Below are positions 1 through 64,000 of a DNA stretch of 64,000 bases, in pieces (the first letter of the stretch is position 1; each line of letters starts with the position of its first letter). The DNA is taken from NCBI GenBank assembly GCA_026025795.1, contig JAPEUG010000041.1, positions 1 to 64,000 on the forward strand, read 5' to 3'. This DNA is from Thelocarpon superellum (lineage: Eukaryota). Position numbers and translations under genes: made by a program. The notes below the pieces were generated by a model. It saw nothing but the letters and a program-made list of their open reading frames with translations, was not told where the DNA came from and did not search any database.

Positions 1-1094
1 GATCGCCTCACCGCCAGACGCATGCCCTCTAAGCGTGCATGAGGAGATGAGCATGGAGCTGCAGGGCGACCAAAGCTTCGAGTCAACAATGCACGGTTCA
101 AGCCACCAGCATCATCAGGGGGCATGATGCTCGTACTCGTACTCGCAGTCGTAGTCGTAGTCGTACTCGTACCAATGCTCGGTACTTTGTTCACCAGCCG
201 GCTACCTCTTGACCCAGGTGGATCAACAAAGATCGCCTAGTGCTCGTGCTCAGACGATGCTTCCACGATAAGACGATGCTTCCCGATACCTCGCTGGCTC
301 CATACTCGACGGCCAAGGCTACCTACTGACGCACCCCGGTTAATCCACTGGAGATGGGTGGTCTATTCTACGGAAGCTATCCGTCGTTCTAATATACAGC
401 TATTGTGGGTCACGTGAGGCGGCTTACTCAGAAGCCTCAAGCTCCCGTATGGAGCCTCCACACTAATGTTACCCATGAAGTGCCGACTACAAGCGAGAAC
501 GAGACGATGGACACGAGGAGCTCGTCACCCACGCGCCGGGTCAGCGCGCACGTGCAGATCGTCCTGCCACACAGTACGCATGTTACCATCCGGGCAATAT
601 CCATGTTCAAAGACAGTACCGGCGTGTGCCTCTGCAGTCAATTCCAGCTCTATTACGGGGTATCAACGCCAGCAGCTATTTCCGTCCGCTCCCCTCATGG
701 TCTTCGCTCCGGCCTTTCCGTCCTGGCCGCCACAGCTTATTGCTTGTCACAAGCCGAGACTGGTCCCCTCGCTGGTCTTCCGGTGTGTTGAGAGAGTAAA
801 GGAAAAGAAAAAGCCGGAGACGGGAGGATGTTGGTGAATATGTGTCAGGCTGGAGCCATACTAGAAATGAAATTGATGACGGCAATTGATTGGCCCGGCG
901 GAGTTTTGTGATGAGAGCCGTTGCGCATCCAACGCGAGTCGACTTCACGTCGTCTCACGCAGGAGCTGATCAGAGCTTAGTTTGTGGATCCGTGAGGGCA
1001 GTTGGGGTCGACCAAGCAGGGATGGTGGTCGACACGACGTTAGTAGCGCCTAGGCGAGCGGCTGGTCTTTCTCACCACGCCCGGCTCGATGCCA

Positions 1095-4000
1095 TTAGAA
1101 TTTGGGCCGGTCAGCTTCTTCATCGATCAGCCCGCACAATGCGGCCCCACATTCGCCCTCGATCTCTTGACCATCGCGACCGATCAGCACCGCCTGATAC
1201 TCGTTGAAGGCATTCTTGAGATGCCCGACACGTGAGAATCGTGTCTCCGCCAGCGTGATCCAGCGGATGCGAAAGGCACCCGACGATCGCCAGTGCAGTC
1301 CCTTGGCCCACGACGGCGGTGCCGCCGTGCCCGGAGCCGACTCCATCCGTGCCTAGAGTGGCCCATCAGTCGCCCGTCAACAGCGGGCAGCGGCGGGAAC
1401 ACGTACGTAGCCTTGGAATGCCATGCTCTTGTTGATGGAAAAGAGCAAAATCACATTGCGACACCTCTGAAAGGCGTCCGCGAGCATCTCCTCATTCTTC
1501 TCCTGCGTCACCCACACATTCTGACAAGTGCGTCAGCCACGTCGGCATCGCCATCCCACACCGGACCCCCTCCACTCACCTCCTCTTCCGCCTTCTCCAC
1601 GTTAGAATAGTTGAAGCTCTTGACGATGAAGAATCGGGTGTCTATGCTCGTCAGTCGCAGTCGCCCCGGACGGCTCCGCGTGACTCGGTGACCACCAACC
1701 TCGGTACAGGTCGAGCCGCTCCCCTCCATGATCTTGCCGGCCGTATCGAGGTCCACGGTAGGGAACCGGTCGTGAGTCGCCGCGATGTGGAAAGGATCCG
1801 CCGCGACCACGACCACGGGTCGGCTGGCTCGAAGATCGATGAGGCTCGCTCCCGAACCGATCGTTCACGTATCGTTCATTCCCGAACCGCTCGTTCCCGT
1901 GATGGGAATCGGGCCCGCCATAGCCGTCGTCGTAAGGCCGCTGACGCACATAGTTCTTGTAATTGTTTCCACCCGGGCCCCCCTGCGGTCGAGCCGGGCC
2001 GCGTTCGCCGCCTTCATATCCTCCACGTTGAGGCGAAGATGACGGACTCACCTGTTCTGGCCCTGCCTGGGACCGAAGCCGGTCGCCCAGCGCGTCCCGG
2101 GAGCTGCCCTCGAGCTCCGCCTGGCCGTCGCCTCGCGGGGCCGGACTGAGGCTGCGGCTTCTATCAGGCGCTTGACGTGTGAGAACCGGGTCGCTCCGAT
2201 CATGGAATGAGGCCCGACGCGGAGAGCGAGTCATGTCCATGACGTCCAGCGACCTCATCGCCGCGTCCTCGCCACGACGCTCGTGTGTGCTATTGCTGGG
2301 CCGGACCACGCGCATGTGGCCGCCCGGGGACACGTTCTCTCTGGGAGAGCCTTCAGCGGCGCTCCCGGTCGAATCACCCGGGCGGCCTTGCTCCACCCGC
2401 AGGACCTTGGCCGATGGACGGGGAAGATCAAGGTCTTCATTACGTTCATGCGGACGCTTTAGGTAGCCTTGGTTCGCGTGCGCGGTGGAGATGGTCTGCG
2501 TCGGGCGATGATAGCCACTGCGTTCTCCCTGGCTCCGTGCTGGGGGTGAGTCGTCGCTTCCGTCGGAACGAGCTGCTACCATGTCGGGGCTGGTCTCCAG
2601 AGGACCTAATGCTCGTCGAACCAGGCGCACCGGCACGGGCGGCGGTGGCATGGCGAAGACCGAGCTCGCGCGACTCGTCCGTGCCAGCGGGGTCGTCCCC
2701 GACATTTCCACGTCGAAATCATCCCGTGGCGCCATGGACGATGTACGTGCATAGTAGATGCGCTGTTCCTGTGCTTGTTGCGCCTCACGAGCCAGTTCGG
2801 CTTCTTCCCGGGCCAGCTCGGCTTTGGCCACTTCGATGGCCATCTTCTTGCGATGGCGCTGCAGGGTTTCCGTGCGATAGTGACGATCATAATAGCCTGT
2901 CATCTCCAACCATTCTTCAAGTTCAGCGTGGGACCCGGGCCCCAAGTTGGCTCGAGCCACGTGTGCCCCGTCGTCCACGTAGCGGCGCTCAATAGAAGGG
3001 TACGATCGCGACGAGTGCTGCGGCGCCTCGTTATCGTAAATCTCAATCACCTGGCGTGCTTCTGAGGGGCGACGGGAGGAATCATGGTGATTGGGATCAA
3101 CGCGGAGTCGAGGTCGACCTTGATTTTCGACCATGATCACCTCCTCGTACATCCGCGCCGCAGGCTCTGGCAAGATCTCCAGCGTCCGGGACGGACGTCG
3201 CTCCGACACAGTCCCAGGGTCGTGGGCGGAACGTGAAACGCCGCTGGCGCCACGGCCCGGCTGGCTAAGCGACCGCGTGGATGATTTCCGCACCTGAACC
3301 GCCTCCTGGTCCTTGGCGCTTTCATTCCTCGTGCTAGGCTGTTGGAAATTCACTTGAGGCCGCACGTGGCTGGTTGGCTCTTGTGACAACGGGGAGATGT
3401 CCTGCGCGATGTCGGCTGCTTCGGTGCGGACCGCCCGGCCGCGACGCTCGTCCACCTCCGACGGTCGCCGGGCGCGGGATGGTAAGCTGCGTTCATCACG
3501 GAGCTCGCCCTGCTCAGAAGCCAGAGACGAGGAGGTGCTTCGATTCAGTACCGGCCGTGCAGTTTGTGCCGGGTTCTCCGAGGCCTTGGCCGCCCCGCGG
3601 GTCTTGGTAGGCGATCGATCCTGCGGCGTTTTGGCGGGGGATTGGCGGGGCTTCTCTCCACTCACATGACGGTCCGCAAGAGCTTTCCCTTCCGCAAGCA
3701 GTCCATCGATATCCGTGCTGGAATCCTTCCGCCCTGTCGGGCGCTGCGACGAGGAGAGCGCTCGCTCATGCCCATCGCTGGTCGATTCTGGGCGCGAGGT
3801 TGGCCCGACTTTGCTCTGGCTGCTCTCCTTGTTCGGGGTACTTGAGTTCTCGGCCCTCGTTCGTTCGATACTGGCCTTGACCTTGGCCTTGAGAGTGTTC
3901 AGATCGGCAGGGTTTTCGACCCCCGCGGGCCGATGCGGCTTCAGCGGTCCTTGAGTGCCCGACGTCGGTCCTCCCGTCATAGTATTTGACGTGCTGCCAG

Positions 4001-4424
4001 TCCGAGTGGCGGACGTCGTCGGCCATATGGTAGGGTTCCGCGGCTGTTGCGAGACCGCATGTTCGTGCTATCTTCCTTTAGCGGCACCTCAAGATAGCGG
4101 GAGAGACCGGCCTAGGAAGGAGCTCACCGTGCCGTCCAAGCCAAATGGCGGAGGATCAGGAGCTCGACTGTCGTCGGGGGGGGGCCCATTCAGTTCTACC
4201 GTTCCGTTGTTCTTACCGTCACCGACCGTGTTCTCCCCGTTCGTGGGACGGCCGTTGGTCGTAGGCAAAAACGGGGATTGATCCATGTAGACTGGTTCCT
4301 GGAAGATCCCCATGGCGTGATTCGGATGCATATAGTGCTCTGGCGCATGGCCTTGATGCCATGGGAGGGCGGATTCCATCATCTCCGGCGCGTAGGACTG
4401 TTCGGGTGGCCACGATCCTTGCAT
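1095..4424 (-). CDS. YTH-domain (YT521-B-like) RNA-binding protein with long disordered N-terminus; exons 4424-4128, 4043-1700, 1641-1580, 1520-1407, 1352-1095
   Basis: Spliced C-terminus reads DTRFFIVKSFNYSNVEKAEEE|NVWVTQEKNEEMLADAFQRCRNVILLFSINKSMAFQGY|ARMES...SWAKG..FRIRWI...HLKNAFNEYQAVLIGRDGQEIE, the YTH signature. All four introns are GT..AG and preserve frame. Confidence 0.9.
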
Positions 4425-5856
4425 GTTCACGGTGGTGAAGATAGGAAGATTAGGGTAGCAGTGTCACGTCTGAAGTGATTGTGAAAGTCGACGACCTGAC
4501 TGGAACAGCGGCGCCGAAGCCGGAGCCGCTGAGGAAGATCAATGATCGAATAAGCAGCACACGGTCGAGTGAGTAGGATCAGGTTTTGGGGATGGGGGTG
4601 ATGAAGGCAGGAAGAGAAGAGGACGTGCAGCAGGAAAAGGTGGAGGAAAATTCGCCGGGCCTTGGGCGTCTGTGTTTTGGAGCGGAGGCCGGGGCACGCG
4701 CGTCTCTGCCTGAATGTGGTGCCACAAGCTGAGAGGTGGACGAACAAGTGGAAGGCAGATCGGTGGGACGAGAGACGATAGGCTCACGACAATGTCATGG
4801 GACGAGACCACGGCAATCGTCGTCAGCGCTGCGGAAACGGACGTCACATCCCGGTGGGAAGAGTATGGCGGGAGAAAGCAAGTGCAGCGGAGGGTAGTGG
4901 TGGGTGAGCTGGGCAGTGGCAAAGGAGGGAGACCAGGTGAGGGAAGAGAGGAAGGACTGGTCATGATGCTGTTCGTAGCAGTGGACCCACGGTGATCCCA
5001 GCACCTGCTGGTCCAAGCGACAATTCACGCCGGAGCTTACGACTACGGAGAAAGTGAAACGCCTGACTTGGGCGCATCTCCGGCTCTGTTACGGCGTTGA
5101 ATGAAAATCGGTGATTGGCCCTGGGTCAAACGTGGCGTACGGCTTGGGCCAGTTCGCCCGGGCATTGGCCAGCCGGGGATCAGAGATCCCGCAGCCGAGA
5201 TTGTTACCCGTCACTTTCGCGACCGTCGACTTTTGCTGGCGTCTGTCGGTCGGATTTTTCACGGAACATCATCAACTGTCGCGGCTGGTCTCCGCCCGCC
5301 CAAAGACTCCCTGACGACCATGTCAAAGTATGGTGACTTCCCTGATATTGAATCAATCACTCCGTGACCACGGTAAGATTCGGGTATTCCTCAGCATCCG
5401 TCGTCACACAGTGACACCATCTGAGACGAATCAACGTGTTTGGGGCACTAGGATGAGCACTCATCCAGCGATTTGGATCGATTGGTCCCACCGACCAGAC
5501 GCGTCGTCGGAAGGTCTACGCGAGAAGTGCTGCTACTCCTATCGCAAGGGTGATTTTGATGATGAATGAGGGCTGCCAGACTGACGCGAGGAGAGCCGGG
5601 ATGCCATGGCGCCGGAGTTGTATTGCAGTGTTCCATGTCCCATGAATGACCATAACGGGTTCATCGCCGCCCGCTCTTCACGCCATATGCCGACTGCCAC
5701 CTGCGAGGTGGCGCCGGTCTCCCGAAACTCCGGTTACCCATCGCCAAAGCGAGACCACGCCCAGTAGATGCCCTGCCTGAAACCTCTTTCCTTGTCTCCC
5801 ATGCTGTGTGACCGCCCATAGGCGCCATGAGCCACTGCCGGAGGAGGAAAGAATGA

Positions 5857-7608
5857 CTATGTAGTGCCTGATTGGTGCCGGACGAGAAGCAGAAGGTCCT
5901 TGACCTTGCCCCAACGCTTCTTAAGAGTCTGTACGCCTCCTCCATGCCGGTCCGGTCGATCGGTGTCATCACGCTCCTCTCCCGCCAGTGATAGCGAATA
6001 TGGCGGCGTCCCCGGTTCCACGAAGAACTGCCGACCGTCGGCGCTGGGGTCGGCCTCGAGCGTACCCTCGATCGGGATCGGGGTGCGGACCGGCGCCTTG
6101 TCATCTGCTTGGTCGCTCTCGTCACCATCCGCGATAGTGGGCGGATAAACCACCTGGCTCACGCGTCGGCCAACACGTGGGCGGTGGACCACAGCTGGCC
6201 CAAAGGCGCTGGTCCGCCGTGGCGGGTTCGCCAGCTTCGGGATCGTGCGCAGGTTGGCGTTGCCGTCGCGTAGCGGCGCCTCAGATGCATGGCCCGACGC
6301 GCCACTCGATCGCCGCGACCGTCCGCTTGACTGGCGGGCCGAGGACGCGAGACTTGGAGCGTCAAGGCTCAGCGCGCGGGTGTGTTTGAGGTCTGGTAGC
6401 GGCATGGACACCGAGCGGCGCCCACTCGCCGGCTGCACCACCGCTGAGACGCTGGCCGCATGGACTGACCGCCAATCGTCGTACTTGAAATTCTCCGACC
6501 AACCTTCGCGGAAGGCCACCCAGATTCCCGTGATCAGGATCAGCGTGCGCAGCGCATCGTCCATCGGACGTCGTAGCGGCTGAGGCACCTCGACGAAGGG
6601 GCTAGCAAAGGGGTCCACGCTCGGGGAGGTTGGGGATTCTGCCGTGGTGGCAGGTGAGGCCTCCGGGTAGTAGTCCACCACGTCAATGGTGCTGCGTGTC
6701 ATGGTGGCGATGATCGGGTGGCGGCGCGAGGCCGGGTTGATGATGCTGAAGCCTAGACGGCCCTGTTCTTTGGCCGCTCCCGGTACCTTTTCTACCTTAT
6801 GCGGCCGGGGATACACGGCGGGTGAGCGCGGCACCCAACGGACGGTGGTGCGCACCCCATGCTCCCCGACCGCCACGAATTGGTAGCCGCCCGTGGCGAG
6901 CGACGTGGCTTCCCATAGCGGTCCATCGCTCAGACAGATCTCCGCCTTGGCCTGCAGGTGGCCCTCGGAGCGCAGCGGACAGATGGTGGCCACCACATGT
7001 CGAGATTCCTCTCCGTCCTCTTCGGCCTGGTCGACCGCGTTGGCCTGCGCACAGTACTCCTCACTGTCCACCACTACCAGGTCATTCGGACCGAGACCAT
7101 CCTTGCCCCGGAAGATTTTGGGAAATGTCCGTGCGAGCTTGGGTGCGAAGATGGTCGAGGGTAAGACGTCGAGGGTGGGATTGGGCCGGCCGGCGGAGGA
7201 GAGCCGCTGTAGCTGCAGCAAGAGCCGGGGTCGGATGTGGAGACGCTGACGGTGGATGACAGAAGGTGGAGGATGGGCGAGCTGAAAGGACGTGCGAGAC
7301 CGAGTGGGCGACTTTCGCACTGATACGTCCGTCGTCGACGAGCCCGTACCTGCGACGGAGGCCGTCCGTGGCGCCATGCCGTTGCTGCTCCCCTCGGTTT
7401 CATGGTCTGCGAACGGCATCGTCGCCGCAGGAGCGGCGTCCGCGCCGAAGGACTCGTCCACGCTCAGCTCCGCCGCCGGCCATGAGACGGGTCGGGGAAG
7501 CGATGGGCGTGCATAGGCGCCACTGGGTCGGGGACTGGAGCGCGGCGAGGAATATTCGTGACGATGGGCCGCGGCCACATGTGCGGGCATGCCGAGCGTG
7601 AAGAACAT
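5857..7608 (-). CDS. Hypothetical protein (~580 aa), single exon; start ATG uncertain (7608 or 7590)
   Basis: Long ORF with a globular-looking core (SFQLAHPPP..RPRLLLQLQ..LDVLPS; FSIINPASRRHPIIATM; LILITGIWVAFREGW) that resembles an uncharacterised Pezizomycotina family from memory. No function recognised. Confidence 0.7.
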   Translation of the reverse strand: MFFTLGMPAHVAAAHRHEYSSPRSSPRPSGAYARPSLPRPVSWPAAELSVDESFGADAAPAATMPFADHETEGSSNGMAPRTASVAGTGSSTTDVSVRKSPTRSRTSFQLAHPPPSVIHRQRLHIRPRLLLQLQRLSSAGRPNPTLDVLPSTIFAPKLARTFPKIFRGKDGLGPNDLVVVDSEEYCAQANAVDQAEEDGEESRHVVATICPLRSEGHLQAKAEICLSDGPLWEATSLATGGYQFVAVGEHGVRTTVRWVPRSPAVYPRPHKVEKVPGAAKEQGRLGFSIINPASRRHPIIATMTRSTIDVVDYYPEASPATTAESPTSPSVDPFASPFVEVPQPLRRPMDDALRTLILITGIWVAFREGWSENFKYDDWRSVHAASVSAVVQPASGRRSVSMPLPDLKHTRALSLDAPSLASSARQSSGRSRRSSGASGHASEAPLRDGNANLRTIPKLANPPRRTSAFGPAVVHRPRVGRRVSQVVYPPTIADGDESDQADDKAPVRTPIPIEGTLEADPSADGRQFFVEPGTPPYSLSLAGEERDDTDRPDRHGGGVQTLKKRWGKVKDLLLLVRHQSGTT

Positions 7609-9440
7609 GGCGTGGGACAAAAGAGGGCGAGGAAGGGGCGGAAGGGCAGGCGGAAGGTAACAAGCGGAGGCAGTCTGTTCCGCCCACGAGAAAAAGAAGT
7701 CGAAGGTCCCACCGTGAGCAATCGACTCAGATCGGGTTGCGGGTAAGTCTGGGGTCCGTTGTCCGTCCACCGTCAACCCTGGTGGGGGCCAACGCTGGCG
7801 GGAAGGAAAGGTCTGTTACGACCAGGCCAATGGTCGGGCGAGGGATAATGCCAGGGAAGAAGTCGTGAGGCAAGCACCACTCATGGACGCAGCCGCGGCC
7901 ACGGCGGGCTGCCGGCCACAATTCGTGTAACACGCTCGGCCTCGGGGCCAACAACGGAGCCGAGCGACCAGAGCCGCCGTGGCATGCACCGATGATGCAC
8001 GATGAGTGCTGACTCGGATCGCTTGGAAGATGTGGGGAGCAGCTGGATCACGGTAAGGATTACTCCGAACGCGTGATCATCCGCGGAGCCTCGTCGCCTC
8101 ACCAGCGTCCGCCGTAATTACAGATGCGAGGCATTTCAGAGGTCGTCGGCGGATCGCTGTCAGCGTGTGAGGCTCAGCGTCGCCATCATTGCCAGCTTTA
8201 GAACGGTCCGACGGGGAAATAAGAGGTGGAAAAGCAGAGAGCTACTGGGGAATCGCCTGTCAGGCTGGTGGCTTGCTCAAAGGCCGCTGCGGAGCCACAG
8301 CTGGGCCGCCTCCGTCCGACCCTCCTCGTCGACGGTCATTACGAGGTGCCTTTCGACGCCATTACGAGGGGTACGGACACGAAACGGCCTCGTCCTTCGG
8401 CTGACAGTCAGGCCGGTCGCAGCACTCGACCATCGGCTCGGCGCCGGGCACTGGAACGCGATTGGGCCGACCGCTGGAAGTGGTTAAGTTCTGCTGACTC
8501 ACGCGTTAGCGGCTGCCCAGACGCGGTAAGGCTGACCCCCCCTTCAGCGCGACCAAGGTTCTCCGCGTCCTCTAGTGCCTCATGCTTTGGACCCAATCTC
8601 ACGCAGCGATGACACGAGGCGAGGGGGCCATTTCTTGATGCTGGGAACACGGCAGCTCCAGCTCCCCGGAGGAGTATTGAGTAACCCAGCTGTACAAGTT
8701 ACCGAGGACGAGTTCGGCCAGAAAGAAGCCTCTCAGCTCGCGGGCCTGGGCAAGAATGTGTTACAGGCCGGCCATTCAGACCTTTGGTAACACGGATCAC
8801 GACTGCGGAGTACTTGCATGTACTGGTCACGCTGCACTCCTCTACGAGTTCTTCGCTTGGTGACCCGCCACCTACAAGAAGGGGTCTTCCCACCAAGACG
8901 GCCCAGGTTGGGTAGTCGTGTGCCTGCAAGGCGCACGACGCAAGGGTGGATGAAATGGAGCATTCACCAGTCGCTACGATATTGTTCGACTCCTGGCGTT
9001 TAATCTAGAGAGACTTCTGTATAAGCATTTCCCTCTTGCTGGAGATGGGCTCCATCCTTGTTCCTCCGCGTCTGCAGAGCATAGCTCGTAGGAGTTCGTG
9101 CGAAAGCCGAGCACATCTCGCTTGTTCCTGAGCAGGCGGGATGAACCAGTCGCGTCGAAATGGTCTTCGGTACTTTGTCCAGCCATCTCCGTTTCGACGG
9201 TAGGCGAAAGGAAGGCGAAACGCGTATTTCGTTACGGAACTCAGGAGAAAGAGAGTAGGCGTCGTGCATGATCGTCGGAACCCACCCTCGCCCACGCGAG
9301 ATAAGCCACATCGGAGCAAGCCACGACGAACCGAGGTTAGTGGCCGCGGCCAACGCTCAGGGTCTTGGCCGCGAAGGACTGGAGTCGAAGAAAGAACGAG
9401 AGATGTGGCGGTGACGTCGGTCTCCTGCATCAGGCCAAGC

Positions 9441-10969
9441 ATGTCGCGGTCGGGGCCCCAGTGGGACCTCCGCACCCGTCCAGTCGTGACCCTCGTCGGC
9501 TGCTTCATTCTGTGGAAGTCGCTGCTGCTCCTTGTGGCCTACGCGGCTCCCGGGTCGGGCTACGATTCCTCCACGACATTGGTCTCCCACGCCAGGCCGC
9601 CAGCGGAGGAGGTCGAACTGGCTCATTCTACCTGCTGTGGCTTGACGACCTTGGGAGAGAAGCTTACCCGATGGGACGCCATCTATTTCATCGCCGTCGC
9701 ACAACGCGGCTATCGGTATGAGCAGGAATGGGCATTTGGATGGGGCTTTACCACGATGCTGGCCATACTCTCGCGAGGTATGTGGGCCTCTACCGCTAAT
9801 GGAGACAACTGCTGATCAGAAAGGCTGGCGTCTGGCCCGCGTCAAGCTCTGGTCCGGGCAGGAGGCGCTTGACGGGACCGAGGCAGCGATCGTGGTTGGC
9901 ATCTGGCTCGCCCATGCTGCACACTTGGTCTCCGTGCTGCTTCTCTATAAGCTCTCTCAGGTGGTGATTGAGCCCTCGCTGGGCCCGCTCGTGCCGCTGG
10001 TCGCCGCCCTGCTTCACATCATCTCGCCCGCGGGCGTATTCTTGTCTGCCCCATATACCGAATCTCTCTATTCTTGCCTGAGCTTCCTTGGCTACCTCTT
10101 CTACGCGTGGAGCCTCCAGGCGCATCAAGCCCGGCAAGGGCTTCGCCGAGACGTAAGCGTTCTCATGGCGGGGCTGATATTTGGCCTGGCGACGACGATC
10201 CGCAGCAATGGTCTGTTTAACGGCCTTCCTTTACTCTACGACGCCCTTTGGATCTTGTGGCGTGTGGCGCATCTCCAGTCCGTTGAGTTCGCCCGGCTGG
10301 CGACGCTGGGCGTGAGTGGTGCGCTCGTGGCCGCGGGCTTTGTAGTACCGCAATGGCTTGCGTACGACGTATACTGCATCGGCTGGTCCCAGACATCAGC
10401 GTCATTTCCGCCCTGGTGCACCAGGCTTCTTCCGAGCATCTACACGTGGGTGCAGGATCATTACTGGTAAGCAGCTCGTCGACCCGGGTGCGAGGCGTGG
10501 AGATGCTCATGCGACTTGAGGCCACAGGCACGTGGGATTCCTCCGATACTGGACCATGGGTAATCTTCCGTTGTTTGTGCTGGCTGCGCCCATGCTGGCC
10601 ATCATGTCAGTTGTGGCGATGCGAGGCATCCAGGGTACGCTGTTGAGCGCAATGGCAACATCATGGGATTTACCAAGCTCCACGGGAAGCCCCGCTCGTC
10701 GCGTCTCCCGCGATATCCTCCGACGCTTATCCATGCCGCAGCTCCTGGTGGCTGCGTTGGCGCTCACGAGCTTCCACGTCCAGGTCATCACTCGCTTGTC
10801 CTCGGGCTATCCGGTCTGGTATTGGTGGCTGGCTTCCGCTGTGTGCACCCGGCAGCGCATCAAGGTTGGCGGGTGGGAGTGGGATATTTCGAAATGGACG
10901 GTGCGGTGGATGGTCATGTATGCGGTCGTCCAAGGAGGCCTCTTTGCTTCATTTCTTCCTCCGGCTTAA
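9441..10969 (+). CDS. GPI18: GPI mannosyltransferase 2 (PIG-V/Gpi18); exons 9441-9777, 9824-10466, 10528-10969
   Basis: Motifs LTRWDAIYF..A.RGY.YEQEWAF, SPAGVFLSAPYTESL, RSNG, PSIY.WVQ.HYW|HVGFLRYW, HVQVITRLSSGYP and C-terminal FLPPA; several hydrophobic segments. Confidence 0.93.
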
Positions 10970-11804
10970 ATGATGTAATACGCCACCATACGACCACCAG
11001 GGTAGCATTGTCGGTGCGAGGGCGGTGGCACCGCTGATGCTTCGCGACTGTGCACCTTAGCGTGAGACGTCATGTCTGCGCGTGCTGGCGCTGCCTAGTG
11101 GTGGCGGGCCCCGCCAGGGTTCATGACTGCCAGGCTCCCGGACATGACGAATGCAAAGGACAAGTTGATCGCCCGTGAGCTCAGGGAGAGGGAGATGATT
11201 AGAGCTCGAGATCGCCCGCCCTGGCGCTCGTTCGATCGGGCACTGGTTCATCTGCATGGGAGAACTTGGCCCCACGACGTCGTCCAGGTTGACGTTCCTC
11301 TCGCTACTGCGTTCCATTTGATCAATAAGCACCGCGCACGTAGATGTCGATGCACCGCCAGCCTCGTCGCCCCCCCGCCCACCGACGACAGAAGGCACGA
11401 GCCGTGAGATCCGCGGACCAATCCACGGCACAATTTCTAGACGCGACCAAAGTGGCATAGAGCCGTGGCTTGGAGACAGTCTAGGCTCGTGGGGCATGGG
11501 ATTTCGTCCCTCCTAGGCACCGAAGCTGCGTCGGCGGCCGAGTCCCCGGACCAAGCTCCATTGTCCGGCGTCCAACGTCCGTTCTCTCGAAGCGGCGGCG
11601 ACAGACCCGTTAGCGATAAGACGACCTCCTTATATCCATTGATTGATCGTTTGGAGACCCTCACACTCTCTTTCCTCCCACATCTCCGAACCTCGCTCCG
11701 TGCCATGAGAAGGGAGCGGTGCACCACTAGCCACTCCTCCATCCTCTCGCCACCCCTCTCCGCCCTCCACGTCGCCCGCCGGCCCTCCGGTCTGTCACAA
11801 CGCT

Positions 11805-14800
11805 ATGGACGCCAACGGGAAGACGGTCGACGTAATGTCGTCGTTGAACGGCGCCAGCACCAACGACATCTCACGGGCTACATCGCCCGGCACAGACTGG
11901 CGCCAGGCAGATAGTTCCACCGACCCGGACGCACGCGATCTTCCACGCATCCGGCCCAGGACCTTCCCCTACCTTCGCTATCTCCCATATGCGGTCGAGG
12001 GGGAGGCGGAGCGGCAGGGGAACCTCACCGAGATCCTCAAACACCTCTATGTCGCGGTCGAGGCTGGCGACTTCTCGCCAGGCGCCGTTCATTGGACGCG
12101 AGAACTACGGAGCTGGCTGGGCTTGAAGTTTGATCCACCGCGAGCCACGCGGGTCAGACTGGTGAAGCTCTATTACGAGCTTGCGCTAGCCCCGGGCATC
12201 GATCCGGCCGCGGCCGAGCGGTTTGCAAGCATGTTCATGATCTTGACCAAGTGAGTATCGGAGCGCGCTTGCCGTCTTCGCGGAGAGCAGGGCGGCTCAT
12301 GATTCGCAGGAAGAAGCACTACCTCCGTCCGGGCAAAGACCTCCTCCTCGACTGGCGACCCCTCTACAAGGAGCTCAAGTTTCTGGTCCTCCCGCAGGAG
12401 TCGGGCATGGTCCATACGACCAACGTCAAGCGGAACATTCGCACCCTGACAAAGCTCGCCGCCTTTGCCCAGCTCTACTTTGACCCGCGAGAGATCCCCG
12501 CCATCTTTCAAGAGCTGCTTCCTTACTACAGTACTTCCTTCGCCGAGTGCGCCTTCGTCGTCGTTGGTCTCATCAACCTGCTGATGCCCACCGCACCGGC
12601 CCCAACCGACGAACCGAAGGTGCAGCCGCAGTACTACTTGCCCACATTTTTCCACCTGTGGGCCCTGATGAATCGATCCAAGGCCTTTGATGTGCACTTC
12701 CTGGACCTACTCTCGCGCTTGGCGCGCGATGCCCTGACGGCCAAGCACATCCCCTTCTCCGCCACGGGGATCTTCACCGAGGATCAGTCGGCGTTGATCT
12801 TCACCGCCGTTCTACGCCTGCTCGAGATTCCCGTTGGCCAAGCCACCTCGCCCTACAGCACCACCGTCGACGTCTCGGCTGGCTTGGCCCTGCTCCTCGA
12901 TCGCGATCAGCGGAAGCATCCGGTCGCCCACCACATCGCCCGATGGATCATCATGTCGCTGTCGCCGGCTAGCCTCGACCAATCGCCGTCCATCATGTCG
13001 AGCCTGGAGGGCCTCATCCAGGCCGTGGAAACCTTCTTCCATCCCTCCAACTCCGGCACGTGGACCAAGACGCTGTCGCAGCTGGTCTACTATCTGTCCG
13101 ACTTCTTCGTCATGCGCTGGAATCGGGAGCACAGCGGCGAGATGGAGGTGCCGGAGGAACGGCGCTTGAACGATGCGGTGAAGCGCCGCTTCGTCTTGTG
13201 TCTCCGTGACGTCGTCTTCATGGGCATCTACGCCAAGAGTGGCACGGCCATGAACTTCTCCCTCTCGACTCTGCAGAGCTTGGCCTTCCTCGAGCCCGAG
13301 CTCATCCTGCCGGGTGCCCTCCAGCGGATCTACCCATCCATCCAAGGCTTGGTCGAAGTGCATCGGACGACGTCGTCGTTGCGCTCGCTGCAGGTGCTGG
13401 CGCGCAGCATGGTCCGCACGTACGGCTTCCGCTGCCACGTTACGACCATGCTGGGCTTAGCCCTACCCGGCATCGACGCAAACGACCTCGATAAAACGTT
13501 GCATACCCTCTCTTTCATCCAGGCCGTCTGCTACAACGTCCCACTCTACGACCTGACCCAGGGCCGCGACGATGTGCAGGGGAGTTTGGCCGCCGTTCAG
13601 TGGGTTACGGGCGAGGTCGAGCGGATGGAACGCGAAGGCGCCAATGTGCAGCTTGATTATCGTACCACCCTAGATGCCGCCGACGAGGCCATGATCCTAC
13701 GCTCCTCGACCGCCTCGCTCGGCGAGTTTCTCCTCTCACTCCTGGGCCGTGTCTTCACGCTTCTTGAGAATCTACCAGACGCCTCGCGCGTACGCAGCGG
13801 CTCGCCCGAGGAGAACGTAGTCAATACCTTGCCCGCCACCTTCACGCCGCTGTTTGCCGCCTTGTCCCCGGAGCTGTTTGACCTGGCGCTCGGCAAGATC
13901 GCCGACTTTGTCGCCGAGCACGTCATCCACCAGGCGCGGGATGCGATGGCCTTCATTTGCAACGCGCTGTGCAAGATCAACCCGAGGAAGGCCCTGAAGC
14001 GATTCGTGCCGCTGCTCGTGCAAGCCATTCGGACCGAGATCGACGAGAATGGTGCGGCGTCCTCCCGCACGACCGGCGCAGACGTGCTTCCGCGCGATCG
14101 CGCGCTCGTATGGAACATCAGCATGCTGAGCATGTGTGTCGTTCACGTGGGTGACGCCGTGCTCGACCACCAGCAAACCTTGTTCGACATCGCGACATAC
14201 ATGCAACAGCGATGTAAGGGTATACCGACCGTCCATGTTTCTAACTTCATTCACCATTTGCTCTTGAACCTGACCGTCACTTACACGGCCGACTATTCGC
14301 TGTACGAGCCCGACGTGCTCGCGCGGGGAGTCCAGATCGAGGACTGGGGCCGGTCGCCTAAGCCCACGGAGCTGCATATCCGATGGCATGTGCCGCAGCG
14401 GGCGGAGATTGATTTCGCCGTCCACCTGTTTCAATCACAGGCCGAGCGCGCCGTGGCGCAGCTTCATTCCCTGACCAGTCCGACTTCGTCCGTCAAGCGC
14501 GATGGGACGGGGAAGGATTGGTCAGACGACGTGGTGCGAAATTTGGTGCTGCTGCGGTTGATCCTCTCCGGTGTGTCCGTCCTCTTCGACCCCACATCAA
14601 CCTCCCTCGACGAGGCCGAGAAGCCCACGGCGAAAGGAGACGTCGAGATGTCTGGACTGAATGGACACGTGGACCAGACGACGCCCGACCAAGACGGGGG
14701 CGCCGTCCTAAGCGACATGGACGACGAGGAAGTCAAGCCCACCTTTCCATACTCCGCCGGCTACCCGCTCAACGCAGGCGATCCACTCCAGGCGACGGTG

Positions 14801-17800
14801 CAGCACCTCCGCGTCAAGATTGGCGAGCTCCTGCACCACGTCCACGACTTCTTGACGGAGAAGCAGGAAGATGACGTGTCGTGTTTTACGGCGCTGTACA
14901 CCGTCTACCGGTCGTGGTTCGTTGACGTAGGCATCGAGCGATCGGCGCAGGTTCTGGATCGTGTCACGCGTCTCCTGGCCGCCGACATTCATCCCTACGC
15001 CGTGAGCGGCTTACGCAAAGAGTACCCGCGTCCCTTGCTCCTCCGACGGGCGAACGTGTACCATCTCCAACGACTTCGACACAACGCGGCCCCGCGGAAG
15101 AAGTCCGACCTCGACGAGAAGTTGCTTCTCGATCTGGTCGAGTCGAGCGTGTCGTGGTACACGGAGATTCGTCGCAACGCGCAGAGCGCCGGAGAGTCGG
15201 CCATTAAGGTTGTCATCGGCGCGCGCCCGCTCGTCATCCCGCCGCTCCTCCGGGCGCTCCAGGAGGCGATCGCGAGCAACGACTTTCCCCGCATCAAGGG
15301 AGCCATGTTCTCGCTGCTCTTCGGCAGCTTGGTCAAGACACTTGGTCGCGATTGGCGCTTTACCCCCTCGCTCATCCGATCCTTCATCGACGCGAGCACG
15401 GTGGATAAGCCGTCGATCCAGAAGCTGGCGACAGGAGCGACGTACCAGGTGATGGACTTTGGCCGACCACAGGAGACCCTGGTGCTCTTGGATGAGGAGA
15501 TCGTCCAGGCGCTGGCGCCGGCGGAACCGGTCGCGGAACGAATCGCCAAGAAACGCGAGCAGGTACTGAAGAAGCGCCGCAACGTGGAGGCCAAGAAGGC
15601 GGAGCTAGCGTCGGAGCTCGTTGACCTGGCTCGCGCGTCGCACTGGAAGAAGGCCAGTCGCACGGCAGCCATGGTGATTAACCTCGGGATGCGCTTCGAC
15701 ACAATCGCGTCAGACAAGATGATCGATCTCATCACGCACGGCACCATTGATTCGCATCCCGGCTTGCGCGGGCTCTACTCCGGCGCGCTCGTGGCGCTTT
15801 TCTCGCTGGTAGAGCTGCGGGCATACTGCAAGCATAGCTACGAGAACTACCTGCTCGACAAGCAAGATCTCCCCACCAAAGTCCAGGTGCCAACCCAGCG
15901 CGACGACCCGACGTGGACGCAGCAGTACATGGAGGCCTTCTCCCGTCCCGATGCCGAGTACTACGTCGATCATGATTATCCCGGCTGGCTCCTCTGGGAC
16001 AAGGCCATGCCAGCGTACACGGCCAATCCGACGAATGTGGTCCGATATGACGAGCTCGAGCAGCGGGTCCGGAGGCAGATGGGAACCCTGCTGACCAAAG
16101 AATGGTTTGCCACCTTCTTCGCCTACCTCAAGCAAGAACCTCGCGATTCCAGCGCCGATCGGTTCCGGATGGCAAGCGTGATGATGCTGGTCTTTGCCTT
16201 CGGCTTGGTCCTGGCCGAGATCACGAGCGCCACGCTGGATGACATCAAGGACGAGGTGGGGCGCATCTACGATGACGGGTCGGACAAACACCAACACCGC
16301 GCCACGGCGGAGATCCTCGGCGCGCTGGTGACGGCCGTGATCGACGAACCCGTGGCGATTCGAAACACGGTGTGGGAGTATGCCTTTCCCATCGTGCGGG
16401 GCGTCTTTGAGGACGGGCTGACGCCGGAGAACTCGACGTACTGGACCACCTTCCTCCACCTGGTTCTCTCTGGGAAGGACCCGCGCCGTTCGTGGCCGAT
16501 CATCGACTGGCTGGCAAACTTCCGACTAGACATGTCATCCAACGCGGCGTTCAAAGAGAGCTCCAAGATCCAGCTCCTCCAACAATGCATCGTCGACGCT
16601 GGATGGCATTTCCAGCTGGAGAAGCCGATTCTAGACGACTTCCTCACCCATCTCGACCATCCCTACAAAGGAGTGCGCGAGGCGATGGGCCAAACACTCG
16701 GGACCATCTACCGCACCCGGTATCACGAGTCCTACCGAGATCTTGACGCGCTGTTTGCCGCGCAGAACCAAGCGTCATCGATCGGCCGTCGGCCCTACGA
16801 AGCGTCGGCGGAGTTTACGGCGACGATACATGAGGTCTTTGCACGACTGGCACGATGGCGGCAGGAGCGCACGCCGGGGCAGCAGACGCCCTCGTCATAC
16901 ACCTCGGGCAGTAAGACGGTGCTCTTGTGGCTCGATGCGACACTGATGTCCCACGAGTGTACGCAACTGCTCACCTTCTTTCCCGACGTCTTCATGGAGG
17001 AGCTCCTTCACATGATGGACGTAAAGGAGGACCCGGAGCTACAGTCGCTCGCCTACCACGTTTTCCGTCACCTCCCCAATGTGCCTCACCCCGCTGGCGA
17101 GGACCAAGCCTTCATCGCCGCGTTGGTACGGATTGGCAAGACGTCGCCGCTGTGGCATCAGCGTCTGCGAGTGTTGATCAACATGCAAGTCGTCTACTTC
17201 CGACGCCTGTTCCTCATCTCGCGTGCCGAGCAAGAAGCACTCTTCGAATGTGTGTCGAGCATGCTGAAAGACAGTCAGCTGGAAGTGCGACTCGGTGCGT
17301 CGACGACGCTGTCGGGACTCATTCGCTGCTCGCCGGTGGAGCTCCGCACCGCCGTGGTGTACGAGCTGAGGAAGCAATTCTCGAAGATGCTTCGTGACAC
17401 GCCGATGCCGCGTCGCGCCGGCGGCGGCACTCCTACGCCCGAACACACCAACATCGTGCATACCCGACACGCCGCGGTTCTCGGCCTGGGCGCGTTGGTC
17501 CAAGCCTTCCCGTACATGTCCCCGCCGCCAATCTGGCTGCCGGAGATCCTGGCCACCCTGGCCGTCAAGGCCGCTGGTGACCCTGGTATCGTGGGCAAGA
17601 GCGTCAAGACGATCCTGAGTGACTTCAAGAAGACCCGACAGGACACGTGGCATGTGGATGTGAAGGTGCGATCCGTCGATTCCTTTAACTGCCGATCGTA
17701 CCCTGGTGCGTGATGGGAGAGGACTGACCTAACGTGAAACCATCAGGTCTTCACCCCGGAACAACTCGAGGATTTGGAGGGTGTCCTGTGGAAATCCTAC

Positions 17801-17809
17801 TTTGCGTAG
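11805..17809 (+). CDS. BLM10: Proteasome activator Blm10/PA200 (PSME4); exons 11805-12250, 12310-17665, 17747-17809
   Basis: ~1950 aa HEAT-like protein with ETFFHPSNSGTWT, GIDANDLDKT, RHAAVLGLGALVQAFPY and FKKTRQDTW. The spliced C-terminus VFTPEQLEDLEGVLWKSYFA ends in the aromatic proteasome-docking tail (yeast YYA). Confidence 0.95.
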
Positions 17810-19205
17810 CGCGCGTAGACGAAGTCGTCAAGGGTACTCATATTGCGTGTATCCCTGTATCCGTATGTCACTGCCGAGTTACGGGCGCTGGCTGGACGGA
17901 CGAAATTGATCCGGGGCAGGGGAGTCGAGGGGGGTAGAACGAAGTTCAGGGCACAGCGAGGATCATGCGAGAAAGGAGGTCTACGAAGGGAAGAAATAGA
18001 ATAGAGTCTCTTGCAGAGGCGTACCGTCTAAGAGAAGGAATGGAAAGAGAGCTTGCAAAGTGCACAGGCCGAGGAAGATCTTGACGAGCATTCAACCGCT
18101 CAGGTAAGTGTCACCTCATCCGAGGTAGCGAGGGCGTATGTAGCGGAACCTCCCGCACGTGTACGATCTTGGTATCCGTCTCTCGTTCCCTATACTTCGG
18201 GACACGCTGTAAGCCGGGAAAATGCCGTAGTGCGATGCGGTCCTAGCCCTCGGCCATGCAGGGAGAACGAAGAACTGCTCAGCTGAAAACGTACATTGAC
18301 CCTGAAACTCCTCCTCATCCTGCTCTCTTTAGCAAGAGTCTGGACAAGAACATTCACAGGAGCATGTACCTTGGGATTCCTGCTTTCGCCCTGCAAGGTT
18401 GGCAACAAGCAAGGTTCCCCAGCATTCCCGTCCAGCCCCCCTCCCCTTACCTGTCAGTGTTCGTGGCAAACCATTCGCCACGGCCTCTGCAGGTTCCATC
18501 CCATGTTCAACTATGACCATTCGCATAGCCATCGGCCTCCTCATCGAAGGATGATTGGACGGAGATCCTATCTCAGTTATCAACCTGTCGTAGTGTCTTC
18601 ATCTCCCTTCGGATCTCGTTCCGGACCTTGCAGGCCGCACCACCCCGGTCAGACACGCTGTCATCTATCACGCGGCCAGTCCTGTCAAGGACCTGTCTTA
18701 CATCTCCACGTTCCTTTGGCCATGGCGTGATTGAATGCAAAGGGAACGATGTGAGGTCTCGGGCGACGCGGATGAAGTTACAGCGGCAGGCCGCTCACTT
18801 AGACCCGAGCAAAGGATCTCTCCATGGCCCATTCCAGGTTCAAATTGGCGTTATCCACGAGTCTATTGTCACGCCATTGGGACCCCTTCTTGCTACGTTC
18901 CTCATCAGCCCAACGGTTGACCCTTGCAGTCCTCACCTAACCGCAGGTCAAAGAGATCGACAGCTCCTTGATGACGGCAAGAAGCTTGGTCACGATACTG
19001 GCCTATGTGTCATCCCAAAGGCAATTATGATGGCTCTCTCGCCCCCACCGCCCTGCTCAGGGATAATGGGCTTGATGCACCATGACGAACTCGCATTCCA
19101 CCGCACCAACATACCCATAGGATCAGGGGATCAGGGGATGGGCGTGCCGTGCAGGTATTCGCGCGAAACGCGGTCGTGGATGCCTGTGATGGGTGTGCTG
19201 GAAAG

Positions 19206-19213
19206 ATATATAA
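19206..19213 (+). promoter_or_regulatory. Putative TATA box of the repeat-protein gene
   Basis: TATATAAG about 120 nt upstream of the ATG at 19332, in otherwise GC-rich DNA. Confidence 0.5.
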
Positions 19214-19331
19214 GTCCTCTTGATCTACTGTCCCATCTCAGCCTCCATCCGCCAGCCAGGCGCCCATCTCCACCGCTCATCAGCACCGAGTCTCACCACG
19301 CCCAAGGCACGTCTAACTGCAACCGTCCACC

Positions 19332-21462
19332 ATGAAGCCCTCCGTCATCCTGTCGATCCTCGCCGTCCAGGGTACTATCGCCGCACCGGCTTCCGACACA
19401 AAACGACAGGGGGAGCTCGTCGAACGGCAGCTGTCGAGCCTCCCGGGGACCGGATCTACCGGATCCCTCGGAGGTCTTGGTGATCTTGGTGACCTTGGCG
19501 ACCTCGGCTCACTCCTCTCTGCAGGGCAAGCCCTCGCCACCGCCGTGGCCCCCATCGAATCCATTCTGACAAGCTTGCTCGGCTTCCTGAAGGCGCTCAA
19601 TGGCATAGGTTCCCTTGGGGGTGCAAGCGGTGGTGGTGGCACCGGTGCCAGTGGTGGCCTACCATCTCTCGGCTTGCCATCCGTCGGCCTCCCATCCCTT
19701 GGCCTCCCATCCCTCGGCCTCCCATCCATTGGTCTCCCATCCCTTGGGCTGCCGTCGCTTGGTCTCCCGACTGATCTCCCAGGTCTCCCGACGGGTCTCC
19801 CTACAGGTCTCCCTGGTCTTCCGTCAGATCTCCCCAGCATCCCGCTCAGCATCCCGGGGCTACCAACTCTCCCCGGCTTACCCTCGGGTCTCCCAACGGG
19901 TTTGCCTAGCCTCCCCCTGAGCCTTCCTGGGCTTCCAAGTGGCCTTCCTACGGGTCTCCCCACCGGCTTACCAAGCCTCCCATTGAGTTTGCCCGGCCTT
20001 CCCACCGGCCTTCCCACCGGCCTTCCCACGGGTCTGCCGAGCTTGCCAATCAGCGTCCCGGGCCTTCCGACCGACCTCCCGACGGGGCTCCCAAGCCTTC
20101 CTCTCAGCCTGCCAGGCCTCCCGACAGATCTTCCGACAGGCCTCCCGACGGGCCTCCCGAGCCTTCCTCTCAGCCTGCCAGGCCTACCGACCGATCTCCC
20201 CAGCGGCCTCCCAAGCGGACTCCCTAGTCTGCCTTTAAGCCTGCCAGGCCTCCCGACCGACCTCCCGACAGGCCTCCCGACGGGGCTCCCGAGCCTTCCT
20301 TTCAGCCTGCCAGGCCTACCGACCGATCTCCCCAGCGGCCTTCCGAGCGGAGTTCCTAGTCTGCCTCTCAGCCTGCCAGGCCTTCCGACCGACCTTCCGA
20401 CCGACCTCCCGACAGGCCTCCCGACTGATCTTCCGACAGGCCTCCCGACGGGGCTCCCGAGCCTTCCTCTCAGCCTGCCCGGCCTACCGACCGATCTCCC
20501 TAGCGGCCTTCCGAGCGGAGTTCCTAGTCTGCCTCTCAGCCTGCCAGGCCTCCCAACCGGTCTTCCGATTAGCTTTCCCGGGGGCGTTCCTTCGGGCGTC
20601 CCAGTCAGCGACCCTGGACTACCCTTTAGCCTTCCGGGTCTGCCAACAGGCCTCCCCAGTCTCCCACTCAGTGTACCCGGTCTTCCGACCGACTTGCCAT
20701 CTGGAATTCCGAGCCTGCCTGTGAGCCTGCCGGGTCTCCCCACGGACCTTCCGTCAGGCCTTCCTACTGGCCTCCCCACGGGTCTCCCGAGTCTACCTCT
20801 CAGCTTGCCGGGTCTTCCAACCGATCTCCCCACAGGCCTCCCCACGGGTCTCCCGAGTCTACCCCTCAGCCTTCCCAGTCTTCCAACCGACCTTCCCACG
20901 GGCATTCCAAGTCTACCGCTCAGTCTGCCAGGTCTCCCAACGGGTCTTCCAACCGGTATCCCCAGCCTGCCCGTCAGCCTGCCAGGCCTCCCAACTGGTC
21001 TTCCAGTTAGCCTTCCAGGCGGGGTCCCCTCCGGTCTCCCGGTCAGCGCCCCTGGACTACCGGTCAGCGTCCCCGGACTACCGGGATTGCCACCTGTCAG
21101 CGTCCCTGGCATCGCTCTTCCAACCGGTATTCCTGCACTGCCGTCCATTCCTTTGGAGAATGCTCTCGGTAAGATTGTCTCTACCTGACCTTTACCTGCC
21201 TGCTTTTTCCTATTGACTTTCTGATACGTTTGGGTCCTTCACAGGTGGTATCTCCGACGTTGGACCCCTCATTTCCGCCATCGGCGCGGTCACGAATCTA
21301 CAAGTCCCCGAGGTCACCGACGTTATCGAAACCTTCTTGGCTCGTAGCGCTCTCGCGGATTACGAAGCTACACTCACGTCTCTTGCATCCGACTTCACCC
21401 TGCCCTTGGGAACGGTCAACTTCATCGTTACCGCGTTCTTGTCCGGTGGTTCGTCATTGTGA
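19332..21462 (+). CDS. Secreted Leu/Pro/Gly/Thr/Ser tandem-repeat protein (~680 aa); exons 19332-21168, 21245-21462
   Basis: Signal-peptide-like MKPSVILSILAVQGTIAAP, KR dibasic site and about 20 SLPLSLPG-LPT(G/D) units. Intron GTAAGA..TTGAC/CTGAT..ACAG joins an in-frame exon GGISDVGPLISAIGAV...NFIVTAFLSGGSSL*. Confidence 0.8.
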
Positions 21463-22159
21463 GGTAAGTTGCAGTTGGCGGCAGGAATTTACGAGGAGAG
21501 GTTACCCTATGAATAGCTAGTGGAACAGACTGTCACTCGAGTGGACGATGATTTCGAGATGTGAACTCTTCTCAGCCTTCCTGCACCCTTACGTGCACAC
21601 CTCCAAGCTCTCTCTTCCTTCATGATCGGGCTTTCGAATCCCTATTACCCAAGCGCAACTTTTGGCTCTAAACCCAAACTTTGAACCGTCGTCTTCGATC
21701 AATAATTTGGCGGAGAAAATGTGTGAAGGTACCGAGAGGAGCAATTATTGTTCTCACTGGATAGACAACCTTGCGCCTCGTTCTGAACAAATAACACACT
21801 GCGCATATGCCACACGAAGTAAATTTCGTTCCAGCCCCATCGGCTGCTCTCGGGTCACAACCCTATGGCTGTAATTCGGGCCCTTGGAAGTATGCGAAGG
21901 ACAGGTGCGGGCAACTTCGTAATGAACTGGAGGAGACTATCATCAACGTTGTTAGAATGTATTCTTCTAATGTCTAGTGAAGAGAATTCCATCATGCAAA
22001 CGAGCCCTAGACTGAAGAAAACGAGATGTAGCTCAAGGGGTACTTGGACGAGAATGTGTCGTGGCCGACAGCTTCGCCACGCGGGAGTCACCGGAGCTTC
22101 TCTTGGCTGACCCTTCCAAGACCGGCTCTTTTCATCCAACATTCCACCATCGAGATGAC

Positions 22160-23549
22160 ATGCCGCCCGCCACATGCACTCGATGCGAAGGCGCTCGTGC
22201 CTTGATAGTGCGCCCCAAAAACCATCAAAAGTTATGCAAGGCGTGCTTCCTGCATGTGTTTGAGGCAGAGATCCATCACACCGTCTCCGTCAATCGTCTC
22301 TTCCAGCGCGGAGAGCGAATCGCCATTGGTGCGTCCGGGGGCAAAGACAGCACCGTCTTGGCTTCGGTACTGAAGACGCTGAATGAGCGCCACGACTACG
22401 GGCTCGAGCTCGTGCTGTTGAGCATCGATGAGGGCATCAAGGGTTATCGAGATGATAGCTTGGAGACGGTAAAGCGAAATGCCGTACAGTACGAGATGCC
22501 GCTCGAGATCGTCGGCTACGACGAGCTCTACGGCTGGACGATGGACCAGGTGGTCGAGCAAGTTGGGAAGAAGGGGAACTGTACCTACTGCGGCGTCTTC
22601 CGACGGCAGGCGCTGGACCGAGGGGCGGCCAAGCTGGGTATCACCCATGTCGTCACTGGCCACAACGCCGACGACGTGGCAGAGACCGTCATGATGAACC
22701 GTATGTATACGTGCGCGAGGCCGCTTACTTCTGCCTCTGACGCTGATGCGGACAGTGCTACGAGGAGATCTACCGCGACTGGCGCGGTCCACGAGTATCG
22801 TCACCGAGTCGACCGGGTCTCCCATCAAGAGGTCCAAGCCACTCAAGTATGCTTATGAAAAGGAGATCGTCTTATACGCGCATCACAAGAAACTGGATTA
22901 CTTCTCCACGGAGTGCATCTACTCCCCCGAAGCTTTCCGGGGCTCCGCTCGGGCGCTGATTAAGAATTTGGAACGCGTGAGGCCGAGCGCAATTCTCGAT
23001 GTGGTGAGAAGTGGGGAGGACATGGCAAAGCTCGTGCCAGAAGAGGTGACCAATAGCGCCAAGGCAGGCGCGGATGGGCCCGTTCCGGTTGACGACGAAG
23101 CAGAGGCCGTCGGTGCCTGTGGCAGCGCCAATGGAAGGTCCAGTGGAGGAGACATGGCACGAATGGAGGAGAAGCTCCAGGCAGACGAGGAGGCCGTGGC
23201 GCGGGAGACTGAAGTTATCCCAGAAGCTCTCACGGAATCGAGGGGACACCAGATCCCTGCGCGGGTCATCGTTACTTCGATTCCAGCTGACATCAAGAGT
23301 ACCACACTATCCTCCCGCTCCGTCGCGCCACGCAAGCTGCGGACGCAACGGCTCGGACGGTGTGCTCGATGTGGCTATCTGTCGAGTCAAGAGATCTGCA
23401 AGGCCTGCATCTTGCTAGAACAGCTCAATCGGAATCGGCCGAAGACAAAGATTCAGCTCGGGGTGGAGGAGAATCAGCTCGAGGTGGAGGAGAATCAGGG
23501 CAAGAGCTTGGATCGGGACATATGGACCACGAAGATAGCTCCGGATTGA
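22160..23549 (+). CDS. NCS6: Cytoplasmic tRNA 2-thiolation protein 1 (Ncs6/Ctu1); exons 22160-22700, 22756-23549
   Basis: CxxC zinc motifs, PP-loop [40 protein letters not shown] and C-terminal [16 protein letters not shown]. Confidence 0.95.
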
Positions 23550-23845
23550 ATCTCGAGTCACCTCTCCTGCCCAATCCAGGTGGATTGTAAACGTGAATGC
23601 TGTAAATAATAGTGTTAGACCTGTCGTGATATCGAGAGGGTTGACAAGAGACATGGATTCGGGGCGGGGAATATGGAAATGGAGGAATATGGAATATGCC
23701 GGAACTGACTCGTGATTAGGGTTGACCCTATCGGGCCCAACTCGGTTAAATTATCTTCACCTCAACTCCCCTCGCTCCCACGGTCAATTCTTGCAACACC
23801 GTGGAAGTGGAAGTGGAAGTGGGCTTTGACACTTCAGTCCTCGAC

Positions 23846-24924
23846 ATGGTAAGCATATCCGATCAATTCCATCGTCGCCATTGGCTCTATGAGTCAAGGT
23901 GCGACGATGATGTGGATGATGGCTTGAGCCACGGGCACTCGTCCGTGGCTCTCTAGAGTTCAAAGAAGCCTTCATCGTGCTGAACTTGGTTCGCTGATGC
24001 TCTTCTTTTCTCAATGATAGCCTCCCAAGCAAGGCAAGAAAGCCGCCCCGGCGCCCTTCCCCCAGGGGAAGGCGGGGCCGCAAAAGAAATCGGCCAAGGT
24101 AAGGATGCCCCTCGACTCTTCTCACGTACAGGCCAGCGCTGACAGGGACAACGATCCGCAGAACCCCTTGATCGAGAAGCGCACGCGGAATTTCGGCATC
24201 GGCCAGGACATTCAACCTCGACGGAACCTCTCGCGCATGGTCAAGTGGCCCGAATATGTGCGTCTACAGCGGCAGCGAAAGATCCTCAACCTTCGACTCA
24301 AAGTGCCGCCGGCCATTGCTCAATTCCAAAACGTCCTGGATCGAAATCTCGCCACCCAGACCTTCAAGCTCCTGAACAAATATCGCCCCGAGACCAAGGC
24401 GGAGAAGAAGGAGCGGCTCCACAAGGAAGCCACGGCCGTGGCGGAGGGCAAGAAGAAGGAGGACGTGAGCAAGAAACCGTACGCGGCCAAGTACGGATTG
24501 AACCATGTCGTGGGCTTGGTCGAGAACAAGAAGGCGACGTTGGTCCTGATCCCCAACGATGTCGATCCCATCGAGCTCGTCGTCTTCTTGCCCGCGCTGT
24601 GCCGGAAGATGGGCGTCCCGTACGCCATCATCAAGGGCAAGGCCCGCTTAGGGACAGTGGTGCACAAGAAGGTAGGCTCGCTCGCCCACCATGGCACGCA
24701 CCGGATACTGATGAATGGTGCAGACGGCGGCCGTGCTCGCCTTGACCGAGGTCCGATCGGAAGATAAGTCGGAGCTCAGTAAACTGGTCTCGGCCATCAA
24801 GGACGGGTACACGGATAAGTACGAGGAGAGCAAGCGCCACTGGGGCGGCGGCATCATGGGGGCCAAGGCCAACGCGCGGCAAGAGAAGAAGCGCAAGGCA
24901 TTGGACGCGGCCATCAAGATCTAA
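23846..24924 (+). CDS. RPL8: 60S ribosomal protein eL8 (L7a/L8); exons 23846-23848 (ATG only), 24021-24098, 24162-24671, 24724-24924
   Basis: [76 protein letters not shown]; canonical introns. Confidence 0.96.
23870..23990 (+). other. Structured intronic RNA element in RPL8 intron 1 (two long hairpins)
   Basis: Stems CATCGTCGC/GCGACGATG, TTGGCTC/GAGTCAA, GATGATGGCTT/AAGCCTTCATC and GAGCCACGG/CCGTGGCTC are visible in the sequence. Confidence 0.6.
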
Positions 24925-25091
24925 GCGGGATGGATGCACGATGCATGAGTGGTCCCGTGTTGTACTTACGTCACGACATCGAAGATGACCCCTCTTGAAC
25001 TTCTGATCATGACCATGGATACGACCACGTAGAGACGGAAAAGCATAACCTCGCCATTCAGGGGAACGCCGTGAGGAATGCAGTGACAGAA

Positions 25092-25797
25092 TCAGCCGGC
25101 GGCCTCCTTGACCTTCCCGGTCTCGGGAGGCTCGTCGATGAACTCGGGCGGCTTCACCTCATCCATCATGAAGCTCGGGGTGCCCTGGGCCTCACCGGCC
25201 AGACCCTCTAGCTCGGCCTCCTCGCCCAAGGCCTCCAGCTCGGCATCAAGCTCGGCCTCGTCCACGTCCTCGGGCACGTCGTAGCTGCGGCTGATGCTCT
25301 CCTGGATATCGTTGCCCACCTCCATCAAGTCCTGCATCTCGTCCTGCATGCGCTCGATCTTGTCGATGTTGATCTTGCCGTACTGCTGCTTCAGGCTCTT
25401 GTTGGTCGTCTTCATGGCGTCGACAGTCGTCATGACGTTCTTCAAGTTGTCCTGCATCATCCCGGCCTGCTCCATGTTCCACGACTGCTGCTGCATCTGG
25501 TCGCGCTGCGACTCGTACATCTTACGCCGTTGTAACACCTTCAGCGCCTTTTGCTTGAGCGCCGTCTTGCCCGGTCCGTCGCGCATCTTGGCCAGCTTGC
25601 TCTGGTAGCTCGTCAGCTCGGCGTTGAGCTTGGCCAGCTTGACGTCGAGGGACTCGATGTGTGTGTCGACCTAGGCACGCACGGCGCCAGGTCAGCATCC
25701 CGTCGAGTGATGCGAGAGAGACCCCACGCACATTCGCGATGGCACTGTTCAGCGTCGGCTTCGGGCCGCTGCTCTTGGCGCCGAAGAGCCGATTCAT
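25092..25797 (-). CDS. VPS60: ESCRT-III accessory Vps60/CHMP5 (Snf7 family); exons 25797-25732, 25670-25092
   Basis: MNRLFG..KPTLNSAI, KQKALKVLQRRKMYESQRDQM.QQSWNMEQ, IDKIERMQDEM.DL, SRSYDVPEDVDEAELDAELEAL. Confidence 0.93.
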
Positions 25798-27036
25798 GTT
25801 GAGCGACTCCGGTGCGGCGCTGGAGTCAGAAAGAAGCCTATCCGATGGCTCTGCCTCCACCTCGTGATGCTCTCCTAGAGTCTCTCTGCTCCCTTGGCCC
25901 GTCAATCGTCATCCGGCGGGTGACTCTTGCCAGCGGAACGCGTATCGCCCCACCTAGGACATGGCCCAAGTTGCAACTCTGGTCGTTAAAGCGCGGAGTA
26001 CGCCTCCCGTAGCTTGGCGGTCGGTAAGGGCACGTGTCAGTTGCCGACGCTCGACCCAAGACGGCCATCGTGAACGATGAATCTAATCACGGTCTAGCCC
26101 ACCCGCAGACAGCGCTGCGGACGGAATACATGCGTGCCTGTCCAGAGGGAGTCGCGAATGCTACTGCTGCGAGGAAAGAGCAATGGTCGGAGCGGTCAGC
26201 TTACTGTTGTGCGACCGACGCTGTAGTGTACTGGTCGGTGGCCAAAAGGTATGTTAGTACCTTGGAGCAATTTTACCGACGTAGGGCCTGGTCGAGCAGG
26301 GTAACAACGCGAGCAAACCATCCGCAAGACCTGGTCCGTCGCCCTTTGCACGCAGTAGAGAGGCCGAAGGACGACATACTTGGTACCTCCGCGCCGTCGT
26401 AGGCGACCCAATATGTCCGTGGACCCAATATGTCCGTGGGACACCCGTCGTCTCCCTACCAAAGTTAATCCTCACGAGACGCCGCCACCCGTCAGACCAA
26501 TCACCACGAACAACAAAAACAACAGAACGACGCTGGCCTCGTCTGTGGAGTTCCTATGCACGTTTGCGCTGGTGACTGGCGTGGTGAGGCCCAACTCAGA
26601 ACGCTGCGCCCGTGTCTCGGAGGGTAAGACGGTCGCTCTCGAGTCCCCGATCCCTACCGACCGTGTTGCTCTGGCCGGCGTCATCCGAGCTTGAGCGAGC
26701 GGCGCCACTCCCACCCCAAGAGGTAGCGCGCACCCAGCTCTCCTCGAGCTGCGATCGCATCACCACCTCGTCATCGCCGCTGCCTCGGGCTCATCGATGT
26801 GCCACGCGAGTCGTCCGCCTGCTGCCTGGATCGAAGCCTCGACCGCTCGTCACCGCAGTCACGAGCGTCGCTCCCCACGCCTGGATCTGCACTGCCCGTG
26901 CGGCACTTGAAGCGACGCGCACGGCCAATTCGCATGCTCGTCCATCGGGTACCTCCGATCGTGCATCGTCCGCCGCTCCACCGCCGTCTGCCCAACCGCC
27001 CGATCGCCCTGCGCCGTCTCCGGCCCAGCGCTCATC

Positions 27037-30000
27037 ATGTTCTGGCGGTTCGGAGGCTACGCCAATATCTCCACCCTCGACACCATTCTCGACAAACCCG
27101 ATGTCACGTTGGAAGAGCTGCTGGACGAGTCAGACCTCATCCAGGAGTTGAAGCAACATAACACCAAGCTCATTGAGTATCTGCGCGACGAGAACGTGCT
27201 CCGTCGCTTGCTCGAATATGTCGTCGCGCCGCGCGCCGATGAGGACGCCGACGCAGAAGCATCTTCAAACCCTGCCGACTCCGAGCCACGCGGCAAGGCG
27301 AAGGAATCGATCTTCGGCGAGGAGGAGCAGGATAAGCTCGAGAAGGCGCGGCTGAAGTATGCCTACATCGCGTGCGAGGTGCTCGCCTCCGAAACTTGGT
27401 CCATCACCGAGGCCTTGATGGAGAACCACGAGCACCTCCGGCGATTTTGGTGTTTCCTCCAGCGTCCGATCCCCCTCGACCCCCTCCAGGCCGGCTACTT
27501 CACCAAAGTCAACGAGACCCTGCTTGACAAGAAGACCGAAGAGATGTTGGACTTCTTCAAATCCCTCGAAGGCGTTGTACCGGACATGCTGCGGCATGTA
27601 GACTGCCCCATGGTCATGGACCTCCTCCTGAAGATCATCAGCCTCGAGAAGGCGGAAGGTGGTCAAGGGATCGTGGATGTACGTGTCGCCGCCGCCCTCG
27701 TCCGTCGTCCCTTGCTATCGCCGATTTGACTGACGATGTTTCCCCAGTGGTTGCATGAACAAGATCTGATTCCCATCCTTCTGTCCTACCTATCCGCCGA
27801 ACACTCCTCCGCCACCCAGACCTCGGCCGGCGACTTCCTCAAAGCCATCATCACCATTTCTGCCAACGCATCGCAGAACGAGCAATCATGCATCGGGCCC
27901 AACGAGCTTACGCGACAGCTGGTGTCCGAGGTCTGCGTGCGTAATCTGACGAGCGACATGCTGCGTGGCGGCAACCCGCTCACGGTCGGAGTTGGCATCG
28001 TCATCGAGGTCATTCGCAAGAACAACTCCGACTACGACCCGGACGTGAGTGCGGGCGCCGACACCGCCCCATCTAGCCGTGATCCCATCTACCTGGGCAC
28101 GCTACTACGCATCTTCGCTCAACACGTGCCTGATTTCATGACCCTGATCCTAAGCCCGACCTACAACGTCCTGAACGACGATGGCACCACGACGGTGAAG
28201 CGGCGGGAGCTGAAGGCGGCCTTTGGTCAGACGATCGAGCCGCTGGGCTTTGACCGATTCAAGACGTGCGAACTGATGGCCGAACTGTTGCACTGCAGTA
28301 ACATGGGGCTGCTGAATGAGCGGGGCAGCGAGCGCTTCGTCCGCGAGCGAGACCAAGAGCGAGAACGATTAAAGGCCGAGGGCGCGTGGCCACCGGTGGC
28401 GCGTGATGGTCGCGCGGGAAACGAGACCGACGACAGCTCCCTCTATCCGCGTCCGGCGACCCCGTCGGTCCTCGGCTCGGGCTCTCCCGAGGAGATTCGG
28501 AAACTCGAGGTAGCTAATGGGGGTGAAGAGGACGGATTCGAAGACGTCGCTGCGTCCGACCTGTTGAATGACGAGGTCAAGGATGACTTTGACGAGAAGC
28601 CCGAACTCGACAACCTGCCCCCGGAGGCCACGCCAGCTGCTATCCCCGAGCCCTCCAGCCATGACGACTTCAAACCGATCGAGGCGGACGACTTTGTCGA
28701 CGAGCCGCTGTCGTCCCCACGTCTGGTCCTCCATTCGAACGACCAATCCACGCCCACGCCCACTCCCTTTTCGTCCGTCCCTCTGTCCCTCGGCTCTCTC
28801 CCCGCTCAATCTCTTCTACCGACATCCCCTAGTCTAGTCCGCCAGATTGACGAACTTGGTCTCGAACGCGAGCAAGAGACGAGGACGAGTTCGTCCCCAA
28901 CGCCGCTGCTGGCGGAGGGAGAAGAGGCTCCGGGTCCTCCCAAGTCCGCTGACAAACCCGCCAAACATGTGCCGCCGAGCGATGGCACCGGAGGGGCGGC
29001 AGCAGAAGGCGTGGGAGGCGATCAGCTCTCGCCACATCCAGAAGATCATCCGGCACCGCTTTTTGCAGCGCGGAATGACGAAAAAGCGGTTGGTAGCCCG
29101 GCGGCAGACGTCACCGGTCAAGAGTCCAGAGCCGGCGACCACGACGAGAAGACGAAAACGGCCGCCGTCGGAGGAGAGAAGGACAGCCCGTCCGTGATCA
29201 TGGCTGGTGAGGAGAGCGGCCTGGAGCCCCATATCGAAATGGATGTCGACGGGTCACCGGTGGTGGGTGACTTCTTGAAGATGATGTTTGTCGAACACCG
29301 TGTGGTGCCGACGATCCTGGTAAGTCTTCTCGACCTCCTCGCCATGACGTGTCTCGTGCTTACCATCGCAGGACTTCTTTTTCCGATTTCCCTGGAATAA
29401 CTTCCTGCATAACGTGGTGTACGACGTGGTGCAACAAGTCTTCAACGGACCGATGGACCGGGGCTTCAATCGCAGTCTCGCCATCGACCTCTTTGAGACG
29501 GGCAAGGTCACCGAGCGTATCGTCGAGGGGCAGCGACGCAGCGACAAGGCGCAGGCAGAGACGAACATGCGGCTCGGGTACATGGGACACCTGACGCTCA
29601 TCGCCGAGGAGGTGGTCAAGTTCACCGAGCGCCATCCACCGGAATTTCTGTCCAAGTCGGTGTTGGACGACGTGATGCACAACGACTGGATCGAATACGT
29701 CGAACGCACATTGGCGGAGACGCGTGAGCGGGACAACGCGATCCTGGGTGGCGTTCGACCGGATCTCTCCGTAGGCCCGCGACAAGCCGTCATCAACTCG
29801 CTCAATGCGGCGCAAGGCTTTGGCAACGGACCGTCGGCGGCGCTGGCCAGCGCCGGCTTGACCGGCGGCGGCAGTGGGCTTGACGGATTTGACCTGGCCA
29901 ATGGTGGGACGCACGGTGGCGGCAGCTTCAACCTCACGAGCGGCTCCCTGCTCAGCGGCTTCGGTAGCTCGAGCGACGAAGAGGATGAGGACATGGACGA

Positions 30001-31183
30001 GATCAACGACGAGGTGGATGAGTCGGGGGAGCGGGCGGCGGCGTCGTCCGGCGCCGGGACAGGCACTGATCATGTAGGTGACCCCTCTTCTCTCGACGTC
30101 GAGATGACGGATCCACTCTGAAGATGGTCCGATCTTCTCGGATCTGTGGGACTAGGGCCCGCGAGCCGCCCTGTCCTGTCTTCTCTCCTGCGCTGTCCAT
30201 ATCTTTCTGCTATCTTCTGCATCAGTGAGCGAGGCTTAGACAATATTGTGAGATGGGCGCCCGGTGGCACCCATGTCGGACCCGAATTCCATGTCCCTCC
30301 CCGGACGAGCGGGTTTACCCGGTCGCGCCTCGTCGGCTTCTCCGGCCCTCTCATCCTCTGTTCCATGTCGACGGTCCGACCTGCAGTGGAAATGTCATCA
30401 CTGACTCGCCTGTCCTGTAGTTCATGCCCTTTGCCACGTCCGGCCACCCGGGCAGCCCTGACTCGTCGACCGCCAACCAGGCCGCCACCTCTTCGGTCGA
30501 CACCGAGAACACGCCGCTGATGCCACCGCCCCCGCCTCCTCCGCCTCCACCACTGAACATCCCGCCGAGTCGCGCGCGTCGACAGCTAGCAGCCCGCCTG
30601 GCGATGAACAAGAAGAAGAAGGAGGACGAGGATCGGCGTCGGCTGGAGGGGAAGCACCCGTCGCGCAGTGGCTTTGGGATCGGTCCCGGCGACGGACACG
30701 AGGAAGGCGAGGAGCTCGACGAGGAGGCTGGCGTCGGCACCGATGACCTGTGGAGCGTACGAGGTGGGAGCGTCCGTGGAGGAGGGGTGCTTCAGGTTCG
30801 TTCCGCGTCGTCCCGTCTTCGATCCGTGTGCGAAGCTCATGACGCATCAGTCACCACATTCCTCTGATGATGACGACGATGAGTTTGAGGATGAAGAGCT
30901 GGAACACGCGGCGCGGGAAGACATGGAGCGAAGGATCTCGGCGCGACGACGATCGCGAGCATCCGAGACGCCGCGCACGACGGCGGCGACGACGCGTAGT
31001 GTCCTCGAGGTCGATGATGACAGCGACGAAGAGCTCGGCCGGATCAACGGCGAGGAAGCTGTCACGGTCCCGGCGGCGAGGCAAGAGGAGGAAGCGAAGC
31101 TGACAGGAGTGCCGCTCACACTGGGGGAGGGAGCGAAAGGCACGACGAATCATGGCCCTCCTCTTGAAGGTCAAGCGTCCTGA
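27037..31183 (+). CDS. SIT4/PP6 phosphatase-associated protein (SAPS family, Sap155/185/190-like); long-form exons 27037-27678, 27748-29319, 29372-30073, 30421-30795, 30851-31183; short form stops at 30121
   Basis: MFWRFGGYANISTLDTILDKPDVTLEELLDESDLIQELK, PLGFDRFKTCELMAELLHCSNM, FFRFPWNNFLHNVVYDVVQQVFNG, RLGYMGHLTLIAEEVVKF. Confidence 0.92.
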
Positions 31184-32620
31184 CCATGTCGGTGGATGAG
31201 ATGAGTGATGATCCTGCACAGAAGGGGGGTGACGTGCGATGGGATGGTGCATCACCCCGTGTACAATATGGGTGTCATGTTTCGCTTCTCCGGCAGGAGC
31301 GCCTGGCTGAGGCCGGGTCAGATTATGTCGCCCGAATCGCCTCTCGGCTTGGGCGGTCCCTAGGATAGATGTACGTTCGGACGGGTCCTCTACACGGATG
31401 GATGTTGGAACATGATCCAAGCCACGGCCCCATGCTACGAGCAGTGCCATGCAGTGCGATGTACAAGCAGGATACGCATCGAAAGGGCCCGAACGCCCAT
31501 TCTCATATCTCCGCCCCGTCACAGAAATCGCTTCTCAACCTAGCAGGGCGTCAGTGCGTCAACGAGGCGATCCCCTCCCCTCCCCTCCCCTCCCACTCAC
31601 CTTCCAGGGATTGTTGAGCTCGAAGCCCTCGGGTGCGTATGGGCTATCCGATTGGCCTCTCAACGAGCCGGTCAATCGGCGGTCCCGTTCCATCACTACC
31701 GACGGGTCAGCCCACGAAGTCGGAGATGGGAGCGGTGTCTTCGTACTTTGCTGCTGGAAGTCAGTCTTTGATGATGCTGATCGAGGTGACCGTCACTTAC
31801 TCTGTCCCACTGATCGATCGAATGCCGTCCACGTTTGCCTCCGTTCTGCCAGTGCCGAAGCCAGGACATGCCGGCTCCGGTGACGGCGAACATCTGTAGA
31901 AGGCCATCAGTCTCCGGCGCGATCGGCCGATCGGGAACGACCACTGACCGACACCATGATCCCATAGGGGAGCAATGCTTCAAAGGGGACGCCCATGATG
32001 AAGGTCTGGGTGCGGTGCCTGGCTGAGGATCAGGAATCGATCAGTCACGACCCTCGATCGTGGTGCTGAGGGAGACGGCGGAGGAATCGGGTCGTTGCCG
32101 TCTTACGTAAGCGGACGAGAATCGTTTGACGGCTCTTGTTGCAAGGGGCCACGAGATGCAGATGACCCTGAGCGCTCTTCAACCTCCTTTGGTGCCGGTT
32201 TAATTGCTTCTTACGCGTCGCGTAGTATGCCCGCTGCCAAAGAGTCGTGAAAAGTGCCTTGTCGTGTTACTTGAAGACGGTGGCGTCGCGCAACAGCTAC
32301 AGCAGCCGCGATCCGTTGACGACTCGAACCAGACAAAATCCCACTCCAAGTCACGTCAACCTTGACGCGCGTCTGCAGCAGACCCTCGAGCTTCAAACAC
32401 GCCATTCTCCTCCTTCCATCCGCCGTTGATACGCCTGGTCTCTCGCCACCTGGTCCATCCTCGATCACTGCCATACCCACGCGCTGTAGCGGAGATGGGC
32501 TCCAGCTTCGTTGAGTGAACGACCGCGTCTGTCCGTGAGGAGACCCTTGATCGTTACTGCGCCGGCCTCGACGCGCGCGGAAGCCGGCGCCCCGGGGTGG
32601 CAGTCGGATACTCCAGCGTC

Positions 32621-36266
<3,646 letters not shown>

Positions 36267-36356
36267 CAGACATCTCTTTCTTTCTTCCTTCCTCTTAGCT
36301 AGGCTATGCTAGGCTAGGCTAGGCTAGATGATCCCAATCAACCTTTATTACTCACC

Positions 36357-36359
<3 letters not shown>

Positions 36360-36410
<51 letters not shown>
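36360..36410 (+). repeat. (CT)~25 microsatellite, flanked by short (AGGCT)n and (GCGTGC)n tracts
   Basis: Directly visible between two convergent gene ends. Confidence 0.95.
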
Positions 36411-36413
<3 letters not shown>

Positions 36414-36582
36414 CTCGCTCTCCCCCTGTCATCTTGGCGTACACACGTCTCGTCAATCAGCGTGATTCGCCTCACTTGATCTCAAAGAGTATCTCGGTCT
36501 TTTGGAAATGTGCGCGTGCATCCATCCTTGTCTTGTCTTGCCTGTGCGCGTGCGCGTGCGCGTGCGCACTCCTACCCTCGTC

Positions 36583-37972
36583 CTACTCCCCCTGCGCATC
36601 CTTCACCTCCTGTTTCTCCGGCTCCCCCTGTTTCTCCGGCTCCCCCTGCACGTCCGTTCCCCCTAGCCCATCGCCGTGCTTCTCATCACCAGGCTCCTGG
36701 CTAGGCCCCGGACTGGGATAGCGAAATGCAAACATGTCAGGCTTTGGGACTTCAATCTCCCGAAGAGGCTGTCGCGTCTCCCTATTCGCCCTCGGTCTCG
36801 CCGCCACATAAAAGAAGTCCATCATCTTGGTCCAGTAGTCCCACACGGTCGCCGCATGCACCGCGCGCTTGTACTCGATCCGGGCCGTCTTGCGACACGC
36901 CTTCACCGCTTCGCTGACGCGCTCCAGCGCCTGCTGGACTTTGCGGAGCAGGGCCAGGTCCTCGGGCATGCATCGCGGCGGGCGGGGACGACGGCCGTAA
37001 CGCAAGATGAGAATTCTCGCCCACGGTGGATGGGCCTCCACATCGTCGGACGCGAAGGGTGGCAGGATGGTGGGGTCCCTATTCGTGCGCAGGCGGACAC
37101 GCGTGGACGTCGGATCGAGGTCGTCAATGACGCTCTTAACAAAGGTCTCGAGCGCCGCGATCAGCGGGGGTATCGAGTCGAAGGCTTCTTTGATCTCAAG
37201 GAACGAGTCCACGTAGTCGGAGTCCACGTCGCCAGCCACCCGGAGCATGCGGCGAGTCTCATGGACCATCTCCATGTGGTGGTATAGGGGGTTGTCGCGT
37301 TTCCACAGCTCTGCAACACGGTTCATCAGTCAGTCCGTCATTCGGGCAGCGCGGCGGTCGGTCCCACGTTTCCGTGGCAGAGAAGCGCAGAAACTCACCC
37401 ACTTCCCGCTCGTAGTACTTGATCAAGCGCGACCGATGTCCCCAGCTCTTGATGGCCACCTTGTGCTCGTCGAGGAGGATCTTCATGTCCTGCAGAGGGT
37501 AGAGCACCGCCTCTTCCGGACCACCTAAGCCCTGCCACAGGAGCTCGTGCATGATGCGCGCCTCCCGACGGTGGTGGTCTACAGGCGAGGTGTAGGGACG
37601 CGGGAAGGGGGGACCCGGGTCGGTCGGGGGGGGCAGCATGAGCTTCGAGCTGCAGGGGGGGACGAGGCACCAGGGCGGGCCGAGGATCTCGAGGAGGTAA
37701 GGTGAAGGACCACAGGTGACGGAACAGGAGTGGTTGAACAGTAGAAGGTGATGCACCGCTCTTTCGACGCCGCGCATGATGCTCTGGAGCGTTTGCACTG
37801 GCACTTCAGGCGGCTCCATCACGCGGTCGATCACCGAGTCGTCGGCCCGTCGACGGCGCATGGGCAAATACGGGGGCGAAGGAGCATCTTCCCAGTCCAT
37901 GGGATTGTAGTCATGGTCGCTGTTCGGCGGAGGCGACAACGACGCCAGATCGGGTGGAGACGATGAGGACAT
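36583..37972 (-). CDS. Orphan hypothetical protein (~433 aa); exons 37972-37399, 37310-36583
   Basis: Two ORFs are joined in frame by a GTGAGT..CTGAC..GCAG intron. GC-rich third codon positions; GEPEKQ duplication at the C-terminus; no family recognised. Confidence 0.65.
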
Positions 37973-38912
37973 TTCGAGAGCGCTTGGGTGCGGACGTGGG
38001 GGAAAGCCCGGGGAGCGCACCTGGAGAGCACCTGGGAGAAGAGAGAGCTTGAGAGCAGAAAGCGCACGCGTCACGACAGATGCTGCTTGCTCTTGGTCCT
38101 GGATTGCCGTGCGGCGTAGTTCTTGAGCACTCGAAGCAACGCAGCGGGGAGTCACCACCCGCGGAAGGCGCGACGTGGACAAGTCTGGCCATCACACACA
38201 TCACCAACATTCGTCTTTCTGGTGATGCGAGGTCGTGACATGACCAGGGCCACATTCACCTGACACGAGAAGAGAGGGTCCTTCACGCAGGCTGTGGAGG
38301 TGAACACGGTCAATGGGCTGTTGTTCATTGTCACAGTGTTGGGAGTTACGTGACTGTTGCGGTCAGTGCCTTGGGTCAAGTCTGTGCTATCTCCAATGGC
38401 ACCGTGGTGAAGAGTCTTCAACCTCTGCATTTCCAACAGCGCGTTGCTCTCCATGGAAGACCCTGTGTCATGTCGACCATGATCAAGGGTCATCAGGTCA
38501 TCGGGTCATCGGGGGCAGATGTACAACACGCATGGATAATTCCACAGACCATGAACTTGATTCCTCGGTGCAAAAGGACCAAACTCAACCAGGGTGCATG
38601 GTGATAGTCTGAAAGACCAGGCCGTCTCAGATTGGAGATCCCAGCAAGTCAGGGGACGAGACACGCCGACCGACCATGTCCTGTCAGCTCGTCAACCACG
38701 GATCACCCTTGCCGTAGGGCGATGCCCCTCCACCCAGTGCCACAGGACTGGACCTCGAACACGATGCGTGAATTCCTCAGGACCATTGACCGTAGTAATG
38801 TCTCGTCACCAATCCCTACCCGAGGCGGTGCACATGTGACGTGGGAAACTTTTTCTCCGAGTCGGCGAGGCGTGCGCGGTCGAGGGTCAAGACCATCCTC
38901 CGCAGGTGCCAG

Positions 38913-39012
38913 GTTATACGGGCGGGTTATACGGGCCAGCTGCACGGGCCAGTTATACGGGCCAGTTGTACGGGCCAGTTACACGGGCCAGTTATACGGG
39001 CCAGTTGTACGG
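38913..39012 (+). repeat. 13-bp minisatellite ACGGGCCAGTT(A/G)(T/C), ~7.5 copies
   Basis: Directly visible tandem units with transition variants. Confidence 0.9.
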
Positions 39013-40096
39013 AGAGGTCGGATGACCTCCTCGCTAGAACATTGCTTCGCTGATGAGGCCGAGTACGAGTCCTGCTGACCCTAACCCTGAATCAAGGTGC
39101 AGCCGCAAGCACACAGCACAAGGGCCACAAGCACGGCACTACAAGTGGAATATCATCCGGGTCAATTACGCATCCCATGAGCCACACATCTCCCCGCACG
39201 CCAGGTGGTGTGATCGCATGGATGATGTGAATCAGATAGCCGCCCCTACCTCGTCTCATCCGTTCCCTCCTTCTCGTCTTGTTGCTTCCCTCAGACGTCT
39301 CATCTGAAAACATTCGTATGAGTGGACACATGTATGATCGGGTCAACGGATGGGAACGATGAGGGAAGTTCATGAATGTCGAACGAACGTGCAAGTGAAT
39401 GTGTGTCTGCGAGAAAGAGCTTTCATGTATGTCAACCCTAGCGTGGATGAATCCTTGAACGAACGGATGGATGGTGGAATCATGAATGACGAGTCGAGAC
39501 CAAAGAGTTTACTAAGGGAATGGATGGATTGTCTCCGTGGATGCAGTTTCTTTCCGCCTTCTTCATCTCCTTCTTCCGCTTCTCTCTCAAGTCTCCTCCA
39601 CCGCCCCCGAGGATAATAGAGAGCCGGCTCGATTGTTCCTCTCTCCTCTCTCCCGTCACCCTTCATCTCTCATCCACCCGCCAGACTCAATCCAAGCCCA
39701 AAGAAAGCCAAGCCAAGCCAAGCCAAAGTCAATCGCGCGTTGCAGTGCAAGTAGGATGCAAAATTCACTTCAAAAGGCCGCCCAACCGTTCCTCCAAACA
39801 GACAGTAACATGACCAATGAAACACACGAAAAGGACTCCCGACACAGTTGTTGCCATCTGGAGTCTCTGTTGATACAAAGTCCAACCCACCCATTACACG
39901 GCGAACGAATCAACCGAGCAACATCGGAACTCGCGTGAGCAAGCCAGCCCGTGAGAGCTTGAGTCGGAGAGTTTATTTTGTGGAAGACCGAAGTCGGAAG
40001 GGGAAAACGGGAAGTGGGAAGTGGGAAGTGGAAAGTGGAAAGTGGAAAGTGGAAAGTGGGACACGCCAAGGGGGAATGGGAGGGGGAAGAGAACGA

Positions 40097-42017
40097 TCAC
40101 TGCGACGCCTGCGAATTTTGTTGAGCGGCAGAGTCAAAGGACACGGGCGGGCCAGGTTGATATCGGCCACCGGCCTGAATCGTGGGGGGTCCTTGACCGA
40201 CCAGGGAGGACGAGTGCGAGGCGTGCGCGGAGAGGGCCGGAGAAGGCGACGGATGGGTCGACGACCCCGGGTGGATGGGCGGGAGGAGGACCTGCGCCGG
40301 TTGGCGGAGATGCGAGCCCGGGGGGGGCATCGTGGGCATGGGCATCGTGGGCCCCGAATGACTCGACGTGCGGTACGAGGCCGGGTACGACGATGGCTCC
40401 GTGGACATGCCTGGTCGTGCACCCAAGGGGTTGGAAGATTGCATCGACGACGGATACTGCGGCGCGCCTCGTTGGGGGGGCGAGGGCTCTTGCAACGTGG
40501 GCACGTGCATCATCGGAGGCGCGTTGGAGGTCGGCGCATGCTGCGGCCCGTACCGCTGCGGCAGCGACTGTTGCCCGTATCCCGGCGGCGGGATCCCCGG
40601 CGATCGCATCGGACGCTGTGACCCGGGCGAGTCGTACGGCGACGTCGGCAGAGACGAGGTCGCATGGCGATAGGGCTGATCGGCCATGCCGCTCGTGGCG
40701 GAATGAGGCCCATGTTGATACGGCATCGGGTAGTGACCATGAGGTGGGCCCGGTGGCGCGTAGGGCCCGTATGCTGGCGCTGGCTGCGCGTACAGACGCG
40801 AGTCGTAGTGCTGATCCCGATCAAAGGGATTCTGCGCCGCCATCTCGGCCGAGGTGCGTTGCCGCTTGCTTGCGTCACTGTACGAGGAGTATTCCGACCC
40901 GGGCGAGTGCGAGTAGGGCGTCATGGACGAGGCTGGCCCGTGGGACAAGCCGGCACGCGGGTTGCCGGACATCTGCGACGCATAGCCACGGGCATAGTCA
41001 TCCGGGCGAATGCCCGGGGGCGGGGGTCGTTTCCTGACGGAGATCAGTCTGCGTCGGATGCCTTCCGTGCGGGCCCAGACTCACAGTAAGGTCCGTGGCT
41101 CTTTCCGGATGCGCAGCCGCACGCCTTGATCGCCAAAGGAGCGCGAGAGAAAGGTGGACTCGGACATGCCCGGGAAATTCTTGGCGGCGTACACTGCAGC
41201 GAGCGTCAGGCACCGACGAGACAGGAGCCCGGCGGAAGACACCTACCAGTAAAGGGGTCGGAGATGACAGACTTGATGTGCACCACTTCCGATCTGTCAT
41301 GGGCTGTGAGAGAGGAACGTGTCAGACGCGGTGGGATGACGTACTTGAGCATCTCGAAAAGGCTGAACCGGAGCCGGAACTCGCCCTCAATCTTGACGGA
41401 GAGATCGCCAAACACGAAGAAGCCGCCATCTGGGCACCAAGCCTGTCAGCAGTGGCTTCCGCACGGCACTCGACGGCCTGAGATCACGTACCGCTGTTGT
41501 CAATGTCCTTCAAGCGATGGAGCGAGGAGACCAGCGTGCCGGCGAGGGCGGTCTGTGGGGCGACTGACGCGGGTCGTTCGGTGCCGGCTTCGTAGAGGTT
41601 GCAGCACATGAAGTAGTAGGGGCTCTGGAGGTAATTTTGCGCCGGATCCGTATCATTCTTGATGCGCAATTGAATGATGGGCGGCGGATCGACGGGCTTC
41701 CGATCTACGCACCGACCGGGTCAGTCGACCAAGTTCATCATTCTTCACGCTCCACGCCCACGTCCACGTCCACGTCCACGTCCACGTCCACGTCCACGTC
41801 CACGGCATGTACATACCCTTCTCCTTGGCCCCCGCCACCCGAGCCCGCTCGGGTCCCTGGCGAATGCGCAGCTCATAGTCGTCGCTGAGGGTCAACATGG
41901 TCAGTCGAAGGCCTATTGGGGAGATGTAAGACGAGCGGACACCGCACGGAGGAGGCCACGGCACCTTTGCAGCTTCACTCGAGACGAGGCCGCATCGACA
42001 AAAGTATGTGCGTTCAT
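40097..42017 (-). CDS. vosA: Velvet-domain transcription factor, VosA-like; exons 42017-41965 (least certain), 41884-41817, 41704-41492, 41429-41345, 41293-41247, 41193-41085, 41033-40097
   Basis: [120 protein letters not shown]. Velvet domain at the N-terminus followed by a P/Q/Y/S-rich tail is the VosA layout. Minus-strand AATAAA near 39975. Confidence 0.9.
41752..41803 (-). repeat. (TGGACG)n hexamer repeat inside vosA intron 2
   Basis: About 8 copies visible; the intron is 112 nt long. Confidence 0.9.
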
Positions 42018-42413
42018 CAAGACCAGAAGTCAACTGCCGACGCGCCCCTGACCACCCGACAGAGATTTTTGGGGTGTCCGGAAGGGGAGGGGGGAAGTGG
42101 TGACTGGCGGCCCGTGAATGGTCGGGGCTCAAGCTGATATATGACGTGTCGGACCAGCGTCGTCCACGGCACCCCGGATCGAAGGGGGACGAAGGGACCG
42201 GATGCGGGTCGTTGGTCTACCGCCTTCACAACCGTGCTGGAGCCAGCGACGGTGAAGGTTGGAATGGGCAGGAGCTTGGGTGCGCGAAGACCAGTCACGC
42301 CCCGGGAGTCGGAGGGGCAGCGGTCGAGGCGAAACACCGAGACTCGTCCGGCACGAGCGAGGTGAGAATAGAATCTGGCTGGGCGGTTGCGAAGTGGACC
42401 GGATGGTCCGACG

Positions 42414-42475
42414 GGCACCGGCACAGGGCACAGGCACCGGCACAGGCACCGGCACAGGCACCGGCACAGGCACAG
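42414..42475 (+). repeat. (GGCACAGGCACC)n repeat upstream of vosA
   Basis: About 5 visible 12-mer units. Confidence 0.85.
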
Positions 42476-45400
42476 ACGGTCACTGGGGGACGCTGGACAG
42501 AGCGGAGGTAGCGACAGGTAGCAGGATCGCGGACCGCATCGCCAGTGACAGAGGGAAGGCGGGCAGGTTCGTCGAACGGGCGCGATGGAGCGATGGAGGG
42601 GTGGAGTGGTGGAGGGGTGAACCCGCGTTCGAGACCGGGTACCTTGGATCGACCGGACCGCAGGCGCTGGGGCTTCGCAGTGGAGGAGGGCTGGCCAGGG
42701 CACGGCGGACGTCGGGCCCTCGGTCGAGGCTTCGTGCCCTTTTTGCACGCTGCGCGCAGTTTTTGCCTCTGGTTCTGCGCGCGGTTGCTGGCCGGTCTCT
42801 GCTCGACCCTTGGCTGGGATGGTTTGGGTGGGATTTTAGGTGGGAGAGTCCCGCACCAGCCCAAGGTGGCTACGGGACTTTAGTGGAGTTATTGGATTTG
42901 CGTTTGGCTGGCGGGGCACACCCTGGGTCTGGCCGCACGCTTGTACGCGAACAGCCTGGGAGCGGCCGGGTTTCAGCGGCGACGATGGCTCGCGCACCTT
43001 TCCTTGGCTCACTCGTGCGCCGAGTACGCGCGCGTTCTTTCTCCTTCTCTTTCTCTCTCTTTCTCTTTCTCTTCCTCTTGCTCCGCTAGCTGGCGTCAGC
43101 ACACGGACCTCTGGCCACGCACGTCGTGGCGGCGTGTGCTGAACGGTGGGCTGACGTCGGCGCGATCTGGTGCTGACCAGCCGCGAGGGACGGGGCGGCG
43201 AAGGCGAGGGTCGGCGGATGAGAAGGATTGCTTGCGGGTTGACGAGGGTCGAGGGCGCTCCGATGCCGGCTTGAACCGACGGTTGAGCCTGGGTCAATAC
43301 CGGGTTGCTTCAAAGGACGCTTTCGGCGCAGTGGCGGCGCGCTACCTGATGGCGCACCTTTCCCCTTCACAAGCTTTCCACGCTTCGTGCGGCCCTTTGG
43401 TCAGGCAATGCGGTGGTCAATGCGGCACTTGGCGAGGGAGGGTGACGGGTAGTGGATGGTGAACGTCAGGCCGACCGAGGATCGTCATGCACTGGGGATG
43501 GCGTCCCCGGACGAGGCAAACGCGAGAGGGTCGGAGCGATGATCCCGTCTAGCGCCGTCTCGCGATGTTGACGCTTTCTCCTCAAACGAAGAAAGGGAGG
43601 GCCGGGCGCAGCGACTCAAATACTCCACCCACGGCACCGGAGCGGTTTGGGTGTGGGCCTGGAATGCAGTCCGGTGGTCCTGCTGTGCTCCCGTCGAGCA
43701 CGCGTGCGACTAATCCCGCCGAAGAGGTCGACGTCGTCGACGGTCCGTTGCCCGGAGTGGTGGTGGGTACGCCAACAAAGAAAGGCGCCACGGTTGCGGA
43801 CGCTGGTATGTGCGACCAAGCCGGTTGCGGCGGACCGGGGGGGGGGGAGCAATTGACGACGGCTAGGCCCGGAGGTCTTGAATGGCTTCGTCTCCAGGGG
43901 TTCCCCCGGGGCGGAGGGCGAGAGTGCTCGGGACCCTTGGAGGGGGAGGGAGGTCGGGTGTCAGTTGGAGAGGTGAAGAGGTGTGACGGATTGGGATGAG
44001 GGACGGAAGGAGAGATAGGAAGGTGTGAGAGAGGCGGAGGTGGAGGCGAGCCCGGTGGTGGCGGCGGACGGTTGTGCCTGCAGCTGCCGGCTCGGCAAAG
44101 CCTGGGGAGACGGGGGCATGATGCGAGAGAACGACGCAGGAAAGAGGGTAGAAGGCCGGGTGCAGGACGACGGTCGCGCATCAGCAGCATGCACGCGTAT
44201 CCTTGTACCATACAGCTCCTTTCCCGGTCACTGTTGGGCTGAATTTGGGGGTGGCACCCGTTCGCGCGCGATCTGGCGGGACGGACGGACTCGTATCACC
44301 GCAGCTGGACCGGGGGGGTGGGACCGCCACCACGGGCGCCGGGGGAATGGCGAAGAGACAGTGGGAAGGGGAAAGTGGAAAGTCGTCACGGTGTTACTTG
44401 ATCGGGGGTGGGCCACGAGCAGCGCGGGACCCACCCCAGCTCCCTGATTGGTTCTGAACCTCGGACGACGGCAGCTGGAGCTGGTTTACTGATTACAAAC
44501 TCACGGACTTGCGGACTTACGACCGCGACGACGTCGTGTCGGCGGGCGAGCCTGGGAAACTTTTCGCCGGTCGAGACGTGGAAAGGGCCATCCGCCCCCT
44601 CCACGGCAACGGCCGGTCCCAGGGAAGGTCAGGTCCGGTAGAGGGCGCGCATGAACAGTTCCACGGAGCCACATGGCGTTGACAAGCGGTACCGCAGCTG
44701 GACGACGGAACGCTGGCAGTTGTACCGGTCCCGCGTAAGCACAGACGGGCCCCATGTCCCCGAGTGGGCCGATGTGGGCGATGGGACATGGATCGTTCGG
44801 TCATGCCAGGCGCCGCTAGGCGTTAGTGTCGCCGCAGGGGAGACCCGACCGGTGGCCTGGCGGACGGGGAGGCAGGAGGGCGGTGGTAGCCGAACGCCTT
44901 TTTTTCGCTCTGGCGCCTTTGGCACTCGTACCCTCCGTACCTTTGGTGCCGTCCCCTAAGCGGCCACCGCTGTCTTTGCTGCATGCAGCTCGCTCGCTTG
45001 GTGGATTACCATCCAGAGACCCTGTCTGCTGGCGTGCGCGCTCACCCCGGGATTCCAGGCCCACCAGTGAAGAACCTAAGGGCACAGGGCACCAGGATCC
45101 TACCATCCCACCTCGTCCCTTGGCGAGCCGAATCCCAGCCGTGGATCGAGACCACGCTCTACGATCGCAGGGGAGCAGGGGCACTTGGGAGAGGGGCGGG
45201 TGGACCATTGGTGTTTGCTCTTCTCTGGCCGATGCGACCTCATGTGGCTCGATCCGAGCTTTGATCGGGGATGCTTTACGCACGTCTGATCGGATTTCCA
45301 TCGGAGTTCTGGAAAGCGTCTAGACTGCGCCGCGGACCGTACCATGGATTGCTGTATTCCTACTCGGCCGAAGACTCGAGTGAGTCGTACAGACACGAGG

Positions 45401-48400
45401 TCGTGCAGGATGGTACGAAGTACATCGTCCCTCCTCGGAGCAGTACCGAATGCCAGCGACAGAGGCATTGGGGTAACCCGATATGCATTGCATGTTGCAC
45501 CTCGCGTGCTCGATTCGTGTCGGTCGTCGGGTGCGGATGAGTGGGCGTTCTAGCACCGCCGTGGAAGCCACGCGCCGTGTCACCCCAATCTGTCTCTCGC
45601 TGTAGGGATGCCGGCGGGCAACGATCGGCACCACTGACCACTTGACGTCGCGATGGTGTCGGCACTGTAGGTGACCTGGACTGTTGACCATGGCACCCAC
45701 CACGGCAGCGTTCCTGCCGTCGTCCGTCGTCCCATGACCATCAATCCTCCCCTCGTTACCAGAATCGAGGCCACCGCGACGATGATCAATGCCCGGCCCT
45801 TGACCAGCGCACGTCCGAACTCGTCCGTGGTCGGGGTGTCGTTCGAGTCAGGCTACCGTCATTTCTCGGGCGCTGGTTTGTATGGTAGACCCGACTACTG
45901 GGTCCGTTGGGTCGGTTGACTCGGTCGAGTCAGTCCCGTCGACGGCGCTTAGCCGGAAGGCTCATGGTCCGTCCATTGACTCTTCTGGCTCCTGTTTCTC
46001 ATCTTCACATGTCGACGCCGTGACCATCCGAAATTTTTTGGTTGGATAAGGCGAAAAAAATCTTCTGCTGGACGGGAAAACTCTACACGCCAGAGCTGAC
46101 TGGTAGATGGGTCACGGCCGACGTCGGAAGCCGGGTGTGAGAGGTCATGGGTCGTTTGGAGAGGGCTTCGTAGGGCTGGCGCCGGGAAGGAAGGACGGAG
46201 AGTATCATCCGGGCTTACGTGGACGCGTGCTCGTCCGTCTGACCTCTTGCCTTGCGTCACTATTATTCCTCACCATTTGCACCCCAAACCGCCCACAGTC
46301 CCATCGGTCGCTCCTCTGGGCATGGTCGTGACCTAAGGCGGCGGTGGAGGTTGGCCATGGCAGGGATGGGCGTGCAGCATGTCATGCACTCGGCTGCACT
46401 CGCATGGCCGGATGCACGTGTGCAACCATTTTGACGCAGCGCCGCTCTTCCGCCCGTCGCCCGTGGATCGCGACGGCGGCTGCACTGCTTTTCTTTTTCT
46501 GCGCCTACGGCTTGACGTCTGGCTTGTCCAGCTTGTCCGACCGCCCCCGACCTAGACCACGGCCATGGCGTGTTGGGGCGGGGGTCCGATGTAAGTCATC
46601 TCGCCGCCGGCCGGCGGCCGCAGTCGCCTGTACGCAAACCTTGTGCTTCCACCACCGAGCGGGGGACCGGCCCCCGCGTCTGTTTCCCCCCACGCCTCGC
46701 GTCGAAGCAAGTCCATCCAATGCTGCACCTTCAATGCAAGTGCAGGTGCGACAGTTGCCGGCGGGCACACCATCGCCGTCGTATTTCATGGTAGCGAGGC
46801 TGGCCCGGACCCAGCCAGCCAGGGACGAGGCCAGACGCGGGGCAAGAACACGGACGGCGGGGACCACAACCAATGGCCGCCTCGTCTCGGCCGACGAGTG
46901 ACTCTTGCGTCGGACATGGATGGTCCGTCAGGTTGGCGACAGGTTGATCAGCCACGGTCCGTTCGCCGCAGGATCGATGGGTCGGATGATCGATTCTAGA
47001 CCGCGCACCTATGGTATCACGCCGTAGCCATGAGGACGAGGACGAGGACGGGGACGAGTACCCAGGCCATACTCTGGTAGCTGTAATGTGACGTTCGGTA
47101 GTTTGTCATTGCGGCGCTTTGCCGCGCCCAGCCAAACGCCACGAATCCTCGCGACTCCCCGGGGCACGCATCCGCTCGCCCACTTTACTGGCCGTCAACT
47201 AATCGCGTAGTGGCTCAAGCGAAAAGCGAGCTCGTGTGAGCCAGATGGTGGATGGGCCCAGACAGAGTTCCACCCCGGACGCTGCTTCACCAATGGCGAG
47301 GCGTGGGCGGAGATGTGCTGAATCTTTGGATTCTGGATACCCGCCCGCCGCCACAGCACCAAGGCGCGGGCAGTGACTGGATCATGGCTCGGGGTTGTGA
47401 TACGTCACCCTCTCTAGCCGTCTCGCCCGCGCCGACGCTGAAGTCGCGTGGCAAATCGGTGGGACCGCGGGACCGCGGGACCAATGGAGCTGTGGATGAG
47501 ACCAATGGATCGAGTGAACGCTCGTCCGACCTCGACCGGCCCGACCGAGAGAACCGGGCGGCGCACTCGATGTAGTCACGGAAGTACGAAGTATTTTACA
47601 CTTCCCAAAGCCACGCGACACTCCTGCAGAGCGAGATGTGACGACGGTCGCCGTCACGCGAGATTGAGATTGGATGAGCTTGTTTCTCCGAGGGCCAGTC
47701 ATCGTCCCTCCTCTCCCCTGACCTCCTTTCCCTTGCTTCCGCTCATCCCTCCGTCGCTCCAGTGCAGCCATCCAAGTCCTGTTCCACTTGGACGTGTTCA
47801 TTTCAAACCCGACTGGACGGCTGAGGGTGGAGGCGATGGAGATATTGGTGGTGGCGGTGGCGCATTTACGCGTACTCGTACTCTACCTACCACGGACAAT
47901 CCACGCTGACTTGGCTGTGCCGCGGTGTCTCTCAACTTACGGTATCACTCACGCCCCGCTAGCCATGCTAGTGCTGTCACATCAGAGCCTGATCACGTCG
48001 TGTCGGAACTGATCAGGCTTCTGAATCTCCGGTACGGTACCAAGACGTCTGACCATCTACAAACGCCGTCATATCGATTGACTCTTGTCTCTTTCCGACC
48101 TGTTTGTACCACCACGACCACTCCAAGTGGCTAGTTGTCGCTTCCACCTACCGACGCTTTGTCCGCGTGACAAGCCGCATGCATGCAGGTGGCATCTGCC
48201 GCGGAAGTACGGTGGCACAGACATCTAGACGTTCCATGGAATTGTTCTAGACAGTCTTCGATGCAGTGTTCATTTCGTGCGGTACGACGACACAGCCACG
48301 AGGCCAGGATAGCCACGAGGTCATGCATGCGTCGAGGAGAAGAGGAATAGCCACAAGGTCATACGCGCAAGGGGCTGTGTAAGTAGGACCTGGGCAAGTG

Positions 48401-48681
48401 GGCGGCAGGCGCACCCGAGACGCACCGGATCCCCCCTTGTGTGTTGCACGTCCTGTGGGTGACTCGAGACCAGGTCGTAGGCGAATTGGAAATGGTAGGA
48501 TTCATTATCTTTGTGATATGCTTCGTGCTTCCGGCTTCATCATCGTGCTTCATCATGCTAAAGATGGATCATGGTGAGGGGGAAAGTGAAGAATCGTGGT
48601 GAAGTGAATAGGGACGGAGGCGGTGATAGTCATGTGGTCCATCGTCCATCTCCTTCCTGCGTGAACCTAACCCCGGCAGCC

Positions 48682-50211
48682 TCAGTCCTCAAACTTGATC
48701 CCCTTCCGACCGTCCACGTCAATTGCACCCCCCCGATAACTGCCCCGCTTCTTCTTGTTCTTCTCCTTGGTGAAGCCCTTGCCCCTGGTCACGATGAGGT
48801 CCTGGTGCGCGCGCTCCGCGTAGTCGTACGGGACGTAGGCGTTGGACGCGAGGCGTTCGTCGACTCTGATGTCGTCGGGGATTCGACTGAAGGGCTTATT
48901 GGTGCTTTTGTCCTTGGTGCTGGATCTCTTCGTTTTGGTCGCCGCCGAGGTCGGATCAGGCCTAGGCGCGATGTTCGTGGCGCTGCTGGACTTGCTCGGC
49001 TTATCCGCTTTCGCCTTTTTGATCGGTTTGCTGCCGTTGGAGACGGGCGCGGGGGAGTGAGACCGTTTTCGTTTGAGCGCTGGGGCGGGAATGGATCCTT
49101 TCGAGGGCGTCGCGTCCGAGTTCGAGGCAGAGTCCGATGGGCTGCTTGCCGACGATGACGAGACGGATGAGCTGGCGGAGGAATGGATCTTGTGGCCGGG
49201 GTTCTTGGAGATTCTCTCGCCCACCAAAGTGGCGCTGGAATCGGTGGATCCGTTCACCGATGGGACTGGGTTGGCTTCCGACTTCTTCCTTTTCTTCGTC
49301 GGATCGAGAGCAAGCGCTCGGAGGGACTGTTTAGAGATGGTAGATGTAGATGTGCTCGGCGCTTGCTTCTCTTTGCCGTTTGCCACTTTCTTCACCACGA
49401 CGAACGTCTCTTCTTGCGACGTCTCATCGTCGGACGAAGAATCGGACGAGGAGGCGGCGCGTGTGCCGTCCGTCGTGGGCTTCGGCTTGGTTTTCGATGG
49501 GGAGGCTTTCTTGCTCTTGGACTCCTCCTCGTCATCGGCATCGCTATCGCTGGAGACGGAGGAGGCTGACGGCAGGGGCTTGGAGGCTGTCGAGGTGCAG
49601 GGCTTGCTGACCGTCGGCGCTTGGATCGCTTTGGAAGCCGACTTCTTCGCTGGCGGTGCATCGTCCATGCTCACATGGCCGTCGTCACTGCTGCTGTCAC
49701 TGTCGCCACCGCTGCTGCTGCTGCTGCTGGTCTCGTCTCCCTTTGTCTCCGCAGAGGTGGTTGGGTTGACGGGGGCGCCTCCATCCGCGTCGCTGCTCGT
49801 GGCGTCGGCATCCTGCTCGTCCTGCTCATCTTGCCATTCTTGGTGCCATTCCTTGTATATCCGCACCAGACCCGGCAGTCCCTTGGGGAGTTTCTTGCCG
49901 AGCTCGTCCGTCCAGCCGTCTAACCGGCTGCGTCCCTGTCGTTCCACGGTAAATAGCCGGCAGGTGCCGTTAAATCCATATTCGGTGAGGAAGACGGCAA
50001 TTAGGTTGAGGAGCTGAGGAGGAGGTGAGGGCTTCTCAGGGACGCCGAGGGCACGGCGCTTGAGGAAGTTGAGGGCTTTCTCTCGCTCTTGTTTGGCGGT
50101 GCGGGCTTCTTTGGGATCGACGGTCTTGGGATTGAGAGCCGGGTTGTCCTCGTCTGGTGGAAACAGCCAGGCTGGCTGAGGTTTCAGCGGCGCGTTCTTC
50201 TTCTTCGGCAT
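48682..50211 (-). CDS. SRP40: Nucleolar Srp40/Nopp140-like protein (~509 aa)
   Basis: LisH-like LLNLIAVFLTEYGFNGTCRLF, alternating Ser/acidic and Lys/Pro tracts, and the SRP40_C domain PFSRIP...SNAY..YDYAERAHQDLIVTRGKGFTKEKNKKKRGSYRGGAID...IKFED. Confidence 0.9.
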   Translation of the reverse strand: MPKKKNAPLKPQPAWLFPPDEDNPALNPKTVDPKEARTAKQEREKALNFLKRRALGVPEKPSPPPQLLNLIAVFLTEYGFNGTCRLFTVERQGRSRLDGWTDELGKKLPKGLPGLVRIYKEWHQEWQDEQDEQDADATSSDADGGAPVNPTTSAETKGDETSSSSSSGGDSDSSSDDGHVSMDDAPPAKKSASKAIQAPTVSKPCTSTASKPLPSASSVSSDSDADDEEESKSKKASPSKTKPKPTTDGTRAASSSDSSSDDETSQEETFVVVKKVANGKEKQAPSTSTSTISKQSLRALALDPTKKRKKSEANPVPSVNGSTDSSATLVGERISKNPGHKIHSSASSSVSSSSASSPSDSASNSDATPSKGSIPAPALKRKRSHSPAPVSNGSKPIKKAKADKPSKSSSATNIAPRPDPTSAATKTKRSSTKDKSTNKPFSRIPDDIRVDERLASNAYVPYDYAERAHQDLIVTRGKGFTKEKNKKKRGSYRGGAIDVDGRKGIKFED

Positions 50212-50767
50212 CGTAAACGTGGCGATGAAGAGCGCCGGTGAGGAGTGGAGGTGGAGGAGGTGGAGGAGGTGGAGGAGGTGGAGGTGAGCGGTGGAGAAGT
50301 CGATTGTGGGCCACGAGTGGAGCTCGAGGTGAGGATTTCCCACGGAATCGACAAAAAAGATCTTAGCGTCGTGTGCGCACGGAAGCGGTGGAGGAAGCCG
50401 TGGACGACTATGACCCGAAGCGGGAAGGCGTGAAGGGGAAACTCTTTGGCGAGACAGCCGTCGACGGCTCGACAATGGGACGTGATAGGTCACGTGCACC
50501 CCTGGCCAGCATCTTCGCTGCTGCATTGCTGTCGCTGTCGCTGTCGCTGCCGCTGTCGAGTGATGGCGTCAACGCGGCATAAGAGAATGACGACGTGACG
50601 TGCACTTCCCCTGATCCATTTGTCGCGCATCATGAGCATGGTCGCAGACGGAATGCATGTGGTCTGATCCCTCGTCGACGAGCTCACCCGACCGCTACAT
50701 GTGCGACTCATGCCCGAGCTCGGGCGCTCTCCCCTTCTGGCCTTGAGCGCGCGCCTCGTCTGGCACC

Positions 50768-53006
50768 ATGTCAGCCAAGACACGGGCCGAGAAGTTTGAG
50801 GATGAGAAACGACGGATCGTGGAGAGTTGCTTTGCCAAACAGGACGAAGATGGCTCATGTAAGGCCGAGGCCGCTCGACGCGGGTGAGAATCGTCTCATG
50901 TTGACCACCCTACAGTACTGGAGTCGTACATCACCCACGTTCGCATCGTCGAGGACGCGGCATACCCATCGACCCCGGCACCTCCCGAGTCACCTCCCGA
51001 GAATAAGAAGCCTCGCATCATCATCGTTGCGGTGCGCAAGTCGGGCCGGGTGCGGATGCACAAGGCGCGAGAGAACAACAATGGCAGCTTCTCCATCGGC
51101 AAGACATGGGTGCTCGACGACCTGTCGGCCATCCAATCCTTCACCGGGCCCGCGTCGCTCAAGCGTGAGGAAGAGCAGCAACGGCAATGGGCGGGCGGGG
51201 CCGGGTTTGTGGTAACGATCTCCAAGTCCTACTACTGGCAGGCGGGCACGTCGAAAGAGAAGGATTTCTTCATCGCGAGTCTGGTGAAGATCTACAAGAA
51301 ATACACGGCGGGGAAGGCGCCGGAGTTGCTCGGGTTTGACGCGCGCGAGCGGGAGCAATTGCTCGGACCACAGGCCGCGCGAGGGCCCACACCCGACGCC
51401 GTGCCGCGGGAGGTGCCGCGGGATATCAACACAAGGGATGCGGCCATCTCGCCCGCAGCACCACCGCTCCGGTCACCATACCTGCCGGTGGAAGAGCCGC
51501 GTCCGAGCATCGACTCGCGAACGGGCAGTCTCACGGGGAGTGTCCCGTCCAGTCTCCCCAGCAATGGCATCTCGGCGGCGCGGGGGTATGGACGGGATTC
51601 GTCCGACGGACCCAAGGCGCCCAGCGATGGACGACCGTCACGCGACGAAACGTGGATGGCACCCCGCAAGCCGGAGTTTCCCAAGCCCGACTATGTCAAG
51701 TCGGAATACGCGAAGCCGGAGTATGCTAAGCCAGCCCTTCCCCCGCCCGACCATCCCAAGGCGGACTTGGCCAAGACGGAGGCCCCTAGCGAGAGCAAGG
51801 AGAGCGTCACGTCGCCATCGTCGGTGGATTCTCGAGACCGAGAGGACGAAGACCACCGGCCAGGACTCGGGCCGATGATCAAGCAAAAGTCGAGGCGAGA
51901 CATTGGCGCGGCATTCCGCAAGGCCGCCACGGCGTACACGGCCTTCCGACCACGACCGGGCGGGGCGGGGGAGAAGCTACGGGAGGAGGGACTCAAGGAG
52001 CCCGACGGCATGACGGCCGTGGTACCAGCGCCATCCCCGCTCTCGCGCGGCGTCAGCCAAGATGGCAGCGTTAGCGGGGCCAAGCGCATCAGCGACGCGA
52101 CCGAGCCAGTCCCAGAAGTGATGGTGACGGGGGCCATGTCACCGCCGCCGCGGCCCGCACACCGACCCTATTCCTCGCGCGAGCGAAACGAGGCCAGTCG
52201 GCCGTCGACCCCACGCACCAGCCTACCCAAGGCCGGGATCGTGGCCCGCACGCCGCCACCGGCTGCCGCCGCCGCGGCTGCGATCCAGCAACGAAAGAAG
52301 GCACAGGCGGAGGAAACGGCACGCTACGTCGCGCACCTCGGCATCGACCCGCATCTACTCGGCGACAAAGCCACGGACATTGACTGGATCCTGAGTGATT
52401 TCGGATGTAGCGGGGGAGACGTGAAGAGCGGACGAGAAGGCACGGGCGGAAAAGAAGGAGAGATGCGCGGCTCGCCATCACGACGGCCCACTCCCCAGAG
52501 CGGGTCGACGGCCTTTCCGGCCCCGCTGGCCTCGCGGTTGAAGAAGCCCGAGGAGCTCGAGGCGGAGCTGAAGCGAGAGCTGGGACGAGTGGAGGCCGGG
52601 AGCTGGCTGGGCCTTGCGTCTGCGTCGGCGGCGTCGTCATCGTCTCCCTCGCGGCAATCCTCATCGCAGGCGCCGCAGCAATTCGAGGAAAAAGACGAGC
52701 GAGTGGCGGTGGTGGAGCGGCTGCTTGATCAGGCCATGGCGGAGTGTGACGAGTTGCAGGGACTACTGACGCTCTACAGCGTTGAGCTGAGCGTAAGTTC
52801 CTCCCCTCCAGCTGTGCAGGACGAGCAACGAGCGAGGAGAAGAGAAGAGTGAAGACGCTAAGATGAAACCCATATGGCAGACGCTCAACGACGACATCTC
52901 CTACATCGAAGCACAATCCGGCGGGCTGCAGGTCCAAACGGCGAACCAGAAACTACTCCAGTTGGAACTGCAGACACGGTTGCATTCGCTCAATGTGCCG
53001 AGATGA
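50768..53006 (+). CDS. SEC3: Exocyst Sec3-derived protein truncated after the coiled coil (~697 aa); exons 50768-50858, 50916-52792, 52881-53006
   Basis: RAEKFEDEKRRIVESCF..|LLESYITHVRIVED..KKPRIIIVAVRKSGRVRMHKARENNNGSFSIGKTWVLDDL (Sec3 PIP2-binding PH domain); ECDELQGLLTLYSVELS|TLNDDISYIEAQSGGLQVQTANQKLL; then TGA TGA. Confidence 0.85.
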
Positions 53007-53240
53007 TGATCACTCCGCCATCTCTCCTCCTTCTCTTTCCCTGCTCTTTCTCTTTCCCGCTTTCCCCTGCCATGGATGGGCGGATGGTCAGATGGTCAGA
53101 TGGGTGGAACTAGGGCTGGGCAGTTGCATGCAAGGGAAACGGACATGGGAAGGGAACCGGCGGGCAGGCGGGCGCTTCTGACTCATATACGCCTTGTGTA
53201 TCAATACCTCTTCTACCCAAGTCTTCCACTTCTTCCCCTG

Positions 53241-53352
53241 CTTCCTCTCCATCGTCTTCTTCTTCCTCTCCATCGTCTTCTTCTTCCTCTCCATCGTCTT
53301 CTTCTTCCTCTCCATCGTCTTCTTCTTCCTCTCCATCGTCTTCTTCTTCCTC
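53241..53352 (+). repeat. 21-bp tandem repeat CTTCCTCTCCATCGTCTTCTT, ~5 copies
   Basis: Perfect tandem units between the convergent sec3 and nuo51 ends. Confidence 0.95.
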
Positions 53353-53547
53353 TTCTTCATCACGTCAAGTCTCGGTCAAAGGTTCCATGGAATGACCCTT
53401 TCGGCGTATGGTAAGATGCAGGCAGTAGTAGGATGGTACATGGCGCAGCGATTGATGAATCGGTAGAAAACGCCGCTTCTACCGCTCTTACTCCCCTCCC
53501 TTTCCCCCTCCTTGTTCTCCTCGTCGTCTCCATCCCTGCGTACTCGT

Positions 53548-55218
53548 CTACTGACCGGGTGATATCAGCAACCCCTTCTTCGACGCATCGTGCTCCCATC
53601 CGCCTGCGAGTGCGGTCCCCCCTTGCGCAGCTGCGTAACTCTTCATCCGCGCTTCGAGCTCGGGTCGGAAGTGGCGGATCAGGCCTTGGATTGGCCATGC
53701 GAAGGCTTCGCCCAGTGCTGTCATGTCCCCACCATCTCATCAGTATCGTGCAGGTTTCAGGATGCACCTAGGGATGGAGGGATGCGTGAGTGTGCAAAGG
53801 GGAATGTCCTCACCACAAATCGTATGTCCCTCGACCTGCTTCGTCAATTCTTGCAGCATGTCAATCTCCCGTTCGCGCGCCTGACCCCGCTCGAAGCGCT
53901 TCATCACTTGCTCCGTCCACTTGCTGCCCTCGCGACACGGCGTGCATTGGCCGCAGCTCTCGTGGCGGTAGAAGGTCGACAGGCGACTGATGCAGCGGAC
54001 CACGTCCGCGCTCTTGTCCATGACGATCACGGCCGCCGTGCCCAGACCAGACTGCGAGTCTTTGAGGGCGTCGAAATCCATCAGCTGCTCGTCGCAGATG
54101 CTCTTGGGCAGGATGGGCGTGGAGGAACCGCCGGGGATGATGGCCTGCAGGTTGTCCCACCCCCCTCGTACTCCGCCACAGTGTCGGTCGATGAGCTCGC
54201 GCAGGGGAATGCTCATCTCTTCCTCCACCGTGCACGGGTGATTGACGTGGCCCGAGATGCAAAAGAGCTTCGTGCCCGAGTTGCGTTCGCGGCCGAACGA
54301 GGCAAACCAGCCCCCTCCCCGGCGACAGATGGTCGGTGCCACGGCGATCGTTTCCACGTTGGCCACCGTCGACGGACATCCAAAGAGACCGACGGCGGCG
54401 GGGAAGGGCGGCTTGAGGCGGGGCTTGCCGGGTTTGCCCTCGAGCGATTCGATCAGTGACGTTTCCTCGCCGCAGATATACGCCTGTCATGTCTGTCAGC
54501 GAGCCCTCCGTCATCAGATCAGCAGACCCACCCCCATGCCCCGGTGGATGAAGACATCAAAGTCGTAGCCGCTCCCGCACGCATTCTGCCCGATCAAGCC
54601 GTCTTGGTAGGCCTCTTGGATGGCGCGTTGCAGCACCGTGGTCTCGTGGTAGAACTCGCCCCGGATGTAGATGTAGGCCGCGCTACAGTTCATGGCCCGT
54701 CCCGCCACCAGACAGCCCTCGACCAGCTTGTGTGGGTCCTTGCGCATGATCTCGCGGTCCTTGCACGTGCCGGGCTCGCCCTCGTCGGCATTGACCACGA
54801 GGTAGCGGGGGGTGGTGCCCTGCTCCCAGCCCTTGGGGTTCATGAACGACCACTTCATCCCGGCGGGAAAGCCCGCGCCGCCTCGTCCGCGCAGGCCCGA
54901 GGCCTTGATCTCCGAGATGATCCAATCATGTCCCTTGGCGAGGATCTCCTTGGTCTGGTGCCAATCGCCGTATTTCTTGGCGCTCTTCAGGTCGGTGCCG
55001 TGGTGACCGTACAGGTTCTGGAAGATGCGGTCTTGGTCCTTGAGGCCGCCAAAGTGGGTGCGTTTCGGCGGTCCATCTTGCACCGTGGCGAGGGATCGGG
55101 TGGCCGTCGGCGACCGGCGCGAGGAAGTGCCCGCGACCGAGGTGGAGGGGAGGACGCGAAGGGGACCGGCGGTCAGTGTCCGCGACGCAGTCGACACCGT
55201 CTGAGGACGGGCAATCAT
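53548..55218 (-). CDS. nuo51: NADH:ubiquinone oxidoreductase 51 kDa subunit (NDUFV1/NuoF); exons 55218-54532, 54483-53814, 53717-53548
   Basis: Mitochondrial presequence, [67 protein letters not shown]-terminal LISPGQ. Confidence 0.96.
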
Positions 55219-55404
55219 CGTGATGAGGTGCCGCGGGACACGTCAGGTGTGATGCAATACACCTCGAATCGCCCGGGAGTCGAGCCGTCGATCTTCGATG
55301 GTGAGGACGAGCGTGGAGGTCGATCCTCATCATCGACTTTGTGGAACAGTTGATTGGTGGCGTCGTCGGCTAGCAATGCACTAGGCGTAGGACTGTGTTA
55401 GAAG

Positions 55405-55947
55405 TAGTAGCTGCACGGCCCCGCCACGTGACCTAGCACAGTAGTGGAGCAGCTCAGGCCCCGGGGACTGAGACTGCACAGTCATTCGACAGGCCTATCG
55501 CTGCTGGCCTCCCTATCCGACCACGCGAGCGTCGTGAGTGGAATAGTAGCTGCGCGGCCCCAGCACGTGACTTAGCATGGTAGTGGAGCAGCGCTGGCCC
55601 CGGGGACTACGACCCTACAATCAATCAATGGGCCTATCGCTGCTGGTCCTCCTACCCGGTCGCGCGAGCGCGGTAACACGTCGCAACCGACTGCACACTA
55701 CGGGAGACGAGGTGGACCACGCTGACCTCCGTCAACAAATCTTCTCGAAGAGGCTGGCGACGAGTGGAGACTGAGCTAACGAACAATCAGGTACAACCAG
55801 CGCAAGCCGAGGTCCATTGACTTGGTGGGCGACTATGCCGGACAAGAGCTCTTCTTAGTCCTTCTACCCGATCGCGCGAGCGCTGTGACACGTCACAACC
55901 GACTGCAGACTACGGGAGACGAGGTGGACCACGCTGACCTCCGTCAA
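55405..55947. repeat. Nested diverged segmental duplications in the nuo51/dynactin p27 divergent promoter
   Basis: 55405-55531 resembles 55544-55670 (139-nt period); 55646-55735 resembles 55858-55947 (last 39 nt identical). Confidence 0.9.
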
Positions 55948-56081
55948 GCTCCCTCCCCGCCGCGAAAGTCCCGGTGCTCGTCCTCCGAGAGTACTCGTAC
56001 AGCCGAAGGCGTCCTCGCGTGACGGGAGAGCTCGTCGTAGTGTGAGAGCGGAAAGGACAGATGGAAAGAGAATGAGCAGCA

Positions 56082-56766
56082 ATGGCCGCGACCAAACGAG
56101 CCTCCACCATCCCCACGGGCCCCAAACCACCGACGACCATCGCGGCCACTGCCATCATCGCCGAGCACGCCAACCTCACTGGCACGCACCGCATCACGGT
56201 GGGGGACAACACGGTGCTGCATCCGCGGGCCAAGATCAGCTCCGTCGTCGCACCTGTCACCATCGGCCAGGGATGCATCATCTGTGAGCGGACGGTGGTG
56301 GGGATGAGGGGGGACGCCGCTGAGGGTGCTGGCGCTGGTACTGGCACCGTCATCGAAGACGCCGTGCAGATCGAGGCCGGCGTCGTGGTGGAAGCGAGCC
56401 GCGTGGGCAAGGGCAGCGTGATTGAAGTCAAGGCGCGGATAGGCCGGGGGGCAGTCTTAGGCCAGGTGGGTTTGTGGGAAAGGATTCATCTTGAAAGACA
56501 CCTGTTTCACTTCCATTGCTACCATCTCCCGAGGAGGACAAATGACTGACGGTACCCCGCGATAGCACTGCAAGATTGGCCCCCTATGCGAGGTGGCCCC
56601 CCACGAGGTCCTGCCCGATCACACCATCCTCTACGGCACGGGCCAGCGACGGATCGACCGCTCGGGCACCGACGAGCGACGCGTGGCCGCGGCCGCACGA
56701 CACGTGGAGGCGCTGCGGAAATTGATCCCGTCACATTTGGCCAAGTGGGCCTCGTCGGAGGCATGA
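56082..56766 (+). CDS. DCTN6: Dynactin p27 subunit (DCTN6-like, left-handed beta-helix); exons 56082-56465, 56566-56766
   Basis: Hexapeptide repeats, ITVGDNTVLHPRAKI....PVTIGQGCIICE, HCKIGPLCEV...EVLPDHTILYG, C-terminal LRKLIPS. Confidence 0.8.
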
Positions 56767-57006
56767 TACGGCTACGCACCGTTATGTCGGAGAGCCAGGG
56801 ATCAGGCACGGAAGGGATGGGTCCCTTTGTGGACGGCGCATGAGAGGACTGGAGGTGGAGACGGGAGATACCCCGAGTGTCAGGGGCAACATAGCAGCCG
56901 GCCTGCGCTCACGCAGCAACGGGCCAAGCAGCACCACATCATAGAATCCATGAACCAGTCCGGCCCAGTCCACCGTGCGCACGAGACCAGAAGAGCAACA
57001 GTGAGA

Positions 57007-57066
57007 GGAAAGGAAAGGAAAGGAAAGGAAAGGAAAGGAAAGGAAAGGAAAGGAAAGGAAAGAAAA
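57007..57066 (+). repeat. (GGAAA)n pentamer microsatellite, ~11-12 copies
   Basis: Directly visible, just past the MLP1 stop. Confidence 0.95.
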
Positions 57067-57103
57067 GGGAAAAGAGAAGGAATGCCCTATCTACAAACAT
57101 GCT

Positions 57104-60100
57104 TCATTTGCCACCTCCGCCGCGAACCCGCTTCCCCGTGTTCCCTGTATCACCGCTCTCCTCCTGGCCATCTTCACGCGGCCGTTTGTGACCGCCCGGG
57201 ACGAACTGGCGGGCGCCGACGTTCAACCCGCCGCGTCCGGCTGGACTGTGTGGTCGGGATCCGGGTCCTGGTGGTGGCACGTTCGTCTGCACGTTGGGTG
57301 CGCTTCCTCCCCGTCCAGCGCCGCCTTGGCCGCGCCCGCGGCCGCCCGGGCCCCCTCGTGGAAGGTTGGAGCCGCCGCCTCGTGCGGTCTGGGTGGCGGG
57401 TGCGTTGGCCACGGGCGCTGGCGCTGCGGCACCGCCTCGACCACCGCGTCCACCGCGGCCGGCGGCACCGCCGCCACGCGGAATGGCCGATGGCGCCTGC
57501 CCCATGAGACTCCGGAGCGCGCCCGGCCCCGTGCCGGCGTTGGCAGCGTGCGAACCGGGGGCAGGCTTGGCCGGTAGCGTAGATGGCTTTGCGCTTGCTC
57601 CGCTTGCTCCGCTTGCCGACAGTGGAGGCACCGACGCTGGCTGGTGATTGGTCGACGGCGGCACGATCGCGTGGATTGGCGTCGGTTGGCCAAAGACACT
57701 GGCCACCGCGGCCGGGGCCGGCGCAAAGGTGGGCGTGGGCGCGGGCCCGTTCGTTGGCGGCGCAGGTACGGTGGCGGCCGGTGGCATACCCGCGGGACCG
57801 AACGGTGGCGCTGTGGCCGCCGCCGCAGGCGTGGGGACGGGCGCGGGTGCGGGTGCGGGTGCGGGCGCGGGCGCGGGCGCGGGCGGCGGCTTGGCCGCCT
57901 TGGCAATCTCCCACACCTCACCCACCGGTCGTTGCGGCGTCTCCGAGGCGGCCCGTTGCACAATCTCCACCTTGACCACCAGCGTGCGCGCCTTGCCCTC
58001 GGCCATGCTGAGCTTCACCTTCTGTCGCTGCTCCGCCATGGCAATGGCTTGCTCTTTCTCCTTCTCCGCCTTGCTCTGCGCCTCCTTGACCCTTTCCTGC
58101 GCCACCGAGTCCTGCTCCTCCCGTAGCTTCTTCGTTTGCGTCGCGATGTTGTTGCGGATGATGCTCTTCAGCGTCGCGTTGCTGCCCACCAGCTCCCGCG
58201 CCTGCGCATCCGAGAGCACCCACTGCGACACGGGAGTCTCCGACGGCTCGGCCTTGACCGCGGCCGCGGTGGCGGGAGCGGTCGTCGCCGGCTGGGAGGC
58301 GGACACGCGCGCCGTGACCCGGCCGAGCTCTTCCGCGTGCGCCGCCTGCACGCGCTGCGCCTCGGCCTGGTGGGTGGCCGTCAGCGCGTCGAGTGCGGCC
58401 TGATGCTCGGCCTCCAGCTGTTGTCGGGTCTGCTCGCGCATCTGCTCCTTGGACTTCTTCAGTTGCTCGTTCAGCTGCGTGCGCATGCTGTCCGTCTTGC
58501 GCTTGTACTGCTCCTCTGCCAGCTTGACCCGCTCCGCGTGTCGGGCCTCGAGCGTCGCCTTGATGCCCTCCACCTGCTCGAGCACCGTCTGTCGCGTCTC
58601 GTCGTCCACCGGCGTCTGATCGAGGGCCGCGCTCACGTCGGCCGAGGTCTTGAGCGTCTCCACCTCCTGCTGTGCCTGGGCAAGATCCGCGCGGAGACGC
58701 TCCAGGTGCGCCGCCGCCTCGGCGTCGTGCGTCTCGGCGGCTTGGGTATGTGACATCTGGAGTTGCTGCACTTGCGCCTGAGCCTCGGTCAATCGTCGCG
58801 CCAGATCATCCTGCGTCTTCGTTAGCGGGCGTGATCTATTCATGGTGGCAGGAGCGCTCACCCGTTCCTCTTCGACCTCGGTCAACCGAGCCTGGAGCGT
58901 GGCCAACGCCGCTTCGGCCGTGTTGGCCCGGGCCTCGGCTGCGGCCTCGGCCGCCTTGGTGTCCATGGATGGATCCATCACGACCGCGCTGACGGCGGGC
59001 GCCGCCGCGGGAGTGATTGCCGCTTCGGCCGACGGTGCGGCGGGGTCGGGCATGGCGACGTCCGCGTCGGCGGTCGGATCGCGCCCGGGGCCGGCGAGGG
59101 CCTGGTCGCGCTCGGCCTGGGCTGCGGCCAGGGCGGTGCGCAAGCTGACCAGCTCGGCCTCGAGCGAGGCCTTGTCGTTCGTCAGGGCCTGGCACTCGGC
59201 CGTCTTCTCGTTCTTGGCTTGCACCAGCGCGCGTGATCGCTCCTTGAACTGGTTCTTCATCTTCTCGCGCCCCTCGCTCCACTGGGCCGCTACCTCCTCC
59301 TGCGCCTGGCGGATCTGGTCCGGGATGGATGCGACCTGCGCCTGCAGTGGCGCCCAGGTGGCCTGCTCCGCCCGCAGCTCGTCCCGCGTCGTCTCTAATC
59401 CGGCGAGCTGCTCCTTGAGCGCCTCCATCTCGGCCGGGTCGACGCGGTCGTACTTCTGCAGGATGTGCTGGTTGCGCTGCTGGTACCGGTCGCGATCCTC
59501 CTTCAGCAGCCGCATCTCCCCCAGCTGCGTCTCCTTCTCGTTCTCCAGCGTGAGGATGGTGGCCCGCAGCGGCTCCATCTGCGCCACCAGCGCCTCCACC
59601 TCCCGGCTCTTCTCCGCCAGCGCCGCCTGCGCCTGGCGCGCCTCGTGACGCAGGGTGACGGTGCTCTCGCGGTAGAGGTTCAGCTCGTTGATCTTCTCCA
59701 CCAGCTCGCTGTGCGTCATGTTCTGGCGCTGCTCATCGGCCTGCGCGTGGCGCGTCTGATCGAGCTTGAGCCGGGTGTCGTCGAGCTGCGACTGGGTGTA
59801 GTCGAGCTGCTGCTTGAGCCGCTTGGCCTCGCGCGTCGAGAGGTCCAGCTGCACGTCGACAATGTCCTTGCTCTCGCGGATGTAGCGCACCAGCTCCCGC
59901 AGCTCCTCCGCCGACCGATCCGTCGCCACGCCCGTCGTCGGGCCCGCGGCGTCGTCGCCTTGGCCGTCGCCGTCGCCGTCGCCATCGCCATCGCCCTCGG
60001 CGTCGGGAAAAGCGGCGCGGTGCTGCTGCAACGCGCTGACCTGGCCACTGAGGTGGTCGAGCTGTTGGTGCAGCAGCTTGTTCTGCGCGTCCACGTTGTC

Positions 60101-63100
60101 GCCTCGCACCCGCAGCTCGGCCATCTCGCGCTCGTACCGGTCCTTGCGTTCCTCCCAGCTGAGCTCGCCCTGGCGGAGGGCCGTCTGCGCCACCTCGACC
60201 TCGGTGCGCAGGCCGACGACCTCGCTCTTCAGCTCGTGGTAGTCGGCGCGGGCGGTCTGCAGCGCCTTGGCCGCCTCGGCGTGCTTGAGCAGCTCGTTCT
60301 CGTAGTTCTGCTGCGCCTGTCGCGCGATCTCGGCCTGCGCCTTGACGTACTCTTGATTGAATTGCGCCGCCGTGGCATGACGCTCGTCTTCCGTCTTGAG
60401 CCGGACGATCTCGGCTTCCAGTGTGGCCTTGTGCTCGTCGACCTGTCGGAGCTGCTCGGCCTGCATGTCGCGCACGGCGGCGAGGTCGCGGTGGGCCGTG
60501 GCCAGCTCGGTCGTGACATCCTCGACTCGGTGCTCGAGGTCGCGGATGCGGGCGTCGCGGCTCTCGACGACGCGATCCGTGTCCTCGCGATACTGCTCGT
60601 GCGTGTGCAGCTCCTCCTCAAGCGACTCCCCGATGGCCTTGAATTGCGCGATCTGGATCGTTTTGGTGTCGAGCTCGCGTCGGGCCACGTCGAGCTCTTC
60701 GCGCACGTCAGCGAGGTCTTGTGCGAGCTCGTCCTCCCGGCTCACGGCCGCCTCCTCGTCCTCCTCTGCCTCCTCGGTGGGCGGGGCCGGCGTGGCGTCG
60801 GATGTGGGGGCCGCGGGCGCGGGCGCGCGGGGGGTCGGCCGTGGCGCCAGCTGCTGGGCGCGTTCTTCGGCACTCTTGAGCGCGACGGAGAGCTCGTCGA
60901 CGCGGGCCTGGAGCAGATCCTTGGTCGTCTTGGCCGCGACCAGCTCCTCGCGTACCGCGCCGAGGTTGGCGCGCAGGTCGTCGATGGTCTTGCGCGCCTG
61001 CGTGGCGTCGTAGTCGTGGCGCAGCGTGGCCTTCTTGCCGTCGTCGACCTCGTCCGCCAGCTGGCGTCGCGTGGCCTGCAGCTCGGTCTCGAGAGCCTCC
61101 AGCTGGCCGTGCAGCTTGCGCCGGCTCTCGGCGTCGGCCAGCTCGCGCTCGTTCTGCAGATTCTGCATGCTGGCGATCATGCGGTTCAAGCGGGCGCGCT
61201 CGCTGGTCAGGTTCTCGTGGTCGTCGGTCAGACGCTGCTCGATGCGCTTCCAGAGTTCCTTCTCCGCCTTGAGGTTGGCCGTCTCGTTGCGCATGCCGTC
61301 GACGACGGCCTTGGCCTCGATCAGCTCCTCGGCCACCTGCTGGGTGCGCATGTCCTGCTTGGCCGCGCCCTCGGCCAGGGCGTGCGAGCGCTTCTGCAGC
61401 TCCGCGTTCTCCGTCTTGAGCATGTCGTAGTTGGCCTGCAGCATCTCGTAGCGCTCGCGCGCCAGCGTAACCTGGCTGTGGGTGCGTGCCACCTCGGCCT
61501 GCAGCTCGCCCTTATCGTGCGCCAGCCGCTCGCTCTGCTCCTTGAGGGCGCGGTGGTCGGTCATGGCCTCCTCCCGGTAGGCATCGAAGTGCTGCTGCAT
61601 CTCCTTGAGTACACGGCCGAGATCGGCGGCGTCCTTGGCGCCGGGGGAGGCCTCGGTGGAGACGACGGAGCCGGCGCGGTGCGGCGTCACGGGGGTGCTG
61701 CCGTCGACCGACTGGCCGAAGAGGCTGGTGAGGTCGGCGTGGGGCGGCAGCGGGCCGCGATGCTGCAACATGCGTCGGAACATGTCGCGCTCCTTGACGT
61801 AGCTCTGCGACTTGACGACCATGGTCTTCATCTCGTCCTTGTACCGCTCCACCTTGCCGCGCAGCGTCTGCAGCTCCGCGCGATCCTGCAAGTTCTGGTC
61901 CTGTTGCTTGCGGGCCTCGGCGCCCTCGAGGCTGTCGCCGAGCTCACGGGTGATCTTGAGCAGGCTCAGGTTCTGCTCCTGCAGCTCCTGGATGTTCTTG
62001 AACACGGTGAGTCGCTGGCTGATCAGCTGGCCGGTGGCGGTCAAGCCCTCGAGCGCGGCGGCGTCGAGGTCGCCGCGGGCCAGCTGCTCGAGCTGGCGCT
62101 GGGCGGCGGGGTCCAAGGGGTCAAGACCCTCGTCGCGCGCGTGCACCTCGCTCAGGAGCACCTTGACCTGGGCGCTGAGGTCGCGCAGCTGCTGGCGCAG
62201 CACTTCGCCCTCGCGCCGCTGGCCCTCGACCTGGCCACCCCACTTGCGCGCGTCCCTCTTGGCCTTGTCGCGCTCCCTGCCAATCTCCTCCAGCAGGGCG
62301 GTCATCTCGACGACCTCGGACTCGAGGCGCTCGTGCTCCTGGCGCATCTCCTGGATCTCGGGCTGTTTGGATTCGAGGTCGCGGATCATCTCGTCGATGG
62401 TGGCGCTGAGCTTCTCGTTGCGGCGTCGCTCGCGTTCCAGCTCGGCCTGGACGCTGCTGTAGTCGCTGTACATCTGCGTGAGACTGAGGCCGCCCTTGAG
62501 CCGGCCGGAGGCGGGGGACATGGCGGCGTCGCGGCCGGGGGTGCCGGGAGTACCGACGCCGTTAGTGTCGCGGCCGGGGGTGCCCGCGACCGAGGGCTGG
62601 CGGCGCAGGGTGTCGAGGTCGGCTTCGGCGCGCTCGAGTTGCACCTCGAGCTCGGTGAGGCGGCGCTCGGCATTGTCGCGCTCGGCGCGCTCCGTCTCGA
62701 CTTGGGCGTGCGCGTGCGCGAGGTCGTCGGCCGCATCCTCCTTGGCCTGGTCGAGGCTGGCCTGGACCTCCTTCAGGCGCTCGCGCGCCGTCTGGGCGGA
62801 GCTTTCCAGCAGATGGGCCAGGCGCTGGGAGGCCTCGAGCTCCTTGCGGAAGGACTCCTGCTCCTTGGCCGCGTCTTCCTGCAGCCGCTGGACCTTGGCA
62901 AAGGCGTCGTCGGCCTTCTGTCCGACTTGCTCGAGGCGGGCGCGTAAGGTGGTCTCGGTGCGACGCAGGGCGTCGACGGTGGCGTTGGCCTCGTCATTCT
63001 GGCGTTGCAGCTCGGCGATGCGGGCGCCCTTCTCCTTGCGGTGCTTGACCAGCTCGGCGGTCTTGGCCTTGAGCTCGCTGTCGAGGTAGTCGTTGCTGCG

Positions 63101-63709
63101 CTGGACCAGCTCCATCTCCTGCTGCAGGCTGGCCTCGCGGAACTTGGTGGTGGTGGAGGCGGCGCTGGCTTGCTGGAGCGACTGCTCCACGGTGGACAGC
63201 TCCCTGCGCAGGTCGACGCTCTTCTGGTGTTGGGCGGCGAGGTCCTCGGCGAGCTTGTCGTGGGCCGTGGTCTTGGCCTCCAACAGGGCGACGGTGTCGC
63301 GGCCGGACGACTCGAGCGAGGCGATGCGGGCGCGGAGCGATTGGACGTCGGCGTGCGAGGTGGCGGTGGAGGAGCGGACGGCCTGGAGCTCGGCCTCGAG
63401 GGTCGAGCGGGCGTTCTGGGCGTCGGTGAGCTGTCGCCGGAGCTCGGCCACGTCTTTCAGGGCCTTGTCGACGCTGGCCTTGAGCCCGCGGGTGCGGGCG
63501 TCGGCGGAACGCACGGCATTCTCCAGCTCGACGTCGACGCGGAGCTTGTCGGCCTTGGTCTCGTCATGCTCACGCGCCTTGGCGGCGACGGCCTGGAGGA
63601 CGGCATGGACGAGGTCGATGGTAGGGGCGTCGACGATGGTGGTGAGAGTCGACGGAGGGAGGGCGAGGTAGGTCGAGAGGTAGGCGGTGTCGATGACGGC
63701 GGCCGCCAT
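57104..63709 (-). CDS. MLP1: Nuclear basket coiled-coil protein Mlp1/TPR (~2180 aa); probable in-frame intron 58861-58811
   Basis: Long heptad coiled coil with SLTQMYSDY, ISQRLTVFKNIQELQEQN..LL...REL, AQQNYENELLKHAEAA, NKLLHQQL, INELNLYRES..TLR, ILQKYDRVDPAE, and an RGG/NLS-like tail (KRPREDG...KRVRGGG). Confidence 0.92.
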   Translation of the reverse strand: MAAAVIDTAYLSTYLALPPSTLTTIVDAPTIDLVHAVLQAVAAKAREHDETKADKLRVDVELENAVRSADARTRGLKASVDKALKDVAELRRQLTDAQNARSTLEAELQAVRSSTATSHADVQSLRARIASLESSGRDTVALLEAKTTAHDKLAEDLAAQHQKSVDLRRELSTVEQSLQQASAASTTTKFREASLQQEMELVQRSNDYLDSELKAKTAELVKHRKEKGARIAELQRQNDEANATVDALRRTETTLRARLEQVGQKADDAFAKVQRLQEDAAKEQESFRKELEASQRLAHLLESSAQTARERLKEVQASLDQAKEDAADDLAHAHAQVETERAERDNAERRLTELEVQLERAEADLDTLRRQPSVAGTPGRDTNGVGTPGTPGRDAAMSPASGRLKGGLSLTQMYSDYSSVQAELERERRRNEKLSATIDEMIRDLESKQPEIQEMRQEHERLESEVVEMTALLEEIGRERDKAKRDARKWGGQVEGQRREGEVLRQQLRDLSAQVKVLLSEVHARDEGLDPLDPAAQRQLEQLARGDLDAAALEGLTATGQLISQRLTVFKNIQELQEQNLSLLKITRELGDSLEGAEARKQQDQNLQDRAELQTLRGKVERYKDEMKTMVVKSQSYVKERDMFRRMLQHRGPLPPHADLTSLFGQSVDGSTPVTPHRAGSVVSTEASPGAKDAADLGRVLKEMQQHFDAYREEAMTDHRALKEQSERLAHDKGELQAEVARTHSQVTLARERYEMLQANYDMLKTENAELQKRSHALAEGAAKQDMRTQQVAEELIEAKAVVDGMRNETANLKAEKELWKRIEQRLTDDHENLTSERARLNRMIASMQNLQNERELADAESRRKLHGQLEALETELQATRRQLADEVDDGKKATLRHDYDATQARKTIDDLRANLGAVREELVAAKTTKDLLQARVDELSVALKSAEERAQQLAPRPTPRAPAPAAPTSDATPAPPTEEAEEDEEAAVSREDELAQDLADVREELDVARRELDTKTIQIAQFKAIGESLEEELHTHEQYREDTDRVVESRDARIRDLEHRVEDVTTELATAHRDLAAVRDMQAEQLRQVDEHKATLEAEIVRLKTEDERHATAAQFNQEYVKAQAEIARQAQQNYENELLKHAEAAKALQTARADYHELKSEVVGLRTEVEVAQTALRQGELSWEERKDRYEREMAELRVRGDNVDAQNKLLHQQLDHLSGQVSALQQHRAAFPDAEGDGDGDGDGDGQGDDAAGPTTGVATDRSAEELRELVRYIRESKDIVDVQLDLSTREAKRLKQQLDYTQSQLDDTRLKLDQTRHAQADEQRQNMTHSELVEKINELNLYRESTVTLRHEARQAQAALAEKSREVEALVAQMEPLRATILTLENEKETQLGEMRLLKEDRDRYQQRNQHILQKYDRVDPAEMEALKEQLAGLETTRDELRAEQATWAPLQAQVASIPDQIRQAQEEVAAQWSEGREKMKNQFKERSRALVQAKNEKTAECQALTNDKASLEAELVSLRTALAAAQAERDQALAGPGRDPTADADVAMPDPAAPSAEAAITPAAAPAVSAVVMDPSMDTKAAEAAAEARANTAEAALATLQARLTEVEEERVSAPATMNRSRPLTKTQDDLARRLTEAQAQVQQLQMSHTQAAETHDAEAAAHLERLRADLAQAQQEVETLKTSADVSAALDQTPVDDETRQTVLEQVEGIKATLEARHAERVKLAEEQYKRKTDSMRTQLNEQLKKSKEQMREQTRQQLEAEHQAALDALTATHQAEAQRVQAAHAEELGRVTARVSASQPATTAPATAAAVKAEPSETPVSQWVLSDAQARELVGSNATLKSIIRNNIATQTKKLREEQDSVAQERVKEAQSKAEKEKEQAIAMAEQRQKVKLSMAEGKARTLVVKVEIVQRAASETPQRPVGEVWEIAKAAKPPPAPAPAPAPAPAPAPVPTPAAAATAPPFGPAGMPPAATVPAPPTNGPAPTPTFAPAPAAVASVFGQPTPIHAIVPPSTNHQPASVPPLSASGASGASAKPSTLPAKPAPGSHAANAGTGPGALRSLMGQAPSAIPRGGGAAGRGGRGGRGGAAAPAPVANAPATQTARGGGSNLPRGGPGGRGRGQGGAGRGGSAPNVQTNVPPPGPGSRPHSPAGRGGLNVGARQFVPGGHKRPREDGQEESGDTGNTGKRVRGGGGK

Positions 63710-64000
63710 GATGACGGGCCCGCGACCGGTCACAGCACCCTTCTCTAGGGAGATGCCCGGAGATCGGTTGGAGTGAGAGCCCGCGACCCTACTCCATCAC
63801 CTCACCACGGACGCGCTGGAGATCGACGGCATCCGCGAGGGTGATGCGGCTCTTTCGCTCCGCTTGGTGGGTTGGGGGTTGTGAAGCTTGTGAGCGTTGT
63901 GAGCGTCTTGATCGTCGGAAGTGTGTCGTGAGCGTCGTGAGTGTCGTGAGTTGGGCGTTCCCTCCGATGGATGGGGCGGAGATGGGCACCAGCCGAGGTA

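Follow-up and report, generated by a model that had tools for sequence, protein, structure and literature searches.

A putative rod-less SEC3 orthologue ending at the CorEx coiled coil in Thelocarpon superellum

The lichen fungus Thelocarpon superellum carries a SEC3 gene whose 697-codon product retains the PH domain and CorEx coiled coil, with no trace of the C-terminal helical rod at the locus. We judge it somewhat probable that selection has maintained this gene as a genuine rod-less orthologue of SEC3 at its ancestral position, with a reading frame that stops where the CorEx coiled coil terminates. The CATCHR helical rod, which comprises ~650-700 residues in relatives, would then no longer be attached to Thelocarpon Sec3, the PIP2/Rho-binding PH domain would provide the plasma-membrane anchor, and the coiled coil (a helical hairpin) would still insert the protein into exocyst subcomplex I. 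The product, presumably expressed and able to bind the exocyst, would act as a rod-less Sec3, as Schizosaccharomyces pombe Sec3 appears to. Outright loss of the rod and its persistence as a separate gene appear about equally probable.

The window, i.e., the whole 64-kb stretch analyzed, derives from a metagenome-assembled genome (MAG) and leaves out ~5.9 kb of the 69.9-kb contig. SEC3 lies on its forward strand and comprises three exons. Exon 1 (50768..50858; 91 nt) starts with the ATG at 50768, contributes 30 codons plus 1 nt and fits the N-terminus of P0121, the deposited 697-aa T. superellum MAG model. Removal of intron 1 (50859..50915; 57 nt, GTAAGG...CAG) gives back the segment ...DEDGSLLESYITH..., which is present in P0121 and in homologues. 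Exon 2 (50916..52792; 1877 nt) encodes the PH domain, the disordered linker, and the initial helices of the coiled coil, while exon 3 (52881..53003; 123 nt, 41 codons) encodes the last coiled-coil helix; the junction YSVELS/TLNDD across the intervening intron 2 (52793..52880; 88 nt, GTAAGT...CAG) agrees with all spliced homologues. Exon 3 is followed by a double stop, TGA TGA (53004..53009), with the two codons at 53004-53006 and 53007-53009. As read from the sequence, the exons total 2091 nt, equivalent to 697 codons with no internal stop, and P0121 shows 100% identity over 100% of the exon-2 translation, with a start and end that agree with our manual splice. The original prediction of three in-frame exons encoding ~697 aa, ending ~15 residues past the LQVQTANQKLL motif at a double TGA, holds, with P0121 identical and the C-terminus 15 residues past the motif. 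Two alternative gene structures were rejected: a retained intron underlying the T. superellum-specific insertions, whose first candidate (52407-52498; 92 nt) would break the frame, and stop read-through into the in-frame ORF at 53010-53414, which yields neither Pfam matches nor Sec3 homology.

The domain content bears out the predicted combination of a PH domain and a CorEx coiled coil lacking the rod. The Sec3-PIP2_bind domain (PF15277), with its core at 50999-51301, is matched over profile positions 1-87 of 87 (Pfam E 3.1e-29), and the yeast Sec3 PH structures 3HIE and 3A58 are matched at ~E 1e-32 (3hie_A, E 1.1e-32). AlphaFold predicts this region confidently (pLDDT 82-96), and the NKK.R and HKAREN stretches are kept in the alignment to yeast Sec3; basic residues of the domain may bind PI(4,5)P2. 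A disordered linker of ~300 residues follows (residues 187-480, pLDDT mostly <50), and two lineage-specific low-complexity insertions occupy residues 525-568 and 596-618. The helical stretch that represents the CorEx coiled coil (52547..52991, forward strand, with intron 2 inside) contains AlphaFold helices at residues 575-601, 625-668, and 671-693 (block pLDDT 65-87), which thus reach residue 693 of 697. The Sec3_CC profile (PF09763), precomputed for P0121, is matched on exon 2 at positions 21-59 of 133 (24.8 bits) and on exon 3 at positions 60-99 (45.4 bits, E 9.5e-12), the exon-3 part passing the 27.1-bit cut-off by itself. The match stops at position 99, leaving the last 34 of the 133 profile positions missing, and residues 635-690 align to residues 679-734 of yeast Sec3 (5yfp_A).

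The C-terminal rod (PF20654) is absent from the locus and undetectable anywhere in the 64-kb window. Matches of six full-length Sec3 queries searched against the window by tblastn are confined to 50747-53000, and a 671-position HMM of the C-half, run at maximum sensitivity on six-frame window ORFs of ≥20 aa, matches only exon 3, through its first 21 positions (E 0.051). P0121 contains PF15277 and PF09763 only, whereas full-length matches also contain PF20654. The spacer between the convergent stops (53010..53547) is C+T-rich (65%), shows no Sec3 homology and includes a perfect tandem repeat (53241-53353; 21-nt x 5.4). Beyond it on the reverse strand lies nuo51, encoding the 51-kDa subunit of complex I (53548..55242; three or more exons, with its stop at 53548-53550), identified by its Pfam domains Complex1_51K, SLBB (SLBB_2), and NADH_4Fe-4S. 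The two stops are 541 nt apart, matching the ~540 nt originally given as too little to accommodate Sec3_C. A transposon at the break was considered and rejected, as 53004-53550, compared by blastn with the window and with the loci of other fungi, gives low-complexity matches only.

A MAG-derived truncation may instead be an artefact, in which the true gene continues and its apparent end reflects either a contig mis-joined at a microsatellite or the oversight of an unusual intron. The contigs of the source run are interrupted at the tandem repeat, and others leave it with flanks that differ (loose end at 53356), so the stretch joining the 3' side of SEC3 to nuo51 has no independent confirmation; the assembly graph also branches near the stop, with a contig boundary at 52984. 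However, a single unbranched source-run contig piece (52984-53239) covers both stops with no differences and continues through 230 nt of non-Sec3 sequence, and the depth is even over the junction. This depth is flat at ~160-210 over most of 50000-55300, being lower only in the repeat-masked bin 50201-50401 and higher at 53216-53416 (the tandem repeat) and 54623-54823. Two moss-metagenome runs from a second study (X2 and X3) contain near-identical pieces at 52569-52786 (no differences) and 52073-52377 (two differences), which neither confirm nor refute the junction because they do not cover 52814-53416. A further run, X5, covers nuo51 only, and none of the listed runs that contain the locus is an RNA run. 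A missed intron is likewise hard to reconcile with the sequence: the sole GT in the last five codons belongs to a Val codon (GTGCCG) and would be a poor donor compared with the GTAAGG and GTAAGT of the SEC3 introns, and the required intron would be longer than 240 nt, whereas those of this gene measure 57 and 88 nt. Among the metagenome loci of other fungi, 44 reach query residue 680, and in 43 of these the C-half follows directly, with no intron at that point, and the remaining locus ends 8 nt later. Across the 43 informative loci, there is thus no break-point intron on which a recurring mis-call could be blamed. The model of the sister species Thelocarpon impressellum, on a 324-kb contig, ends no more than 4 residues from the same point. 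Similar ends in unrelated lineages might reflect a gene-calling problem that recurs, yet taken together these observations make an artefact improbable.

Gene order places the window gene, as judged from its upstream neighbour, at the ancestral SEC3 locus. An SRP40/Nopp140-like gene (48685..50568, reverse strand; SRP40_C E 7e-24) lies divergently upstream, and the same arrangement occurs in 34 of the 48 informative metagenome loci of other fungi. Downstream, nuo51 adjoins SEC3 in none of the 66 metagenome loci, among which there is no close Thelocarpon relative; this says little, because downstream ORF families are each common to at most 11 of 36 loci. A quick-method tree of 42 rows pairs the window protein with T. 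impressellum Sec3 (SH-aLRT 95) and joins the pair to the full-length Sec3 of Caeruleum heppii with a support of 85, which is not strong. All three fall in a six-row clade together with Sarcosagium, Piccolia, and Vezdaea (support 97), a set of genera that phylogenomics also unites (PMC12238968). The window and Caeruleum proteins are 46% identical, with an alignment that extends up to the third-last residue. Tree position and conserved locus together identify the gene, at the level of sequence comparison, as a SEC3 orthologue.

This assignment bears on the suggestion that the gene is an additional short paralogue with a regulatory or decoy role in the manner of amisyn/EXOC1L, with an intact SEC3 elsewhere. 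Animals do have PH-only Sec3 relatives, but the window gene occupies the ancestral locus, branches as an orthologue and retains the exocyst coiled coil that PH-only paralogues lack, and Pfam finds no SNARE-like motif in its product. The absence of a full-length Thelocarpon Sec3 from the best 120 of 616 longer matches weighs weakly in the same direction. An extra paralogue is thus very improbable, and the same three lines of evidence (locus, orthologue grouping, and no full-length copy among those best 120 longer matches) also disfavor the recent partial duplicate that the original prediction had offered.

The search for the same truncation in relatives, suggested at the outset, leads to T. impressellum, whose 613-aa Sec3 is available as a protein model only and ends 11 residues past the motif instead of 15, i.e., 4 residues earlier. 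The two proteins share L689R in the last helix and are 48% identical overall. Among 152 columns conserved in at least 90% of 34 full-length Sec3 proteins, the number retained is 144 in T. superellum and 143 in T. impressellum (~95%), compared with 144-147 in three full-length relatives, a comparison biased in favor of the full-length rows because these define the columns. Terminal branches of the Thelocarpon pair (0.71 and 0.60) fall within the range of their clade mates (0.45-0.89). In our reading, the truncated gene has probably been under purifying selection since before the split of the two sampled Thelocarpon species. A decaying remnant, i.e., a young pseudogene left by rearrangement or deletion of the 3' half, might be suspected because truncation of a core exocyst subunit could be deleterious or inactivating, and the two lineage-specific low-complexity insertions would fit such decay. 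Against it stand 697 open codons spread over two correctly placed introns, the retention of conserved columns in both species with the same truncation despite 48% identity, branch lengths that are not inflated, and the position of all five source-run variants within the gene in intron 2, with none in the exons. Such a remnant is accordingly the most improbable of the explanations considered.

A sub-case of real truncation, set apart because it predicts a second gene, is fission at the CorEx/rod boundary, for instance by duplication and complementary loss, with the rod supplied by a separate gene and joining non-covalently. The break coincides with a structural boundary, as residue 693 closes the last helix and relatives continue there with Pro or Ser; the N-half is under constraint, and the C-half is strongly conserved in relatives, with 50-54% identity across distant lineages (53.7% between the C-halves P0004C and P0001C). 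Weighing weakly against fission, the matches listed include no stand-alone C-half tied to Thelocarpon. A search with Sarcosagium residues 815-1537 returned no C-half named for Thelocarpon, Geoglossum or Trizodia among the best 120 of 1020 shorter matches, almost all of which are ORF fragments. In a representative search with the Caeruleum C-half, 12 short matches examined from the best 150 of 581 include none assignable to Thelocarpon: in nine the motif is contiguous with the C-half, and the other three start inside it. A split gene appears rather unlikely, though distinctly less so than the artefact, the extra paralogue or the remnant.

A real, rod-less SEC3 in Thelocarpon may have counterparts elsewhere. 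Short Sec3 models, known from protein models only, also occur in Geoglossomycetes, Trizodia, and Thermomyces dupontii; eight of 12 motif-bearing models end 11-24 residues past the motif, at no fewer than three places on the tree, and four short models from Geoglossomycetes have identical tail lengths. We tentatively suggest, although this is more doubtful than the reading of the window gene itself, that rod loss or fission at the CorEx end has been repeated independently in filamentous ascomycetes (Thelocarpon; Geoglossomycetes with or without Trizodia; Thermomyces dupontii), in convergence with fission yeast. If repeated loss is real, the PH domain and CorEx would constitute a minimal functional Sec3, with a rod that is dispensable or separable in nature; if the rod is separately encoded, the case would represent a clean gene fission at a domain boundary within a conserved machine. 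A natural Sec3 comprising a PH domain and a coiled coil in a filamentous ascomycete would define which part of Sec3 is really required and provide a natural construct for CorEx-only assembly tests. Annotators should also bear in mind that the short Sec3 models of several thermophilic and lichen-related fungi may represent real genes and not faulty predictions. The comparable architecture already present in fission yeast limits this importance, as does a basis in DNA from a MAG.

Sec3 is regarded as a core subunit of the exocyst whose rod packs into the octamer, and its partners in yeast subcomplex I are Sec5, Sec6, and Sec8. The window protein shares with canonical fungal Sec3/EXOC1 (S. cerevisiae, 5YFP chain A; Caeruleum heppii, P0004) the PH domain, the mid patch HRPGLGPMIK..., the coiled coil, the upstream neighbour, and the position of intron 2, but it lacks the whole helical rod (PF20654; ~670 residues in P0004), ending where canonical relatives read ...TISI(S/P).... 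The budding yeast region 321-1336 is described in PMC4230786 as Sec5-binding and exocyst-recruiting, so function without the rod is not guaranteed. The main texts retrieved by a literature search, PMC6784791 among them, contain no account of a Pezizomycotina Sec3 that is split or rod-less. Among tethering complexes more widely, Vps51 shows the same type of domain loss, being a CATCHR protein with a shortened rod and a retained coiled-coil region (PMC8290106). Vps51 differs in belonging to the GARP complex and to another orthologous group and in having no PH domain. Animals possess short PH-only relatives of Sec3, amisyn/STXBP6 and EXOC1L, which resemble the window protein in being short and carrying a Sec3-type PH domain; these exist as extra paralogues and lack the exocyst coiled coil, whereas the window gene is an orthologue at the SEC3 locus that has kept it. 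[quoted passage not shown] The shared arrangement of a PH domain, a disordered region, and a C-terminal coil with no rod rests on AlphaFold for the window protein and on description for S. pombe, whose Sec3 is a Taphrinomycotina protein that is divergent outside the PH domain. Because Thelocarpon Sec3 is recently derived, highly Sec3-like and nested among full-length relatives, its likeness to S. pombe Sec3 would be convergent. By this comparison, S. pombe Sec3 is a closer precedent than animal amisyn/EXOC1L, and the putative Thelocarpon protein would be a further variant of a rod-less architecture already described in fission yeast.

The short SEC3 gene of Thelocarpon superellum is, judged from its sequence, a real and probably functional SEC3 orthologue that lacks the C-terminal helical rod. 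Its anatomy was accurately described in the original prediction, as the DNA, Pfam and the deposited protein P0121 all confirm: three exons, a PH domain followed by a coiled coil, and a double TGA. On the forward strand, exon 1 (50768-50858, 91 nt, from the ATG), exon 2 (50916-52792, 1877 nt) and exon 3 (52881-53003, 123 nt) are separated by intron 1 (50859-50915, 57 nt, GTAAGG...CAG) and intron 2 (52793-52880, 88 nt, GTAAGT...CAG), giving 697 codons when spliced, and the stops TGA TGA follow at 53004-53009. P0121, a 697-aa hypothetical protein of a T. superellum metagenome-assembled genome, is 100% identical across the entire exon-2 query, and its full sequence agrees with the splice derived from the window DNA. 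Pfam identifies the Sec3 PH domain (E 3.1e-29) and positions 21-99 of the 133 in the Sec3 coiled-coil profile, the latter divided between exons 2 and 3. Among solved structures, the PH domain of yeast Sec3 is matched by residues 6-173 (E about 1e-32), and the exocyst cryo-EM entry 5YFP by residues 635-690, aligned to positions 679-734 of yeast Sec3. The AlphaFold model, computed from an input alignment of 41 sequences (mean pLDDT 63), contains a confident PH fold (block pLDDT 82-96), disorder from about residue 187 to 480, and helices at 483-525, 575-601, 625-668 and 671-693, the last of which stops four residues short of the C-terminus. In addition, two low-complexity insertions, one Gly/Ser/Arg-rich and one Ser/Ala-rich, lie in frame between conserved helices at 52391-52522 (P0121 525-568) and 52610-52678 (P0121 596-618); both have low model confidence and are not present in T. 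impressellum or Caeruleum. An intron candidate inside the first insertion (52407-52498) was rejected, as its removal would shift the frame.

Searches for the rod (the CATCHR domain, Pfam PF20654) at the locus were negative. Matches of six full-length Sec3 queries to the window by tblastn were confined to 50747-53000, and a C-half profile (671 positions, from 59 C-half fragments and two C-halves), run unfiltered against every six-frame ORF of at least 20 aa in the window, matched exon 3 only, over 21 positions overlapping the coiled coil (E 0.051). The distance from the SEC3 stop to the convergent stop of nuo51 (53548-53550), a gene whose identity was confirmed, is 541 nt (65% C+T), and nothing transposon-like was found in this spacer. 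The expectation that no Sec3 C-half lies before nuo51 thus holds for the window. Within the spacer, a 21-nt unit is perfectly repeated 5.4 times at 53241-53353; the probable source run also contains, at low depth, a form shorter by 63 nt (three units), and some contigs of the run exit the repeat with other flanks, indicating that the sample has similar repeats at other places. Further along the window, G+C content rises to 0.74-0.78 at 57150-57900, compared with 0.55-0.65 in the surroundings.

Concerning a misassembly at 53000-53500, contigs of the probable source run support one part of the deposited sequence. A single piece (52984-53239), with no differences, runs from the final SEC3 codons through the two stops and into 230 nt of non-Sec3 sequence, whereas the contigs break at the tandem repeat, from which other contigs exit with different flanks, so that the join of SEC3 to nuo51 comes from the deposited assembly only. 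The contig boundary at 52984 is a branch point close to the SEC3 stop. Depth over 50000-55300 is mostly even, at about 160-210; the exceptions are a repeat-masked bin and peaks where repeats lie. Two moss-metagenome runs from a second study, X2 and X3, yielded near-identical SEC3 pieces that do not cover 52814-53416; across 50000-56000 their pieces are at or near 100% identity at a depth of 2-5, indicating that those moss samples contained this fungus or a very close one. Within intron 2, a second contig of the probable source run (depth 52 of about 148) has five differences within 56 nt (52822, 52847, 52870, 52874 and 52877), with none listed in exons, suggesting that the sample contains two haplotypes or two strains. 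In other fungi, the C-half lies directly downstream of the break (in the codon that follows or a few codons on) in 43 of the 44 loci reaching query residue 680, and therefore no widespread intron exists there for gene callers to miss; the 44th locus stops 8 nt beyond the match. The sole GT in the last five SEC3 codons of the window belongs to a valine codon (GTGCCG).

Phylogenetic analysis of 42 N-halves (quick method, 750 columns) paired the window Sec3 with that of Thelocarpon impressellum (support 95) and joined this pair to the full-length Sec3 of Caeruleum heppii (support 85), within a six-row clade of Thelocarpon, Caeruleum, Sarcosagium, Piccolia and Vezdaea (support 97), genera likewise grouped in the phylogenomic results presented in PMC12238968. 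Aligned over residues 1-695, the short protein shares 46% identity with Caeruleum Sec3 (1292 aa). A scan of public metagenome contigs recovered 66 Sec3 loci with flanks. Of these, 48 extend at least 2 kb beyond SEC3 on its upstream side, and 34 of the 48 have a divergent SRP40-like gene there, whose window counterpart lies at 48685-50568; many of the loci probably represent the same species repeatedly and are not independent observations. This common neighbour places the short gene at the ancestral SEC3 locus. The incompleteness of the T. superellum genome leaves room for an intact SEC3 beside which the short gene would be an added copy, namely the recent partial duplicate or decoy paralogue of the original prediction. 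However, the ancestral position and the absence of a full-length Thelocarpon Sec3 among the best 120 of 616 longer matches speak against such a copy and disfavour both proposals. Upstream of the short SEC3, at a distance of about 15-19 kb (window 31416-36263), are genes for a MYST-family histone acetyltransferase (PHD, zf-MYST, MOZ_SAS; identity up to 92%) and a complex I MWFE subunit. Their counterparts in one metagenome locus, L033 (positions 7596-11151), have the same orientation but are found 2.4-6 kb downstream of a SEC3 that is full-length; this single locus hints at possible local reshuffling around SEC3.

The same truncation appears in T. impressellum, whose 613-aa model (324-kb contig) ends 11 residues after the conserved coiled-coil motif LQVQTANQKLL, compared with 15 in T. 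superellum. Overall the two proteins are 48% identical, with 79% identity for the PH region and 71-83% for the coiled-coil segments; these per-domain identities resemble those among full-length relatives. At the 152 columns where 34 full-length proteins are at least 90% conserved, the short proteins of T. superellum, T. impressellum and Geoglossum simile keep 144, 143 and 145, and the full-length proteins of Caeruleum, Sarcosagium and Vezdaea keep 147, 145 and 144, a count favouring the full-length rows, which helped define the columns. L689R, close to where the last helix ends, is present in both Thelocarpon proteins, and their terminal branches (0.71 and 0.60) compare with 0.45-0.89 in clade mates. 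The common end point, conserved columns, L689R and branch lengths fit a truncation older than the split of the two species, with purifying selection since, T. impressellum being represented by a protein model only. With the same proviso, a decaying remnant is at odds with the retained columns and with branches within the clade-mate range.

Among the best 120 matches of similar length, 12 contain the motif in frame, and eight of these end 11-24 residues past it: two Thelocarpon species, four Geoglossomycetes (all with 18-residue tails), Trizodia and Thermomyces dupontii, occupying at least three separate places in the tree. These short models, known from protein only, may be gene-model errors; however, no intron occurs at the break in 43/43 loci, which makes it less obvious that one technical cause underlies them all. 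Should the models be real, the rod would have been lost or split off repeatedly at a single domain boundary. For the T. dupontii model the terminal branch measures 0.96, versus 0.18-0.34 in its nearest Eurotiales neighbours in the tree, and this faster evolution would be consistent with a genuine change in the lineage. A search of shorter proteins with the Sarcosagium C-half gave 1020 matches, the best 120 of which are nearly all ORF fragments and include none labelled Thelocarpon, Geoglossum or Trizodia. The Caeruleum C-half had 581 matches among cluster representatives; of 12 short candidates taken from the best 150, nine continue from the coiled-coil motif straight into the rod and three begin within the rod. 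Loss of the rod and its encoding elsewhere are about equally likely.

By homology, the PH domain of the rod-less Sec3 would bind PI(4,5)P2 and Rho-family GTPases at the plasma membrane, as in the yeast data summarised in PMC4230786. The retained helices correspond to the coiled coil of Sec3, which would be its route into subcomplex I. In budding yeast, Sec5 binding and exocyst recruitment have been mapped to region 321-1336 as a whole, and this mapping, as summarised in PMC4230786, is silent on whether the coil alone suffices. The related tethering subunit Vps51 is described as having a shortened rod and a retained coiled coil (PMC8290106), similar to the short Sec3. Fission yeast Sec3 provides the best precedent: it is described as having a PH domain, then sequence predicted to be unstructured and, at its very C-terminal end, a possible coiled coil, with no conservation of the budding-yeast C-terminal region. 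Cells lacking sec3 nevertheless fail to survive on standard medium, and in both localisation and activity the protein resembles an exocyst subunit (PMC3386988). On that description, fission yeast Sec3 resembles the window protein in combining a PH domain, disorder and a C-terminal coil without the budding-yeast C-terminal region.
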